The translations under genes were made by a program, and so were the position numbers. From a virus (taxonomy: Duplodnaviria > Caudoviricetes), in IMG/VR virus record IMGVR_UViG_3300033076_000411, positions 1 through 64,000 of that record: DNA of 64,000 bases. The stretch is one strand, 5' to 3'. Of the stretch, positions 1 through 64,000 are shown one piece after another; within the stretch, counting starts at the first letter, position 1; every line of letters begins with the position of its first letter. The notes below the pieces were generated by a model. That model saw only the letters and a list, made by a program, of their open reading frames with translations. It did no database searches and was not told where the DNA came from.

Positions 1-134
1 CCTTTAACCACATCGCCAAATTGCGATGCGAATGCTGCTGCTTCGGCATAATCTTGAAACGGTCCATTAATGATTCCACCGGCTACGAAAAAATACAACC
101 CATTTTTATCAACTTGTATTGTTATAGTGGCCAT
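1..134 (-). CDS. Hypothetical protein, N-terminal part only (runs off window start)
   Basis: ATG at 134 right after the TAA TAG of the upstream gene; frame open to the window edge (MATITIQVDKNGLYFF...). Not in the ORF track because it is truncated. Confidence 0.6.
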   Translation of the reverse strand, partial: MATITIQVDKNGLYFFVAGGIINGPFQDYAEAAAFASQFGDVVK

Positions 135-137
135 CTA

Positions 138-440
138 TTAGAATCCTAATGTTGCTTTAAGTGTAGTAATCTTAGGCAAGTAAATTGTTGTTCCTATTTT
201 AAAATCCAAAGGCGGTGCTTGTAGCGTATTTGGATTTCGTTGATAAAACACCCACCATAGTTGCGGACTTTGATACAAGTCATAGGCCAGCAAGTCAGGG
301 CGATACTGATACGTTTGATTAATAGTAAACTGTACGTCATCGTTTTCTTTAGGAATAGGTCTGTTGACCATCTTGTCTAAGAAGAACTGACTGTATGGCG
401 TAGCAAAGTACGGACTCATTGAATTATACGTTGCAGACAT
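138..440 (-). CDS. gp53: Baseplate wedge protein, gp53/LysM-like
   Basis: YRPDLLAYDLY..PQLWWVF..RN motif typical of T4 gp53-like proteins; TAATG overlap with upstream gene. Confidence 0.75.
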   Translation of the reverse strand: MSATYNSMSPYFATPYSQFFLDKMVNRPIPKENDDVQFTINQTYQYRPDLLAYDLYQSPQLWWVFYQRNPNTLQAPPLDFKIGTTIYLPKITTLKATLGF

Positions 441-1609
441 TACCAGAATCCTCCTTTGAGTAGATTACCATTTGCAAATTCCTTGTTGCTAAATTGTTTG
501 CTAACTTGCGATCTTGTTTGAATTGGCAACAGTGTGATGTTCAATTCAATTTTAGTAGGCACATAGGTTGCGCGGTTAGCGTTTGTTACTACACCAGGTA
601 CATCATTGCTTTGCGGTACACCAGTCAAAGCACCCGGTTTTAAAAAGTTTCCAAACTTATCTATAGCATTGGCCAATCTATTAATGGACGGCGGAAGCAA
701 ACTGCTGGTAGCACTGATTGGCGATATGCGATTCAGCATGTTAGATCCGTAATTGTTAGGGTTGGTTGCACGAATGTAATCAACGTCACTAGGTAAGTTG
801 TATTGAAAGTTGGAGATTACACATGGGTGACCGTTGAATTGAAATTCGCCAAGGCCAACAAGATACATTATGGGAGGAGGTGCGCCGCGCAATGGATCTT
901 GACCATAGAACATTTTTGTTGCTGAACGGAAAAAGTGAATCACTGCCAACATGTATTGTGCTTCGGCTGTGTCTTGTGCTGTGAAGGTTGCATTGATACT
1001 AACATCGTTGGCTGCACTATTTTTATAAAAATATCCACGATAGTTCGAATGAGTCATGTCGTACTTTTCGTAGTTTGCAGAGTAAGCAGTTTGAATCTGC
1101 GGTGTGTATGGAAAAATCACACCATTGCTTTTTGCCAATGGTGCTAGAATGCCCAACGATGCTGCTGGATCTTTATAAAGATATGTTGATCCTTCTGCTA
1201 AAACTAAACGAACCCGCCAATCTGCATTGCTTGGAGATTTATATCTTGCTGCATAGGTTGCTTGCTCTTTGGCACGTTGTCTAAATGCTGCTTCAGACGC
1301 TGCATTCAAGTTATCTTCGCTTTGCAGAATTTCTCTGTTTAGTTGTTGTTCTTCTTCTTGCTGCGCTACTTGCTCAGGAGTTAGTGCTTCAACACCAAGG
1401 TCTTCGGGACCAAACACACGAGGCTCAGTGTCTTCTTCTTCGATAGCACGAAGGCGGGCGGCTTCAAACGGATCTTGATCGTCAACTGTTTGATTGTTTT
1501 CTGCAACCACAGCATCTGCTTCGGCCTGCGCGGCCAGTACCGCAGCGACTTCCGGGTCCTCGTTTGGATTTACTGGAGCAGGGCTATAATCAATATTTTC
1601 GTCGGCCAT
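440..1609 (-). CDS. Baseplate/tail-tube-associated protein (gp48/gp54 or GpU-like tube fold) with acidic N-terminal extension
   Basis: GVIFPYTPQI...THSNY...FFRSATKMFYG...PPP...L.G.G...F...PCVI..F.Y.LP..VDYI pattern of tube-like baseplate proteins; late-promoter variant GGTAAATA at 1628-1635 (- strand). Confidence 0.6.
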   Translation of the reverse strand: MADENIDYSPAPVNPNEDPEVAAVLAAQAEADAVVAENNQTVDDQDPFEAARLRAIEEEDTEPRVFGPEDLGVEALTPEQVAQQEEEQQLNREILQSEDNLNAASEAAFRQRAKEQATYAARYKSPSNADWRVRLVLAEGSTYLYKDPAASLGILAPLAKSNGVIFPYTPQIQTAYSANYEKYDMTHSNYRGYFYKNSAANDVSINATFTAQDTAEAQYMLAVIHFFRSATKMFYGQDPLRGAPPPIMYLVGLGEFQFNGHPCVISNFQYNLPSDVDYIRATNPNNYGSNMLNRISPISATSSLLPPSINRLANAIDKFGNFLKPGALTGVPQSNDVPGVVTNANRATYVPTKIELNITLLPIQTRSQVSKQFSNKEFANGNLLKGGFW

Positions 1610-1666
1610 AATTTTATTCCTATACCTTATTTACCCAAAATTTTAACGGCGCAGTTTATAAAAAGG

Positions 1667-1694
1667 TTGACAAGTAGTAAAAAAGTGTTACAAT
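1667..1694 (+). promoter_or_regulatory. Sigma70-type promoter for the gp55-gp47-gp46 operon
   Basis: TTGACA (1667-1672), 16-nt spacer, TGn-TACAAT (1689-1694). Confidence 0.7.
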
Positions 1695-1722
1695 AAGTAT
1701 ACATCAGGAGACACAGTCAAAC

Positions 1723-2622
1723 ATGACTTTATTACCAAAACCACCCGCAAAAGTTAACTATCTTAACAACCGGGACATTCTAAAGGAAATTCACCTCAGT
1801 AAAAACACATACTGCTGGTACAAGGACAGAGTAAACGATCACCAATACGACATCATTTTACCAAGCCTTGACAAGATCAATCAACGCACTATTGTAGAAG
1901 CACGCCGTAATCGTGCAGATCGTATCAAGCGAGAAACAGGTGAAGTAATTGATCAAAAGAAGATTCCAAACACAGACTTGGTGTTTAGAATTACTGCATG
2001 GGACCATATACCCAAGGCACCCAAGAAGATTACAAAAGCAGAGGCTAAAAAGCGAAAACTTGAAGAAATCTTGGATTTAGACGATGTAACTGAAGACGAT
2101 CCATTAGCAGGGCTTGTAGACGAGCCAATTTTGGATATGAACCATGTTCGCTTAAACTTTCCTCCGTTTGAACACTACCGAATTGACGACGAAAAAACGC
2201 CGTTTATTGTGGGTCGAAGCCACTGGAAAGGGGACCTAGAGACGGGAGAGTTCTGTAGAGAACACGGCCAAATGACGCGAAAATTAGCCACAATGTTTAT
2301 GAAATTGTGCGAACGCTATGCTACACGCTCTAACTGGCGTGGTTATACTTACAACGAGGAAATGCGTGGACAAGCTCTTTTGCAACTTAGTCAGATTGGT
2401 CTACAGTTTGACGAATCCAAAAGTCAGAACCCGTTCGCTTACTATACCGCTGCGATCACTAATAGTTTTACACGGATTCTTAACATCGAGAAAAAGAACC
2501 AGAACATTCGAGATGACATCCTTGAAATGAACGGGCTCAATCCTTCATGGACTCGACAAAACTCCGGCAAACAAAGTATGGCTGCAATGTCCGGACCGGT
2601 TGTTTCTAGTCTCGATGAGTAG
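1723..2622 (+). CDS. gp55: Late-transcription sigma factor, gp55-like, with long N-terminal extension
   Basis: NWRGYTYNEEMRGQALLQL...FDESKSQNPFAYYT..I.NSF.RILN.EKK motif; sits upstream of gp47/gp46 as in T4-like phages. Ends in TAG. Confidence 0.85.
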   Translation: MTLLPKPPAKVNYLNNRDILKEIHLSKNTYCWYKDRVNDHQYDIILPSLDKINQRTIVEARRNRADRIKRETGEVIDQKKIPNTDLVFRITAWDHIPKAPKKITKAEAKKRKLEEILDLDDVTEDDPLAGLVDEPILDMNHVRLNFPPFEHYRIDDEKTPFIVGRSHWKGDLETGEFCREHGQMTRKLATMFMKLCERYATRSNWRGYTYNEEMRGQALLQLSQIGLQFDESKSQNPFAYYTAAITNSFTRILNIEKKNQNIRDDILEMNGLNPSWTRQNSGKQSMAAMSGPVVSSLDE

Positions 2623-2634
2623 TATACTAGGTAG

Positions 2635-3651
2635 ATGACTAACCTATTTAAAAAAGCAGCCATCTTCACAGATATCCACTTTGGCTTAAAGTCAAACTCT
2701 GTTCTCCACAACGAGGACTGTTTGGCTTTTGTCAAGTGGGCAACTGCCAAGGCAAAAGAAGAAGGCTGCGAAACCTGCATGTTCTTAGGAGATTGGCACA
2801 ACAACCGATCTACACTAAACATCGTCACACTGAACTACAGCCTACAAGCACTGGAGCATCTCAATGACAACTTTGATCATGTGTACTTTATTCCTGGTAA
2901 CCACGATCTTTATTATCGCGATAAACGGGATATCCAAAGTGTTGAGTGGGCAAAACATCTCCCTAATGTACATATTTGCAATGATTGGTTTGACAGTGGT
3001 AACGTTGTTATTGCACCTTGGCTGTGCGGTGATGACCATAAACGCTTGTCTAAGTTAAAAGGTGAGTATTTGTTCGGGCACTTTGAACTGCCCGGTTATT
3101 TGATGAACGCAATGGTGGAGATGCCTGATCATGGGGAACTGCAACGAGATAATCTTAACGGATTTGGTCATGTGTACACTGGGCACTTCCACAAGCGACA
3201 AACTAAAAAGAATATTACCTATATTGGTAATGCGTTCCCTCACAATTATGCAGACGCTGGCGACGACGAAAGAGGTCTCACAATTCTGGAGTGGGGAAGA
3301 CCGCCTGAATTTCATCAATGGCCTGCTCAACCGACGTACAGGGTATACGGTCTGGCAAACCTTATCGATAACGCTGCATCTCTTCTTAAGCCCAAGATGC
3401 ATGTACGTGTCAACCTTGACATTGAAATAAGTTACGAAGAAGCAAACTTTATCAAAGAAACATTTATCAAAACTTACGAACTTCGTGAGATGGCTCTGAT
3501 TCCAAACAAGGCAGCGGGTGTAGACGAAGACATGGCCCCCGGAGATGTAAAGTTCGAATCTGTTGATCAAATCGTAACGGATCAACTTACAAACATCGAG
3601 TCCGACTTCTACGACAATAAATTACTGCTCCAAATCTATCGGAACCTATGA
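2635..3651 (+). CDS. gp47: Recombination endonuclease, Mre11/SbcD-like
   Basis: Metallophosphoesterase motifs DIHFG, GDWH, GNHD, GHF, GHFH. Confidence 0.92.
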   Translation: MTNLFKKAAIFTDIHFGLKSNSVLHNEDCLAFVKWATAKAKEEGCETCMFLGDWHNNRSTLNIVTLNYSLQALEHLNDNFDHVYFIPGNHDLYYRDKRDIQSVEWAKHLPNVHICNDWFDSGNVVIAPWLCGDDHKRLSKLKGEYLFGHFELPGYLMNAMVEMPDHGELQRDNLNGFGHVYTGHFHKRQTKKNITYIGNAFPHNYADAGDDERGLTILEWGRPPEFHQWPAQPTYRVYGLANLIDNAASLLKPKMHVRVNLDIEISYEEANFIKETFIKTYELREMALIPNKAAGVDEDMAPGDVKFESVDQIVTDQLTNIESDFYDNKLLLQIYRNL

Positions 3652-5729
3652 TCAAATTTAAAAATTTAACTGTTAAAAACTTTATGAGTGTGGGTAATGC
3701 CACACAAGGCATTAACTTCGACCGTAACGACCTAACGCTGGTGCTAGGCGAAAACCTAGACCTAGGTGGCGATGGCTCGCGCAACGGCACAGGTAAGACT
3801 ACTATTATCAATGCGTTAAGTTATGCACTTTACGGTAATGCCCTAAGCAACATTCGCAAGGACAATCTTGTGAACAAAACCAACAGCAAGGGCATGTTGG
3901 TTAGTTTAGAGTTTGACGTCAACGGCAAAGAATACAAAATTGAACGCGGTCGCAAACCCAACGTGCTCAAGTTCTACGTTAACCACGAAGAGCAAGCCGC
4001 AACAGACGAAGCACAGGGCGAAAACAAAGAAACACAAGAAGCAATTGAGCGTATCCTGGGCATGAGTCATGATATGTTCAAGCACGTTCTTGCTCTTAAC
4101 ACATACACTGAACCGTTTTTAAGTTTAAAAGCCAACGACCAACGCACAATCATTGAGCAGTTGTTAGGTATTACTTTATTGTCCGAACGTGCCGACAAGA
4201 TCAAAGAACTCAACAAACAAACCAAAGATGCTATTTCTCAAGAAGAGTTCCGTGTTAGAGCCGTGCAAGAAGCCAACTCTCGCATAGAAGAACAAATCGA
4301 AAGTCTAAAGCGACGTAGTGGCCTATGGCAAAAGAAAATTGACAGCGACCTAGCATATCTAGCGTCCCAATACAATGAACTAGCAGAAATTGATATCGAA
4401 GTAGAGTTGCAGGCTCACAAAGATCTAGCAGTTTGGAGTGCAAAAAAGTCACAAGCCGACACATATAATGCACTGGTTGCTAGAGAAACTGCGTGGCGAC
4501 AAAAGCACAATAACGAAGTTGCTGAAGCAGGCCGTGCTTATTTAGACAAGAATCGCATCAACATCGAAACTGAGTTAGCAGCATGGGCGTCTTTAGCAGC
4601 ATACAATCAAAAAGCCAAAGACATTGCTGACTTAGAAAAACTCATTGCTCGTTGTGTTGCAGACGAAGCCAAAGAAAACAAACTTGTAGAGAAGTTAAAA
4701 GCAGAAGTTGAAGAACTAAAGAATCACAAGTGCTATGCGTGTGGCCAAGACTTCCACGACACTAATCACGAGTCAGTGCTAGCAGCAAAAGAAAAAGCCC
4801 TGCAAGAAGCAGCCCTGCAAGCACTGGCTACCAATACACAATGGATCGAAAATACTGATGCGTTGAAAGCGTTGGGAGAGTTAGGCACAAAGCCAACCAC
4901 GCATTACAAAACAGAAGCCGAAGCCATTAGGCATTCTAGCGAACTCAACAGTTTAAAGGCAGCGTTGGATGCCAAAGAAGCAGAAACCAATCCGTTCTCT
5001 GAACAAATCGAAGAACTAGAAGAAGTTATTGTTCCGCCGCAGCCTGCAACACATTACGACAAAGAGTCCGAAGCAATTGAGCATCGTAGTAAAGTAAACA
5101 ACCTGCTAGAGCAGATTGCTAAAAAGGGCGAAGAGAAAGATCCGTACACAGAACAGATTGAAGAAATGCAAAAGCAAGCCCTTCAAACTATAAATTACGA
5201 CACTATCAACGAACTCACAAGACTGCAAGAGCATCAAGAGTTCTTGCTTAAACTATTAACATCCAAAGACTCATTTGTTCGTAAGAAGATTATTGATCAA
5301 AACTTGGCGTATCTCAATCAACGATTAACACACTACTTGGATCGTATCGGATTGCCGCATACAGTTAAGTTCAACAATGATTTGTCAGTTTCAATTGAAG
5401 AACTAGGTCGAGAACTAGACTTTGACAACTTGAGTCGCGGCGAACGCACACGACTGATCCTGTCAATGTCCTGGGCATTCCGTGATGTTTGGGAATCGTT
5501 GTATCATCCAATCAACTTGTTGTTCATTGACGAACTCATTGACAACGGTTTAGATACATCAGGTGTCGAAAACGCACTGGGACTGTTGAAGAAAATAAGT
5601 CGTGAACGTCACAAATCTATTTGGCTTGTGTCTCACAGAGACGAGTTAGCCGGACGAGTAGAAAATATACTCAAAGTAGTCAAAGAAAACGGCTTCACGT
5701 CGTATAATACAGATATAGATGTCGCGTAA
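3648..5729 (+). CDS. gp46: Recombination ATPase, Rad50/SbcC-like
   Basis: Walker A GSRNGTGKT, central zinc hook CYAC, signature LSRGE, Walker B LLFIDE, H-loop SH; ATGA overlap with gp47. Confidence 0.93.
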   Translation: MIKFKNLTVKNFMSVGNATQGINFDRNDLTLVLGENLDLGGDGSRNGTGKTTIINALSYALYGNALSNIRKDNLVNKTNSKGMLVSLEFDVNGKEYKIERGRKPNVLKFYVNHEEQAATDEAQGENKETQEAIERILGMSHDMFKHVLALNTYTEPFLSLKANDQRTIIEQLLGITLLSERADKIKELNKQTKDAISQEEFRVRAVQEANSRIEEQIESLKRRSGLWQKKIDSDLAYLASQYNELAEIDIEVELQAHKDLAVWSAKKSQADTYNALVARETAWRQKHNNEVAEAGRAYLDKNRINIETELAAWASLAAYNQKAKDIADLEKLIARCVADEAKENKLVEKLKAEVEELKNHKCYACGQDFHDTNHESVLAAKEKALQEAALQALATNTQWIENTDALKALGELGTKPTTHYKTEAEAIRHSSELNSLKAALDAKEAETNPFSEQIEELEEVIVPPQPATHYDKESEAIEHRSKVNNLLEQIAKKGEEKDPYTEQIEEMQKQALQTINYDTINELTRLQEHQEFLLKLLTSKDSFVRKKIIDQNLAYLNQRLTHYLDRIGLPHTVKFNNDLSVSIEELGRELDFDNLSRGERTRLILSMSWAFRDVWESLYHPINLLFIDELIDNGLDTSGVENALGLLKKISRERHKSIWLVSHRDELAGRVENILKVVKENGFTSYNTDIDVA

Positions 5730-6585
5730 TATAAAAGTCTTACACTTAGAACCAACGGATGTGTGCCAGGCCGCATGTCCGTTGTGTGCTCGCGAAACAG
5801 ACCGGAACTTTCACAAACATCAACAACATCACTTGACTGTGCGTCAGGTACTAAAGCATTTTGATGATGATGCTATTCAACAGTTAGACAAGATGTTTAT
5901 GTGCGGCAACTACGGAGATCCAGTTGCTGGCAAAAACACAGTTGAACTATATCAGTACTTTAGATCAGTAAACCCCAACATTGTACTAGGCATGAACACC
6001 AATGGTGCTATTCAGAATCCGTTCTGGTGGTACGGTCTTGCTAAGATATTGAATCAACCACAAGACTATGTTGTTTTTTCCATTGACGGGTTAGAAAATA
6101 CCAACTCAGTGTATCGAAAGAATGTGGACTGGAACAAGTTAATGTCCAACGCAAGATCTTTTATAGAAGCAGGCGGTTCGGCACACTGGGACATGTTGGT
6201 TTACAAACACAATCAGCATCAAGTCGATGAGTGTGAGCAACTTGCCAAGGACATGGGATTCAAATGGTTCCGTGCCAAAGTATCAAAGCGTGGGTTCACA
6301 GACAGACTAGAAGCCCCTATTGGTTGGCTATCTCCCAATGTGCAAGGAACAAAAGTTAATTGTCACGCACTCAATGAGCAAAGCGCATACATCGACGCAC
6401 AAGGAAATTTAAGTCCTTGTTGTTGGCTTGGTGCTCGGCAAAAAGATTTTATTGCAAACTTTGATGAAATACAAAGTTCGTGGACTAGCATGCAACCTAA
6501 CATAGTGTGCTTAGATACGTGTGGTACCAAAGGTGTTAACACAAGTTTTTCAAATCAATGGCAGAGAGAAACACAATTATGTTAG
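5719..6585 (+). CDS. Radical SAM enzyme with C-terminal SPASM/twitch-like cysteines
   Basis: CQAACPLC (CxxxCxxC), MCGNYGDP, TNG, SIDG, C-terminal SPCCW...CLDTC. Ends in TAG. Confidence 0.85.
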   Translation: MSRNIKVLHLEPTDVCQAACPLCARETDRNFHKHQQHHLTVRQVLKHFDDDAIQQLDKMFMCGNYGDPVAGKNTVELYQYFRSVNPNIVLGMNTNGAIQNPFWWYGLAKILNQPQDYVVFSIDGLENTNSVYRKNVDWNKLMSNARSFIEAGGSAHWDMLVYKHNQHQVDECEQLAKDMGFKWFRAKVSKRGFTDRLEAPIGWLSPNVQGTKVNCHALNEQSAYIDAQGNLSPCCWLGARQKDFIANFDEIQSSWTSMQPNIVCLDTCGTKGVNTSFSNQWQRETQLC

Positions 6586-7589
6586 CCACTTGGCATTTTC
6601 ATATAGAAGTTTCAAGCAAATGTACCCTTGCTTGCCCTCGCTGTGCTCGTCAAGAGGTTCCCAACAGTCTTGTTAACACTGAACTAGACTTAGAGTTCTT
6701 TAAGAAGAACTTTACTCGAGAGTTTGTATTAGCAAACGTAGAGAAGATTACATTCTGCGGCGACGATGGCGATCCTATCTATGCACATGACTTGATTCCT
6801 ATCATCAAATATCTCAAAGATATCAAGCCTGTTGAGATTGTTATTATAACCAACGGTTCTTATAAAAAAGTTGAGTGGTGGGCAGCATTGGGAAATCTAC
6901 TGGATTCCTATGACAGTGTGCATTTTAGTATCGACGGCTACGACAATGCCAGCAACAACTTGTATCGTGTCAACAGCGACTACGACAGTATCATTGCAGG
7001 ACTGCAAACTCTGCGAGCCACAAGTCGTTGTAAAATTGTATGGGCTGCAATTGCATTCAAGTTCAACGAACACAAACTAGACTACATGCAGAACTTTGCA
7101 AAACAACTAGGAGTTGACGTATTCCAGTTAACAAAAAGCACAAAGTTTGGCAGTGTATATCCATCTTACGGTACAGACGATCCTCTTCAGCCCAGTGTAG
7201 GATTTGTTAGTAGTACACATCGATTTGAACGTGAAGTGACTGCGTTGTCTGAATCAGGCGAATGGCAATCAATTCCGTTAACAAACAACAAACTATTCAA
7301 TCAAACTAAAAGTCGTAACGGAGTTACTCCGTTATGCGAAATAGGCAACAAAGGATTGTACATTGATTCCCAGGGCAAATTATTCCCTTGCTGCTGGGTA
7401 GCAAACAGATACAACCACAATTCAGACTGGCAGCAAATAGCAAGCAACTTTAATTTAAACAAAAGAACTTTAACAGACGTATTAGCAGACTCGTTTTGGT
7501 CTACAGAATTTCAAACATTTAAGTGGCAGGAATGTCAAACCAAGTGCAAAAGTTCATTAGTAGACGAAAAATACGGTACTTCGTGGTGA
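6579..7589 (+). CDS. Radical SAM enzyme with C-terminal SPASM/twitch-like cysteines
   Basis: CTLACPRC, FCGDDGDP, TNG, SIDG, FPCCW...CQTKC. Start placed at ATG 6579 (MLATWHF) rather than 6558 because it overlaps the upstream stop. Confidence 0.85.
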   Translation: MLATWHFHIEVSSKCTLACPRCARQEVPNSLVNTELDLEFFKKNFTREFVLANVEKITFCGDDGDPIYAHDLIPIIKYLKDIKPVEIVIITNGSYKKVEWWAALGNLLDSYDSVHFSIDGYDNASNNLYRVNSDYDSIIAGLQTLRATSRCKIVWAAIAFKFNEHKLDYMQNFAKQLGVDVFQLTKSTKFGSVYPSYGTDDPLQPSVGFVSSTHRFEREVTALSESGEWQSIPLTNNKLFNQTKSRNGVTPLCEIGNKGLYIDSQGKLFPCCWVANRYNHNSDWQQIASNFNLNKRTLTDVLADSFWSTEFQTFKWQECQTKCKSSLVDEKYGTSW

Positions 7590-7607
7590 TCGTGATAACT
7601 ATGTTAC

Positions 7608-8042
7608 ATGACATGGCTTTACGAAAATCAACCAGTAGAAACACTACCCGAAGATTGTGTGGGCTTTGTCTACATCATCACTAACCTATCAAACGATCGC
7701 AAATACATAGGCAAAAAACTAGCAAAATTCTCTAAGACAACTTATAAAACAGTCAAACTCAAAAACGGCAGCAAGAAGAAAAAGAAGATCAAATCTAAGA
7801 TTGATTCAGATTGGCAAGAATACTACGGTTCCAGCCCTGAACTATCTAAAGATGTAGAACTTTTTGGCAAAGACAATTTTAAAAGAGAAATACTTTATTA
7901 CTGCAAATCTAAATCAGAGTGTAGTTATATCGAAGCAAGAGAACAATTTTCACGCAGAGTGCTAGAATCCAAAGACTGGTACAACGGCCACATTCAAGTC
8001 CGTGTACATGGCAGTCACATAATCAACAAACTAAACGGTTAA
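7608..8042 (+). CDS. Small GIY-YIG nuclease-family protein with Lys-rich insert
   Basis: GFVYIITN..N.RKYIGKK (GIY-YIG), YYGSS, REIL, EAREQF, YNG; Lys-rich stretch KTVKLKNGSKKKKKIKSK. Confidence 0.75.
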   Translation: MTWLYENQPVETLPEDCVGFVYIITNLSNDRKYIGKKLAKFSKTTYKTVKLKNGSKKKKKIKSKIDSDWQEYYGSSPELSKDVELFGKDNFKREILYYCKSKSECSYIEAREQFSRRVLESKDWYNGHIQVRVHGSHIINKLNG

Positions 8043-8483
8043 GCAGTTACGGCCCGCACAAGCCAATATCGTGTGCCCTAGACCTGGATCTCGGATCACA
8101 GGGATGGAAGTCTCACCGCGCTAGTGAGCACTCAATCACTATCCTTGACAGGACGAAGATCGCGAAATGCTGCGGTTTGATTGTTTGAACAGAATTTAAA
8201 AAAGCAAAAAGACGCTACCGTGGGGTAGCACGTTTGTACGTATGTTAGCGTATATTGTACAAGCCGCCGTTGTGATAAAGACGACACTCGAGGTACCGGA
8301 CAACCGCCTCTGTAATGTGTTAACGCTAAGTGACTTGCCCGACTCGGATGAAGTTTCTTTGCCCTGTGCGGGCAAAGTGTGACCATAAGATCTGGATGAA
8401 GACTTAAATCGCTTCGCTCTTTGTAACAATAACATTAACGAGCGATAGCGAAGTTAATAGATGTGCGTAGCACATCTTGATAG
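8043..8483 (+). ncRNA. Candidate large structured non-coding RNA (unassigned; strand inferred)
   Basis: About 440 nt without a credible gene; at least nine hairpins found by eye plus long-range complementarities (see findings). Confidence 0.55.
8459..8477. terminator. Perfect 8-bp hairpin between convergent transcription units
   Basis: AGATGTGC-gta-GCACATCT, 6 nt from the stop of the - strand operon; no strong U tract. Confidence 0.4.
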
Positions 8484-8819
8484 TTAAAACTTATCTGGCC
8501 AATCTCTAAACAGTGCATGTTGAATATTGCCACTGACAAATTGATTAAAGGATTTGTGTTTAGTTTCGAGTTCTCCTTGTTGAGGTGCTACTCGTTTAAA
8601 TGCTTCGTCCATTTGAGCCATGTCACGAAACTCCATGATAATCATCCATTCTGGCATGTCTGCGATTGAACGGAATCCCATCTTGCATCTTGTGATGCGA
8701 TAACTCTCCATTTTACCTTCTGATATAAGATGATCAAAGAATCCCTTCATGCCATTGACCCAGTCAATGTCTGATATGTCGCCTTCTTTGTCTGCCCAAA
8801 TTGTATATAAATCTGCCAT
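8484..8819 (-). CDS. DUF6614-like small protein
   Basis: MADLYTIW.D......D..W...MK.F.DHL.SEG.MESYRITR.K.G.......EW.I.MEF.DMAQMDEAF pattern; start at ATG 8819, one base after the amidinotransferase stop. Confidence 0.55.
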   Translation of the reverse strand: MADLYTIWADKEGDISDIDWVNGMKGFFDHLISEGKMESYRITRCKMGFRSIADMPEWMIIMEFRDMAQMDEAFKRVAPQQGELETKHKSFNQFVSGNIQHALFRDWPDKF

Positions 8820-8820
8820 G

Positions 8821-9954
8821 TTAACCTCTCTGTGGAAAATAATCTTGTTGTGTACCTTCTCGGTGTAAATCACTAGTTACGCAGTGTATGCCACCGTCCC
8901 AAAAATATCGATGTCTAAATGGGACTATGTGTGGAGTTACGCCGTGCCGTTCCAATGCGTCAAATACCAGTTTGTTGTAGTTAAACACTATGACATTTTT
9001 CGGATCAATAATCAGCATGTTGACATCAAACACAGTTTCTTCAACGTACCCAGTCCAGTGCCCTAGCCATCTCTCTACAATGTCAATAACGTCTTGGTCA
9101 TGTTCGAATCCTGGAATCCACCACTTGCCGGCATTTTTTAGTTTTAGATTTAAGAACGCCGATACCTTAGACCAACTCTGTCCAGGAAGATAAACAACTT
9201 CCCAGTCTGGGAATGTATTGGCATACGTTGGCACGTCTCTAAGACTTACGATTAGTCCTGGGCACACAGGACAATATGTGCCATCACTGTGGCCTCCTGT
9301 GTTGATAATATGGTTTCTGTTATCTGGAAATTCTTTGTTGACAAATTGCCTAAAGTCAGTGGTGTCTCGATTATAAGCATCTGTGCCAAAATACAAATCT
9401 TTGCCAATGCGTGATATCTGTGCGCCATTTAACAGTGTTGGATGATAGTGATGTGATTTGATCTGGTTTTCTTGTTTGCGAACATAATCAAAAATATGAT
9501 CGTATGTAGAGTAAAATTTTCTATAAGCCTTAAACTCATGTACGTTGTTGCATTCGTCTTGGATCCATTGGGGCAACGACAAAAATTCTTCCATAGAGCA
9601 ACAATCGGGCCAACTTGGATCCTTGACGTCTTGGTAAGATTTTTTATAATCAAAACTATAATTTTCGTAAAATGTATCGCCGATCATAACAGTGACATCT
9701 CTTGGGCACATAGGCGGCGGCATAAATCTGCCATTGATAAATGTTGTATCTGCTAAGTTTGGACGCAGAACCTCAACTCCAAACTCTTGTAGTTTTTTTA
9801 TAATAGCCTGATAATCTTCTTCGGTCTCTGTAGCAATGCGTTCAAACAATGAACGCACATGTGGTACTGTGATCCAGGAATAAAATTCAGGAGGGTAACT
9901 GCGCCCAACAATGCAAGCCTTCAGCGGATCCCAGTGCTGATATACAGAAAACAT
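8821..9954 (-). CDS. Amidinotransferase-family enzyme (glycine/inosamine-phosphate amidinotransferase-like)
   Basis: N-terminal WDPLKACIVGR, CPRD (Asp), GHSDG (His), FDVNML, GGIHCVT (Cys nucleophile). Confidence 0.85.
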   Translation of the reverse strand: MFSVYQHWDPLKACIVGRSYPPEFYSWITVPHVRSLFERIATETEEDYQAIIKKLQEFGVEVLRPNLADTTFINGRFMPPPMCPRDVTVMIGDTFYENYSFDYKKSYQDVKDPSWPDCCSMEEFLSLPQWIQDECNNVHEFKAYRKFYSTYDHIFDYVRKQENQIKSHHYHPTLLNGAQISRIGKDLYFGTDAYNRDTTDFRQFVNKEFPDNRNHIINTGGHSDGTYCPVCPGLIVSLRDVPTYANTFPDWEVVYLPGQSWSKVSAFLNLKLKNAGKWWIPGFEHDQDVIDIVERWLGHWTGYVEETVFDVNMLIIDPKNVIVFNYNKLVFDALERHGVTPHIVPFRHRYFWDGGIHCVTSDLHREGTQQDYFPQRG

Positions 9955-10388
9955 TACTCTAAGGGCCCTAGTATTTCAAATCCGTCTATTTGAGATTTGT
10001 ATAAGTGCGCTTGCTCAAGATACAAGTATTGGAATCCTCGTTCCTTGTAGATAGCGCACTCTGCTTTCATTGTTTCAATTCCTAAACGTAATTTAGGATT
10101 GCTGTAGTTCCATGCGAACTGATCGCATAGCGCATTTTTGTCATCGTAGCGTTTGATCAATGAGAACGCTGCTAGTTTATCTCCGTCGTAATAGCCTATA
10201 ACATCAGTCATAGGATCAGTGTAACGGCTGTCAAATATAGGCATTACTGACGCAAAATGCTTGTACTTGCAGTAGTCTCTGTATATGCTATTCAACTTAG
10301 AAATGTCTGGTTTTCGCAGATATTCCCACTTCACACTGGGCGTGTAGTTGGTTTTACTTAGATCTATTCTTGCAAACTGATAGGTCAT
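9954..10388 (-). CDS. GNAT-fold protein resembling the C-terminal domain of aminoacyl-tRNA:protein transferases (Ate1/Bpt)
   Basis: GYYDGDKLAAFS...LRLGIETMKAEC...KERGFQYLYL...YKSQIDGFEIL parallels the ATE_C pattern YY.DG.L.A...SLG..SIL.EI..A...G..YLYLG...YK..F...E. Confidence 0.55.
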   Translation of the reverse strand: MTYQFARIDLSKTNYTPSVKWEYLRKPDISKLNSIYRDYCKYKHFASVMPIFDSRYTDPMTDVIGYYDGDKLAAFSLIKRYDDKNALCDQFAWNYSNPKLRLGIETMKAECAIYKERGFQYLYLEQAHLYKSQIDGFEILGPLE

Positions 10389-10888
10389 ACTCGCGGATCT
10401 TGTCTATGCTGAAACAGTGCTTGCAAATATTCTTCTGGCCACGCATCATAAAAACCTTTTGCGGCCATTGTTTTGGCTTTGGCATTTAGGTCTGAAAGAC
10501 TTTGCACCAACGCCATGGCATACTTGCCTTGATTCATAATAACACCATTGACGTTTTCTACATCACTGGGATGATCTTCTAAAGCAAGAATATCGTTGCG
10601 CAACAAGTGATCGTTGTTTGCTGCTGCGATGCTTGCGGCGAACAGTTCGTGTGGCCATTCAACTGGATCATACACATAGATAACAACTTCTTTGTTGCCC
10701 ATGCCGTACCTTGCTCTATTCTTTAGATCAAAATACGGATCGGACCCTAGATAAACTTCAAATGTGCGTTTCATTCTCGCAGACCTTGCAAAAGGGCAAG
10801 GTGGAAATCCGCCTAGCGCAGGATGCGGAACTTCTACAAAGTTCACAATCCATGATTCTATATCTGCTTTTACTTGTTCTAGTTCCAT
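10385..10888 (-). CDS. Hypothetical protein, DUF1415-like
   Basis: W...FV......G..PCPFAR and later EDHP motifs resemble DUF1415 (LCPFA...FHP). Confidence 0.4.
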   Translation of the reverse strand: MELEQVKADIESWIVNFVEVPHPALGGFPPCPFARSARMKRTFEVYLGSDPYFDLKNRARYGMGNKEVVIYVYDPVEWPHELFAASIAAANNDHLLRNDILALEDHPSDVENVNGVIMNQGKYAMALVQSLSDLNAKAKTMAAKGFYDAWPEEYLQALFQHRQDPRV

Positions 10889-11076
10889 TAGAAGAACGGC
10901 ATTTTAGATTTCTTAGTAGTTTCAAGGTTATCCTTGATGATGTCTCCGATCATCTGACGTTCCTTCATACTCATTTGCAGGGCTTGTTCGTAACTTACGC
11001 CTCCACGCATGTACCACGACATTTTTAAACTCTCTTTTCGGAGATTGTCGGCTTCTTTTTCCATGTTATCAACCAT
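10888..11076 (-). CDS. Small baseplate-hub/tail-assembly protein (gp51-like); possibly expressed as a -1 frameshift extension of the upstream gene
   Basis: MSWYMRGGVSYEQALQMS..ER..I..IIK.N resembles gp51-like small proteins that follow gp26; frame is open back through the slippery site at 11118-11124. Confidence 0.6.
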   Translation of the reverse strand: MVDNMEKEADNLRKESLKMSWYMRGGVSYEQALQMSMKERQMIGDIIKDNLETTKKSKMPFF

Positions 11077-11102
11077 CTCCGAAACTTGCTCAAATGTAGA
11101 GT

Positions 11103-11945
11103 TTAGGAGGCGGGTACGAAAAAACTTGTCATATCCAATGTCAACGGCTGTGTGTATTCGTGACTGCAATGTTGGCATTTAACATCCAGTGGTTTGAGAT
11201 CGCTGGATTCGCGAAGTGCAATCACATGATCCTTGATAGAGTTAAACAAGTTGCGGTCGCAATTTTTCAAGAACTCTTGGATGTATTCAGTTTCTGTAAC
11301 AATTGCATTTGGTGTGCGGATGCTAGAAATACTGTACTTTATGGCCTCAATTGTTAATTCTGTGATTTGCTTTAAAACGTCCTGGAGTCGCTGCAATTTC
11401 TCTTCGTCTGGCAGATCAGAATTTGGGATCAGTTGCAACATACGCTGATTCTCAAACTGCAATTGATTTGTTTCGTTTTGACGACGATATGTCAGCGGTT
11501 GGAACGTAACTTCTAAATCACCGTAGGTAATAGACTTAGAAAAATCTGGCATTTTCATTTGATCTAGTACACTGCGCAGATCCAATGTATAGTCGTCGGT
11601 TGTGTTGCAATTTGGGCAAGTTGTAGTAAGTTCTAAATTGTGTCCGTAACTAGCAATACGAATTGCAGTTAATATAGCATTTAAATCGGGTGCTGGGCAT
11701 TCCCACGCATCCTTGATATCAGGCACACAACTTTGCACAACACTTACCACGGCTTGACCGTTGAACAACGCATCGGGTGTGCGATACGTGATTTCGTCAA
11801 TGGCAGTCATTGGATAAATTGGTAGTTCCTTGTTGCGCGGCAGGTTTATAGAACCATCAGCCCAGAATTCGCCGCGACTGGGCAGAGGCAAATAAATTGA
11901 CGGTTGACGGAAATATTGCATTAACGGGTTAGGATTTTGGGACAT
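11103..11945 (-). CDS. gp26: Baseplate hub assembly protein, gp26-like
   Basis: LPSRG.F...PMTA.DE...TPDAL.NG, D...IL.AIRIASYG, two CxxC pairs, C-terminal SFF. Confidence 0.7.
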   Translation of the reverse strand: MSQNPNPLMQYFRQPSIYLPLPSRGEFWADGSINLPRNKELPIYPMTAIDEITYRTPDALFNGQAVVSVVQSCVPDIKDAWECPAPDLNAILTAIRIASYGHNLELTTTCPNCNTTDDYTLDLRSVLDQMKMPDFSKSITYGDLEVTFQPLTYRRQNETNQLQFENQRMLQLIPNSDLPDEEKLQRLQDVLKQITELTIEAIKYSISSIRTPNAIVTETEYIQEFLKNCDRNLFNSIKDHVIALRESSDLKPLDVKCQHCSHEYTQPLTLDMTSFFVPAS

Positions 11946-11953
11946 AGATCACC

Positions 11954-11961
11954 TATAAATA
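11954..11961 (+). promoter_or_regulatory. T4-type late promoter
   Basis: Exact TATAAATA 24 nt upstream of the tape-measure-like gene. Confidence 0.75.
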
Positions 11962-11985
11962 TAGTTCTACTTATGGGTACTTTAC

Positions 11986-14703
11986 ATGGCCGATCTAAAT
12001 AACGAAGCACAAGAACTAGCCGCAGTAATGCGTCAAGTAAACCAAGACTTAACACAATTTGGTAAACTGACCTCACAAACTGCTGAACAGTTGCGAGATG
12101 CACAGGTAAAAGCCAAATATGGCATTGATAACTTTACCGCGGGCATGAATACCGCAGGCAATGCTATTGGCAAATATGTTGATGCCCACACTGATGCTGC
12201 AAAAGCAGTTTACAACGGTGAACGTGGTGCCAAGGCCTTTAATAAATCTCTGGACAGTTTAACAGAAGCAGCCAAGTTAGCAGCAGTTGGCTTGTCAGTA
12301 ATGGTGCCCGGTGGCCCGCTGATCAAAGGTCTAGTAGCCGGTCTTGGGTTGTTAGCTGCCAAAGTCTACGAACTCAGTAACGAATATACCAAAGCAGCCA
12401 ACGTAATGAGTGACACCCTGTTCAAGGGGTTCCAGGACATGAGTGCTGCTGGCGGATCTGCGTCAGATGGTATGAAAGGCCTGTTTGAAGATACCAAGAA
12501 ACTAGGCCTGTCAATGAGTCAGTTGGATTCGTTTGTCCAACTGGTAAACAAAAACAGTCATGATCTAGCATTGTTTGGTGGCACTGTTTTTGAAGGTCGC
12601 AAGAAGTTTGCTGAGATGGGTCAAGCCATGGAGGCCAGCCGCGAAAGCCTGATGAACATGGGCTTGACTCAAGAGCAGATCAACGAAGGTGCAATGAGTT
12701 ACCTGCGTTTGCAAACTCGCTTGGGCAATTCACAAAAGATGACTACCGAGCAGTTGGCCGAAGGTGCTCGAAAGTATTTGGTTGAACAAGATGCGCTGAC
12801 AAAACTCACAGGTGCTACTCGCCAAGAACAAGAAGACATGCGTCAGGAAGCACTCACTGAGCAAATGTTTGCAGCACAGATCCGTGAACTACAACTCAAA
12901 GGTGATGCAAAGTCTTTAAAGGCCGCTGAAGAATTAATGCAAGCCAACATCATGGCTACCAAGGTTAGTAAAGAGTTTGGCGCATCTTTCCGTGCCAGCG
13001 TCACAGGCAACTTGTTGGATCCAAATGCACAAAAGTTAAACATGGCAGCACAAGGTGCGCAGTTTGAACAAATTGAGAGACTCAAAGACGGCACACAAAA
13101 TGCTGCTGGTGCTATTACTACCATTGGGCGAGCAATTGGCGAGTCTGGTGATAAGTTCGGTGTAGAACTTGCTAAACTTGGGGTAGCAGATGACTTCATG
13201 TTGAAGTTTGGTGAAATACAAAAGATTCGTATTGCAACCGAAGGCGACCTTAATGCTAACTTGAAAAAGATTGCTGACGACCAAGCAAAGATGGGCGCCA
13301 AAGGCGGCAAAGCAGCAGACGCAGCAGTAGCAGCACAAGTACAGTTAACATTAACACAACAAAAAGCCAACGAAATTCTTGAACGTTTTGTTGAAAAAGG
13401 TCTTGTTGATGCTACTCGCGAAATGATTAAGTTTGCTGAGAAGGTAGAGTTTGCTGGAAAAGTGCTTGGTAAGATTTCCAATGGTAAGTTTATATCGCAG
13501 CAAGAAGAAGCAGCAAATACCAACGCAGCCGTAAAGAATCAAATTACTGGTGTAGGTGCAAAGTACGAAGCAACTACAGACGAACAAAAGGCTATGATTG
13601 AAGCCTTGAATGATCCTAATGTTAGCGAGCGTGACAAGGCATGGATGCGTCAACAACTAAAGAACGTAGAAGCCCGTGCCATGGGCGGCCCTGTTAAAAA
13701 AGGTAGTCCGTATCTAGTTGGCGAAGAAGGTCCAGAATTATTTGTTCCTACCATGGCAGGTGAGATTGTGCCCATGGGCGGTGGCGCTGCAATGACCAGT
13801 GCATCGGCACAAAAAGCAGATCAAATTGAACGTGCAGTTCGTGACATCATTGATGACACTAAAAAACTCGAGCGTATTACAGACTCAGACCTACACAGAG
13901 TAGAAAAATTCAGTGACTTACAAAAGAAGTTTTTTGATCTAAGATCAAGATTTTATGAAGACCAAATTACTGCAATGACTACCACAGTGGTTGGAACACC
14001 TACAATGTCTTCAGGAGGAGGCGCCGCTGCTCCGTCAAGCGGCGGTGGACTAGGTCTTAAAACTTCTGCTCCATCTGCTCCGGGATCGGGCGCCGGCGGC
14101 GGTATGTCACAAAGTGATCTGGCTGGGCTAGGTCTTAAAATCAAAGCAGGCGATGTACAAGCAGAAGGTGCAGGCATTAGTCCTAAAATTATCAGCATGG
14201 CAGAGCAAGTACAAGCCAACATGCCTAACTTTGCATATTTCTCAGGATTCAACGACAAGTTCCATCAGGAAAAATCACCTTCGAGTTTCCATACCAAGGG
14301 TCAGGCCATGGACTTTGCATTGAGCAAGGCACCTACTCCTGAAGAAGGCCAAGAGATTGTTAACTGGTTAAAGAGCATGGGCGCAAGCACAGCAATTGAC
14401 GAATACAACAATCCAAGTTCTAAAGCAACAGCAGGACACATCCATGCGCAAATTGCAGGATATGCAGACGGTGGTATTGCCAACGAGCCGCAGATTGCTA
14501 TGGTTGCTGAAAAAGGCCCTGAAGCAATGGTACCACTTAAAAACGGTGCTATTCCAGTTGAAGGCTTCCAGGAAGCAGTTAATGCTCTGCGAGCCATGCA
14601 AGAACAAATGGGCGCACTGTACGAAGCAATGAGTGACATGGTTAGAGAGCAACGCAGTACAAACGATATCAGCGCAAAGATACTTCAAGTGTCTGCTAAT
14701 TAA
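11986..14703 (+). CDS. Tape-measure-like/baseplate hub protein with C-terminal M15-like peptidase domain
   Basis: Long Ala/Gln/Lys helical region, two RA.GGPV...YLVGE.GPE.FVP-type repeats, H..G.A.D plus HIH motif near C-terminus. Confidence 0.75.
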   Translation: MADLNNEAQELAAVMRQVNQDLTQFGKLTSQTAEQLRDAQVKAKYGIDNFTAGMNTAGNAIGKYVDAHTDAAKAVYNGERGAKAFNKSLDSLTEAAKLAAVGLSVMVPGGPLIKGLVAGLGLLAAKVYELSNEYTKAANVMSDTLFKGFQDMSAAGGSASDGMKGLFEDTKKLGLSMSQLDSFVQLVNKNSHDLALFGGTVFEGRKKFAEMGQAMEASRESLMNMGLTQEQINEGAMSYLRLQTRLGNSQKMTTEQLAEGARKYLVEQDALTKLTGATRQEQEDMRQEALTEQMFAAQIRELQLKGDAKSLKAAEELMQANIMATKVSKEFGASFRASVTGNLLDPNAQKLNMAAQGAQFEQIERLKDGTQNAAGAITTIGRAIGESGDKFGVELAKLGVADDFMLKFGEIQKIRIATEGDLNANLKKIADDQAKMGAKGGKAADAAVAAQVQLTLTQQKANEILERFVEKGLVDATREMIKFAEKVEFAGKVLGKISNGKFISQQEEAANTNAAVKNQITGVGAKYEATTDEQKAMIEALNDPNVSERDKAWMRQQLKNVEARAMGGPVKKGSPYLVGEEGPELFVPTMAGEIVPMGGGAAMTSASAQKADQIERAVRDIIDDTKKLERITDSDLHRVEKFSDLQKKFFDLRSRFYEDQITAMTTTVVGTPTMSSGGGAAAPSSGGGLGLKTSAPSAPGSGAGGGMSQSDLAGLGLKIKAGDVQAEGAGISPKIISMAEQVQANMPNFAYFSGFNDKFHQEKSPSSFHTKGQAMDFALSKAPTPEEGQEIVNWLKSMGASTAIDEYNNPSSKATAGHIHAQIAGYADGGIANEPQIAMVAEKGPEAMVPLKNGAIPVEGFQEAVNALRAMQEQMGALYEAMSDMVREQRSTNDISAKILQVSAN

Positions 14704-14719
14704 CGGTAAATAATAAACT

Positions 14720-16495
14720 ATGGCAGATCAAAACAAACAAGGCTGGCGCAAGTATTTTAAAGTTGCCGATACGTCAGGGCAATTAAGTCCCATTTCGGGC
14801 AGAAACCAATTTGGTTTGCCTGAGTACGGTAAAAATGATGGCAATTCAGGTTTAGCACATGCTGACTTTGTATTCCGCAACTATGCAAGCCGACTGCCAG
14901 AAGTTTATTCTGGACACCCTAACCGTATTGAACGTTATAATCAGTACGAAAACATGGACATGGATTCGGAGATCAATGCATGCTTGGACATCATTGCTGA
15001 GTTCTCAACACAGATCAACGAACAAAATGACACACCGTTTGAAGTCAAGTTCAACGACAAACCCACAGATCACGAAATTGATATCATCAAGAAGCAATTA
15101 CAACAGTGGGTTAAACTAAACAAACTAGATCAGCGTATCTTTAAACTGTTCCGCAACACTATCAAGTACGGCGATCAGATCTTTGTGCGTGATCCAGAAA
15201 CATTTGAAATGATGTGGGTCGACATGAGCAAATTGGCTCGTGTTATTGTTAACGAATCTGAGGGCAAGCGCCCTGAACAATACGTCATTCGTGACATTAA
15301 TCCTAACTTCCAGAACATGTCAGTTGCAGCAAAAACTACAACAGACTACATGACTAACCCTGTTACAGGTAGTATTTCTGGCTCTGCAAACTACACTATG
15401 CCTAACGGTGGTACAGGTGGCGGAACATCAAATAGCCGTTTTCAAATGGCTATGAACGAAGTTTGTATCGATGCAAAGCACGTGGTTCACGTTAGTTTAA
15501 ACGAAGGTTTGGATGTATTCTGGCCTTTCGGGCGCAGTATTCTTGAGCAAATTTTCATGGTTTTCAAGCAAAAACAATTGCTAGAAGACGCTGTTTTGAT
15601 CTATCGTGTAAGCCGTGCACCAGAGCGCAGAGTGTTCAAAATTGACGTTGGTAACATGCCTAGCCACCTTGCTATGCAGTTTGTTGAGCGTGTAAAGAAC
15701 GAAATGCACCAACGCCGTATTCCTACAGTCACAGGCGGCGGCAACAACATGATGGATGCTAGTTATAATCCACTTAGCATCAACGAAGATTACTTCTTCC
15801 CACAAACAGCAGAAGGTCGCGGATCTAGTGTAGATACACTACAAGGTGGACAGAATCTTGGTGAAATTGATGACTTGAAGTACTTCAACAACAAAATGGC
15901 ACGTGGTTTGCGTGTACCTAGTTCATACTTGCCAACAGGACCAGACGACTCAGGTGCAGCAATGAACGATGGCAAAGTTGGTACTGCACTTATTCAAGAA
16001 TACCGATTTAATCAGTACTGTGAGCGTTTGCAAGCACTGATTTGCCAAAAGTTAGACGACGAATTCAAGATGTTCTTGAAGTGGCGCGGCTTTAATATTG
16101 ACTCAGGCCTGTTTCAAATCAAGTTCAATGCCCCGCAAAACTTTGCTAGTTACCGCCAAAGTGAACTGGACAATTCACGTATTAATAGTTTTACTAGTTT
16201 AGAGCAGTTGCCTTACATGAGCAAGCGTTTTATGCTACAACGCTTCTTGGGTCTTACAGAAGAAGAGATCAAAGAAAACGAAGAAATGTGGCGCGAAGAG
16301 CGCGATCAGCCAGAAATGCAAACACAATCTGGACAAGACCTACGTTCTGTGGGTATTACCCCAGGTGCACTGGATACAGACATTTCAACTGGTGAAGAAA
16401 TTGCTGGCATGGAGCCTGCTGCTCCTGGTACCCCAGCAGTGGGCCCTGGCGCTGGGTTGCCTCCTGCACCCGGTGGAGCAGCCCCGGCAGTATAA
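14720..16495 (+). CDS. gp20: Portal vertex protein
   Basis: QLLEDAVLIYRVSRAPERRVFKIDVGNMP, EDYFFPQ.AEGRGS.V.TL.GGQNLGEIDDLKYF..K..RGLRVPSS. Confidence 0.95.
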   Translation: MADQNKQGWRKYFKVADTSGQLSPISGRNQFGLPEYGKNDGNSGLAHADFVFRNYASRLPEVYSGHPNRIERYNQYENMDMDSEINACLDIIAEFSTQINEQNDTPFEVKFNDKPTDHEIDIIKKQLQQWVKLNKLDQRIFKLFRNTIKYGDQIFVRDPETFEMMWVDMSKLARVIVNESEGKRPEQYVIRDINPNFQNMSVAAKTTTDYMTNPVTGSISGSANYTMPNGGTGGGTSNSRFQMAMNEVCIDAKHVVHVSLNEGLDVFWPFGRSILEQIFMVFKQKQLLEDAVLIYRVSRAPERRVFKIDVGNMPSHLAMQFVERVKNEMHQRRIPTVTGGGNNMMDASYNPLSINEDYFFPQTAEGRGSSVDTLQGGQNLGEIDDLKYFNNKMARGLRVPSSYLPTGPDDSGAAMNDGKVGTALIQEYRFNQYCERLQALICQKLDDEFKMFLKWRGFNIDSGLFQIKFNAPQNFASYRQSELDNSRINSFTSLEQLPYMSKRFMLQRFLGLTEEEIKENEEMWREERDQPEMQTQSGQDLRSVGITPGALDTDISTGEEIAGMEPAAPGTPAVGPGAGLPPAPGGAAPAV

Positions 16496-16498
16496 ATA
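16491..16498 (+). promoter_or_regulatory. T4-type late promoter
   Basis: Exact TATAAATA overlapping the portal stop codon. Confidence 0.7.
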
Positions 16499-16503
16499 GA
16501 AGT

Positions 16504-16722
16504 ATGATCTTAAACGAGTTTTTTAAAAAAGAACCTGAAGCATATCAGGATTTAGGGGATGACAACAGTCAGCCCCAGTTAGGCGACCTGCGCAAGACTC
16601 GTCTGACTTTGCGTCAACTCAACAAATTGAGACAAATGAATGATGTTCGTGCCTACGAATATAAAGAGAAATTAAAACTGGTGCGCCAACAATATGCACC
16701 ACCTCCTGCGCCGGTTGTATAA
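16504..16722 (+). CDS. Small hypothetical head-region protein (positional analogue of gp67/gp68)
   Basis: Between portal and prohead protease; late promoter upstream. Confidence 0.65.
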   Translation: MILNEFFKKEPEAYQDLGDDNSQPQLGDLRKTRLTLRQLNKLRQMNDVRAYEYKEKLKLVRQQYAPPPAPVV

Positions 16723-16817
16723 TTTTTTGCAATTTATCGTCATTTTGACGCCTTAAAGCACCAATATTTTAACTCCATCGTAAATAACAACATACTTTAC
16801 CTATAGGAGTTCCCAAC

Positions 16818-17687
16818 ATGAATAAATTTGAACAATTGATCGAATACGTGATCAATGACGAGCAACACAAAGCACAAGAACTTTTCCACGACATCGTTGT
16901 TGAAAAGTCACGCCAAATCTATGAAGATATCATGGCAGAAGAAGCCGAGGAAGACTTGGACGAAAGTGCTGAAGAAGAATTAGATGAATCCGAAGAAGAA
17001 GATCTAGACGAAGGCGCCATGGGCGGCGATGCTTCTGACGATTTGATCGACGATGTTGAAGCAGAAGAAGAATCTGACATCAGCATGGAAGGCGAAGAAG
17101 ACCTCGAAGGCGAAGAGGAAGAAGAATTTGATATCGGCGGCGACGAAGGCGGCGACGAAGAAGGTTTCACAATGGGCGGCGACGGTGACGGCGAAGAGGC
17201 TGCTACCAAAGACGACATCCTTAACTTAGAAGACAAATTAGACCAGTTAATGGCTGAGTTTGAAGACCTAATGGGTGCAGAAGCAGCAGAACACGGTGAC
17301 GGCGACGGTTTTGGTCCAGAAGAAGGTGGCGATGCTATCGAAATGGACGACACAGAAGAAATGACTGACGGCATGATGGAAGCAGTTAGTTTAAAAGCAG
17401 CCCCAAAGCCAGTGACTTCTGAAGAAGGCAGCGTCAACAAGAAGTCTAATGTTGCTGCAAATGCAGGCGCAAAAGGCCCAATCGGCTCTAGCGTTAAGCC
17501 AGTACGCACAGGCGGCGAAATGGGCGGCAAGCACGATTCCAGCGCATACAGCAATACAACAAAAGATTTGATCGGCAAAGTAGGTAACACTCCTGCACAA
17601 GGCACACAAAAGCCAAGCGCAGCACCAAAGCCACACTTGAGCCAAGCAAGCGGTGTTAACACCAAGTCTCCAGTTGCTAAAGGTTAA
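16818..17687 (+). CDS. Highly acidic prohead-core-like protein
   Basis: Asp/Glu-rich central region with repeated LDE motifs, Lys-rich C-terminus; RBS AGGAG; promoter variant CGTAAATA near 16779. Confidence 0.7.
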   Translation: MNKFEQLIEYVINDEQHKAQELFHDIVVEKSRQIYEDIMAEEAEEDLDESAEEELDESEEEDLDEGAMGGDASDDLIDDVEAEEESDISMEGEEDLEGEEEEEFDIGGDEGGDEEGFTMGGDGDGEEAATKDDILNLEDKLDQLMAEFEDLMGAEAAEHGDGDGFGPEEGGDAIEMDDTEEMTDGMMEAVSLKAAPKPVTSEEGSVNKKSNVAANAGAKGPIGSSVKPVRTGGEMGGKHDSSAYSNTTKDLIGKVGNTPAQGTQKPSAAPKPHLSQASGVNTKSPVAKG

Positions 17688-17693
17688 TCTTTA

Positions 17694-26757: not shown

Positions 26758-28251
26758 ATGACCACCTATAAGCGTGTAGATGGCGACTATGTTATTACAA
26801 CACTAGGCGTCACTGATATTGTACAAATTGAAAGTACCACAACTGTTATCACTGGAGATCTAAGTGTTTCCGGTAACGCTACCTTGTTAGGTAACATTTC
26901 TGGGGATAAACTGTTTAACGGAACATCCAACGTTGAAATTGCATCTGCAGGCAGCAACGTTACAATTGGTGTTGGTGGAACTAGTGTAGCAACTTATGCT
27001 ACCACTGGACATTACGTAACTGGATTAGAGTCAGTAACTGGGAATATCATTGGTGGCAACATCAATACAGCAGGACTAGTAACTGCAACAGGCAACGTCA
27101 ACGGCGGTAATATTAACACAGTTGGCAACATTATCATCACTAGAGATGCTAGTGTTGGACAACCAACAATTCAATTCTACGACACAGATACCACTGTAAC
27201 AGACGGCACAGTTTTAGGTGCAGTCGAATGGTATACTAGTGACCTAGCACCAAGCGCTCGTGTTACATCATCAATCCGATCGATTGCATCTGGTGTTACC
27301 GGTAACGCCAACGTTGAAATTCTAACATCGACCAACGGGGCTGCACCTACTCAAAAGGTTGTTGTGTTATCAACAGGCAACGTCGGTATTGCTAACTCTG
27401 CACCTTTGCATACATTTGCAGTTACAGGAACAAGTTATATTAGTGGTAACGTAACAGGCGGTAATGTTATCAGTTTAGGCGCAGTATCATCCGCGGCTAA
27501 TGTTTCAGCAACTGGCAATGTTATTGGGGGCAATATATTAACTGGTGGACTAGCATCAGCAACTGGTAACATAACTGGTGGCAACATCATTAGTTTGGGT
27601 GCTGTTTCTGCTGGCGCAGGCGGCGTGTCGGCAACTGGCAACATTACCGGTGGCAACGTTAACTCTACAGGTATTGTATCAGTAACTGGTAACATCATTG
27701 GTGGTAACGTTGTAAGTGCTACTACTGTAAGCATGAGCGGAAACGTTAACGGTGCCAACGCTTTGATTACAGGTAACATTACAGGCGCTAACTTGAATAT
27801 TACTGCTCAAAGCAGTGGTACAGGTATTGGCGTAGAAAATATTGTTTGGCAACCAACAACAGTGGTATTCAACAGTGCAGTAATGGCAAACGTTGGATCT
27901 TTGGGTTTCTTGGCGCTAGCAGGATCTAGTTATAAGTTTGAAGCATATATGCCAATACTACCCGATGGGTCAACTACCACTGGATTTAGTACGTATTTTG
28001 ATGCAGGCACTTGCTACTATACTGTTGAGTTTCAAACTACACAAACATCTTCGTTCAACACTTCAACTTCAAACGTTTCAGGCACAGCAGCAGCAACAGC
28101 AGGCATGACTGGAACTACTCCAAGAACTGCAAGAATTACAGGCACAATTTATAGTGCAGGCAACGCCAACGTAGCCATACAAGCGCAAACAAGCGCAGCA
28201 AATCTTAACATCCAATCAGGGTCATACATGACCTACACAAGAATCGGCTAA
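26758..28251 (+). CDS. Tail-fibre-like virion protein with GN(V/I)xGGN repeats
   Basis: Repeated SATGNVTGGNI units shared with the next fibre genes. Confidence 0.7.
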   Translation: MTTYKRVDGDYVITTLGVTDIVQIESTTTVITGDLSVSGNATLLGNISGDKLFNGTSNVEIASAGSNVTIGVGGTSVATYATTGHYVTGLESVTGNIIGGNINTAGLVTATGNVNGGNINTVGNIIITRDASVGQPTIQFYDTDTTVTDGTVLGAVEWYTSDLAPSARVTSSIRSIASGVTGNANVEILTSTNGAAPTQKVVVLSTGNVGIANSAPLHTFAVTGTSYISGNVTGGNVISLGAVSSAANVSATGNVIGGNILTGGLASATGNITGGNIISLGAVSAGAGGVSATGNITGGNVNSTGIVSVTGNIIGGNVVSATTVSMSGNVNGANALITGNITGANLNITAQSSGTGIGVENIVWQPTTVVFNSAVMANVGSLGFLALAGSSYKFEAYMPILPDGSTTTGFSTYFDAGTCYYTVEFQTTQTSSFNTSTSNVSGTAAATAGMTGTTPRTARITGTIYSAGNANVAIQAQTSAANLNIQSGSYMTYTRIG

Positions 28252-28301
28252 ACTCCCAATCAAAGTCTTTTGGTAAATACACTAGAGGACCTTGATTATC
28301 C

Positions 28302-31300
28302 ATGACACAACAGATCATTGACATTGGTGCAGCAGCAAACGATGGCACCGGAGAACCGTTACGCGATGCTTTCAACGCTGTAAACGAAAATTTTACAGAA
28401 ATTTATGCGGCTGGACCCGTTGATAGCAACATTGCGATTGCTAACAACACAATTAGCGTAACTAACACCAATGGAAACTTGGTTCTAATGCCAAACGGCA
28501 TTGGCGTTGTCCAGTCAAACAGTACAATTGTTCCCAGCATCGACAATGTTTACGACCTCGGTAGCCCAACTTTAAGATTTAACACAGTTAATGCCGGTTA
28601 CTTTATTGGTAACGGTGCTGGACTTACTGGAGTTACTGCGGCTAGTGGTCCTTATATTGCCAATGGTACTTCTAACGTTACCGTGGTGTCCAGCGGCGGA
28701 AATGTTACAATTGGTATCCAGACAACTAGCAATACAGTAGTCTTTGGTCGTTACGATTCTACATTTAAAGGTAACATTCTTCCTGCTTCGAACGTAACAT
28801 ACAATTTAGGTAGCCCAACTTCTGCTTGGAAAGATTTATATCTATCTAACAGCACTGTTTATCTCAATAACGCTGCTATTTCTGCCAACTCAACAGCATT
28901 TACATTTTCTACACCAACCGGTGGAACAATTTCTCTGCAAGGCAGCGGCACATTAGAACCGTATGGTAATGCAAACGTTGCTACATATCTGCCAACATAC
29001 ACTGGTGCATTGCGCGGCTCGAACGTTAGTGTTAGTGGTAACGTAACTGGTGCATACATTTTTGGTAACGGTTCTCAACTAACTGGCTTACCTGCAACAT
29101 ATTCTAACGCTGATGTCGCTGCTTATTTGGCCAGCGGCACAGATTCATCTAACATCATTACAACAGCAGGTGTTTCTGGTGCCACAGTTACAGCCACAGG
29201 TAACGTAACTGGCGGCAATATTAGAACGGCTGGCCAAGTCTCTGCAACTGGTAACATCACTGGTAACTATTTCCTTGGTAATGGTGCATTGCTATCTGGA
29301 TTACCAGAGACTTATTCTAACGCTAATGTTCAGGCATACTTGCCAACTTATTCTGGCAATATCGGATCTATTACTGCAACTGGTAACATTCAAGTTGTTA
29401 ATGGTATCTTCATTGGTAACGGTTCAGGACTAACTGGTGTTGTAGCAAGTTCGAACGTGGGCGCAGCAAGTAAACTTTCGAACGGAACAACAGAATTTAA
29501 TATTCCTATCGCAAATGGAAATGTAGTAGGCAATATTGGTGGAGTAACCAACGTTTACGAATTTGGTTCAACTGGAATGACAGTCGCTGGAGACATTTCT
29601 GCAACTGGAAATTTAATTGGTAATATTTCTAAACCGGGTGCTGGTGCAACTCTAATGATCAATGTAGGTGGCACCAGTGAATGGGAATTCACTGATGTCG
29701 GCGATCTAACTGCTCCGGGGAATATTACAACAGTTGCTAATATCCAAGCCGGTTACTTTATTGGTAACGGTGCTGGCCTTACTGGCTTGCCAGCAGGATA
29801 TTCAAATTCTGATGTTTCTACATACCTGGCCAGCGGCACAGATACTGCTAATATTATTACAACTGGTAATGTTCAAGCAACCGCAGTCAAGACAAACTTA
29901 ATCAACAATACCGGTGGCAATGAAAGAATTACAATTGACCCAGACAATACAGCATTGGGTTATATTAAAGTATACGGATTTGAAGACGGCGGCGAAAGAG
30001 TAGTAATTTCCAACCAATACACTGGTAGCAATGGTATCTATTTCTACACAGAAGGTGGAAACACATTTAGATTTGTTGGCAATCAAATGTTGTTTCCGGA
30101 CGCAACAACACAGACTACTGCGTTTACTGGTAGTTTGAGTGGTGCTAACTCGGTTGACATCACAGGCAACGTTACAACAACAGCCAACATCAGTGGTGCT
30201 TATATCTTAGGTAACGGTAGCCAACTTACTGGCTTGCCCGCTGGATATTCTAATGCAGACGTTGCATCATATTTGGCCAGCGGCACAGACACTAGCAATA
30301 TCATTACATCAGGTAACATCGGCGGCGGCAATTTGTCTTTGTCTGGTGATGTCCTTTCTCAAAATATTAGAACAATCGAAGGTACAGTTCACGTAGGTCA
30401 AGGTGCAGGCCTAACTAACCAAGGCACATACGGTATTGCAATGGGACGGTTTGCAGGCTCGCAAAATCAAGGCGGCGCTGGCGTAGCCGTTGGTCAGTTA
30501 GCAGGTCAAATTAGCCAAGGTGTTTCTGCTGTTGCTATTGGTCTTTATGCAGCGGCCAATACTCAAAGTGCTAATGCTGTAGCAGTGGGCACTTATGCTG
30601 GTCAACTCTTTCAAGGCGCAGACTCTGTTGCTATTGGTAAACTAGCCGGCAATAACACTCAAGGTTCAGACTCTGTTGCGGTTGGCCCAAATGCAGGTGC
30701 TGACGCACAAGGTATTGGTGCTATTGCAATAGGTAGCAGTGCTGGTATAACTTCCCAAGGAAATAGTGCTGTCGCTCTAGGCGCAACTGCTGGTCAAACC
30801 AACCAGGCAGATTTTGCTGTGGCAGTTGGTAGTGGTGCTGCCTACAACGGACAAGGTGCTGGCGCTATTGCTATCGGCGTTGACGCATCTCCTACTAATC
30901 AAGGTGATTACAGTATTGCCATTGGTGCCGGTGTGTCAACCAATGCTGCACAACCAAACAACAGCATTATCATTGACGCTACAGTGAGTTCGTTGCAGGC
31001 TACAGGTGCCGGCTTATTTGTTGCCCCAATTCGCGATGATGTTGCAAATGCAGGCAATCCTATAAGTTATAACACTTCTACTAAAGAATTAACATACTCA
31101 AATACAGTCAGCGTTGCAGGTAATGTAACTGGCGGAAACATCAACACAGTTGGTATTGTTTCGGCTACAGCAAATGTTCGTGGTGGCAACATAAACACAG
31201 CAGGTTTGGTAACCGCCGCAGGCAACGTGTATGGTGGTAATATCATCAGTGGTGGTACAATTTCTTCTACTGGTAACATTGTTACAACTGCCAACATCAG

Positions 31301-34300
31301 CGGTGGCAATTTATCGTTGAGCGGTGTATTTGGTGCAAGCACTCTTAGCGCCACTGCCAACGTTGATGGCGGTAACTTACGCACACAGGGTGTTGTTAGT
31401 GCAGCCGGTAATATTATCACAGATGGTTACTTTGTTGGTAACTTTGCTGGTAACATTACAGGCAACTTAACAGTCCCTGGATCAAACACACAAGTTCTTT
31501 ATAACGCTAATGGTAACGCCGGTGCAGTAGCAGGATTTACATACGCTTCTGACTCCAACACAATGACTGTGTTAGGTACAATTTCTGCACAAGCCAATGT
31601 AATTGCTGGCAACGTTAATACTGTTGGACAAGTTAGTGCTGTAGGCAACATCACCGGTGGTAATCTTAATGTTGCAGGTAATGTTAGCGCAACAGCCAAC
31701 GTTAATGGCGGAAACATTATTAGTTCTGCGTTGGTACAAGGTACTGTTGTATCGGCTAGCGGTAATGTTCGTGGCGGCAATCTTGTAACTAGTGGCGAAG
31801 TAAGCGCAACTGGTAATATCACAGGTGGTAACCTAAGTGGTACAAGTATTGCTGGTACTTTAACAACAGCAGCCCAAACAAACATTACAAGCGTTGGTAC
31901 ATTAGGCAGTTTAACAGTTACAGCAAACGTAGCCGGTGGTAACTTAACAACTGGCGGACAAGTCAGTGCTACTGGTAATATCACAGGTGGTAACCTAAGT
32001 GGTACAAGTATTGTTGGTACTTTAACAACTGCTGCACAAACCAATATCACAAGTGTTGGTACACTAGGTTCATTAAACGTTACTGGCAACATTGGCGGCG
32101 GCAACCTAAATGCCACAGGATTGAGCCTAAGCGGTAACGTTGTTAGCGCACTTGTATCAGCGGCTAACATCACAACTTCTGCTAACATCAGCGGTCAGTA
32201 CATTTTAGGTAACGGTGCATTCTTAACTGGTATTGCTGCCGGATCGACTTACGGCGATTCTAACGTAACAACATTGCTGGCTGCATTGGGTTCAAATGTA
32301 ATCAGCGGTACAGGCAATGTTACAACTACAGCCAACGTTTCTGGTGGTAACTTATTAACTGGTGGTCAAGTAAGTGCAACAGGTAATGTTACAGGTGGCA
32401 ACATTATAACTGGCGGCGCTGTTTCAGCAACCGGTAATGTATCTGCAACTGGCAACGTTCAGGCCGGTAACTTGATAACTGGCGGCAACATCTACACCAA
32501 CACCAACGGTGGTGGTTTGTTGTCTAATACGCTGACAACATCAACGTATAACATTTACACCCAGAACCCAGGTACTGGCCAGTCAAAGACTGTTAACCTC
32601 GGTACTGGGCAAACACTAAGCACATCAACTACTCAAATCAATCTTGGTTCGCAGTTTGGTAATTCCAATGTTACAGTATATGGTAATTTTGTTATTGCTA
32701 ACACAATGACAAGTTTGAGCACTGGTACTGCTAACTTCTTGGGCAACATTCGTGGGGCTAACTTAAACACAGGTGGTGTAGTAAGTGCAACTGGCAACAT
32801 CATTGGTGGTAACTTAAATGCTGCGGGATTGAGTTTGAGTGGCAACATTGTTAGTGCTCTAAACGCTAGCAGCAATATCACCGCAGGCGGTATTATCAGC
32901 GCAGTTGGCAACATCAACAGCGGCAATGTAAACACAGGTATTGTTAGTGCAACTGGTAACATCAACGTTGGAGGTAGCATTGTTACTGCTGGCGGAGCAG
33001 GTAATATCACAGGTGCTAACGTAATTTCTGCTACCACACTTTCTGCAAGTGGCAACGTAACAGGTGCAAACGTCAACGGTACTGTAGTATCTGCAACTGG
33101 TAACATTGTCGGCGGTAACTTAAACGCTGCGGGATTGAGCCTGAGTGGCAACGTTGTTAGTGCATTAGTAAGTGCAGCCAATATTACAACCACAGCAAAT
33201 ATTTCGGGCAACTACATTTTAGGTAATGGCGCATTGTTGTCTGGATTGGCAACATACGGCAACTCAAATGTTGCAGCATACTTGCCAACTTACACTGGCA
33301 ATTTAGATTCACTTGCTGGTAATGTAACTACCACAGGTAACATTTCAGCCAACTACTACATTGGTAACGGTTCTTTGTTAACTGGTGTTGTTGCCACTGG
33401 CATTGGTACTTTAACAAGTTTAAGTGTAACTGGTAATATTGATGCAGGTAATCTGCGCACAGCAGGACTTGTAACAGCCACAGGTAATGTAACTGGCGGC
33501 AATGTTATATCTATTGCAGATGTCTCAGCAGGCGGTATTGTTTCTGCAACTGGTAACATCACTGGCGGTAATATAAGTACAGCCGGTTTAGTTACTGCAA
33601 CCGGCAATATCACCGGCGGCAATTTAAACACAGCAGGTTTGGCATCTGTTACTGGTAACGTTGTTGGTGGAAATTTAATTACTTCTGCATTGGTTCAAGG
33701 ACAAACAGTAAGTGCCACTGGTAACGTTGTTGGTGGCAACGTCAACACTGGCGGCGCAATTACTGCAATTGGTAATATCATTGGCGGCAACATCAACACA
33801 GTCGGTGATGTATCTGCTGCTACATTGACTACAACTGGCAATGCTATTGTTGGTGGTGACTTGATTGTTAACGGCAACATTGCGTATGTAAACGTTTCAA
33901 CATTGAGTGTTGAAGATCCGATTATTGGTGTTGGTCGAGGACCAAATGGTGCTCCATTGTCAAGCGACGATGGCAAAGATCGAGGTTTAGATCTTTGGTA
34001 TTATAACGGAGCAGAAAAACAAGCGTTTATCGGTTTTGATGATTCAACCGGTAAGATGTTTGCTGCAACTGATGTTGCTATCGTTAGTGAACAAGTTGCA
34101 GTTAATTCTTACGGTGCATTTGTAGTTGGTGATCTTGAAGGTGCAACAGTTACAGCAACAGGTAATATTCAAGGCGGCAACATCAACAGTGCAGCACTGA
34201 TTCAAGGTGCAACAGTAAGCGCAACTGGCAACGTCAATGGCGGCAACGTTAATACTACATTGGTTGCTGCAACCACAGTAAGTGCCACTGGCAACGTCGA

Positions 34301-36491
34301 CGGCGGCAACGTTAATACTACATTGGTTGCTGCAACCACAGTAAGCGCATCAGGTAATATCCGCGGTGCAAACTTTAATACAACTGGATTAATTACAGCA
34401 ACTGGTAATGTAACAGGTGGCAACATTGAAACTCCTGGCTTAATTACTGCGGTTGGAAATATCACAGGTGGCAACCTCAGTACTACATTAGTCACAGCAT
34501 CTATTGTGAGTGCAACTGGTAACGTCACAGGTGGCAACCTCACTACAGCAGGTCAAGCATCAGTTGGTGGCAACATCACTGGTGGCAACGTCAACAGTAA
34601 TGGTGTTGTAACAGCAATTGGCAATGTTGGCGGCGCAAATGTTAATTCGGGCGGTGCTGTATCTGCAACTGGAAACGTTAATGGTGGCAACATCAACACA
34701 GGCGGCTTGGTTTCGGCAACAGGTAATATTACAGGTGGTAATGTTAACACAGTATTAGTGGCTGCTACAACACTCAGCGCAACTGCAAACGTAATCGGCG
34801 GCAATGTTAATACTGGTGGTTTGGTTTCTGCAACTGGCAATATTATTGGTGGTAACTTAAATGCTGCGGGATTGAGTTTGAGTGGCAACGTTGTTAGCGA
34901 CTTAAACAGCACTGGTAACATTACAACAACCGGCAATATCAGCGGTGGCAACATCCTAACATCAAATGCTATCAACGCTGGTTCAGTGTTCTCAACCGGA
35001 CCAGTAAGCGGTGTTGGCAACGTTAACGGTGGAAATATCAATACAGGTGGTTTGGTTTCTGCAACTGGATCAATTAATGCCGGAACTACTTTATCAGCAG
35101 CAGGCAACGTAACTGGTGGAAATATTCGTACCGCAGGTGTTGTTAGCGCAAGCGGCAACATCTTAACTTCTGCACAGATCAGCGCAACAGGTAATATCAC
35201 AGGTGGCAATGTTATTGCTACAACGTTTATTGGTAACTTACAAGGTAACATCAATACTCCGGGCGCAAACAGTCAAGTTATGTTTAACTTGAATGGACAA
35301 CTTGGTGCTGACTCTGGATTTGTGTATGACTATGTTGCTAACGCTCTAACAGTTAGCGGTAAGATTGCTACAAACGAAGGCGGTGACCTAGACATTGCTG
35401 GACGTATTAGTGCAGCCGGTAACATTCTAACTGGCACTGGTAACATTTCAGGTGGAAACATTCTGTCTGGTGCTCTAATTAGTGCAGTTGGTAACATCAC
35501 TGGCGGCAACTTAAATGCTGCTGGATTGAGTCTAAGCGGCAACGTTGTAAGTGCATTGAACTTATCGGGCGGCGCAGTTAACACTACTGGCGCTGTCTCT
35601 GCTGCTGGCAACGTCACTGGTGGTAATGTAAACACAGCAGGTTTAGTAACAGCAACCGGCAACGTCACTGGCGGCAATATTGTCACAGGCGGTGCAGTAA
35701 GTGCAGCAGGTGCAGTTTCGGCAACCGGCAACGTCACTGGCGGCAATGTAAACACAGGCGGTTTGATTTCTGCAACCGGCAACATCACTGGTGGTAACAT
35801 CACTACAGCAGGTATATTGTCTGTGGCTGGTAACATTTTTGGTGCAACAGATTTGTACATTGGTTCAGGCGCAGCCACAGCCGGATTTACAACATCACCA
35901 GTTATCATTGGTAAAGACTCTAGTTTAACATATACCCAAATTGGTATTCAAAACGCTTCAGGATTTGGTTCTGCAGACTTTACAGCATACGCAAACAACG
36001 GTACTGAGTCTGCGGGATGGGTAGACATGGGCTTCACTGGCAATACGTTCAGTGACCTAGCATACACAGTAACAGCACCAAATGACGGATACTTGTTTGT
36101 TCAAGGTAACGCAAGTTTTGGCGGTAACCTGGTTATTGCTACAGGTGATACAGGCACTACTAAAGACATTGTGTTTGCAACTGGCGGTTTTGGATCTAGC
36201 GATATTAAAGCACGTTTGTACAATGCAACTGGCCAGTTTAGTGTAACAGGCAATGTTGCAGGCGGCAACATTACAACAGGTGGCGCAGTATCTGCAACCG
36301 GAGCAATTTACGGTGCAAGTCTAACCGCAACTGGTAATATTGTTGGTGGAAACGTTACAACCACCGGCACATTCTCAACCACCGGCAACATCTCTGCCAA
36401 TAATATCAGTGCTACAACAGGCATAAGTATTACTGGAAAAGCAGTAGCAACAGTAGATGATGCAACAGCATTAGCAATAGCATTAGGATAA
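28302..36491 (+). CDS. Giant (2729 aa) fibre/adhesin-like virion protein
   Basis: N-terminal QIIDIGAAANDGTGEPLRDAF..VNENFTEIY (fibre/baseplate attachment motif), many GNVTGGN repeats, 16-aa AVAIG repeat block. Confidence 0.8.
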   Translation: MTQQIIDIGAAANDGTGEPLRDAFNAVNENFTEIYAAGPVDSNIAIANNTISVTNTNGNLVLMPNGIGVVQSNSTIVPSIDNVYDLGSPTLRFNTVNAGYFIGNGAGLTGVTAASGPYIANGTSNVTVVSSGGNVTIGIQTTSNTVVFGRYDSTFKGNILPASNVTYNLGSPTSAWKDLYLSNSTVYLNNAAISANSTAFTFSTPTGGTISLQGSGTLEPYGNANVATYLPTYTGALRGSNVSVSGNVTGAYIFGNGSQLTGLPATYSNADVAAYLASGTDSSNIITTAGVSGATVTATGNVTGGNIRTAGQVSATGNITGNYFLGNGALLSGLPETYSNANVQAYLPTYSGNIGSITATGNIQVVNGIFIGNGSGLTGVVASSNVGAASKLSNGTTEFNIPIANGNVVGNIGGVTNVYEFGSTGMTVAGDISATGNLIGNISKPGAGATLMINVGGTSEWEFTDVGDLTAPGNITTVANIQAGYFIGNGAGLTGLPAGYSNSDVSTYLASGTDTANIITTGNVQATAVKTNLINNTGGNERITIDPDNTALGYIKVYGFEDGGERVVISNQYTGSNGIYFYTEGGNTFRFVGNQMLFPDATTQTTAFTGSLSGANSVDITGNVTTTANISGAYILGNGSQLTGLPAGYSNADVASYLASGTDTSNIITSGNIGGGNLSLSGDVLSQNIRTIEGTVHVGQGAGLTNQGTYGIAMGRFAGSQNQGGAGVAVGQLAGQISQGVSAVAIGLYAAANTQSANAVAVGTYAGQLFQGADSVAIGKLAGNNTQGSDSVAVGPNAGADAQGIGAIAIGSSAGITSQGNSAVALGATAGQTNQADFAVAVGSGAAYNGQGAGAIAIGVDASPTNQGDYSIAIGAGVSTNAAQPNNSIIIDATVSSLQATGAGLFVAPIRDDVANAGNPISYNTSTKELTYSNTVSVAGNVTGGNINTVGIVSATANVRGGNINTAGLVTAAGNVYGGNIISGGTISSTGNIVTTANISGGNLSLSGVFGASTLSATANVDGGNLRTQGVVSAAGNIITDGYFVGNFAGNITGNLTVPGSNTQVLYNANGNAGAVAGFTYASDSNTMTVLGTISAQANVIAGNVNTVGQVSAVGNITGGNLNVAGNVSATANVNGGNIISSALVQGTVVSASGNVRGGNLVTSGEVSATGNITGGNLSGTSIAGTLTTAAQTNITSVGTLGSLTVTANVAGGNLTTGGQVSATGNITGGNLSGTSIVGTLTTAAQTNITSVGTLGSLNVTGNIGGGNLNATGLSLSGNVVSALVSAANITTSANISGQYILGNGAFLTGIAAGSTYGDSNVTTLLAALGSNVISGTGNVTTTANVSGGNLLTGGQVSATGNVTGGNIITGGAVSATGNVSATGNVQAGNLITGGNIYTNTNGGGLLSNTLTTSTYNIYTQNPGTGQSKTVNLGTGQTLSTSTTQINLGSQFGNSNVTVYGNFVIANTMTSLSTGTANFLGNIRGANLNTGGVVSATGNIIGGNLNAAGLSLSGNIVSALNASSNITAGGIISAVGNINSGNVNTGIVSATGNINVGGSIVTAGGAGNITGANVISATTLSASGNVTGANVNGTVVSATGNIVGGNLNAAGLSLSGNVVSALVSAANITTTANISGNYILGNGALLSGLATYGNSNVAAYLPTYTGNLDSLAGNVTTTGNISANYYIGNGSLLTGVVATGIGTLTSLSVTGNIDAGNLRTAGLVTATGNVTGGNVISIADVSAGGIVSATGNITGGNISTAGLVTATGNITGGNLNTAGLASVTGNVVGGNLITSALVQGQTVSATGNVVGGNVNTGGAITAIGNIIGGNINTVGDVSAATLTTTGNAIVGGDLIVNGNIAYVNVSTLSVEDPIIGVGRGPNGAPLSSDDGKDRGLDLWYYNGAEKQAFIGFDDSTGKMFAATDVAIVSEQVAVNSYGAFVVGDLEGATVTATGNIQGGNINSAALIQGATVSATGNVNGGNVNTTLVAATTVSATGNVDGGNVNTTLVAATTVSASGNIRGANFNTTGLITATGNVTGGNIETPGLITAVGNITGGNLSTTLVTASIVSATGNVTGGNLTTAGQASVGGNITGGNVNSNGVVTAIGNVGGANVNSGGAVSATGNVNGGNINTGGLVSATGNITGGNVNTVLVAATTLSATANVIGGNVNTGGLVSATGNIIGGNLNAAGLSLSGNVVSDLNSTGNITTTGNISGGNILTSNAINAGSVFSTGPVSGVGNVNGGNINTGGLVSATGSINAGTTLSAAGNVTGGNIRTAGVVSASGNILTSAQISATGNITGGNVIATTFIGNLQGNINTPGANSQVMFNLNGQLGADSGFVYDYVANALTVSGKIATNEGGDLDIAGRISAAGNILTGTGNISGGNILSGALISAVGNITGGNLNAAGLSLSGNVVSALNLSGGAVNTTGAVSAAGNVTGGNVNTAGLVTATGNVTGGNIVTGGAVSAAGAVSATGNVTGGNVNTGGLISATGNITGGNITTAGILSVAGNIFGATDLYIGSGAATAGFTTSPVIIGKDSSLTYTQIGIQNASGFGSADFTAYANNGTESAGWVDMGFTGNTFSDLAYTVTAPNDGYLFVQGNASFGGNLVIATGDTGTTKDIVFATGGFGSSDIKARLYNATGQFSVTGNVAGGNITTGGAVSATGAIYGASLTATGNIVGGNVTTTGTFSTTGNISANNISATTGISITGKAVATVDDATALAIALG
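30396..30930 (+). repeat. In-frame 16-aa tandem repeat (about 11 copies), YadA-head-like
   Basis: xxAGxxxQGxxAVA(I/V)G units, e.g. QLAGQISQGVSAVAIG, TYAGQLFQGADSVAIG, KLAGNNTQGSDSVAVG. Confidence 0.75.
31809..32070 (+). repeat. Near-identical 162-bp-period duplication in the fibre gene
   Basis: ACTGGTAATATCACAGGTGGTAACCTAAGTGGTACAAGTATTG at 31809 and 31971. Confidence 0.85.
34239..34345 (+). repeat. Near-identical 63-bp-period tandem duplication in the fibre gene
   Basis: GGCGGCAACGTTAATACTACATTGGTTGCTGCAACCACAGTAAG at 34239 and 34302. Confidence 0.85.
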
Positions 36492-36494
36492 AAA

Positions 36495-36830
36495 ATGGCA
36501 AATACATTTACACGAAAACTCAGCAGAGGCGTAGGAACCACAGCAACCGCGGTAGGATCATACACTGTGGGTGCCAACACTACTACTGTAGTAGTTGGAC
36601 TAACAGTTACAAATACTTCCGGCAGTGCTATCTCTGCCAACGTTTATATAAATGATCAAAGTGCTGCTAACACTTACGTAATTACAAATGCTCCAATTTC
36701 TAGTGGTGCTTCGTTGGTACCAATTGGTGGCGATCAAAAGATTGTTTTGATCACAGGCGATAAGATTTATGTTCAAAGTAGTGCTGCCAGCAGCATTGAT
36801 GCAATTTTGAGTATCATGGAAATCACATAA
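36495..36830 (+). CDS. Small virion-associated protein
   Basis: RBS AGGA, embedded in fibre operon, beta-rich. Confidence 0.7.
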   Translation: MANTFTRKLSRGVGTTATAVGSYTVGANTTTVVVGLTVTNTSGSAISANVYINDQSAANTYVITNAPISSGASLVPIGGDQKIVLITGDKIYVQSSAASSIDAILSIMEIT

Positions 36831-39800
36831 TGGCTTATATCGGTATTAATCCTAATACACCGTTGCTTAATACCAGCACTGAATTCTTTAGTGGAAATAG
36901 TGCTGCTACTGAGTTTACGTTGAACAGAGCAGTTTCATCAGCGTCGGATCTTGACGTTATGATCGGCACTACATTGCAGCGTCCGTATACAGATTATACC
37001 GCTGGGAACACAACATTGTTGTTCACAAGTGCTCCAGGCACTGGATCTAATAACATCACTGTTACATATCGTGCTGGTGCTCTAAACTCTCTAGACTTGA
37101 CAGCCAGCGTTTTTAACTCTGGCACAGAAGGCAACCCCAGTGTCTACTCATTAGCAGGCGACAACACAGGTATCTACTGGGCTAACTCACAATCGATGAG
37201 TGTCACAGTTCAAGGATCGGACCGTGTAGTATTCAACGGCAACGCTACTTCGGTTAGTTCAACAACTGGTGCGATTGTTGTTGCAGGTGGAGTTGGCGCA
37301 GCAGGCAACGTTAATGTAACTGGAATTATTGCTACTTCCAACAACACAGAAAGTTCATCAGTTTATAATGGTGCTCTAACTGTGGGCGGCGGAGCAGGCA
37401 TTGTTGGTAACTTAAACGTTGGCGGAGATATTACCTGCGTTGGTGACTTTACAGTTAACGGTATCTTTACTACTACTGGTACAGACTCTCTAGAAGTTAA
37501 CGATCCGTTTATCTTCTTGGCCAACGCCAACCCAGGCGACACTTACGATACAGGTGTTGTCTCTCAATACTACGATGGTGCAAATACTCGTTACACTGGT
37601 TATTTCCGCGACATCACAGATAACAAATACAAGTTGTTTGGTAATTTGTTAACAAAACCCAGTACAACAGTTGACACAGGTAATGCAAGTTTCCAACTAC
37701 AAGATTTAGTCTTAGCCAATCTATCTGCTACTGGTACAGTTAATGCAGCATACTTGTACGGTGACGGTTCTAATTTAACAGGTATCTCCACAGATACTAC
37801 ACAAATTTTAAATAGCACCAGTAAGGTTATTATTCCTTCGGCTAACGGCAACATTGTTGCCAACGTTAACGGTGTTACAATCGCTAACATTTGGTCTAGC
37901 GGTATCGCTGTAGTTGGTGGTGTTACTACAACAACTACTCTTAGTGCAACCGGTAACGTTGCTGGTGGCAACATCACAACTGCTGGTGCTGTTAGCGCCG
38001 CTGGTAACATCGTTACCAGCACAGGCAATGTAAGTGGCGGCAATATTTTAACTGGCGGTTTAATCCAAGCCACTGCTAACATTGACGGGGGCAACTTACG
38101 TACTACTGGGCAAGTATCAGCAGGTGGCAACATTCAAGGCGGTAACATTAAAACTGCTGGATTGATTTCGGCAACTGGTGATATCTACGGTACTAACTTT
38201 ATTGGAACTACTGCTACTGCAACTGCTAACATCGACGGTGGTAATATCATCAGCCAAGGTATTGTAACCACAGTTGGCGATATCTTAGGTGGTGGCGCAG
38301 TAAGTGCAGTTGGTAACATCACCGGCGGCAATGTTAACACAGGTATTTTAAGTTTAACCGGTAACATTCTTGGTGCTATTAACACAGTTTCGAACGTTAC
38401 AACAACTGGTAACATTGCTGGTGGCAATATATTTGCATCGCAATTGTTGCAAGGTGTGACATTGAGTGCGTCAGGCGGAGTTACATTCAGCACCTCTGCA
38501 CAAGCAATTAATATTGCTACAAGCCAAACAACTGGTAATGCAAATATTGGCGGAACAGCACAAACAGGTTTCATTACCGTTGGCCGCTCAACCGCCACAC
38601 AACCAATCTACATTGGCAACGGTGTCACATCATCAGGCAACACCAAAACTCTCAGCATTGGTGAAAATGGTGCAGCAGGGTCTACAACTACTATTGGGAT
38701 AGGTGCTGCATTAGGCACAGGCTCAGCAACATTTAACGCTGCAACTCCTGTAGCAATTGCTAACACCAGCGGTACTGCTCTTAGTGTAGCAGGTAATATC
38801 ACAGGCGGTAACTTGTCTACATCAGGTAGCGGTGGCAACATTACAGGTGCCAACGTTGTATCTGCAACAACGTTTAACGGTACCACTATTTCAATGTCGG
38901 GTAACATCACAGGCGGTAACGTTATTTCGATTGCTGCGGTAAGTGCTGTATCCGTAGTAGCAACTGGCAACGTAAACGGTGGCAACCTAATTACCACCGG
39001 TGCTATTTCTGCAGGTGGATTAGTTTCTGCAACTGGTAACGTAACAGGCGGTAACATCAACACAGCAGGTTTAGTAAGTTCAACAGGTAACGTTACCAAC
39101 GGCATTGCTAACGTACTTACTGGTAACTTGCTTGCCACAACATTGGTATCAGGGGCAACACTAACTGGCACAACACTCAGTGCGTCAGGTAACGTTGTTG
39201 GTGGTAACTTAAATGCTGCTGGACTGAGCCTAAGTGGCAACGTTATCTCAGCGTTGAACATGGTTACAGCCATTACTACCACTGCTAACATCACCGGCGG
39301 CAACATTTTAACCAGTGGATTAATCAGTGCAACTGGTGCAGTTACTGGCAGTCAGTTCAACGGTTCAGGTGCTGGACTTACATCGATTCCGGCAGCAAAC
39401 GTAACAGGTACATTGAGTGTTAATACCACAGGCTATGCAGCCACAGTATCTGGTGCAGCCCAGGCAAACATTACTTCAGTTGGTACACTAACAAGTTTAG
39501 CAGTTACTGGCGCAGTTACAGCCGGAAGTTTGAATATTTCAACAGGTACCGCCAACGTTGGTAGTATCACCAATGCTAACGCAACTGGTGTAGGCAATAT
39601 CGGTAATGCTACTGTGGGCTTTAACACAATATTTGCTAAAGCAACATCAGCACAATACGCTGACTTGGCAGAAAATTATGCAGCCGATGCAAAATATGCT
39701 CCGGGTACTGTGTTAGAATTTGGTGGTGAATTTGAAGTTACTGTTGCTAAACCAGGCAGTGCTCGAGTAGCAGGTGTGGTGTCTACTAACCCAGCGCACG

Positions 39801-40027
39801 TTATGAATTCAACCCTAGCAGCAGAACACATTGCTACATTGGCACTAACTGGTCGAGTACCAACAAGCGTAGTAGGAACAGTGCGCAAGGGTGATTTAAT
39901 GATTCCAGCAGGCAACGGTCAGGCTCAGGCATGTGCAACTCCTGTTATTGGATCAGTAATCGGTAAAGCACTTGAAAACTTCGATGGCGAAGCAGGTGTA
40001 ATTGAAGTTGTAGTCGGTAGACTATAA
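36830..40027 (+). CDS. Tail fibre protein with C-terminal peptidase G2-like intramolecular chaperone domain
   Basis: GN repeats; C-terminal YADLAENY...GTVL..G...VAGVVSTNPAHVMN...LALTGRVP..V.G.V.KGDL. Confidence 0.75.
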   Translation: MAYIGINPNTPLLNTSTEFFSGNSAATEFTLNRAVSSASDLDVMIGTTLQRPYTDYTAGNTTLLFTSAPGTGSNNITVTYRAGALNSLDLTASVFNSGTEGNPSVYSLAGDNTGIYWANSQSMSVTVQGSDRVVFNGNATSVSSTTGAIVVAGGVGAAGNVNVTGIIATSNNTESSSVYNGALTVGGGAGIVGNLNVGGDITCVGDFTVNGIFTTTGTDSLEVNDPFIFLANANPGDTYDTGVVSQYYDGANTRYTGYFRDITDNKYKLFGNLLTKPSTTVDTGNASFQLQDLVLANLSATGTVNAAYLYGDGSNLTGISTDTTQILNSTSKVIIPSANGNIVANVNGVTIANIWSSGIAVVGGVTTTTTLSATGNVAGGNITTAGAVSAAGNIVTSTGNVSGGNILTGGLIQATANIDGGNLRTTGQVSAGGNIQGGNIKTAGLISATGDIYGTNFIGTTATATANIDGGNIISQGIVTTVGDILGGGAVSAVGNITGGNVNTGILSLTGNILGAINTVSNVTTTGNIAGGNIFASQLLQGVTLSASGGVTFSTSAQAINIATSQTTGNANIGGTAQTGFITVGRSTATQPIYIGNGVTSSGNTKTLSIGENGAAGSTTTIGIGAALGTGSATFNAATPVAIANTSGTALSVAGNITGGNLSTSGSGGNITGANVVSATTFNGTTISMSGNITGGNVISIAAVSAVSVVATGNVNGGNLITTGAISAGGLVSATGNVTGGNINTAGLVSSTGNVTNGIANVLTGNLLATTLVSGATLTGTTLSASGNVVGGNLNAAGLSLSGNVISALNMVTAITTTANITGGNILTSGLISATGAVTGSQFNGSGAGLTSIPAANVTGTLSVNTTGYAATVSGAAQANITSVGTLTSLAVTGAVTAGSLNISTGTANVGSITNANATGVGNIGNATVGFNTIFAKATSAQYADLAENYAADAKYAPGTVLEFGGEFEVTVAKPGSARVAGVVSTNPAHVMNSTLAAEHIATLALTGRVPTSVVGTVRKGDLMIPAGNGQAQACATPVIGSVIGKALENFDGEAGVIEVVVGRL

Positions 40028-40036
40028 GGATAAAAA

Positions 40037-40429
40037 ATGGCTTACTTAGGTAACACACCACAAATTGGACAATATAGAAAGATGGATAGCCTATCTTTCA
40101 ATGGAGTCACACAAACGTTCAACATCACAGTTGATGGGGTAGCATTTACTCCCCCTACTGCGTATGCAATGATGGTAAGTTTGGACAACGTGATACTGAA
40201 TCCTGGCGTTGATTTTAGTATTTCGGGTTCACAAATAAGTTTCGCGGTGCCCCCAGAAAACTTAACACCATTTTTCGGCTTGCTGTTTGGCGATACGCTA
40301 TATACTGGCACACCCAGCGATGCTACTGTTATAGACAGCAAAATTGCAACAGGAACAATAAGTTACAACAAATTCAGTGTTGACACACAAGCAACATTGA
40401 CGGCTAATCAAATCATATTTGGAGTTTAA
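40037..40429 (+). CDS. Small virion structural protein
   Basis: MAYLGNTP N-terminus parallels MAYIGINP of the upstream gene; F.G.TQTF.I...LDNVILNPG.DFSISGSQISF..PP fibre-type module. Confidence 0.65.
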   Translation: MAYLGNTPQIGQYRKMDSLSFNGVTQTFNITVDGVAFTPPTAYAMMVSLDNVILNPGVDFSISGSQISFAVPPENLTPFFGLLFGDTLYTGTPSDATVIDSKIATGTISYNKFSVDTQATLTANQIIFGV

Positions 40430-40432
40430 AAG

Positions 40433-43400
40433 ATGGCAAGAGAAAGAATTAATGAATACGTTTTTACACCAGGAACTGCTGGCTTAGGAACGATCAAAGT
40501 ACAAGGTCGAGTAAATCTCCAAGACTTTTTGGCCATCTATAATACAACAACTAATCAGTCAATTTATAATTTTGGCGCACCTACTCAAGGTGGTACAGTG
40601 AGTTGGGCCGATGGTACAACTGCTGATTTTCCAGCAGCATACGCAGGTGTTACTACTCTTACACTAGACCTTGACACTAGCACAATGAGCGCCAATGATA
40701 AGTTGGCCATCTATATCGAAGGTGAGTATATTGCCACACAACCTTGGGCGTTTGGCATGGATGCCATTGGCCGCAGCCGTGTTGCAAATCCAGAAGCCCT
40801 GATTGACGCTGACTTTGAATATGGCTTACAAAATACCAAGTGGCAGAACTTTTCTACAAACAACAACATTCCTGGATTCTTTGAATATACAGGCGCTGAC
40901 ATTTTCCTGGCGACCAACGGTTATGTTTCTTTCCTTGCTGGCGATGATACTATTTCGTCAAACATTGATACATCTGTAAAACTAAGCAACCCAGGTACTC
41001 CTGAATGGGCCACAAATGATTTTGCTTTGCTTATTAGTCAAACACAAGGCAACGTAACTCCTTTTGTAACTACCTATGTTTCTACAGCAGTACCTAGTCC
41101 GCAAGAACGTACATTTACTGTGGCCAGCACTACAGGTATCTCTGCAGACGACAATGTATTATTGTTACCAATTCCCGCTAGTGCAGCGACTACTTTGGCG
41201 ACAACCATTTCAAGCACAGCAACTACTTCTGTTGTAGTGGCCAACGCTGCTGGTATTGTTGACGGTAACTATATTACAATCGAAACTGCTACTGCAAACG
41301 TATTTGAAGTTATGGCAGTTACCAACGTATCGGCAAACACACTCACGGTTACACGCCGCACAAACAACACCAACGGTGCTGGCTCAAACATTAACTCAGG
41401 CAAGAACGTTTATGTTCTTGGCGAACCAGAAATTGCCAAAGTATACGAAGTCACAGACTCAACTACGTTACAATTGCAGCGTGGTTGGTACAACATTCCT
41501 AGTGCAAACAGTTTGCCTGTAGGTAGTATTGTTCAACGATTATCGGGCAACGTTGAACTAGTAGAACATACTTCGGTTAGCACAGCAGTTAACGGTACAC
41601 AAACTATTAGTCGCAGTGCATTTGGATCAACAGCATTAACCGCAGCAGGCGCAGGTTCATTAATGGTCCGCATGACTGGTATGTACAATGCTAGCACTAA
41701 TGCCAACGTTCCGCTAGTTGCAGTTAATGCACCCGATCATGGAATCAGTGACGGCGAAGGCGAATATTGTACAGTTCTCAACACTTATAGCAGTAATGCT
41801 GAAGGCCTGAACATTGTTAGTAATCTAGGTTATAATACCAACAACTTTAGTTACTATCCGCACCGTGATCCAGCCCTAGCATTGGGTTACACACTTAATC
41901 AAACAGATACTGTTGTACGTGAAGCATATCCATTTGATGGTGCTGACCTTGATATTACTAGTATCACTAGTGATGGTGCTAACCCAAGTACAATTACTGT
42001 AACAACAACTTATGCTCACGGCTTGGTACCCGGAACTCCAATCTTGGCTAACCTAATGTCTGGAACCAACTATGCCTACGGTCTAGGTAGTTTCTTGATC
42101 CTCAGTGTACCAAGTACAACTACATTCACATACCAAGCAAAAACTGGTGCAGCAGTATCTGGAAGTATTACAGGAACAATCAACGTTCGTTCTAATGCAA
42201 CATTCTTGCCAAGACCATTTGACGGTGGTGTTATCTTAGGCCCAGGCGTTCCTACACACGGCGCAAGTGCTATTCGTCAAACCAAGAAGTACTTCCGTTA
42301 TCAATCTGGTAAAGGTATCTTGTTTACGTCTGGTACAATGTTGAAGCCAACATTTGACATTACTACTTTGTCAGCCGATGGAACAGCAGTTAACAGTATC
42401 ATTACAGTAACCACAGACTTAGAAAACGGTTTACAAAAAGGTGCAGTTATCGGTATTTCTGGAGTGAACACAACAGGATATTCAAGATCAGGGTATGTAG
42501 TAACCAGTATCATTAGTGATACAAGTTTTACCGTTCAAGCACAGGTAGAACTCGGTTCTGCTACTCCTGATCTAGCACCTCAGCCTAGAGTAAACACAGA
42601 ATCCTGGCATGGTAGTTCAATCCGTGCAGGTATTTTTGATGATCAGAACGGTATGTTCTGGGAATGTGATGGCACAAACATCAACGTAGTACAACGCAGT
42701 TCAACATTCCAGGTTGCTGGATATGTGTCTGTAGGCGTTGGATCGAACTTGGTTGTAGGTGATACAATTTGCCGATTCCAAGACCAACTCAACAATGGCG
42801 ACAATGTTGTTATACGCGGCATGACTCATACTGTGACATCTATCTTAGATCAACAACGTATGACTGTTGTTCCTCCTTATCGCGGCGTTTCTAACCAGAA
42901 CCGTGTTAAGATGTGTTTGCGCCAAGAAATTCGCGTACACCAAGAAGATTTCAACATTGATCCACTTGATGGCACTGGACCGAGTGGCTATACTCTCAAC
43001 CCAAGCAAGATGCAGATGTTGGGTGTAGAATACTCATGGTACGGTGCAGGTTATGTACAGTGGATGATCCGTGGCCAAGCCGGTGAGTTTATTATGGCAC
43101 ACCGTCGCCCTAACAACAACTTGAACAATGAAGCATACTTGCGTTCAGGAAACTTGCCAGCACGTTATGAAGCGATCAACGAAAGTCCAGTTAACAGTTT
43201 GGCATCAGCGATCGACGATACTCAAACAACGATTACACTAAATGATGCTACAGAGTATCCAAATGCCAGCGTAACATATCCAGCGTTTGTGATGATTGAC
43301 AGTGAAATTATCAAATATTCAGGCAAGTCGGGCAACGACTTAACTGGTTGCACTCGTGCTGCAACATTTACTCAGTGGATTGAAGGCGCAAACCGTAGTT

Positions 43401-44395
43401 TCACTTCTAGTGGAGCAACAAGTCATGCAACCAACACTGGTGTTATTTTGATCAGTAACACATGTGCGCCGTTGGTTAATCACTGGGGTTCATCAGTAAT
43501 CATGGACGGTAATTTTGACGGTGACCAAGGCTATCAATTTACATATTCAAGAAACAACTACGGTTTGCCAGCAACAGTTGGTTTAAAACAAGTAGCATTC
43601 TGTATGCGTTTAGCACCTAGTGTATCTAACTCAATTATTGGTGACCTAGGTGAGCGTGACTTGATTAACCGCGCACAGGTTACATTGAACAACATGGTGT
43701 TTAACATCACTGCTGGACGTTATCTTGTTGAAGGTATTTTGAACCCAAGCAACATCGATGCTTCAACAACTAGTTGGACAGGCCTAAACAACCTAGGTGG
43801 AGGATTCCAACCTAGTTTCTGTGAATTCTCAACTGCTCCTACGTACACCGACCAAACAACAGGCGGCGTAACATCTAGTACTTACGGATCAACTGGCGGC
43901 TTCTCAAAGTCAGGTACTAAGATTGTGACAAGTGGTTCTAAAACTTACGCAGGATTGAGTTTAACCAACGTGTCTAGTTCAGGTTCGGGGGCCAACGTCA
44001 CAGTTCAATTGACTGCTGCTGGTTCGACTTATAACAACAATGACGTACAAATCACTGTTCAGAATCCAGGCACAGGCTACGCTGTTGGCGATACAGTTAA
44101 GATTCTTGGAACATCGTTAGGTGGAGCAACACCAGCAAACGATTTGAACTTGACTATTGCTGCGATTACAACAGAACTAGTAGGTGGCGAGCGTTTGTTT
44201 GCTATCCCAATTTCAACAACTAACTCAGGACAACTTGATCTAAGTTCGGTTAAGCAAATTGGTACTAGTGCTATTCCAGGCACTGGGGTATATCCAAATG
44301 GTCCAGAAGTACTAGCAATTCAAATTACTGCCCTGGTAACGTCATCGGCTCCGGTTGGCGAGATACAGTTACAGTATTTCGAAAGCCAGGCTTAA
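40433..44395 (+). CDS. Large virion structural protein (1320 aa)
   Basis: DAIGRSRVANPEALIDADFEYGLQ.TKW, RQTKKYFRYQSGKG, YSWYGAG motifs seen in T4-like structural proteins. Confidence 0.7.
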   Translation: MARERINEYVFTPGTAGLGTIKVQGRVNLQDFLAIYNTTTNQSIYNFGAPTQGGTVSWADGTTADFPAAYAGVTTLTLDLDTSTMSANDKLAIYIEGEYIATQPWAFGMDAIGRSRVANPEALIDADFEYGLQNTKWQNFSTNNNIPGFFEYTGADIFLATNGYVSFLAGDDTISSNIDTSVKLSNPGTPEWATNDFALLISQTQGNVTPFVTTYVSTAVPSPQERTFTVASTTGISADDNVLLLPIPASAATTLATTISSTATTSVVVANAAGIVDGNYITIETATANVFEVMAVTNVSANTLTVTRRTNNTNGAGSNINSGKNVYVLGEPEIAKVYEVTDSTTLQLQRGWYNIPSANSLPVGSIVQRLSGNVELVEHTSVSTAVNGTQTISRSAFGSTALTAAGAGSLMVRMTGMYNASTNANVPLVAVNAPDHGISDGEGEYCTVLNTYSSNAEGLNIVSNLGYNTNNFSYYPHRDPALALGYTLNQTDTVVREAYPFDGADLDITSITSDGANPSTITVTTTYAHGLVPGTPILANLMSGTNYAYGLGSFLILSVPSTTTFTYQAKTGAAVSGSITGTINVRSNATFLPRPFDGGVILGPGVPTHGASAIRQTKKYFRYQSGKGILFTSGTMLKPTFDITTLSADGTAVNSIITVTTDLENGLQKGAVIGISGVNTTGYSRSGYVVTSIISDTSFTVQAQVELGSATPDLAPQPRVNTESWHGSSIRAGIFDDQNGMFWECDGTNINVVQRSSTFQVAGYVSVGVGSNLVVGDTICRFQDQLNNGDNVVIRGMTHTVTSILDQQRMTVVPPYRGVSNQNRVKMCLRQEIRVHQEDFNIDPLDGTGPSGYTLNPSKMQMLGVEYSWYGAGYVQWMIRGQAGEFIMAHRRPNNNLNNEAYLRSGNLPARYEAINESPVNSLASAIDDTQTTITLNDATEYPNASVTYPAFVMIDSEIIKYSGKSGNDLTGCTRAATFTQWIEGANRSFTSSGATSHATNTGVILISNTCAPLVNHWGSSVIMDGNFDGDQGYQFTYSRNNYGLPATVGLKQVAFCMRLAPSVSNSIIGDLGERDLINRAQVTLNNMVFNITAGRYLVEGILNPSNIDASTTSWTGLNNLGGGFQPSFCEFSTAPTYTDQTTGGVTSSTYGSTGGFSKSGTKIVTSGSKTYAGLSLTNVSSSGSGANVTVQLTAAGSTYNNNDVQITVQNPGTGYAVGDTVKILGTSLGGATPANDLNLTIAAITTELVGGERLFAIPISTTNSGQLDLSSVKQIGTSAIPGTGVYPNGPEVLAIQITALVTSSAPVGEIQLQYFESQA

Positions 44396-44826
44396 CGAAC
44401 AAGATCCTGCTCAACAAGCAGGATTTTGCTTTGTACTGCTTCAATGTTTACAGTACTCCAGAGGCCTGGGTGCATAGGACGAGGGAATGTGCCTGAATCG
44501 ATCCAGGCATATCCTATGTGCTCGTGATTGAGTGTAGGAACAAACTCGTAGGCCACAATGCATACCCAGGTATGATATTCAAATACACCATCTGAGCCTG
44601 TGAATTTTTCTAACGGGATAAGTTTTTTGTAGGCAGGGAAATAGCCTAGTTCTTCAATGCATTCTCTTTCCATACCACCTAGAAGAGTTTCGCCTTCTTC
44701 AATTTTGCCACCCGGTAACCCCCAAGCACCGGGATGCTTTGGGTCGTTGCGTAGTAGATAAAGATAGCGTCCTGTAGATGCACTACGGAACCAAACGCCA
44801 ACGGCTTTCAAAGTACGAGTCTCCAT
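44392..44826 (-). CDS. NUDIX hydrolase
   Basis: Nudix box WGLPGGKIEEGETLLGGMERECIEELG. Confidence 0.9.
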   Translation of the reverse strand: METRTLKAVGVWFRSASTGRYLYLLRNDPKHPGAWGLPGGKIEEGETLLGGMERECIEELGYFPAYKKLIPLEKFTGSDGVFEYHTWVCIVAYEFVPTLNHEHIGYAWIDSGTFPRPMHPGLWSTVNIEAVQSKILLVEQDLVR

Positions 44827-46190
44827 GTACCACCAGGATACACGCCTTGATAACTTTTAATCCATTCTTGGCCAGTCCACAGATATTGTTGTGCGGTTGT
44901 TAAGTTAGTAACAAACTGTTCGCCGCCTTGTGCAGCAGCCAAGAATACAATACGCCAGCAGGTGCCGTCGTATTCAATGATATCATTGGCACTGGCTTCA
45001 ATTTGACGGCCAAACTCTCCGATCCAAGGCTGTGCTGAACCTACATCGTCTGTTAGCAAATATCTTTGCCCCAGTGCAGCATTTGGCAAGCCTTGACCAG
45101 GTGCGCTAGTCAATGGGTTAATGATAGCATTGATAGCAGGTAACGTATTTTGTGGCACAGTATCGACGTCAACATCAAACAACACAAACCGATCATCATT
45201 TGGGTCTAGGGCAATGGTACCAATAACTTCAGTACCGTCGGGCTGTTCAAATCTAAGTTGACTTACTCCTGGGCGTAATACACCATACATGCCAATGATA
45301 GCAGGCCACAGTAAATTAGAATCAGGGATGATATCTGTTGGAGTCAGTGATGTATTGCTAGGCTCTTGAATAATATTTTTCTGTTGCAAGCATTGCACTT
45401 TGTTGCCAATAAGAACAGTGGCATAGTTATACGGTGTAATAACTTGTCTGGTTCCCATTAGCAAGTCGTTGTTGTAAATTGCTTCAGCAGCATCGCCTTG
45501 TGAATCGTAGATTGACATAACAACACGTTCAACAACACCGAGTTTTTTAACTTTGGCAGGACTTGAAATCCAGATTGGCAAACTAAATTTTAAAGTAGCA
45601 ACGTCAATTGGATTTTCTGTGCCAACAGGAACAGTTCTTGAAGTCCATGTCACAGAATCCAGTTCGCATACAGTTAAACTAGTCCAGTCAATGTAGTTGT
45701 CAGTTGATTGAATTTCTAATGCAGGATTAAACAGAGTTAGCATTTGTTCCAGTAACTGCATTTTTTGATTTGTGTTGCTGGTCCAAATGTCAAGTGTGAT
45801 ACCTAACTTATATGGCACAGGCATTAGTCGTTCAATAGTAAATGCATTACCCTGTGTAGTCTCGTAAGTGTCTGTAACAGTATCATAAGCACGTTGACGA
45901 ACATTCATCTTGCTCACAAAGTACGGCTCTTGCATACGAGGACGATCATAATCTAAACTACTGACATAAAATGTCATTAATGGAGTTGATGGTAAACTAC
46001 TTGCTGAGTTGTTTTGAAGAACAGTTTGTGCATTGCGACTAGCATCACCATAACGAACAGGCACACGAAGCAATGCAGCATTGTTGACACCATCATTTTC
46101 GTTACCGTACTCCACTTGAAAGTTTGACATCATTCTAGTGAATTGCAGTAAGAATCTGCGTATTTGCGCATCGTAAAAAAATTGTTGCAT
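44808..46190 (-). CDS. gp15: Tail terminator/sheath stabilizer, gp15-like, with C-terminal extension
   Basis: FFYD.QIRRFLLQF, VPVRYGD, LMPVPY.L...LDIWT.NT.QKMQLLEQ.L.LFNP. Confidence 0.8.
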   Translation of the reverse strand: MQQFFYDAQIRRFLLQFTRMMSNFQVEYGNENDGVNNAALLRVPVRYGDASRNAQTVLQNNSASSLPSTPLMTFYVSSLDYDRPRMQEPYFVSKMNVRQRAYDTVTDTYETTQGNAFTIERLMPVPYKLGITLDIWTSNTNQKMQLLEQMLTLFNPALEIQSTDNYIDWTSLTVCELDSVTWTSRTVPVGTENPIDVATLKFSLPIWISSPAKVKKLGVVERVVMSIYDSQGDAAEAIYNNDLLMGTRQVITPYNYATVLIGNKVQCLQQKNIIQEPSNTSLTPTDIIPDSNLLWPAIIGMYGVLRPGVSQLRFEQPDGTEVIGTIALDPNDDRFVLFDVDVDTVPQNTLPAINAIINPLTSAPGQGLPNAALGQRYLLTDDVGSAQPWIGEFGRQIEASANDIIEYDGTCWRIVFLAAAQGGEQFVTNLTTAQQYLWTGQEWIKSYQGVYPGGTWRLVL

Positions 46191-46192
46191 GT

Positions 46193-47731
46193 TTAACTCG
46201 ATTTCTGTCCAGGTTGTGTAGGCGGATATGGGTTAGGAGGCAAGTTGCCGTCTTGGTCGCCGTTGTCTGCTTTGGGTTTAAGAATCTGCGACAAACTTTG
46301 GCGACTTGGAATGTTGCCCATATCTGTTGTTGGCACAGTGTATGTATTGTTAACAAAGGACGAGCGTAAAGTATTATTGGTGTTACCATTGTTGAGATCG
46401 TTGCGCACTTTGTCCTCTATCTTAATCCAACGTGCTCCATTGTAACGGAACAAACGATTTGGGAAATAATCTAAACGTAGGCAGTAATCGCCGGACACAG
46501 GATTCAACGGGAAAGCAACTCCGGAAGTAGCCGGCAAGCCGTTTGGCGGGACTCCGTCGCCTGTTAGATAACCTACTGTATAGCCATTGGTTTCTGGGCT
46601 AACACTCATGCCGCCTTGTGTTCCGTCCACTGTGGTAGTTGAGTCTGCGGTAATGCCATTTGGATTAGCAGGGCCGCCTGCGCTGCCAGTATACGGATCC
46701 CAAAATTGTCCATTGGATAATGCAACGCCAGCAGGAACGTTTTGTAAAGCGATCCAGTAATCAGTTCCTACGTTAACTATTGCACCGGTGCTGTAAACAG
46801 AATCTTGGTCCCACAAGTTAAACGTTGTTGGCACACTAGGTGCTGGAGTAATTGTGGGCACAACATAAAATGGTGTAGTATCGTAGCCAGACAGCGGCAC
46901 TTCCACGTTTGCTTGTGTGACGATAGCATCGTTGAGTTGATAATCTTTTTCGCGAGTACCCATTAAATCGCTTTGTGTTGGAGGCGTGTACTCTTCCCAA
47001 TATGTTGTATTGGTAATATCAATATCTGCAGGTGTGTTAATCTTGGCTCGATAATATACATCACTTTGATTAACAATGCTTCCGGCAGGGTAGAAGTTCC
47101 CATTGTCCCAAATAGTTGAATCAACCATGGGCTTCTTAAGAACATCTTTGAATTCTTGAGAGTCTGTTAACGGTGTTGCTTTGACACGCCACAAGTGTGG
47201 TAACCAAGTTTGTGAAAATCCTTCGCTGGCAAATGCTGCATCTTGTACAACATAGTATTTTGGCATAGCCTGCGGAATTGCAGAATTCAATGGATAGTAA
47301 TCTTTTAAGTTTGGTACTTCTAGCACGTCGCCGTTCATTAACTTACGACCAAACGTATCAATCATGTCGTTGTAGTGAAACGTAATAAACAAAGTATCAT
47401 TGTTTAGGAACAAGCCAAATTGCGTTAAATCAAAGTCAATGTCTTGCTGATTGTAAACACCCCGCATGACATAAATGTCTTGATCGTAAATTCTGTCGCG
47501 GTTTTCTAACAACAGCAAGTCTTGGATGTTCAACGGATTTAAGTCGTCGTAGATTGGCTGTGTAGCATCTCCGTTGCCTGAAAGTGCAGAGTCCTCGCCA
47601 CCTGTTTGTGGGCCCATGTATTTGTGGACAAAGATGTCTAGGCCCCCGACTGTGTACATTTCGGAGATTGTGCGGTCCAAAAACTGGTAATCGCGGGTTC
47701 TATTTGGGCGGTAAAGACTTAAACGTGGCAT
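46193..47731 (-). CDS. gp14: Neck protein, gp14-like, with inserted repeat modules
   Basis: G.D....K, DLLLLENRDR.YD, FG.FL.ND...ITFH, GDVLE.P; adjacent to gp15. Confidence 0.7.
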   Translation of the reverse strand: MPRLSLYRPNRTRDYQFLDRTISEMYTVGGLDIFVHKYMGPQTGGEDSALSGNGDATQPIYDDLNPLNIQDLLLLENRDRIYDQDIYVMRGVYNQQDIDFDLTQFGLFLNNDTLFITFHYNDMIDTFGRKLMNGDVLEVPNLKDYYPLNSAIPQAMPKYYVVQDAAFASEGFSQTWLPHLWRVKATPLTDSQEFKDVLKKPMVDSTIWDNGNFYPAGSIVNQSDVYYRAKINTPADIDITNTTYWEEYTPPTQSDLMGTREKDYQLNDAIVTQANVEVPLSGYDTTPFYVVPTITPAPSVPTTFNLWDQDSVYSTGAIVNVGTDYWIALQNVPAGVALSNGQFWDPYTGSAGGPANPNGITADSTTTVDGTQGGMSVSPETNGYTVGYLTGDGVPPNGLPATSGVAFPLNPVSGDYCLRLDYFPNRLFRYNGARWIKIEDKVRNDLNNGNTNNTLRSSFVNNTYTVPTTDMGNIPSRQSLSQILKPKADNGDQDGNLPPNPYPPTQPGQKSS

Positions 47732-47753
47732 AGTAGTACTATTTAGTTACTGG

Positions 47754-47782
47754 TTGACCATAAATTGAGCAAGTGCTATAAT
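47754..47782 (+). promoter_or_regulatory. Sigma70-type promoter
   Basis: TTGACC (47754-47759), 17-nt spacer, TGn-TATAAT (47777-47782). Confidence 0.75.
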
Positions 47783-47811
47783 TACACTTGTAACCACGAA
47801 TTGGAGCCGAT

Positions 47812-48951
47812 ATGAAAGTAGCAAGCAAAGCACTCAAACCCCTGAATCCCCGTAGCCCAGACACAAAGTATGTTGGGGACGAGCCTCTTTGGCGCGAGCA
47901 ACCTACTGAAAATCGTTTTACTGCTCTAAGCCGTGCGTTTAATTGGTACAACTACTTTTATGGCAAAAAAGAAGCCAAGGACATGATTGCAACTTACTTG
48001 GATGCGCACGAACGCACCAAGGATGCAAAACAAATTCGTGCCCTTTCTGACAGCCAAATCCGCCTAACCACAGGTTGGTTGTGTCGCATGAGCATGATGG
48101 GCTTGCAACTCCACGAGCACGAGATTATCAAACTAGACAACCTCATTGCTGAACTGTTGGCTATCAAAGAACAAGCCCGAGAAGAAGTCACAGTAGAAGA
48201 GGATGCCGCACCCAAAGTCACAATTCAAGATCGACTTCGCGACAAAGTGGGCGAGTGCATTGGTGAACTTGAGGGCTTGTTTGACGAGTTTATTGTTAAC
48301 GGTGCAAAACTCAACGCTGACTACAAACCTGTGAGTCTGATGCGAAGCATGAATATTGCTCCGCAAATGGTATCAATGATCAAAGATCGTTGGGCTAAGA
48401 AACTGATTGAGTTTGAAGATGCTGTAGCAGGCAAAGATCCTGACTTGGCCAAAGCATACGACTACATGAACAAGAACCAACTCAAGCAATGCGTTAAGTT
48501 TTGCGAGTTAGTGCTCAGTGACTGTGGCTCTTATGTGCAGATCAAGAAAGTGGAACGCAAGCCTCGCAAAGTCAAAGCAGTACCACCAGAAAAGAAAGCA
48601 GCCAAGTTTAAAATTTGTGCAGATTTCCCAGAACTCAAACTCAAGTCACTGCCAGCGGCACAACTTGTTGACAAGTCAGAGGCATGGTTGTACGACAGTA
48701 AGAAGCGCAAACTGATCCACCTAGTGGCGGACGAGTATGCCAAAGTGTTTACAGTCAAGAACAATGCTGTGATTGGATTCAGTACCACTGAAACTGTGCA
48801 AAAGACGCTTCGCAAACCAGCAGAGCAACTCAAGCAGATTACCACTGTTGGCAAGCCGGCTGCTCGCAAATACTTCAAGGATATCAAAGCCACTGAAGTA
48901 GCATGGAACGCTCGTGGCACAGAGAACTTGGTGGTGCTCCGAGTCTGGTAA
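47812..48951 (+). CDS. Hypothetical protein (379 aa), probably early-expressed
   Basis: RBS GGAG, long open frame, strong sigma70 promoter; no motif recognised. Confidence 0.75.
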   Translation: MKVASKALKPLNPRSPDTKYVGDEPLWREQPTENRFTALSRAFNWYNYFYGKKEAKDMIATYLDAHERTKDAKQIRALSDSQIRLTTGWLCRMSMMGLQLHEHEIIKLDNLIAELLAIKEQAREEVTVEEDAAPKVTIQDRLRDKVGECIGELEGLFDEFIVNGAKLNADYKPVSLMRSMNIAPQMVSMIKDRWAKKLIEFEDAVAGKDPDLAKAYDYMNKNQLKQCVKFCELVLSDCGSYVQIKKVERKPRKVKAVPPEKKAAKFKICADFPELKLKSLPAAQLVDKSEAWLYDSKKRKLIHLVADEYAKVFTVKNNAVIGFSTTETVQKTLRKPAEQLKQITTVGKPAARKYFKDIKATEVAWNARGTENLVVLRVW

Positions 48952-48960
48952 ATAGGATCT

Positions 48961-49857
48961 ATGGATCCTATTGCTCGCCCTGTTTTTAATAAAATTGAAG
49001 TCTACGTCACAAACGTTTGTAATCTAACTTGCGATCAGTGCAATAGATTTAATAACTTTGATTTCAAAGGGTGGCAACGCTGGAGTGATCATGCCGAGCA
49101 ATACAAGCGTTGGGCAGAACTAATAGATCTAAAGGCCATCACCATAATGGGTGGTGAGCCTTTGCTTAATCCCACTATTGTAGAATGGATACACGGCCTT
49201 AACGATGCATTTGGCATTGAAGTACAGGTGCTAACAAACGGCACCCGCCTTAATCAAGTCAAGGGTTTGTATGACGCCATTGCACATGCTAGACCCCGCA
49301 ACGGACACAGAAACAGTATTGCTATTAGTTTGCACAATCTAGCAGACTTAGAACAACTGCAAGCAGACATACACGAATTTCTAGATGGGCCTGTGCAACA
49401 AAACACACATCGTCCTGACTTATGGAATGCAGACTATCAATACTCAGATCGCAACGGAGTATTCATAAACGTTTATTTTCAAAACAACTTTAATACATCC
49501 ACTGTTCAAGTAAACGAAGCCGGGCGTTATGTATTGTTTGACAATGATCCTGTGCTAGCACACGGTGCATGCACTTACGTTCGTTTTAAGAGTTATCATT
49601 TCATCCGAGGAAAACTTTATAAATGCGGTCCTGCGGCACTCCTGCCTGAGTTTGACGATCAACATACATTTGATATTTCGGACGCAGACCGCAAAATGTT
49701 GCACTCTTACAAGCCGTTGACTGTGGATAATTTTGCTGAATACAAAGAAGAGTTCTTGGAAAGTCTAAACAACCCAATTGATCAGTGTAAGTTCTGTCCT
49801 ACACATAAAACAAACATAGTGATTGCTCCTGTGCGCAAAGGCAGCGTTAAACTATAA
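48961..49857 (+). CDS. Radical SAM enzyme
   Basis: CNLTCDQC, MGGEPLL, TNGT, C-terminal GKLYKC...CKFC. Confidence 0.85.
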   Translation: MDPIARPVFNKIEVYVTNVCNLTCDQCNRFNNFDFKGWQRWSDHAEQYKRWAELIDLKAITIMGGEPLLNPTIVEWIHGLNDAFGIEVQVLTNGTRLNQVKGLYDAIAHARPRNGHRNSIAISLHNLADLEQLQADIHEFLDGPVQQNTHRPDLWNADYQYSDRNGVFINVYFQNNFNTSTVQVNEAGRYVLFDNDPVLAHGACTYVRFKSYHFIRGKLYKCGPAALLPEFDDQHTFDISDADRKMLHSYKPLTVDNFAEYKEEFLESLNNPIDQCKFCPTHKTNIVIAPVRKGSVKL

Positions 49858-49860
49858 ATA
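49853..49860 (+). promoter_or_regulatory. T4-type late promoter
   Basis: Exact TATAAATA 17 nt upstream of the gp13-like gene. Confidence 0.7.
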
Positions 49861-49877
49861 TAGCAACGGAGTTCCAC

Positions 49878-50639
49878 ATGGCACAAGACACGCTACAACA
49901 AGCAAAACAGAATCTAATAGAATATGTAAAGTTACAAATTGGTGATCAGATCGTTGATTTGGAACTAGACCCTGCACACTACGAAGCAGCATATCAAAAA
50001 ACTATTGGCACATATCGTCAACGTGCAACCAGCGCCTATGAAGAAGCGTACATCTTCATGGAGTTGATCAAAGATGAAAACATTTACACTTTGCCCCAAG
50101 AAGTAGCCACTGTGCGACAAATTTTCCGTAGAACTTTTGGTGACTCCACTGGCCCGTTTGCAAGTAACTTCGATCCGTTTGCTCAAGCAAGTTTGAACGT
50201 TTATCTAATGAACTTCAACGTTGCAGGTGGCCTAGCAACATACGATTTTTACTCACAATATGTTGAACTAGCAGGGCGTATGTTTGGCGCTTACATGAAC
50301 TACACCTGGAATCCTGTAACCAAAAAACTACAGTTGATTCGTGATCCAAAAGGCACAGGCGAAAACGTGTTGCTTTGGGTGTACCAACTCAAACCAGAAA
50401 TTCAATTGCTTGCTGATTATCAAATTGGACAATGGATCCGTGACTACATGGTTGCTAACTGCAAAATGATCATTGGCGAAGCACGTGAGAAGTTCCAAAG
50501 CATTGCTGGCCCACAAGGTGGCTCAAGTCTAAACGGTACTCAAATGAAAACAGAAGCCAAAGCAGACATGGACGCACTGTTACTGCAATTGGTAAACTAC
50601 GTAGATGGCTCACAACCTCTAACTTGGGTAATTGGATAA
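49878..50639 (+). CDS. gp13: Neck protein, gp13-like
   Basis: LG..IVDLELD..HYE, GEAREKF.SIAGPQGG.SLNG..MK.EA. Confidence 0.8.
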   Translation: MAQDTLQQAKQNLIEYVKLQIGDQIVDLELDPAHYEAAYQKTIGTYRQRATSAYEEAYIFMELIKDENIYTLPQEVATVRQIFRRTFGDSTGPFASNFDPFAQASLNVYLMNFNVAGGLATYDFYSQYVELAGRMFGAYMNYTWNPVTKKLQLIRDPKGTGENVLLWVYQLKPEIQLLADYQIGQWIRDYMVANCKMIIGEAREKFQSIAGPQGGSSLNGTQMKTEAKADMDALLLQLVNYVDGSQPLTWVIG

Positions 50640-50668
50640 TTGACATCATAGTGCATTGATGCTATAAT
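50640..50668 (+). promoter_or_regulatory. Consensus sigma70-type promoter
   Basis: TTGACA (50640-50645), 17-nt spacer, TGn-TATAAT (50663-50668). Confidence 0.85.
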
Positions 50669-50674
50669 AGCAAC

Positions 50675-51196
50675 ATGCACCTCATGATCGACTTAGAAGG
50701 GCTAGCAACTGGCCCGGATGCTACTATCCTAACTATTGCTGCTCAAGCATTTGACCCTTTTGGTCGAGGCTATTACGAGCAATCTTACTATGCCCGAGTT
50801 ACACTAGAAAGCCAGGAAAATCGAATGATTGACGATGGCACAATTGAGTGGTGGGCAACGCAACCTGCTGTTGTGCGGGACGAAGCATTCAACGAAGACG
50901 GTCGTATTCCGCTGGACCAAGCCTTGGACGAATTAGGGAAACTAATTTGGCACAGTAAAATGATCTGGGCTCAAGGTCCTACATACGACATGAACATTCT
51001 TGAGCATGCTTACAAAAGTTATCACAAACCCTTGCCCTGGAAATACTACATGGTGCGTGACAGCCGCACAGTATTTTCACTGTGGCCCGATCAGCCTATC
51101 CCGCCCACAAGTCATCATGCGCTAGAGGACTGCCGCAGACAAATTGGCATGCTACAAAATACGCTTAAATATCTCAACGTTACGGAGTTAAAATGA
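50675..51196 (+). CDS. DEDDh 3'-5' exonuclease (T4 DexA/Rv2179c-like)
   Basis: MIDLEGL, WAQGPTYD..IL, RDSRT, HHALEDC. Confidence 0.85.
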   Translation: MHLMIDLEGLATGPDATILTIAAQAFDPFGRGYYEQSYYARVTLESQENRMIDDGTIEWWATQPAVVRDEAFNEDGRIPLDQALDELGKLIWHSKMIWAQGPTYDMNILEHAYKSYHKPLPWKYYMVRDSRTVFSLWPDQPIPPTSHHALEDCRRQIGMLQNTLKYLNVTELK

Positions 51197-51855
51197 TCAT
51201 TGGAATTTGTGGACTTATCGGCTCGGGCAAAGATACCGCAGCAGATTATCTTGTAAACTTACATCACTTTCGCAGAGAAAGTTTTGCTAACACCCTAAAA
51301 GATGCAGTAGCACAAGTGTTTGGCTGGGACAGAACAATGCTAGAAGGGCGCACAAAACACTCAAGAGAGTGGCGCGAGCAAGTTGATCCATGGTGGGCAG
51401 AACGCCTCAAAATGCCTAATTTAACCCCGCGTTGGGTACTACAGCAATGGGGTACAAATGTCCTAAGAACTGGATTCCACGACGATATTTGGATTGCTAG
51501 TTTAGAAAACAAACTACGTAATACCACTGATGATGTTGTTATTACTGATTGCAGATTCCCTAACGAAATCAAAGCAATCAAAGCCGCAGGCGGGATTGTT
51601 GTGCGTATTAGACGTGGTGATGAACCTGAATGGTATGATGCTGCTGTGGCATATAATCGTGGACCCAATGGTAATTCCCGTTGGTCGTTGAGCAAAAAGA
51701 AACTTGACGAACTAGGGGTTCATGCCAGTGAGTATAGTTGGATTGGCACTGATTTTGATCAGATCTTAGACAACAATGGAACACTGGACCATTTGTACAC
51801 ACAAGTTATGCATCTGGCTCAAGATCACCTTGCTTCCAAGGAAGATCACTCTTGA
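51193..51855 (+). CDS. Deoxynucleoside monophosphate kinase (T4 gp1-like)
   Basis: IIGICGLIGSGKDT, SFA..LKD, TPR..LQ.WGT, VITDCRFPNE, HASE. Confidence 0.9.
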   Translation: MIIGICGLIGSGKDTAADYLVNLHHFRRESFANTLKDAVAQVFGWDRTMLEGRTKHSREWREQVDPWWAERLKMPNLTPRWVLQQWGTNVLRTGFHDDIWIASLENKLRNTTDDVVITDCRFPNEIKAIKAAGGIVVRIRRGDEPEWYDAAVAYNRGPNGNSRWSLSKKKLDELGVHASEYSWIGTDFDQILDNNGTLDHLYTQVMHLAQDHLASKEDHS

Positions 51856-52153
51856 GCAACTCTTCAACACAGTTTTTACAAACACACTTTAAGTTTTTAG
51901 ACGCTGTGTTGTTGAGATCACCGTCAACGTGATATACTAATATTTGACTTGAGTAGCGTGCCTTAAAACTACACTTGTCACAACTCATCTTTTTCTTAAA
52001 CCCCGCTGTTTCCCACCGGGGTTTTCTCTTGGCTATACCTTTGCCTTTGCGTTGGCAAGTCTCGCAGCGTTTGCGATAATGTGCAACACCGTCCTTGTAG
52101 TAGTTAACTGCACAAGGACGTTGGTTACATGCCTGACATATAGGTCTTTTCAT
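51806..52153 (-). CDS. Small Cys-rich HNH-endonuclease-like protein
   Basis: CxxC pairs and VYHVDGDLNN....NL..VC.NC; start at ATG 52153 behind promoter variant CATAAATA. Confidence 0.6.
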   Translation of the reverse strand: MKRPICQACNQRPCAVNYYKDGVAHYRKRCETCQRKGKGIAKRKPRWETAGFKKKMSCDKCSFKARYSSQILVYHVDGDLNNTASKNLKCVCKNCVEELLKSDLPWKQGDLEPDA

Positions 52154-52214
52154 GGTATATTTATGGTGGACCTTTGCCAAAGGGCGGCGTAGAGCCACCT
52201 TTTTTGAATATACC

Positions 52215-52222
52215 TATAAATA
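52215..52222 (+). promoter_or_regulatory. T4-type late promoter
   Basis: Exact TATAAATA upstream of the tail sheath RBS (AAGGA). Confidence 0.75.
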
Positions 52223-52247
52223 TCTACAACTTGAAAAGGAAACCACT

Positions 52248-55200
52248 ATGGCTTTAGTATCACCCGGCGTAGAAGTAACAGTAATTGACGAGAGTCAGTA
52301 TATCTCTTCTGCTGTCAACACAGTCCCTTATTTCTTAGTTGCAACTGCACAAAACAAAGTATCAAGCGATGGCGTAACCGTTGCCGCAGGTACTCTTGCA
52401 GCCAATGCAAACAAGACATATCTTATCACCAGTCAGCGAGATTTGGCAGCAACATTTGGCGTGCCGTTCTTCTATCAAACTACAACTGGTACACCTATCA
52501 ATGGTTACGAACTCAATGAATACGGTTTGCTTGCTGCTTATTCAGCATTGGGCGTTACTAACCGTGCTTATGTTCAACGTGTTGATATTGACTTAACAGA
52601 ATTAACTGCTAGTTTGAGCCGTCCACTTGGCACTGCTGCAAATGGAACATTCTGGTTAGATACATCTACTACAACATGGGGTATCCAAGAATGGAATCAA
52701 ACAACTAATACGTTTACTGTTAAAACTCCAACAATTATCACTGATTCTGCTTATGTAGTAGATGCAGGCGCAGGCGATTATACACCTCTTGCATCGTTTG
52801 GTAGCATCGGTGATTACGCTGTAGTTGCATTGAGCATAGACAATCCAGGTTACTACAAAAATAGAAACAACGTTTGGGTCGAAATTGGCTCAGATGATTG
52901 GAAGTCATCATGGGCAACAATTATTGGTACTGCTACACCAACCAGTTTAACCATTGGTGCAGACATGTTTATTAACGATTCTCTAGTTACAGTTAGTTCT
53001 ACAAATACTGTAGCCGGTTTTGCTGCACAAATTAACAGTGCAGCGATCACAGGTGTAACCGCAGAAGCAGTCAACGGTAGATTGTTTATTTTTGCTGATT
53101 CAACTGCAACAAACGACGGATCAACCAGCACAGGTGGCGTTGTTGCTATCAACCCTGGTCCAACCAGCGGTGCAGCATTGTTTACAGCACTTGGTCTCAC
53201 CAGTGGTGAATACGATGCACCACAATATCTCCCATCGTACAGTTATCAAAGCCCACGTTGGAGAACTACTGACACTAGCCCACGTCCAAGTGGTTCTGTA
53301 TGGAACAACTTGAGCGTAGCAAACAATGGCGCAAACATCAAAGTTTCTAAATACAATTCTACTTTGGGTGCTTGGGTTGCTCAAACAACCAACATTTATC
53401 AGAACGATACTGCTGCAATTTATGCAATGGACCCAACTGGCGGCGGTGCAAATATTCCAGTTGGAACAACATACATGGTGTACAATGCTGCCCCTGCGTA
53501 TGTTAGTTACCCACACTTTGGTTTTGAATTGTTGGAAAAAATTGCCATCGGTCAAACTGTAATTACTGGTACAACAACCCCAACAGGCACAGCATTCAAC
53601 GTAGGCGATAGTTTTAGTATTGTTGCAACGGCTGCTGGTCAGTCAACTAACAATTCTGGAACTGCTACAATTGGCGGCACAGGTACAGTGGCAGATTTTA
53701 TCACTGCTGTTTCTGCTGCTGACGTTCCTTATGTTACTGCTAGTGTAAACACAGCAGGCAACATTGTAATTACTCACACACAAGGCGGTTCTATTCTTGT
53801 TAGAAACGTCACTGGGTCTCCATTGACTACTGCTGGTTTTGCAGCAGCAACTCCACAAGTTCGTGTTAGTTCAACAGTTAACGGTGGCTTGCTATTGAGT
53901 AACTTTGTTACAGCACCTGAGTTTACATATACTGCTAGCGACACTGCACCAGATCAAGATCCTGCCGCAGGCCGTCTATGGTACTACAGTACAGTAAGTG
54001 ATGTAGATATCATGATTCAAAACAACGGTGCTTGGGTTGGTTATCAAAACGTTTCAAATGATGTTCGTGGTTTTGACTTGCGTAACACAAATGAATCAGG
54101 CCCGATCATTGCTGCAACTGCACCAACAACACAAAATGACGTTGCTGAATCTCCGTTGCAATACGGCGACTTGTGGATTGATTCTAGTGACCTAGAAAAC
54201 TATCCAGTGATGTATCGTTGGGAACCAGTGAGCGGAGTTGACCAGTGGGTGTCAATCAACACCACTGACCAAGTAACAGAAAACGGTATCTTGTTTGCAG
54301 ATGCACGTTGGGCTCCTAATGGCACTACAGATCCTGTAGCAGATCCATTGCCAACTATTGTTAGTTTGTTAACCAGCAACTACTTGGACTTAGATGCACC
54401 TAACCCTGCTCTATATCCACAAGGTATGTTGTTGTGGAACACACGTCGTTCGGGTTACAACGTCAAGAGTTTCCAACCATCTTACTTGACAGAAGCCAAT
54501 TATCCAGATATCCCAACCTGGGTTACACAGTCTTATCCTACAGTCTCAAGCACTTGGGTAACAGCCAGTGGCAATAAGACAGACGGTAGCATGTACTCAG
54601 GTCGTCTTGCACAACGCAAGATGGTTGTTGCAGCAATGAAGTCTGGCTTGGATACAAGCACAGCAGCACGTGAAGAACAAAATCAGTTCAACATCATTGC
54701 AACTCCTGCATATCCTGAATTGACACCAAATATGATTGCACTAAGCAACGAGCGCAACAATACATTGTTTGTTGTTGGTGATACACCAATGCGCTTGGCA
54801 GTAGATGGCAACAGTTTGGTTGAATGGGCTACAGACAACAACGGTCTTGGCTTGCCAACAGAAGATGGTAACTCTGCTACAAGTAACTATTGTGGCGTGT
54901 TCTATCCATCATGCTTGACCAGTGATCTAAGCGGTAACGCTGTTGTTCAACCACCAAGCCACATGATGGTACGTACAATCTTGCGTTCAGATGCAGTAAG
55001 TTACCCATGGTTCGCTCCAGCAGGTACACGCCGCGGTGTTGTTGATAACGCTGTTGCAATTGGTTATATCGATTCAGCAACTGGCGAATTCCAACAAATT
55101 GGTGTAAGCCAAGCAGTTCGCGATATCTTGTACGAGCGTAACATTAACCCAATTACCTATATTCCAGGTGTTGGTATTACAAACTTTGGTAACAAGACTT

Positions 55201-55547
55201 CTAAGGCTGTTACAACAGCATTGGATCGTATCAACGTTGCACGTTTGGTTGCATTCATGCGCGGTCGCTTAGAAGAAATTGGTAAGTTGTTCTTGTTTGA
55301 ACCAAACGATGAACTCACACGTAACGAGATTTCTGGCTTGTGTACTAGCCTGATGATTGACTTGATTGCTAAACGAGCAATCTATGACTACCTAGTTGTT
55401 TGTGACTTGAGTAACAACACTCCTGCTCGTATCGATAGAAACGAGTTGTGGGTTGACATTGCTATCGAGCCAGTGAAGGCCGTGGAATTCATCTACATTC
55501 CATTGCGTATTAAGAACACTGGTGAGATCTCAGGAGCAGCAGCCTAA
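52248..55547 (+). CDS. gp18: Tail sheath protein with large internal insertion
   Basis: MALVSPGVEVTVIDESQY, PSHMM...D.VSYPWFAPAG..RG, RD.LY...INPI, RINVARL, LFEPND..TR, VCD.SNNTP..IDRNEL.VDI.I.P.KAVEFI. Confidence 0.93.
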   Translation: MALVSPGVEVTVIDESQYISSAVNTVPYFLVATAQNKVSSDGVTVAAGTLAANANKTYLITSQRDLAATFGVPFFYQTTTGTPINGYELNEYGLLAAYSALGVTNRAYVQRVDIDLTELTASLSRPLGTAANGTFWLDTSTTTWGIQEWNQTTNTFTVKTPTIITDSAYVVDAGAGDYTPLASFGSIGDYAVVALSIDNPGYYKNRNNVWVEIGSDDWKSSWATIIGTATPTSLTIGADMFINDSLVTVSSTNTVAGFAAQINSAAITGVTAEAVNGRLFIFADSTATNDGSTSTGGVVAINPGPTSGAALFTALGLTSGEYDAPQYLPSYSYQSPRWRTTDTSPRPSGSVWNNLSVANNGANIKVSKYNSTLGAWVAQTTNIYQNDTAAIYAMDPTGGGANIPVGTTYMVYNAAPAYVSYPHFGFELLEKIAIGQTVITGTTTPTGTAFNVGDSFSIVATAAGQSTNNSGTATIGGTGTVADFITAVSAADVPYVTASVNTAGNIVITHTQGGSILVRNVTGSPLTTAGFAAATPQVRVSSTVNGGLLLSNFVTAPEFTYTASDTAPDQDPAAGRLWYYSTVSDVDIMIQNNGAWVGYQNVSNDVRGFDLRNTNESGPIIAATAPTTQNDVAESPLQYGDLWIDSSDLENYPVMYRWEPVSGVDQWVSINTTDQVTENGILFADARWAPNGTTDPVADPLPTIVSLLTSNYLDLDAPNPALYPQGMLLWNTRRSGYNVKSFQPSYLTEANYPDIPTWVTQSYPTVSSTWVTASGNKTDGSMYSGRLAQRKMVVAAMKSGLDTSTAAREEQNQFNIIATPAYPELTPNMIALSNERNNTLFVVGDTPMRLAVDGNSLVEWATDNNGLGLPTEDGNSATSNYCGVFYPSCLTSDLSGNAVVQPPSHMMVRTILRSDAVSYPWFAPAGTRRGVVDNAVAIGYIDSATGEFQQIGVSQAVRDILYERNINPITYIPGVGITNFGNKTSKAVTTALDRINVARLVAFMRGRLEEIGKLFLFEPNDELTRNEISGLCTSLMIDLIAKRAIYDYLVVCDLSNNTPARIDRNELWVDIAIEPVKAVEFIYIPLRIKNTGEISGAAA

Positions 55548-55552
55548 TAAAC

Positions 55553-55580
55553 TGGGGGGTTAATTTTTAACCCTCCATTT
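55553..55580 (+). terminator. Hairpin between sheath and tube genes
   Basis: TGGGGGGTTA-atttt-TAACCCTCCA then TTT; followed by late-promoter variant GGTAAATA. Confidence 0.5.
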
Positions 55581-55609
55581 AAGGTAAATAACAATATAGG
55601 AGAATTTAA

Positions 55610-56251
55610 ATGTCATCTGCATCATTAAATAAAATGAGCGTACGGCTCCCAGATAATACAACAGGCCAAGGCCTGTTGATGCCTAAACTCAAGTATCGCT
55701 TTAGAGTTACTTTTGTAAACTTTGGCGGGGCATCTACACAACCGGCTTCAACAGAATTAACAAAGCAAGTAATGAGTTTCGCAAGACCGAACCCAACGTT
55801 CGAAGAAATTTCATTGCCAATTTATAACTCAACATTAAAGTTAGCAGGTAAGCACTCATGGCCTGATGTCACTTGCGAACTTCGTGACGACGCAGGCGGC
55901 AACGTCAGTCAGTTAGTCGGCTTGCAATTGCAAAAGCAAATGGACTTCTTGGAACAAGCAAGTGCTGCTTCAGGTCTTGATTATAAGTTTACAACCAAGT
56001 GTGAAATTCTTGATGGTGGTAACGGCGCTGCTGCACCAACAGTTCTTGAAACTTGGGAATTGTATGGCTGCTATCTTAAAAATGCTGACTTCGGCGCTCT
56101 TAACTACGGTGAAAGTGCTCCAGTAACCATTAACTTGACTATTACATTTGATAACGCTAGTGTTGTTAAATCTGATACTGCTGCTGGTTGGGACTTCGGT
56201 AACGCCACACGTAATGCTATAGGAACTGTATCCGCTACTGGTGCAGCGTAA
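55610..56251 (+). CDS. gp19: Tail tube protein
   Basis: PKLKYRFRV.F, RP.PTFE.I....YN....LAGK..W, W.L.GC......G.L.Y; follows gp18. Confidence 0.85.
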   Translation: MSSASLNKMSVRLPDNTTGQGLLMPKLKYRFRVTFVNFGGASTQPASTELTKQVMSFARPNPTFEEISLPIYNSTLKLAGKHSWPDVTCELRDDAGGNVSQLVGLQLQKQMDFLEQASAASGLDYKFTTKCEILDGGNGAAAPTVLETWELYGCYLKNADFGALNYGESAPVTINLTITFDNASVVKSDTAAGWDFGNATRNAIGTVSATGAA

Positions 56252-56257
56252 TAGATA

Positions 56258-57412
56258 ATGTCTAGTTTTGGACAAGACCTTCAAAAAGGTTTCTTTGGCA
56301 TTGACCAAGGTCTGCGAGACTTTACTCACGCGAGTAAAGTCTTTCGCACAAATGCATATGAACTTAAACCAAGATTTAAGTTCTTATTCCATGTTTCCTT
56401 TACAATAAACGTTCAAGAAATTCCAGCACTCAAAGGTGCGTTTGGCGACGGTGATGTTAGTAATCTTAGTTTAACAGTTAAGACTATTGACTTACCAAAA
56501 TACAACATACAAACGGAAACACTAAATCAATACAATCGTAAAAGAGTAGTTCAGACAAAACTCAATTATGAGCCCGTGACTATGACTTTTCACGACGATG
56601 GCGGGGACATAGTACGTAATATGTGGTATCAATACTACAGTTATTACTACAAAGATCCAAGCCAGCGTTATTTAGAACCCAACAACACCAATGGTAGCCT
56701 TGGCGCACTTGCTAACCAGCAAACAGGTTTTGGCTACAACAACAGAGACATTTATAGCGATCAAAGAATCGGCAATGTAAACGACTGGGGTTACATTGGC
56801 GAAGCATTCAATGACGGCAACACTGGCCAGTTCAGCAGCGGCGGCAAGCCACCGTTCTTCCGTGACATTCGCATTTATGGCATGGACCAACACAAATTTG
56901 CTGAGTATGTATTGATCAACCCAATTATCAAAAGTTGGAGTCACGATCAATATGATTATGCTGCGGGCAATGGTATCATGCAAAATACAATGACCATTGA
57001 TTACGAAACAGTTAAGTATTATTCTGGTGCAATCAGTGCTGTACGACCTGATCGCAATGCTAAAGGCTTTGCTGACCCAGCACACTACGACACAACATTG
57101 AGCCCATTGGCTCGCGATGGTTCACAAGCAACAATCTTTGGACAAGGTGGTGCGTTGGATACTGCTTCGGGTATTTTGGAAGACTTGTCAAGTGGCAGTG
57201 TACTTGGTCTCATTGGTGCAGCACAAAAAGCCGGAACAGCCTACAATACATTTAAAGGCAAAGACCTTAAGAGTATTGCAGTCAGTGACGCAACTGCGCT
57301 GGGCAAGAATGCAATTATTACATCGTTGCCTGGCGCTACACGTTCAGTGGCTAACAAAGTTGATGGATGGATATTCCCTACATCAACTGCACAGAGAAAT
57401 AACAATCGTTAA
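56258..57412 (+). CDS. Tail-tube-like baseplate protein (gp54/gp19-like)
   Basis: VK.IDLPKY......NQYNRKR.V...L.Y.P..MTFHDD, NP.I..W.HD..DY.......N.MTI.YE. Confidence 0.65.
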   Translation: MSSFGQDLQKGFFGIDQGLRDFTHASKVFRTNAYELKPRFKFLFHVSFTINVQEIPALKGAFGDGDVSNLSLTVKTIDLPKYNIQTETLNQYNRKRVVQTKLNYEPVTMTFHDDGGDIVRNMWYQYYSYYYKDPSQRYLEPNNTNGSLGALANQQTGFGYNNRDIYSDQRIGNVNDWGYIGEAFNDGNTGQFSSGGKPPFFRDIRIYGMDQHKFAEYVLINPIIKSWSHDQYDYAAGNGIMQNTMTIDYETVKYYSGAISAVRPDRNAKGFADPAHYDTTLSPLARDGSQATIFGQGGALDTASGILEDLSSGSVLGLIGAAQKAGTAYNTFKGKDLKSIAVSDATALGKNAIITSLPGATRSVANKVDGWIFPTSTAQRNNNR

Positions 57413-57414
57413 AC

Positions 57415-57774
57415 ATGTCTACAGTAAATTATACCAACTACAACATTGACCAGACCGTACGAGTATTCGATACGTTCTATAACTATGATGTAAATGTTCC
57501 CGCAGCAGAGTACGATGTTGTGCATTCGTATTTCTTGCAGGAAATGAAAACTAAACAAGCCGCTGGAAACTTTACAGTGAGTTTGTTTAGAGTTGCAGAA
57601 GAAACCAACATTCCTGCTTTAACATTGTTGGCGCAATTCCAGGGACAAGTTGGCATGGGCTTAGACGTACAAATGGCGTACTTCTTAAACCAAATCCGTA
57701 GCCGTGCTACATTATTAGGGGTAAGCAATCCAGTTACTCCTAATTTCTATGCTGCTAGAAACGTGATACAATAA
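57415..57774 (+). CDS. Hypothetical protein
   Basis: Open frame tightly packed in late operon. Confidence 0.7.
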   Translation: MSTVNYTNYNIDQTVRVFDTFYNYDVNVPAAEYDVVHSYFLQEMKTKQAAGNFTVSLFRVAEETNIPALTLLAQFQGQVGMGLDVQMAYFLNQIRSRATLLGVSNPVTPNFYAARNVIQ

Positions 57775-58205
57775 TGGCCAAGTGGGCACAAGGCAAATAC
57801 GACATTATCAACCGCGACAAGTACGTTGGTAATGGAACACCCCAATACAGATCTGGGTGGGAATTAAGTTTCATGCGTTTTTGTGACACCAATGATCACA
57901 TACTGCAATGGGCCAGCGAAAGCATTGCAATTCCTTATCGTCATCCTCTAACAGGCAAGATGAAGAATTACATCCCGGATTTCTTGATCACTTATCGTAC
58001 TCGTAATAACACAGTAAAAGCAGAATTGATTGAAATCAAGCCCAAGGGACAAAGCGTCCTGGAAGAAAAAATGAAAAGCAGGGACCGTGCTGTGATTGCT
58101 GTAAACTATGCTAAATGGGATGCTGCTACTAAATGGGCTCGCCGCAACGGCTTGGTATTTCGGGTAATTACTGAAGACCAAATGTTCCACAACGGTAAGA
58201 AGTAA
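57774..58205 (+). CDS. gp4: Head completion nuclease
   Basis: YRSGWEL.FM.FCD.N..I.QWASE...IPY..P.......Y.PDF, IEIKP..Q, N.AKW.AA. Confidence 0.88.
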   Translation: MAKWAQGKYDIINRDKYVGNGTPQYRSGWELSFMRFCDTNDHILQWASESIAIPYRHPLTGKMKNYIPDFLITYRTRNNTVKAELIEIKPKGQSVLEEKMKSRDRAVIAVNYAKWDAATKWARRNGLVFRVITEDQMFHNGKK

Positions 58206-58220
58206 ACCATAAATATCCGC

Positions 58221-64000: not shown

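Follow-up and report, generated by a model that had tools for sequence, protein, structure and literature searches.

What is encoded in the gene-free stretch that follows a small nuclease gene in the DNA of a giant phage? The window that we analysed, 64,000 nucleotides long, comes from the start of an 83-kb IMG/VR viral contig (CheckV completeness, 24%) with relatives that include complete T4-like genomes of 345-349 kb, and its source is an uncultured giant lake phage. The stretch is flanked by two convergent genes, which encode a GIY-YIG protein (7608-8042, + strand) and a DUF6614 protein (8484-8873, - strand). A sequence-only reading of the window had proposed an ornate non-coding RNA at this position and, by analogy with HEARO and omega RNA, a ribonucleoprotein of that RNA with the nuclease. 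The RNA itself stands: conserved structure on the + strand, with covariation downstream of related GIY-YIG genes, confirms positions 8043-8476 (+ strand) as a genuine conserved structured non-coding RNA gene of ~430 nt, and we infer that the molecule is RNA rather than structured single-stranded DNA. The ribonucleoprotein is not supported, because the nuclease is found without the RNA, the RNA is found without the nuclease, and near-identical proteins lie beside different RNAs.

The first part of the stretch belongs to a catalogued family. Positions 8051-8186 (+ strand) matched Rfam RF01718 (Polynucleobacter-1) with 120.1 bits (E = 1.5e-25) over model positions 1-141 of 141, the curated gathering score being 37 bits. 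A search of 7500-9000 at E values up to 10 returned RF01718 alone and no family for 8187-8483. A match to a known family unrelated to the nuclease had been named beforehand as evidence against the sequence-only reading, and the match to RF01718 counts against it in part. The Polynucleobacter-1 motif was described from 16 sequences (Weinberg et al. 2010, Genome Biol 11:R31, PMC2864571). It was found downstream of one gene family, GOS11034, which is similar to PSSM2_218 of cyanophage P-SSM2 (PMC2864571, supplement), and a copy was present in Polynucleobacter QLW-P1DMWA-1 and none in any purified phage as of 2010 (PMC2864571). Here the RNA lies 3' of a GIY-YIG gene with single-copy relatives in T4-like cyanophages, which may belong to the GOS11034 family. 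Elsewhere in the window, Rfam identified a full-length RF02980 freshwater-2 RNA, classed as cis-regulatory, at 25215-25296 (+ strand; 72.8 bits, gathering score 49.9) and a tRNA gene (RF00005, 40.1 bits) at 22049-22121 (- strand).

The remaining ~290 nt have no Rfam family yet are conserved in more than 100 viral contigs. We gathered 200 viral loci through a motif-derived pattern and a protein search with the GIY-YIG gene, and BLAST and nhmmer showed 8043 to ~8420 to be conserved throughout, at 61-90% identity in more than 70 loci; DNA similarity of the stretch to cultured phages was not found. On this evidence the stretch is the predicted full-length form of an orphan Rfam motif, of which the catalogued model covers the first third only, and which has been listed since 2010 merely as a 141-nt fragment. 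New relative to RF01718 are a double-pseudoknot core, twin boxes, a tail hairpin and alternative 5' domains, and so is the presence of the motif in phage contigs. A group I intron, a usual home of GIY-YIG genes, was rejected: Rfam group I models gave no match up to E = 10, and the flanking genes are complete and convergent. A coding stretch was likewise rejected, since only short open reading frames overlap it and the box-to-box distances are not divisible by three; the sequence also has a stop codon after box 1 in the window frame.

The fold was derived from an alignment of 50 non-redundant sequences (A1), on which the pairing model was also counted. RNAalifold predicted 58 pairs, with compensatory changes in 34, and a scan of all column pairs contributed the pseudoknots, giving a model of 72 pairs in 15 helices. 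In this model 97.3% of the cells are standard pairs, as against 84.6% in shuffles; none of 500 shuffles matched its pairing, and 45 of the 72 pairs have changed on both sides. When the 3' partners were moved by 1-3 columns as a control, only 34.5-41.5% remained paired. Some G-U pairs are invariant or nearly so (e.g., 8244-8251 and 8294-8306), which identifies the + strand as that of the RNA. Folded as a single sequence, the window's copy reached -136.7 kcal/mol (z = -3.06, 100 shuffles). The predicted features, all on the + strand, are as follows.

7608-8042, +: upstream neighbour, outside the RNA; encodes a 144-aa protein with a GIY-YIG catalytic domain only; its stop codon is the left cassette breakpoint
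8051-8186, +: 5' domain, a full-length match to RF01718; replaced by another 5' domain in other RNA classes
8051-53/8062-64, +: pseudoknot of the 5' domain, from the pairing model on A1
8056-60/8072-76, 8112-15/8125-28 and 8143-44/8151-52, +: helices of the 5' domain, with covariation
8083-89/8095-8102, +: helix of the 5' domain, conserved and varying little
8133-38/8178-83, +: long-range helix of the 5' domain, with covariation
8158-63/8172-77, +: last helix of the 5' domain, from the pairing model on A1
8187-8231, +: A-rich linker and a variable hairpin (8214-8229) with covarying outer pairs
8232-8329, +: conserved core with two pseudoknots, from the pairing model and covariation
8232-37/8259-64 plus 8240-44/8251-55, +: core hairpin, whose loop 8245-50 pairs with 8324-29
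8284-87/8317-20 plus 8290-94/8306-10, +: second core hairpin, whose loop 8300-04 pairs with 8269-73
8341-8352, +: twin box 1, N-A-CUC followed by the 7-nt word GGAUGAA (8346-8352)
8357-8384, +: between the boxes, a G+C hairpin (8357-64/8370-77) with covariation and the conserved UGUGACC (8378-8384)
8389-8400, +: twin box 2, N-A-UCU followed by the same word (8394-8400)
8434-8458, +: tail hairpin, stem 8434-39/8453-58 with the conserved loop GAGCGAUAGCGAA (8440-8452); common to the phage classes and the bacterial copies
8460-8476, +: terminal hairpin of 7 bp with loop GUA, abutting the stop codon of the convergent DUF6614 gene

The helices of the RF01718 domain (helices 1-8 of the model) are 94-100% paired, and each contains at least one pair that has changed on both sides. 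In the variable hairpin, the outer pairs (8214-16/8227-29) appear as GC, CG, UA and AU. Three pseudoknots are predicted in all, one in the 5' domain and two in the core; that of 8245-50 with 8324-29 has both-side changes in all six of its pairs. The tail loop motif, GA(G/A)C(A/G)n0-4AG(C/U)GA, occurs in 140 of 177 distinct tails on 42 different stems, and the terminal hairpin in 137 tails with 48 different arms; both predicted hairpins are supported by covariation. Since they are conserved past the twin boxes, the RNA probably extends from ~8043/8051 to 8476. The terminal hairpin (8460-8476), which a simple terminator scan did not call, is likely to be the 3' end of the RNA or a terminator. 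A terminator-like score was obtained for 8157-8188 (+ strand), the last hairpin of the RF01718 domain with a U-rich run, and a short form of ~140 nt, equal to the catalogued motif, may exist together with a long read-through form. We also observed that UCGCUUCGCUC (8409-8419, + strand) is complementary to the conserved tail loop GAGCGAUAGCGA (8440-8451, + strand). This pairing, which excludes the tail hairpin, is found in classes 1 and 3 of the RNA (defined below) and is absent from class 2 and the bacterial copies; it could be a switch.

Ten of the twelve pairings in the sequence-only reading agree with the alignment, one of them in its outer half only. They include the helices at 8056/8072 (GCACA/TGTGC), 8083-8102, 8112/8124, 8142/8150, 8214/8224, 8234-8262 and 8357/8370. 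The proposed long-range pairing of CAATCA at 8133 with TGATTG at 8178 is borne out by covariation as 8133-38/8178-83, and the pseudoknot-like contact of loop 8245-8251 with 8323-8329 returns, one position shorter on each side, as 8245-50/8324-29. For GAGG..CGG/CCG.CCTC (8290-8310), the outer half was retained and the inner CGG/CCG pairs are displaced, because 8269-73 pairs with 8300-04. That pairing, which shows covariation, also replaces the suggested hairpin of GTTGT at 8269 with ACGAC at 8281, whose outer pair forms in 9 of 107 sequences. A contact of AAGTCT at 8108 with AGACTT at 8400 was abandoned, as only 17-77 of the 107 sequences pair per position. The same reading had noted a purine motif at four places; those at 8346 and 8394 change together and are the twin boxes described below, whereas conservation at 8102 and 8151 comes without such coupling.

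The boxes are two copies of N-A-YYY-X-G-A-U-R-A-W that flank the G+C hairpin at 8357-8377 and the conserved UGUGACC. Their 7-nt word is the same in both boxes at all 188 loci where both were found, and eight different words occur in phages. Among 107 distinct class-1 RNAs, the 12-mers agree at all variable letters in 106, and the mutual information from box to box is 0.89-1.06 bits, every other column giving at most 0.53. A tree for which the boxes were masked requires at least 31 changes of the word, each of them made in both boxes, and phylogenetically independent pairs show changes in the same way in 8 of 8, 6 of 6 and 4 of 4 cases at the three main variable letters. One difference is fixed, namely CUC in box 1 and UCU in box 2 in all 107 aligned RNAs; such a constant difference would be lost if the two copies were being homogenised, which is therefore unlikely. 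The nearest RNAs with different words are just 89% identical elsewhere, and turnover of the word is therefore steady rather than explosive. Taken together, the alignments show two predicted elements that are constrained to identity while their sequence drifts, and that change in step.

Exchange is also seen at the scale of the whole RNA. GIY-YIG genes ~80% identical to that of the window precede three kinds of RNA: class 1 is the RNA of the window; class 2 has the same core with another 5' domain; and class 3 is mostly different, ending in the same box-hairpin-box-tail layout with the word ACAUGAA. GIY-YIG proteins that are 99.3% identical lie beside different RNA classes and words. In pairwise comparisons of loci, homology is lost precisely at the GIY-YIG stop codon; in the pair examined it returns immediately after box 2. 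The RNA is for this reason regarded as an exchangeable cassette. Such exchange between conserved flanks points to diversifying selection on the putative RNA. The comparisons show a predicted build of successive modules: a 5' domain that can be exchanged, the conserved core with its two pseudoknots, an output module in which the boxes flank the G+C hairpin, and finally the tail and terminal hairpins.

The neighbouring protein (144 aa) is a SegE-type catalytic domain alone (Pfam PF19835 SegE_GIY-YIG, E = 1.6e-33; phrog_447) and is misnamed 'NAD synthetase' in databases. By tblastn, its family was found in 508 cultured phage records, at one place in each and with at most 51% identity, including T4-like cyanophages, Melnitz, phiM12 and ACP17. 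In the four relatives inspected (Melnitz-3, C48C1, phiM12 and S-SRM01), the RNA is absent and ~30-150 nt follow the GIY-YIG gene. The gene lies upstream in 92 of 111 matches to the RNA-core pattern, most of the others being chance matches without boxes, and it adjoins the RNA in ~92 of 99 informative phage loci. The gene order is gp47, gp46, optional radical SAM genes, GIY-YIG and RNA, and the adjacency is attributed to this shared synteny behind gp46/gp47. In the window, the interval from the gp46-like gene to GIY-YIG is occupied by a pair of neighbouring radical SAM genes (5719-7589, + strand), of which one encodes a SPASM domain; many related phages have neither at this position. Other genes, which are not homing endonucleases, separate GIY-YIG from the RNA in ~17% of the phage loci, and this junction is therefore an insertion hot spot. 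Among the inserts are an ORF of 265 aa, a B12-binding radical SAM gene accompanied by a 151-aa ORF, and a 356-aa ORF (examples at L141:3429-4226, L083:4678-6488 and L247:536-1606). In three phage contigs the RNA stands behind unrelated ORFs without GIY-YIG. These distributions show the predicted RNA to be independent of the GIY-YIG gene; within phage, a loose functional tie is possible.

The GIY-YIG protein is under strong purifying selection, two loci (L188 and L197) being 99.3% identical in amino acids but ~87% identical over the DNA stretch that includes the gene, and by this measure it behaves like an essential enzyme and not a decaying homing endonuclease. At another pair (L195 and L197), the gene has 96% DNA identity, an upstream flank that cannot be aligned and a downstream flank of ~76%. 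The idea that GIY-YIG is a mobile homing cassette carrying the RNA was rejected, because its apparent other contexts proved to be the same gp47-gp46 neighbourhood. A literature search found nothing relevant on GIY-YIG proteins with a structured RNA.

Among 121 Polynucleobacter species genomes, 13 contain one copy or two that pass the RF01718 cut-off. In the raw alignment of Weinberg, the Polynucleobacter copy likewise continues through the core and the twin boxes (word AGCGAAA) to the tail. The bacterial words include AGCGAAA, AGAGAAA, GGAGAAA, AUCAAAA and AACAAAA, and two copies in one Polynucleobacter genome carry different words. All 14 bacterial loci have a DUF6641 gene in divergent orientation to the RNA, a 188-aa tyrosine recombinase (catalytic domain only) 0.3-1.3 kb downstream of the RNA, and no GIY-YIG gene. 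In QLW-P1DMWA-1 (L453; G039:C1:2123000-2139000), positions ~7140-13900 hold DUF6641, the RNA, a 258-aa ORF, the 188-aa tyrosine recombinase and a 293-aa ORF, and the island beyond the recombinase also has a 260-aa ORF, an AAA ATPase and a 424-aa integrase-like gene. A 1.8-kb stretch there (5362-7138) is without ORFs of at least 90 aa. ORFs matched in size and order were found at two other bacterial loci, with ordinary chromosomal genes flanking the module. By this comparison, a putative RNA gene is shown to be common to giant freshwater T4-like phages and small Polynucleobacter islands.

Neither bacterial neighbour follows the RNA into the complete phage genomes. DUF6641 was rejected as a partner, being absent from three complete phage genomes and RNA-free at five loci; it has no similarity to the phage DUF6614. 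No tyrosine recombinase was found in the three complete RNA-bearing phage genomes. A similarity between the RNA core and the recombinase ORF was put down to chance, since the matching stretch lies within the recombinase coding sequence and the exact motif occurs at 4 of 14 loci. The literature held nothing relevant on DUF6641 or on RNA-guided tyrosine recombinases.

A complementary partner of the boxes was sought in several places. No complement was present in cis within 4 kb on either side at 169 loci, or near six bacterial copies, and no site at aligned positions tracked the word in three complete phage genomes that have three different words. Box-complementary runs of at least 10 nt in these three genomes look like noise, and two 13-nt matches among them were rejected because they lie in unrelated coding regions. 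Within the RNA, an apparent covariation of the boxes with 8264-66 in 50 sequences was gone in 107; the U/G-rich 8180-86 was set aside as it offers wobble pairs only and never varies; and a complementarity peak at +40 was traced to the near-palindromic box 2. The word was also rejected as an att core, as it and its complement are absent from the ends of six bacterial islands.

What, then, might the RNA do? The reading that we tentatively prefer, and to which we give slightly less than an even chance, is that of an autonomous, multiply pseudoknotted RNA of ~430 nt that would act in trans, with the twin boxes as matched addresses and the word as a specificity code. Since no promoter-like site was found between the GIY-YIG stop codon and the RNA, the phage copy would be transcribed as the 3' end of the gp46-...-GIY-YIG operon, and the transcript would stop at the terminal hairpin. 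Both boxes would serve as address elements for one sequence-specific reader, most probably a nucleic acid; one complementary strand could bind either box, because CUC and UCU both pair with GGG. The word would be a code for self versus non-self under diversifying selection, comparable to the antisense-RNA loop sequences that set plasmid incompatibility or phage immunity. A nucleic-acid partner, with the word as a specificity code, is favoured because identity, and not a particular sequence, is conserved; in addition, close relatives have diversified in their cassettes and words, and copies that share a genome are unlike. The same identity pattern would, however, arise from hypervariable loops that are read by a protein or cut by an enzyme. 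If the word is a specificity code, it would represent a new means of self/non-self or target addressing for giant phages and small mobile elements. The function is open to experiment through the identity-locked drifting loops, the swapped cassettes and the island copies in cultivable Polynucleobacter strains.

Several other explanations are possible, which we rank, in decreasing order, as a dimeric protein reader, processing sites, a role in DNA or replication, and a ribonucleoprotein with the nuclease. A protein scaffold or decoy, in which the identical loops bind the halves of a dimeric host or phage protein and, for example, sequester a host factor or defence protein, is unlikely, though it deserves consideration: two equivalent loops ~48 nt apart would fit a dimer, the ornate conserved core resembles that of RNP scaffolds, the presence of the RNA in a lytic phage and in small bacterial islands makes a host-wide partner plausible, and the searches found no nucleic-acid partner. 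Its cost is that the base specificity of the protein would have to shift at least 31 times at four positions, while the neighbouring proteins do not follow the word and the constant CUC/UCU of 107 RNAs is left unexplained by a protein reading. A shifting specificity also burdens the view, in our opinion improbable, that the boxes are processing sites where one endoribonuclease would cut twice and free a hairpin unit of ~48-57 nt, similar to a type III antitoxin. Phages are known to mimic type III antitoxin RNA, the layout is indeed one repeat unit between two copies of the same 12-15 nt, and differing words in the two copies of one genome would suit cognate pairs; yet the enzyme would need a new specificity at every change of the word, the RNA is not followed by a gene for a toxin-like endoribonuclease, and ~300 nt of conserved pseudoknotted RNA would be left without a role. 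A purely local function, in which the RNA, as a cis-acting 3' UTR, would stabilise the operon mRNA or terminate it, we regard as the least probable of all. The operon invariably closes with the RNA, whose own end is formed by hairpins, but a stabiliser needs no 430 nt, three pseudoknots, invariant unpaired stretches or twin boxes, and the bacterial copies stand alone, divergent from DUF6641.

The protein-coding neighbours suggest further readings. Tyrosine recombinases need an overlap of ~7 bp whose sequence is arbitrary but the same in both partners, and a 7-nt word that is the same in two places follows this rule. The boxes could be the cores of such a recombinase, or the transcript could prime or control replication of the phage or island; this is consistent with the recombinase 0.3-1.3 kb downstream of every bacterial copy, and with the AAA ATPase and the 424-aa integrase-like gene of the island. 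We nevertheless hold such a DNA-level role to be rather improbable, given that three complete RNA-bearing phage genomes lack a tyrosine recombinase, the box flanks vary without conserved protein-binding arms in the alignment, the word is absent from the island ends, and a spacing of ~48 bp is too short for excision. The exact fit of the boxes to the overlap rule leads to a more speculative version, for which we see only a slender chance: the twin-box RNA would lend programmable specificity to DNA transactions, with its identical words each pairing with the same core in two DNA partners. It would then supply site recognition to the catalytic-domain-only 188-aa recombinase and possibly to the 144-aa GIY-YIG protein. 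That the RNA is a guide or partner of the adjacent nuclease, as the sequence-only reading proposed, appears very improbable. The frequent adjacency in phage and a protein that is a catalytic domain only, with no DNA-binding domain, speak for it, but the adjacency is accounted for by the synteny behind gp46/gp47 and is interrupted by other genes in ~17% of loci. Moreover, the GIY-YIG family lives without the RNA in cultured phages, the RNA without GIY-YIG in three phage contigs and 14 bacterial loci, and 99.3%-identical proteins serve as neighbours of different RNA classes and words. The autonomous RNA with matched addresses accordingly remains our preferred reading.

To our knowledge, few conserved bacterial or phage RNAs reach several hundred bases with complex folds, and those with known functions are ribozymes, RNP scaffolds and guide RNAs. 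HEARO and omega RNA (of IscB and TnpB) share with the RNA described here a large structured RNA beside a small nuclease gene on mobile or viral DNA, but here there is no RuvC or HNH protein, no variable guide at the RNA end, no protein-RNA co-evolution and no obligate co-occurrence. A guide RNA would carry a variable segment that matches its target; the variable letters here are internal and duplicated, with no complement within 4 kb. The bridge RNA of IS110 is similar in that two loops of one RNA have short specificity sequences that share letters, and in the small recombinase beside the RNA (here in bacteria). It differs in that the recombinase here is a tyrosine recombinase, not a DEDD enzyme, and that the loops are identical to each other rather than matched to target and donor; the ends of six islands give no match, and the complete phage genomes are without a tyrosine recombinase. 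Type III toxin-antitoxin RNAs are tandem repeat arrays, in contrast to the single unit between two boxes here, which is followed by the convergent DUF6614 gene in phage or by a variable ORF and the recombinase in bacteria. GOLLD and ROOL show no sequence or model similarity to our RNA, and we know of no twin identical hypervariable loops in either; they are, like it, orphan phage-encoded RNAs of several hundred nt with a complex conserved fold. In ColE1 RNA I/II, P1/P7 c4 and P4 CI, short arbitrary loops must match a partner, set immunity or incompatibility, and diversify. The RNA described here differs from these antisense specificity RNAs in being far larger and more ornate, in having no Rfam similarity to them, and in the lack of a complementary target nearby or genome-wide in three complete phage genomes, but it shares with them loop sequences that are short, arbitrary and diversifying.
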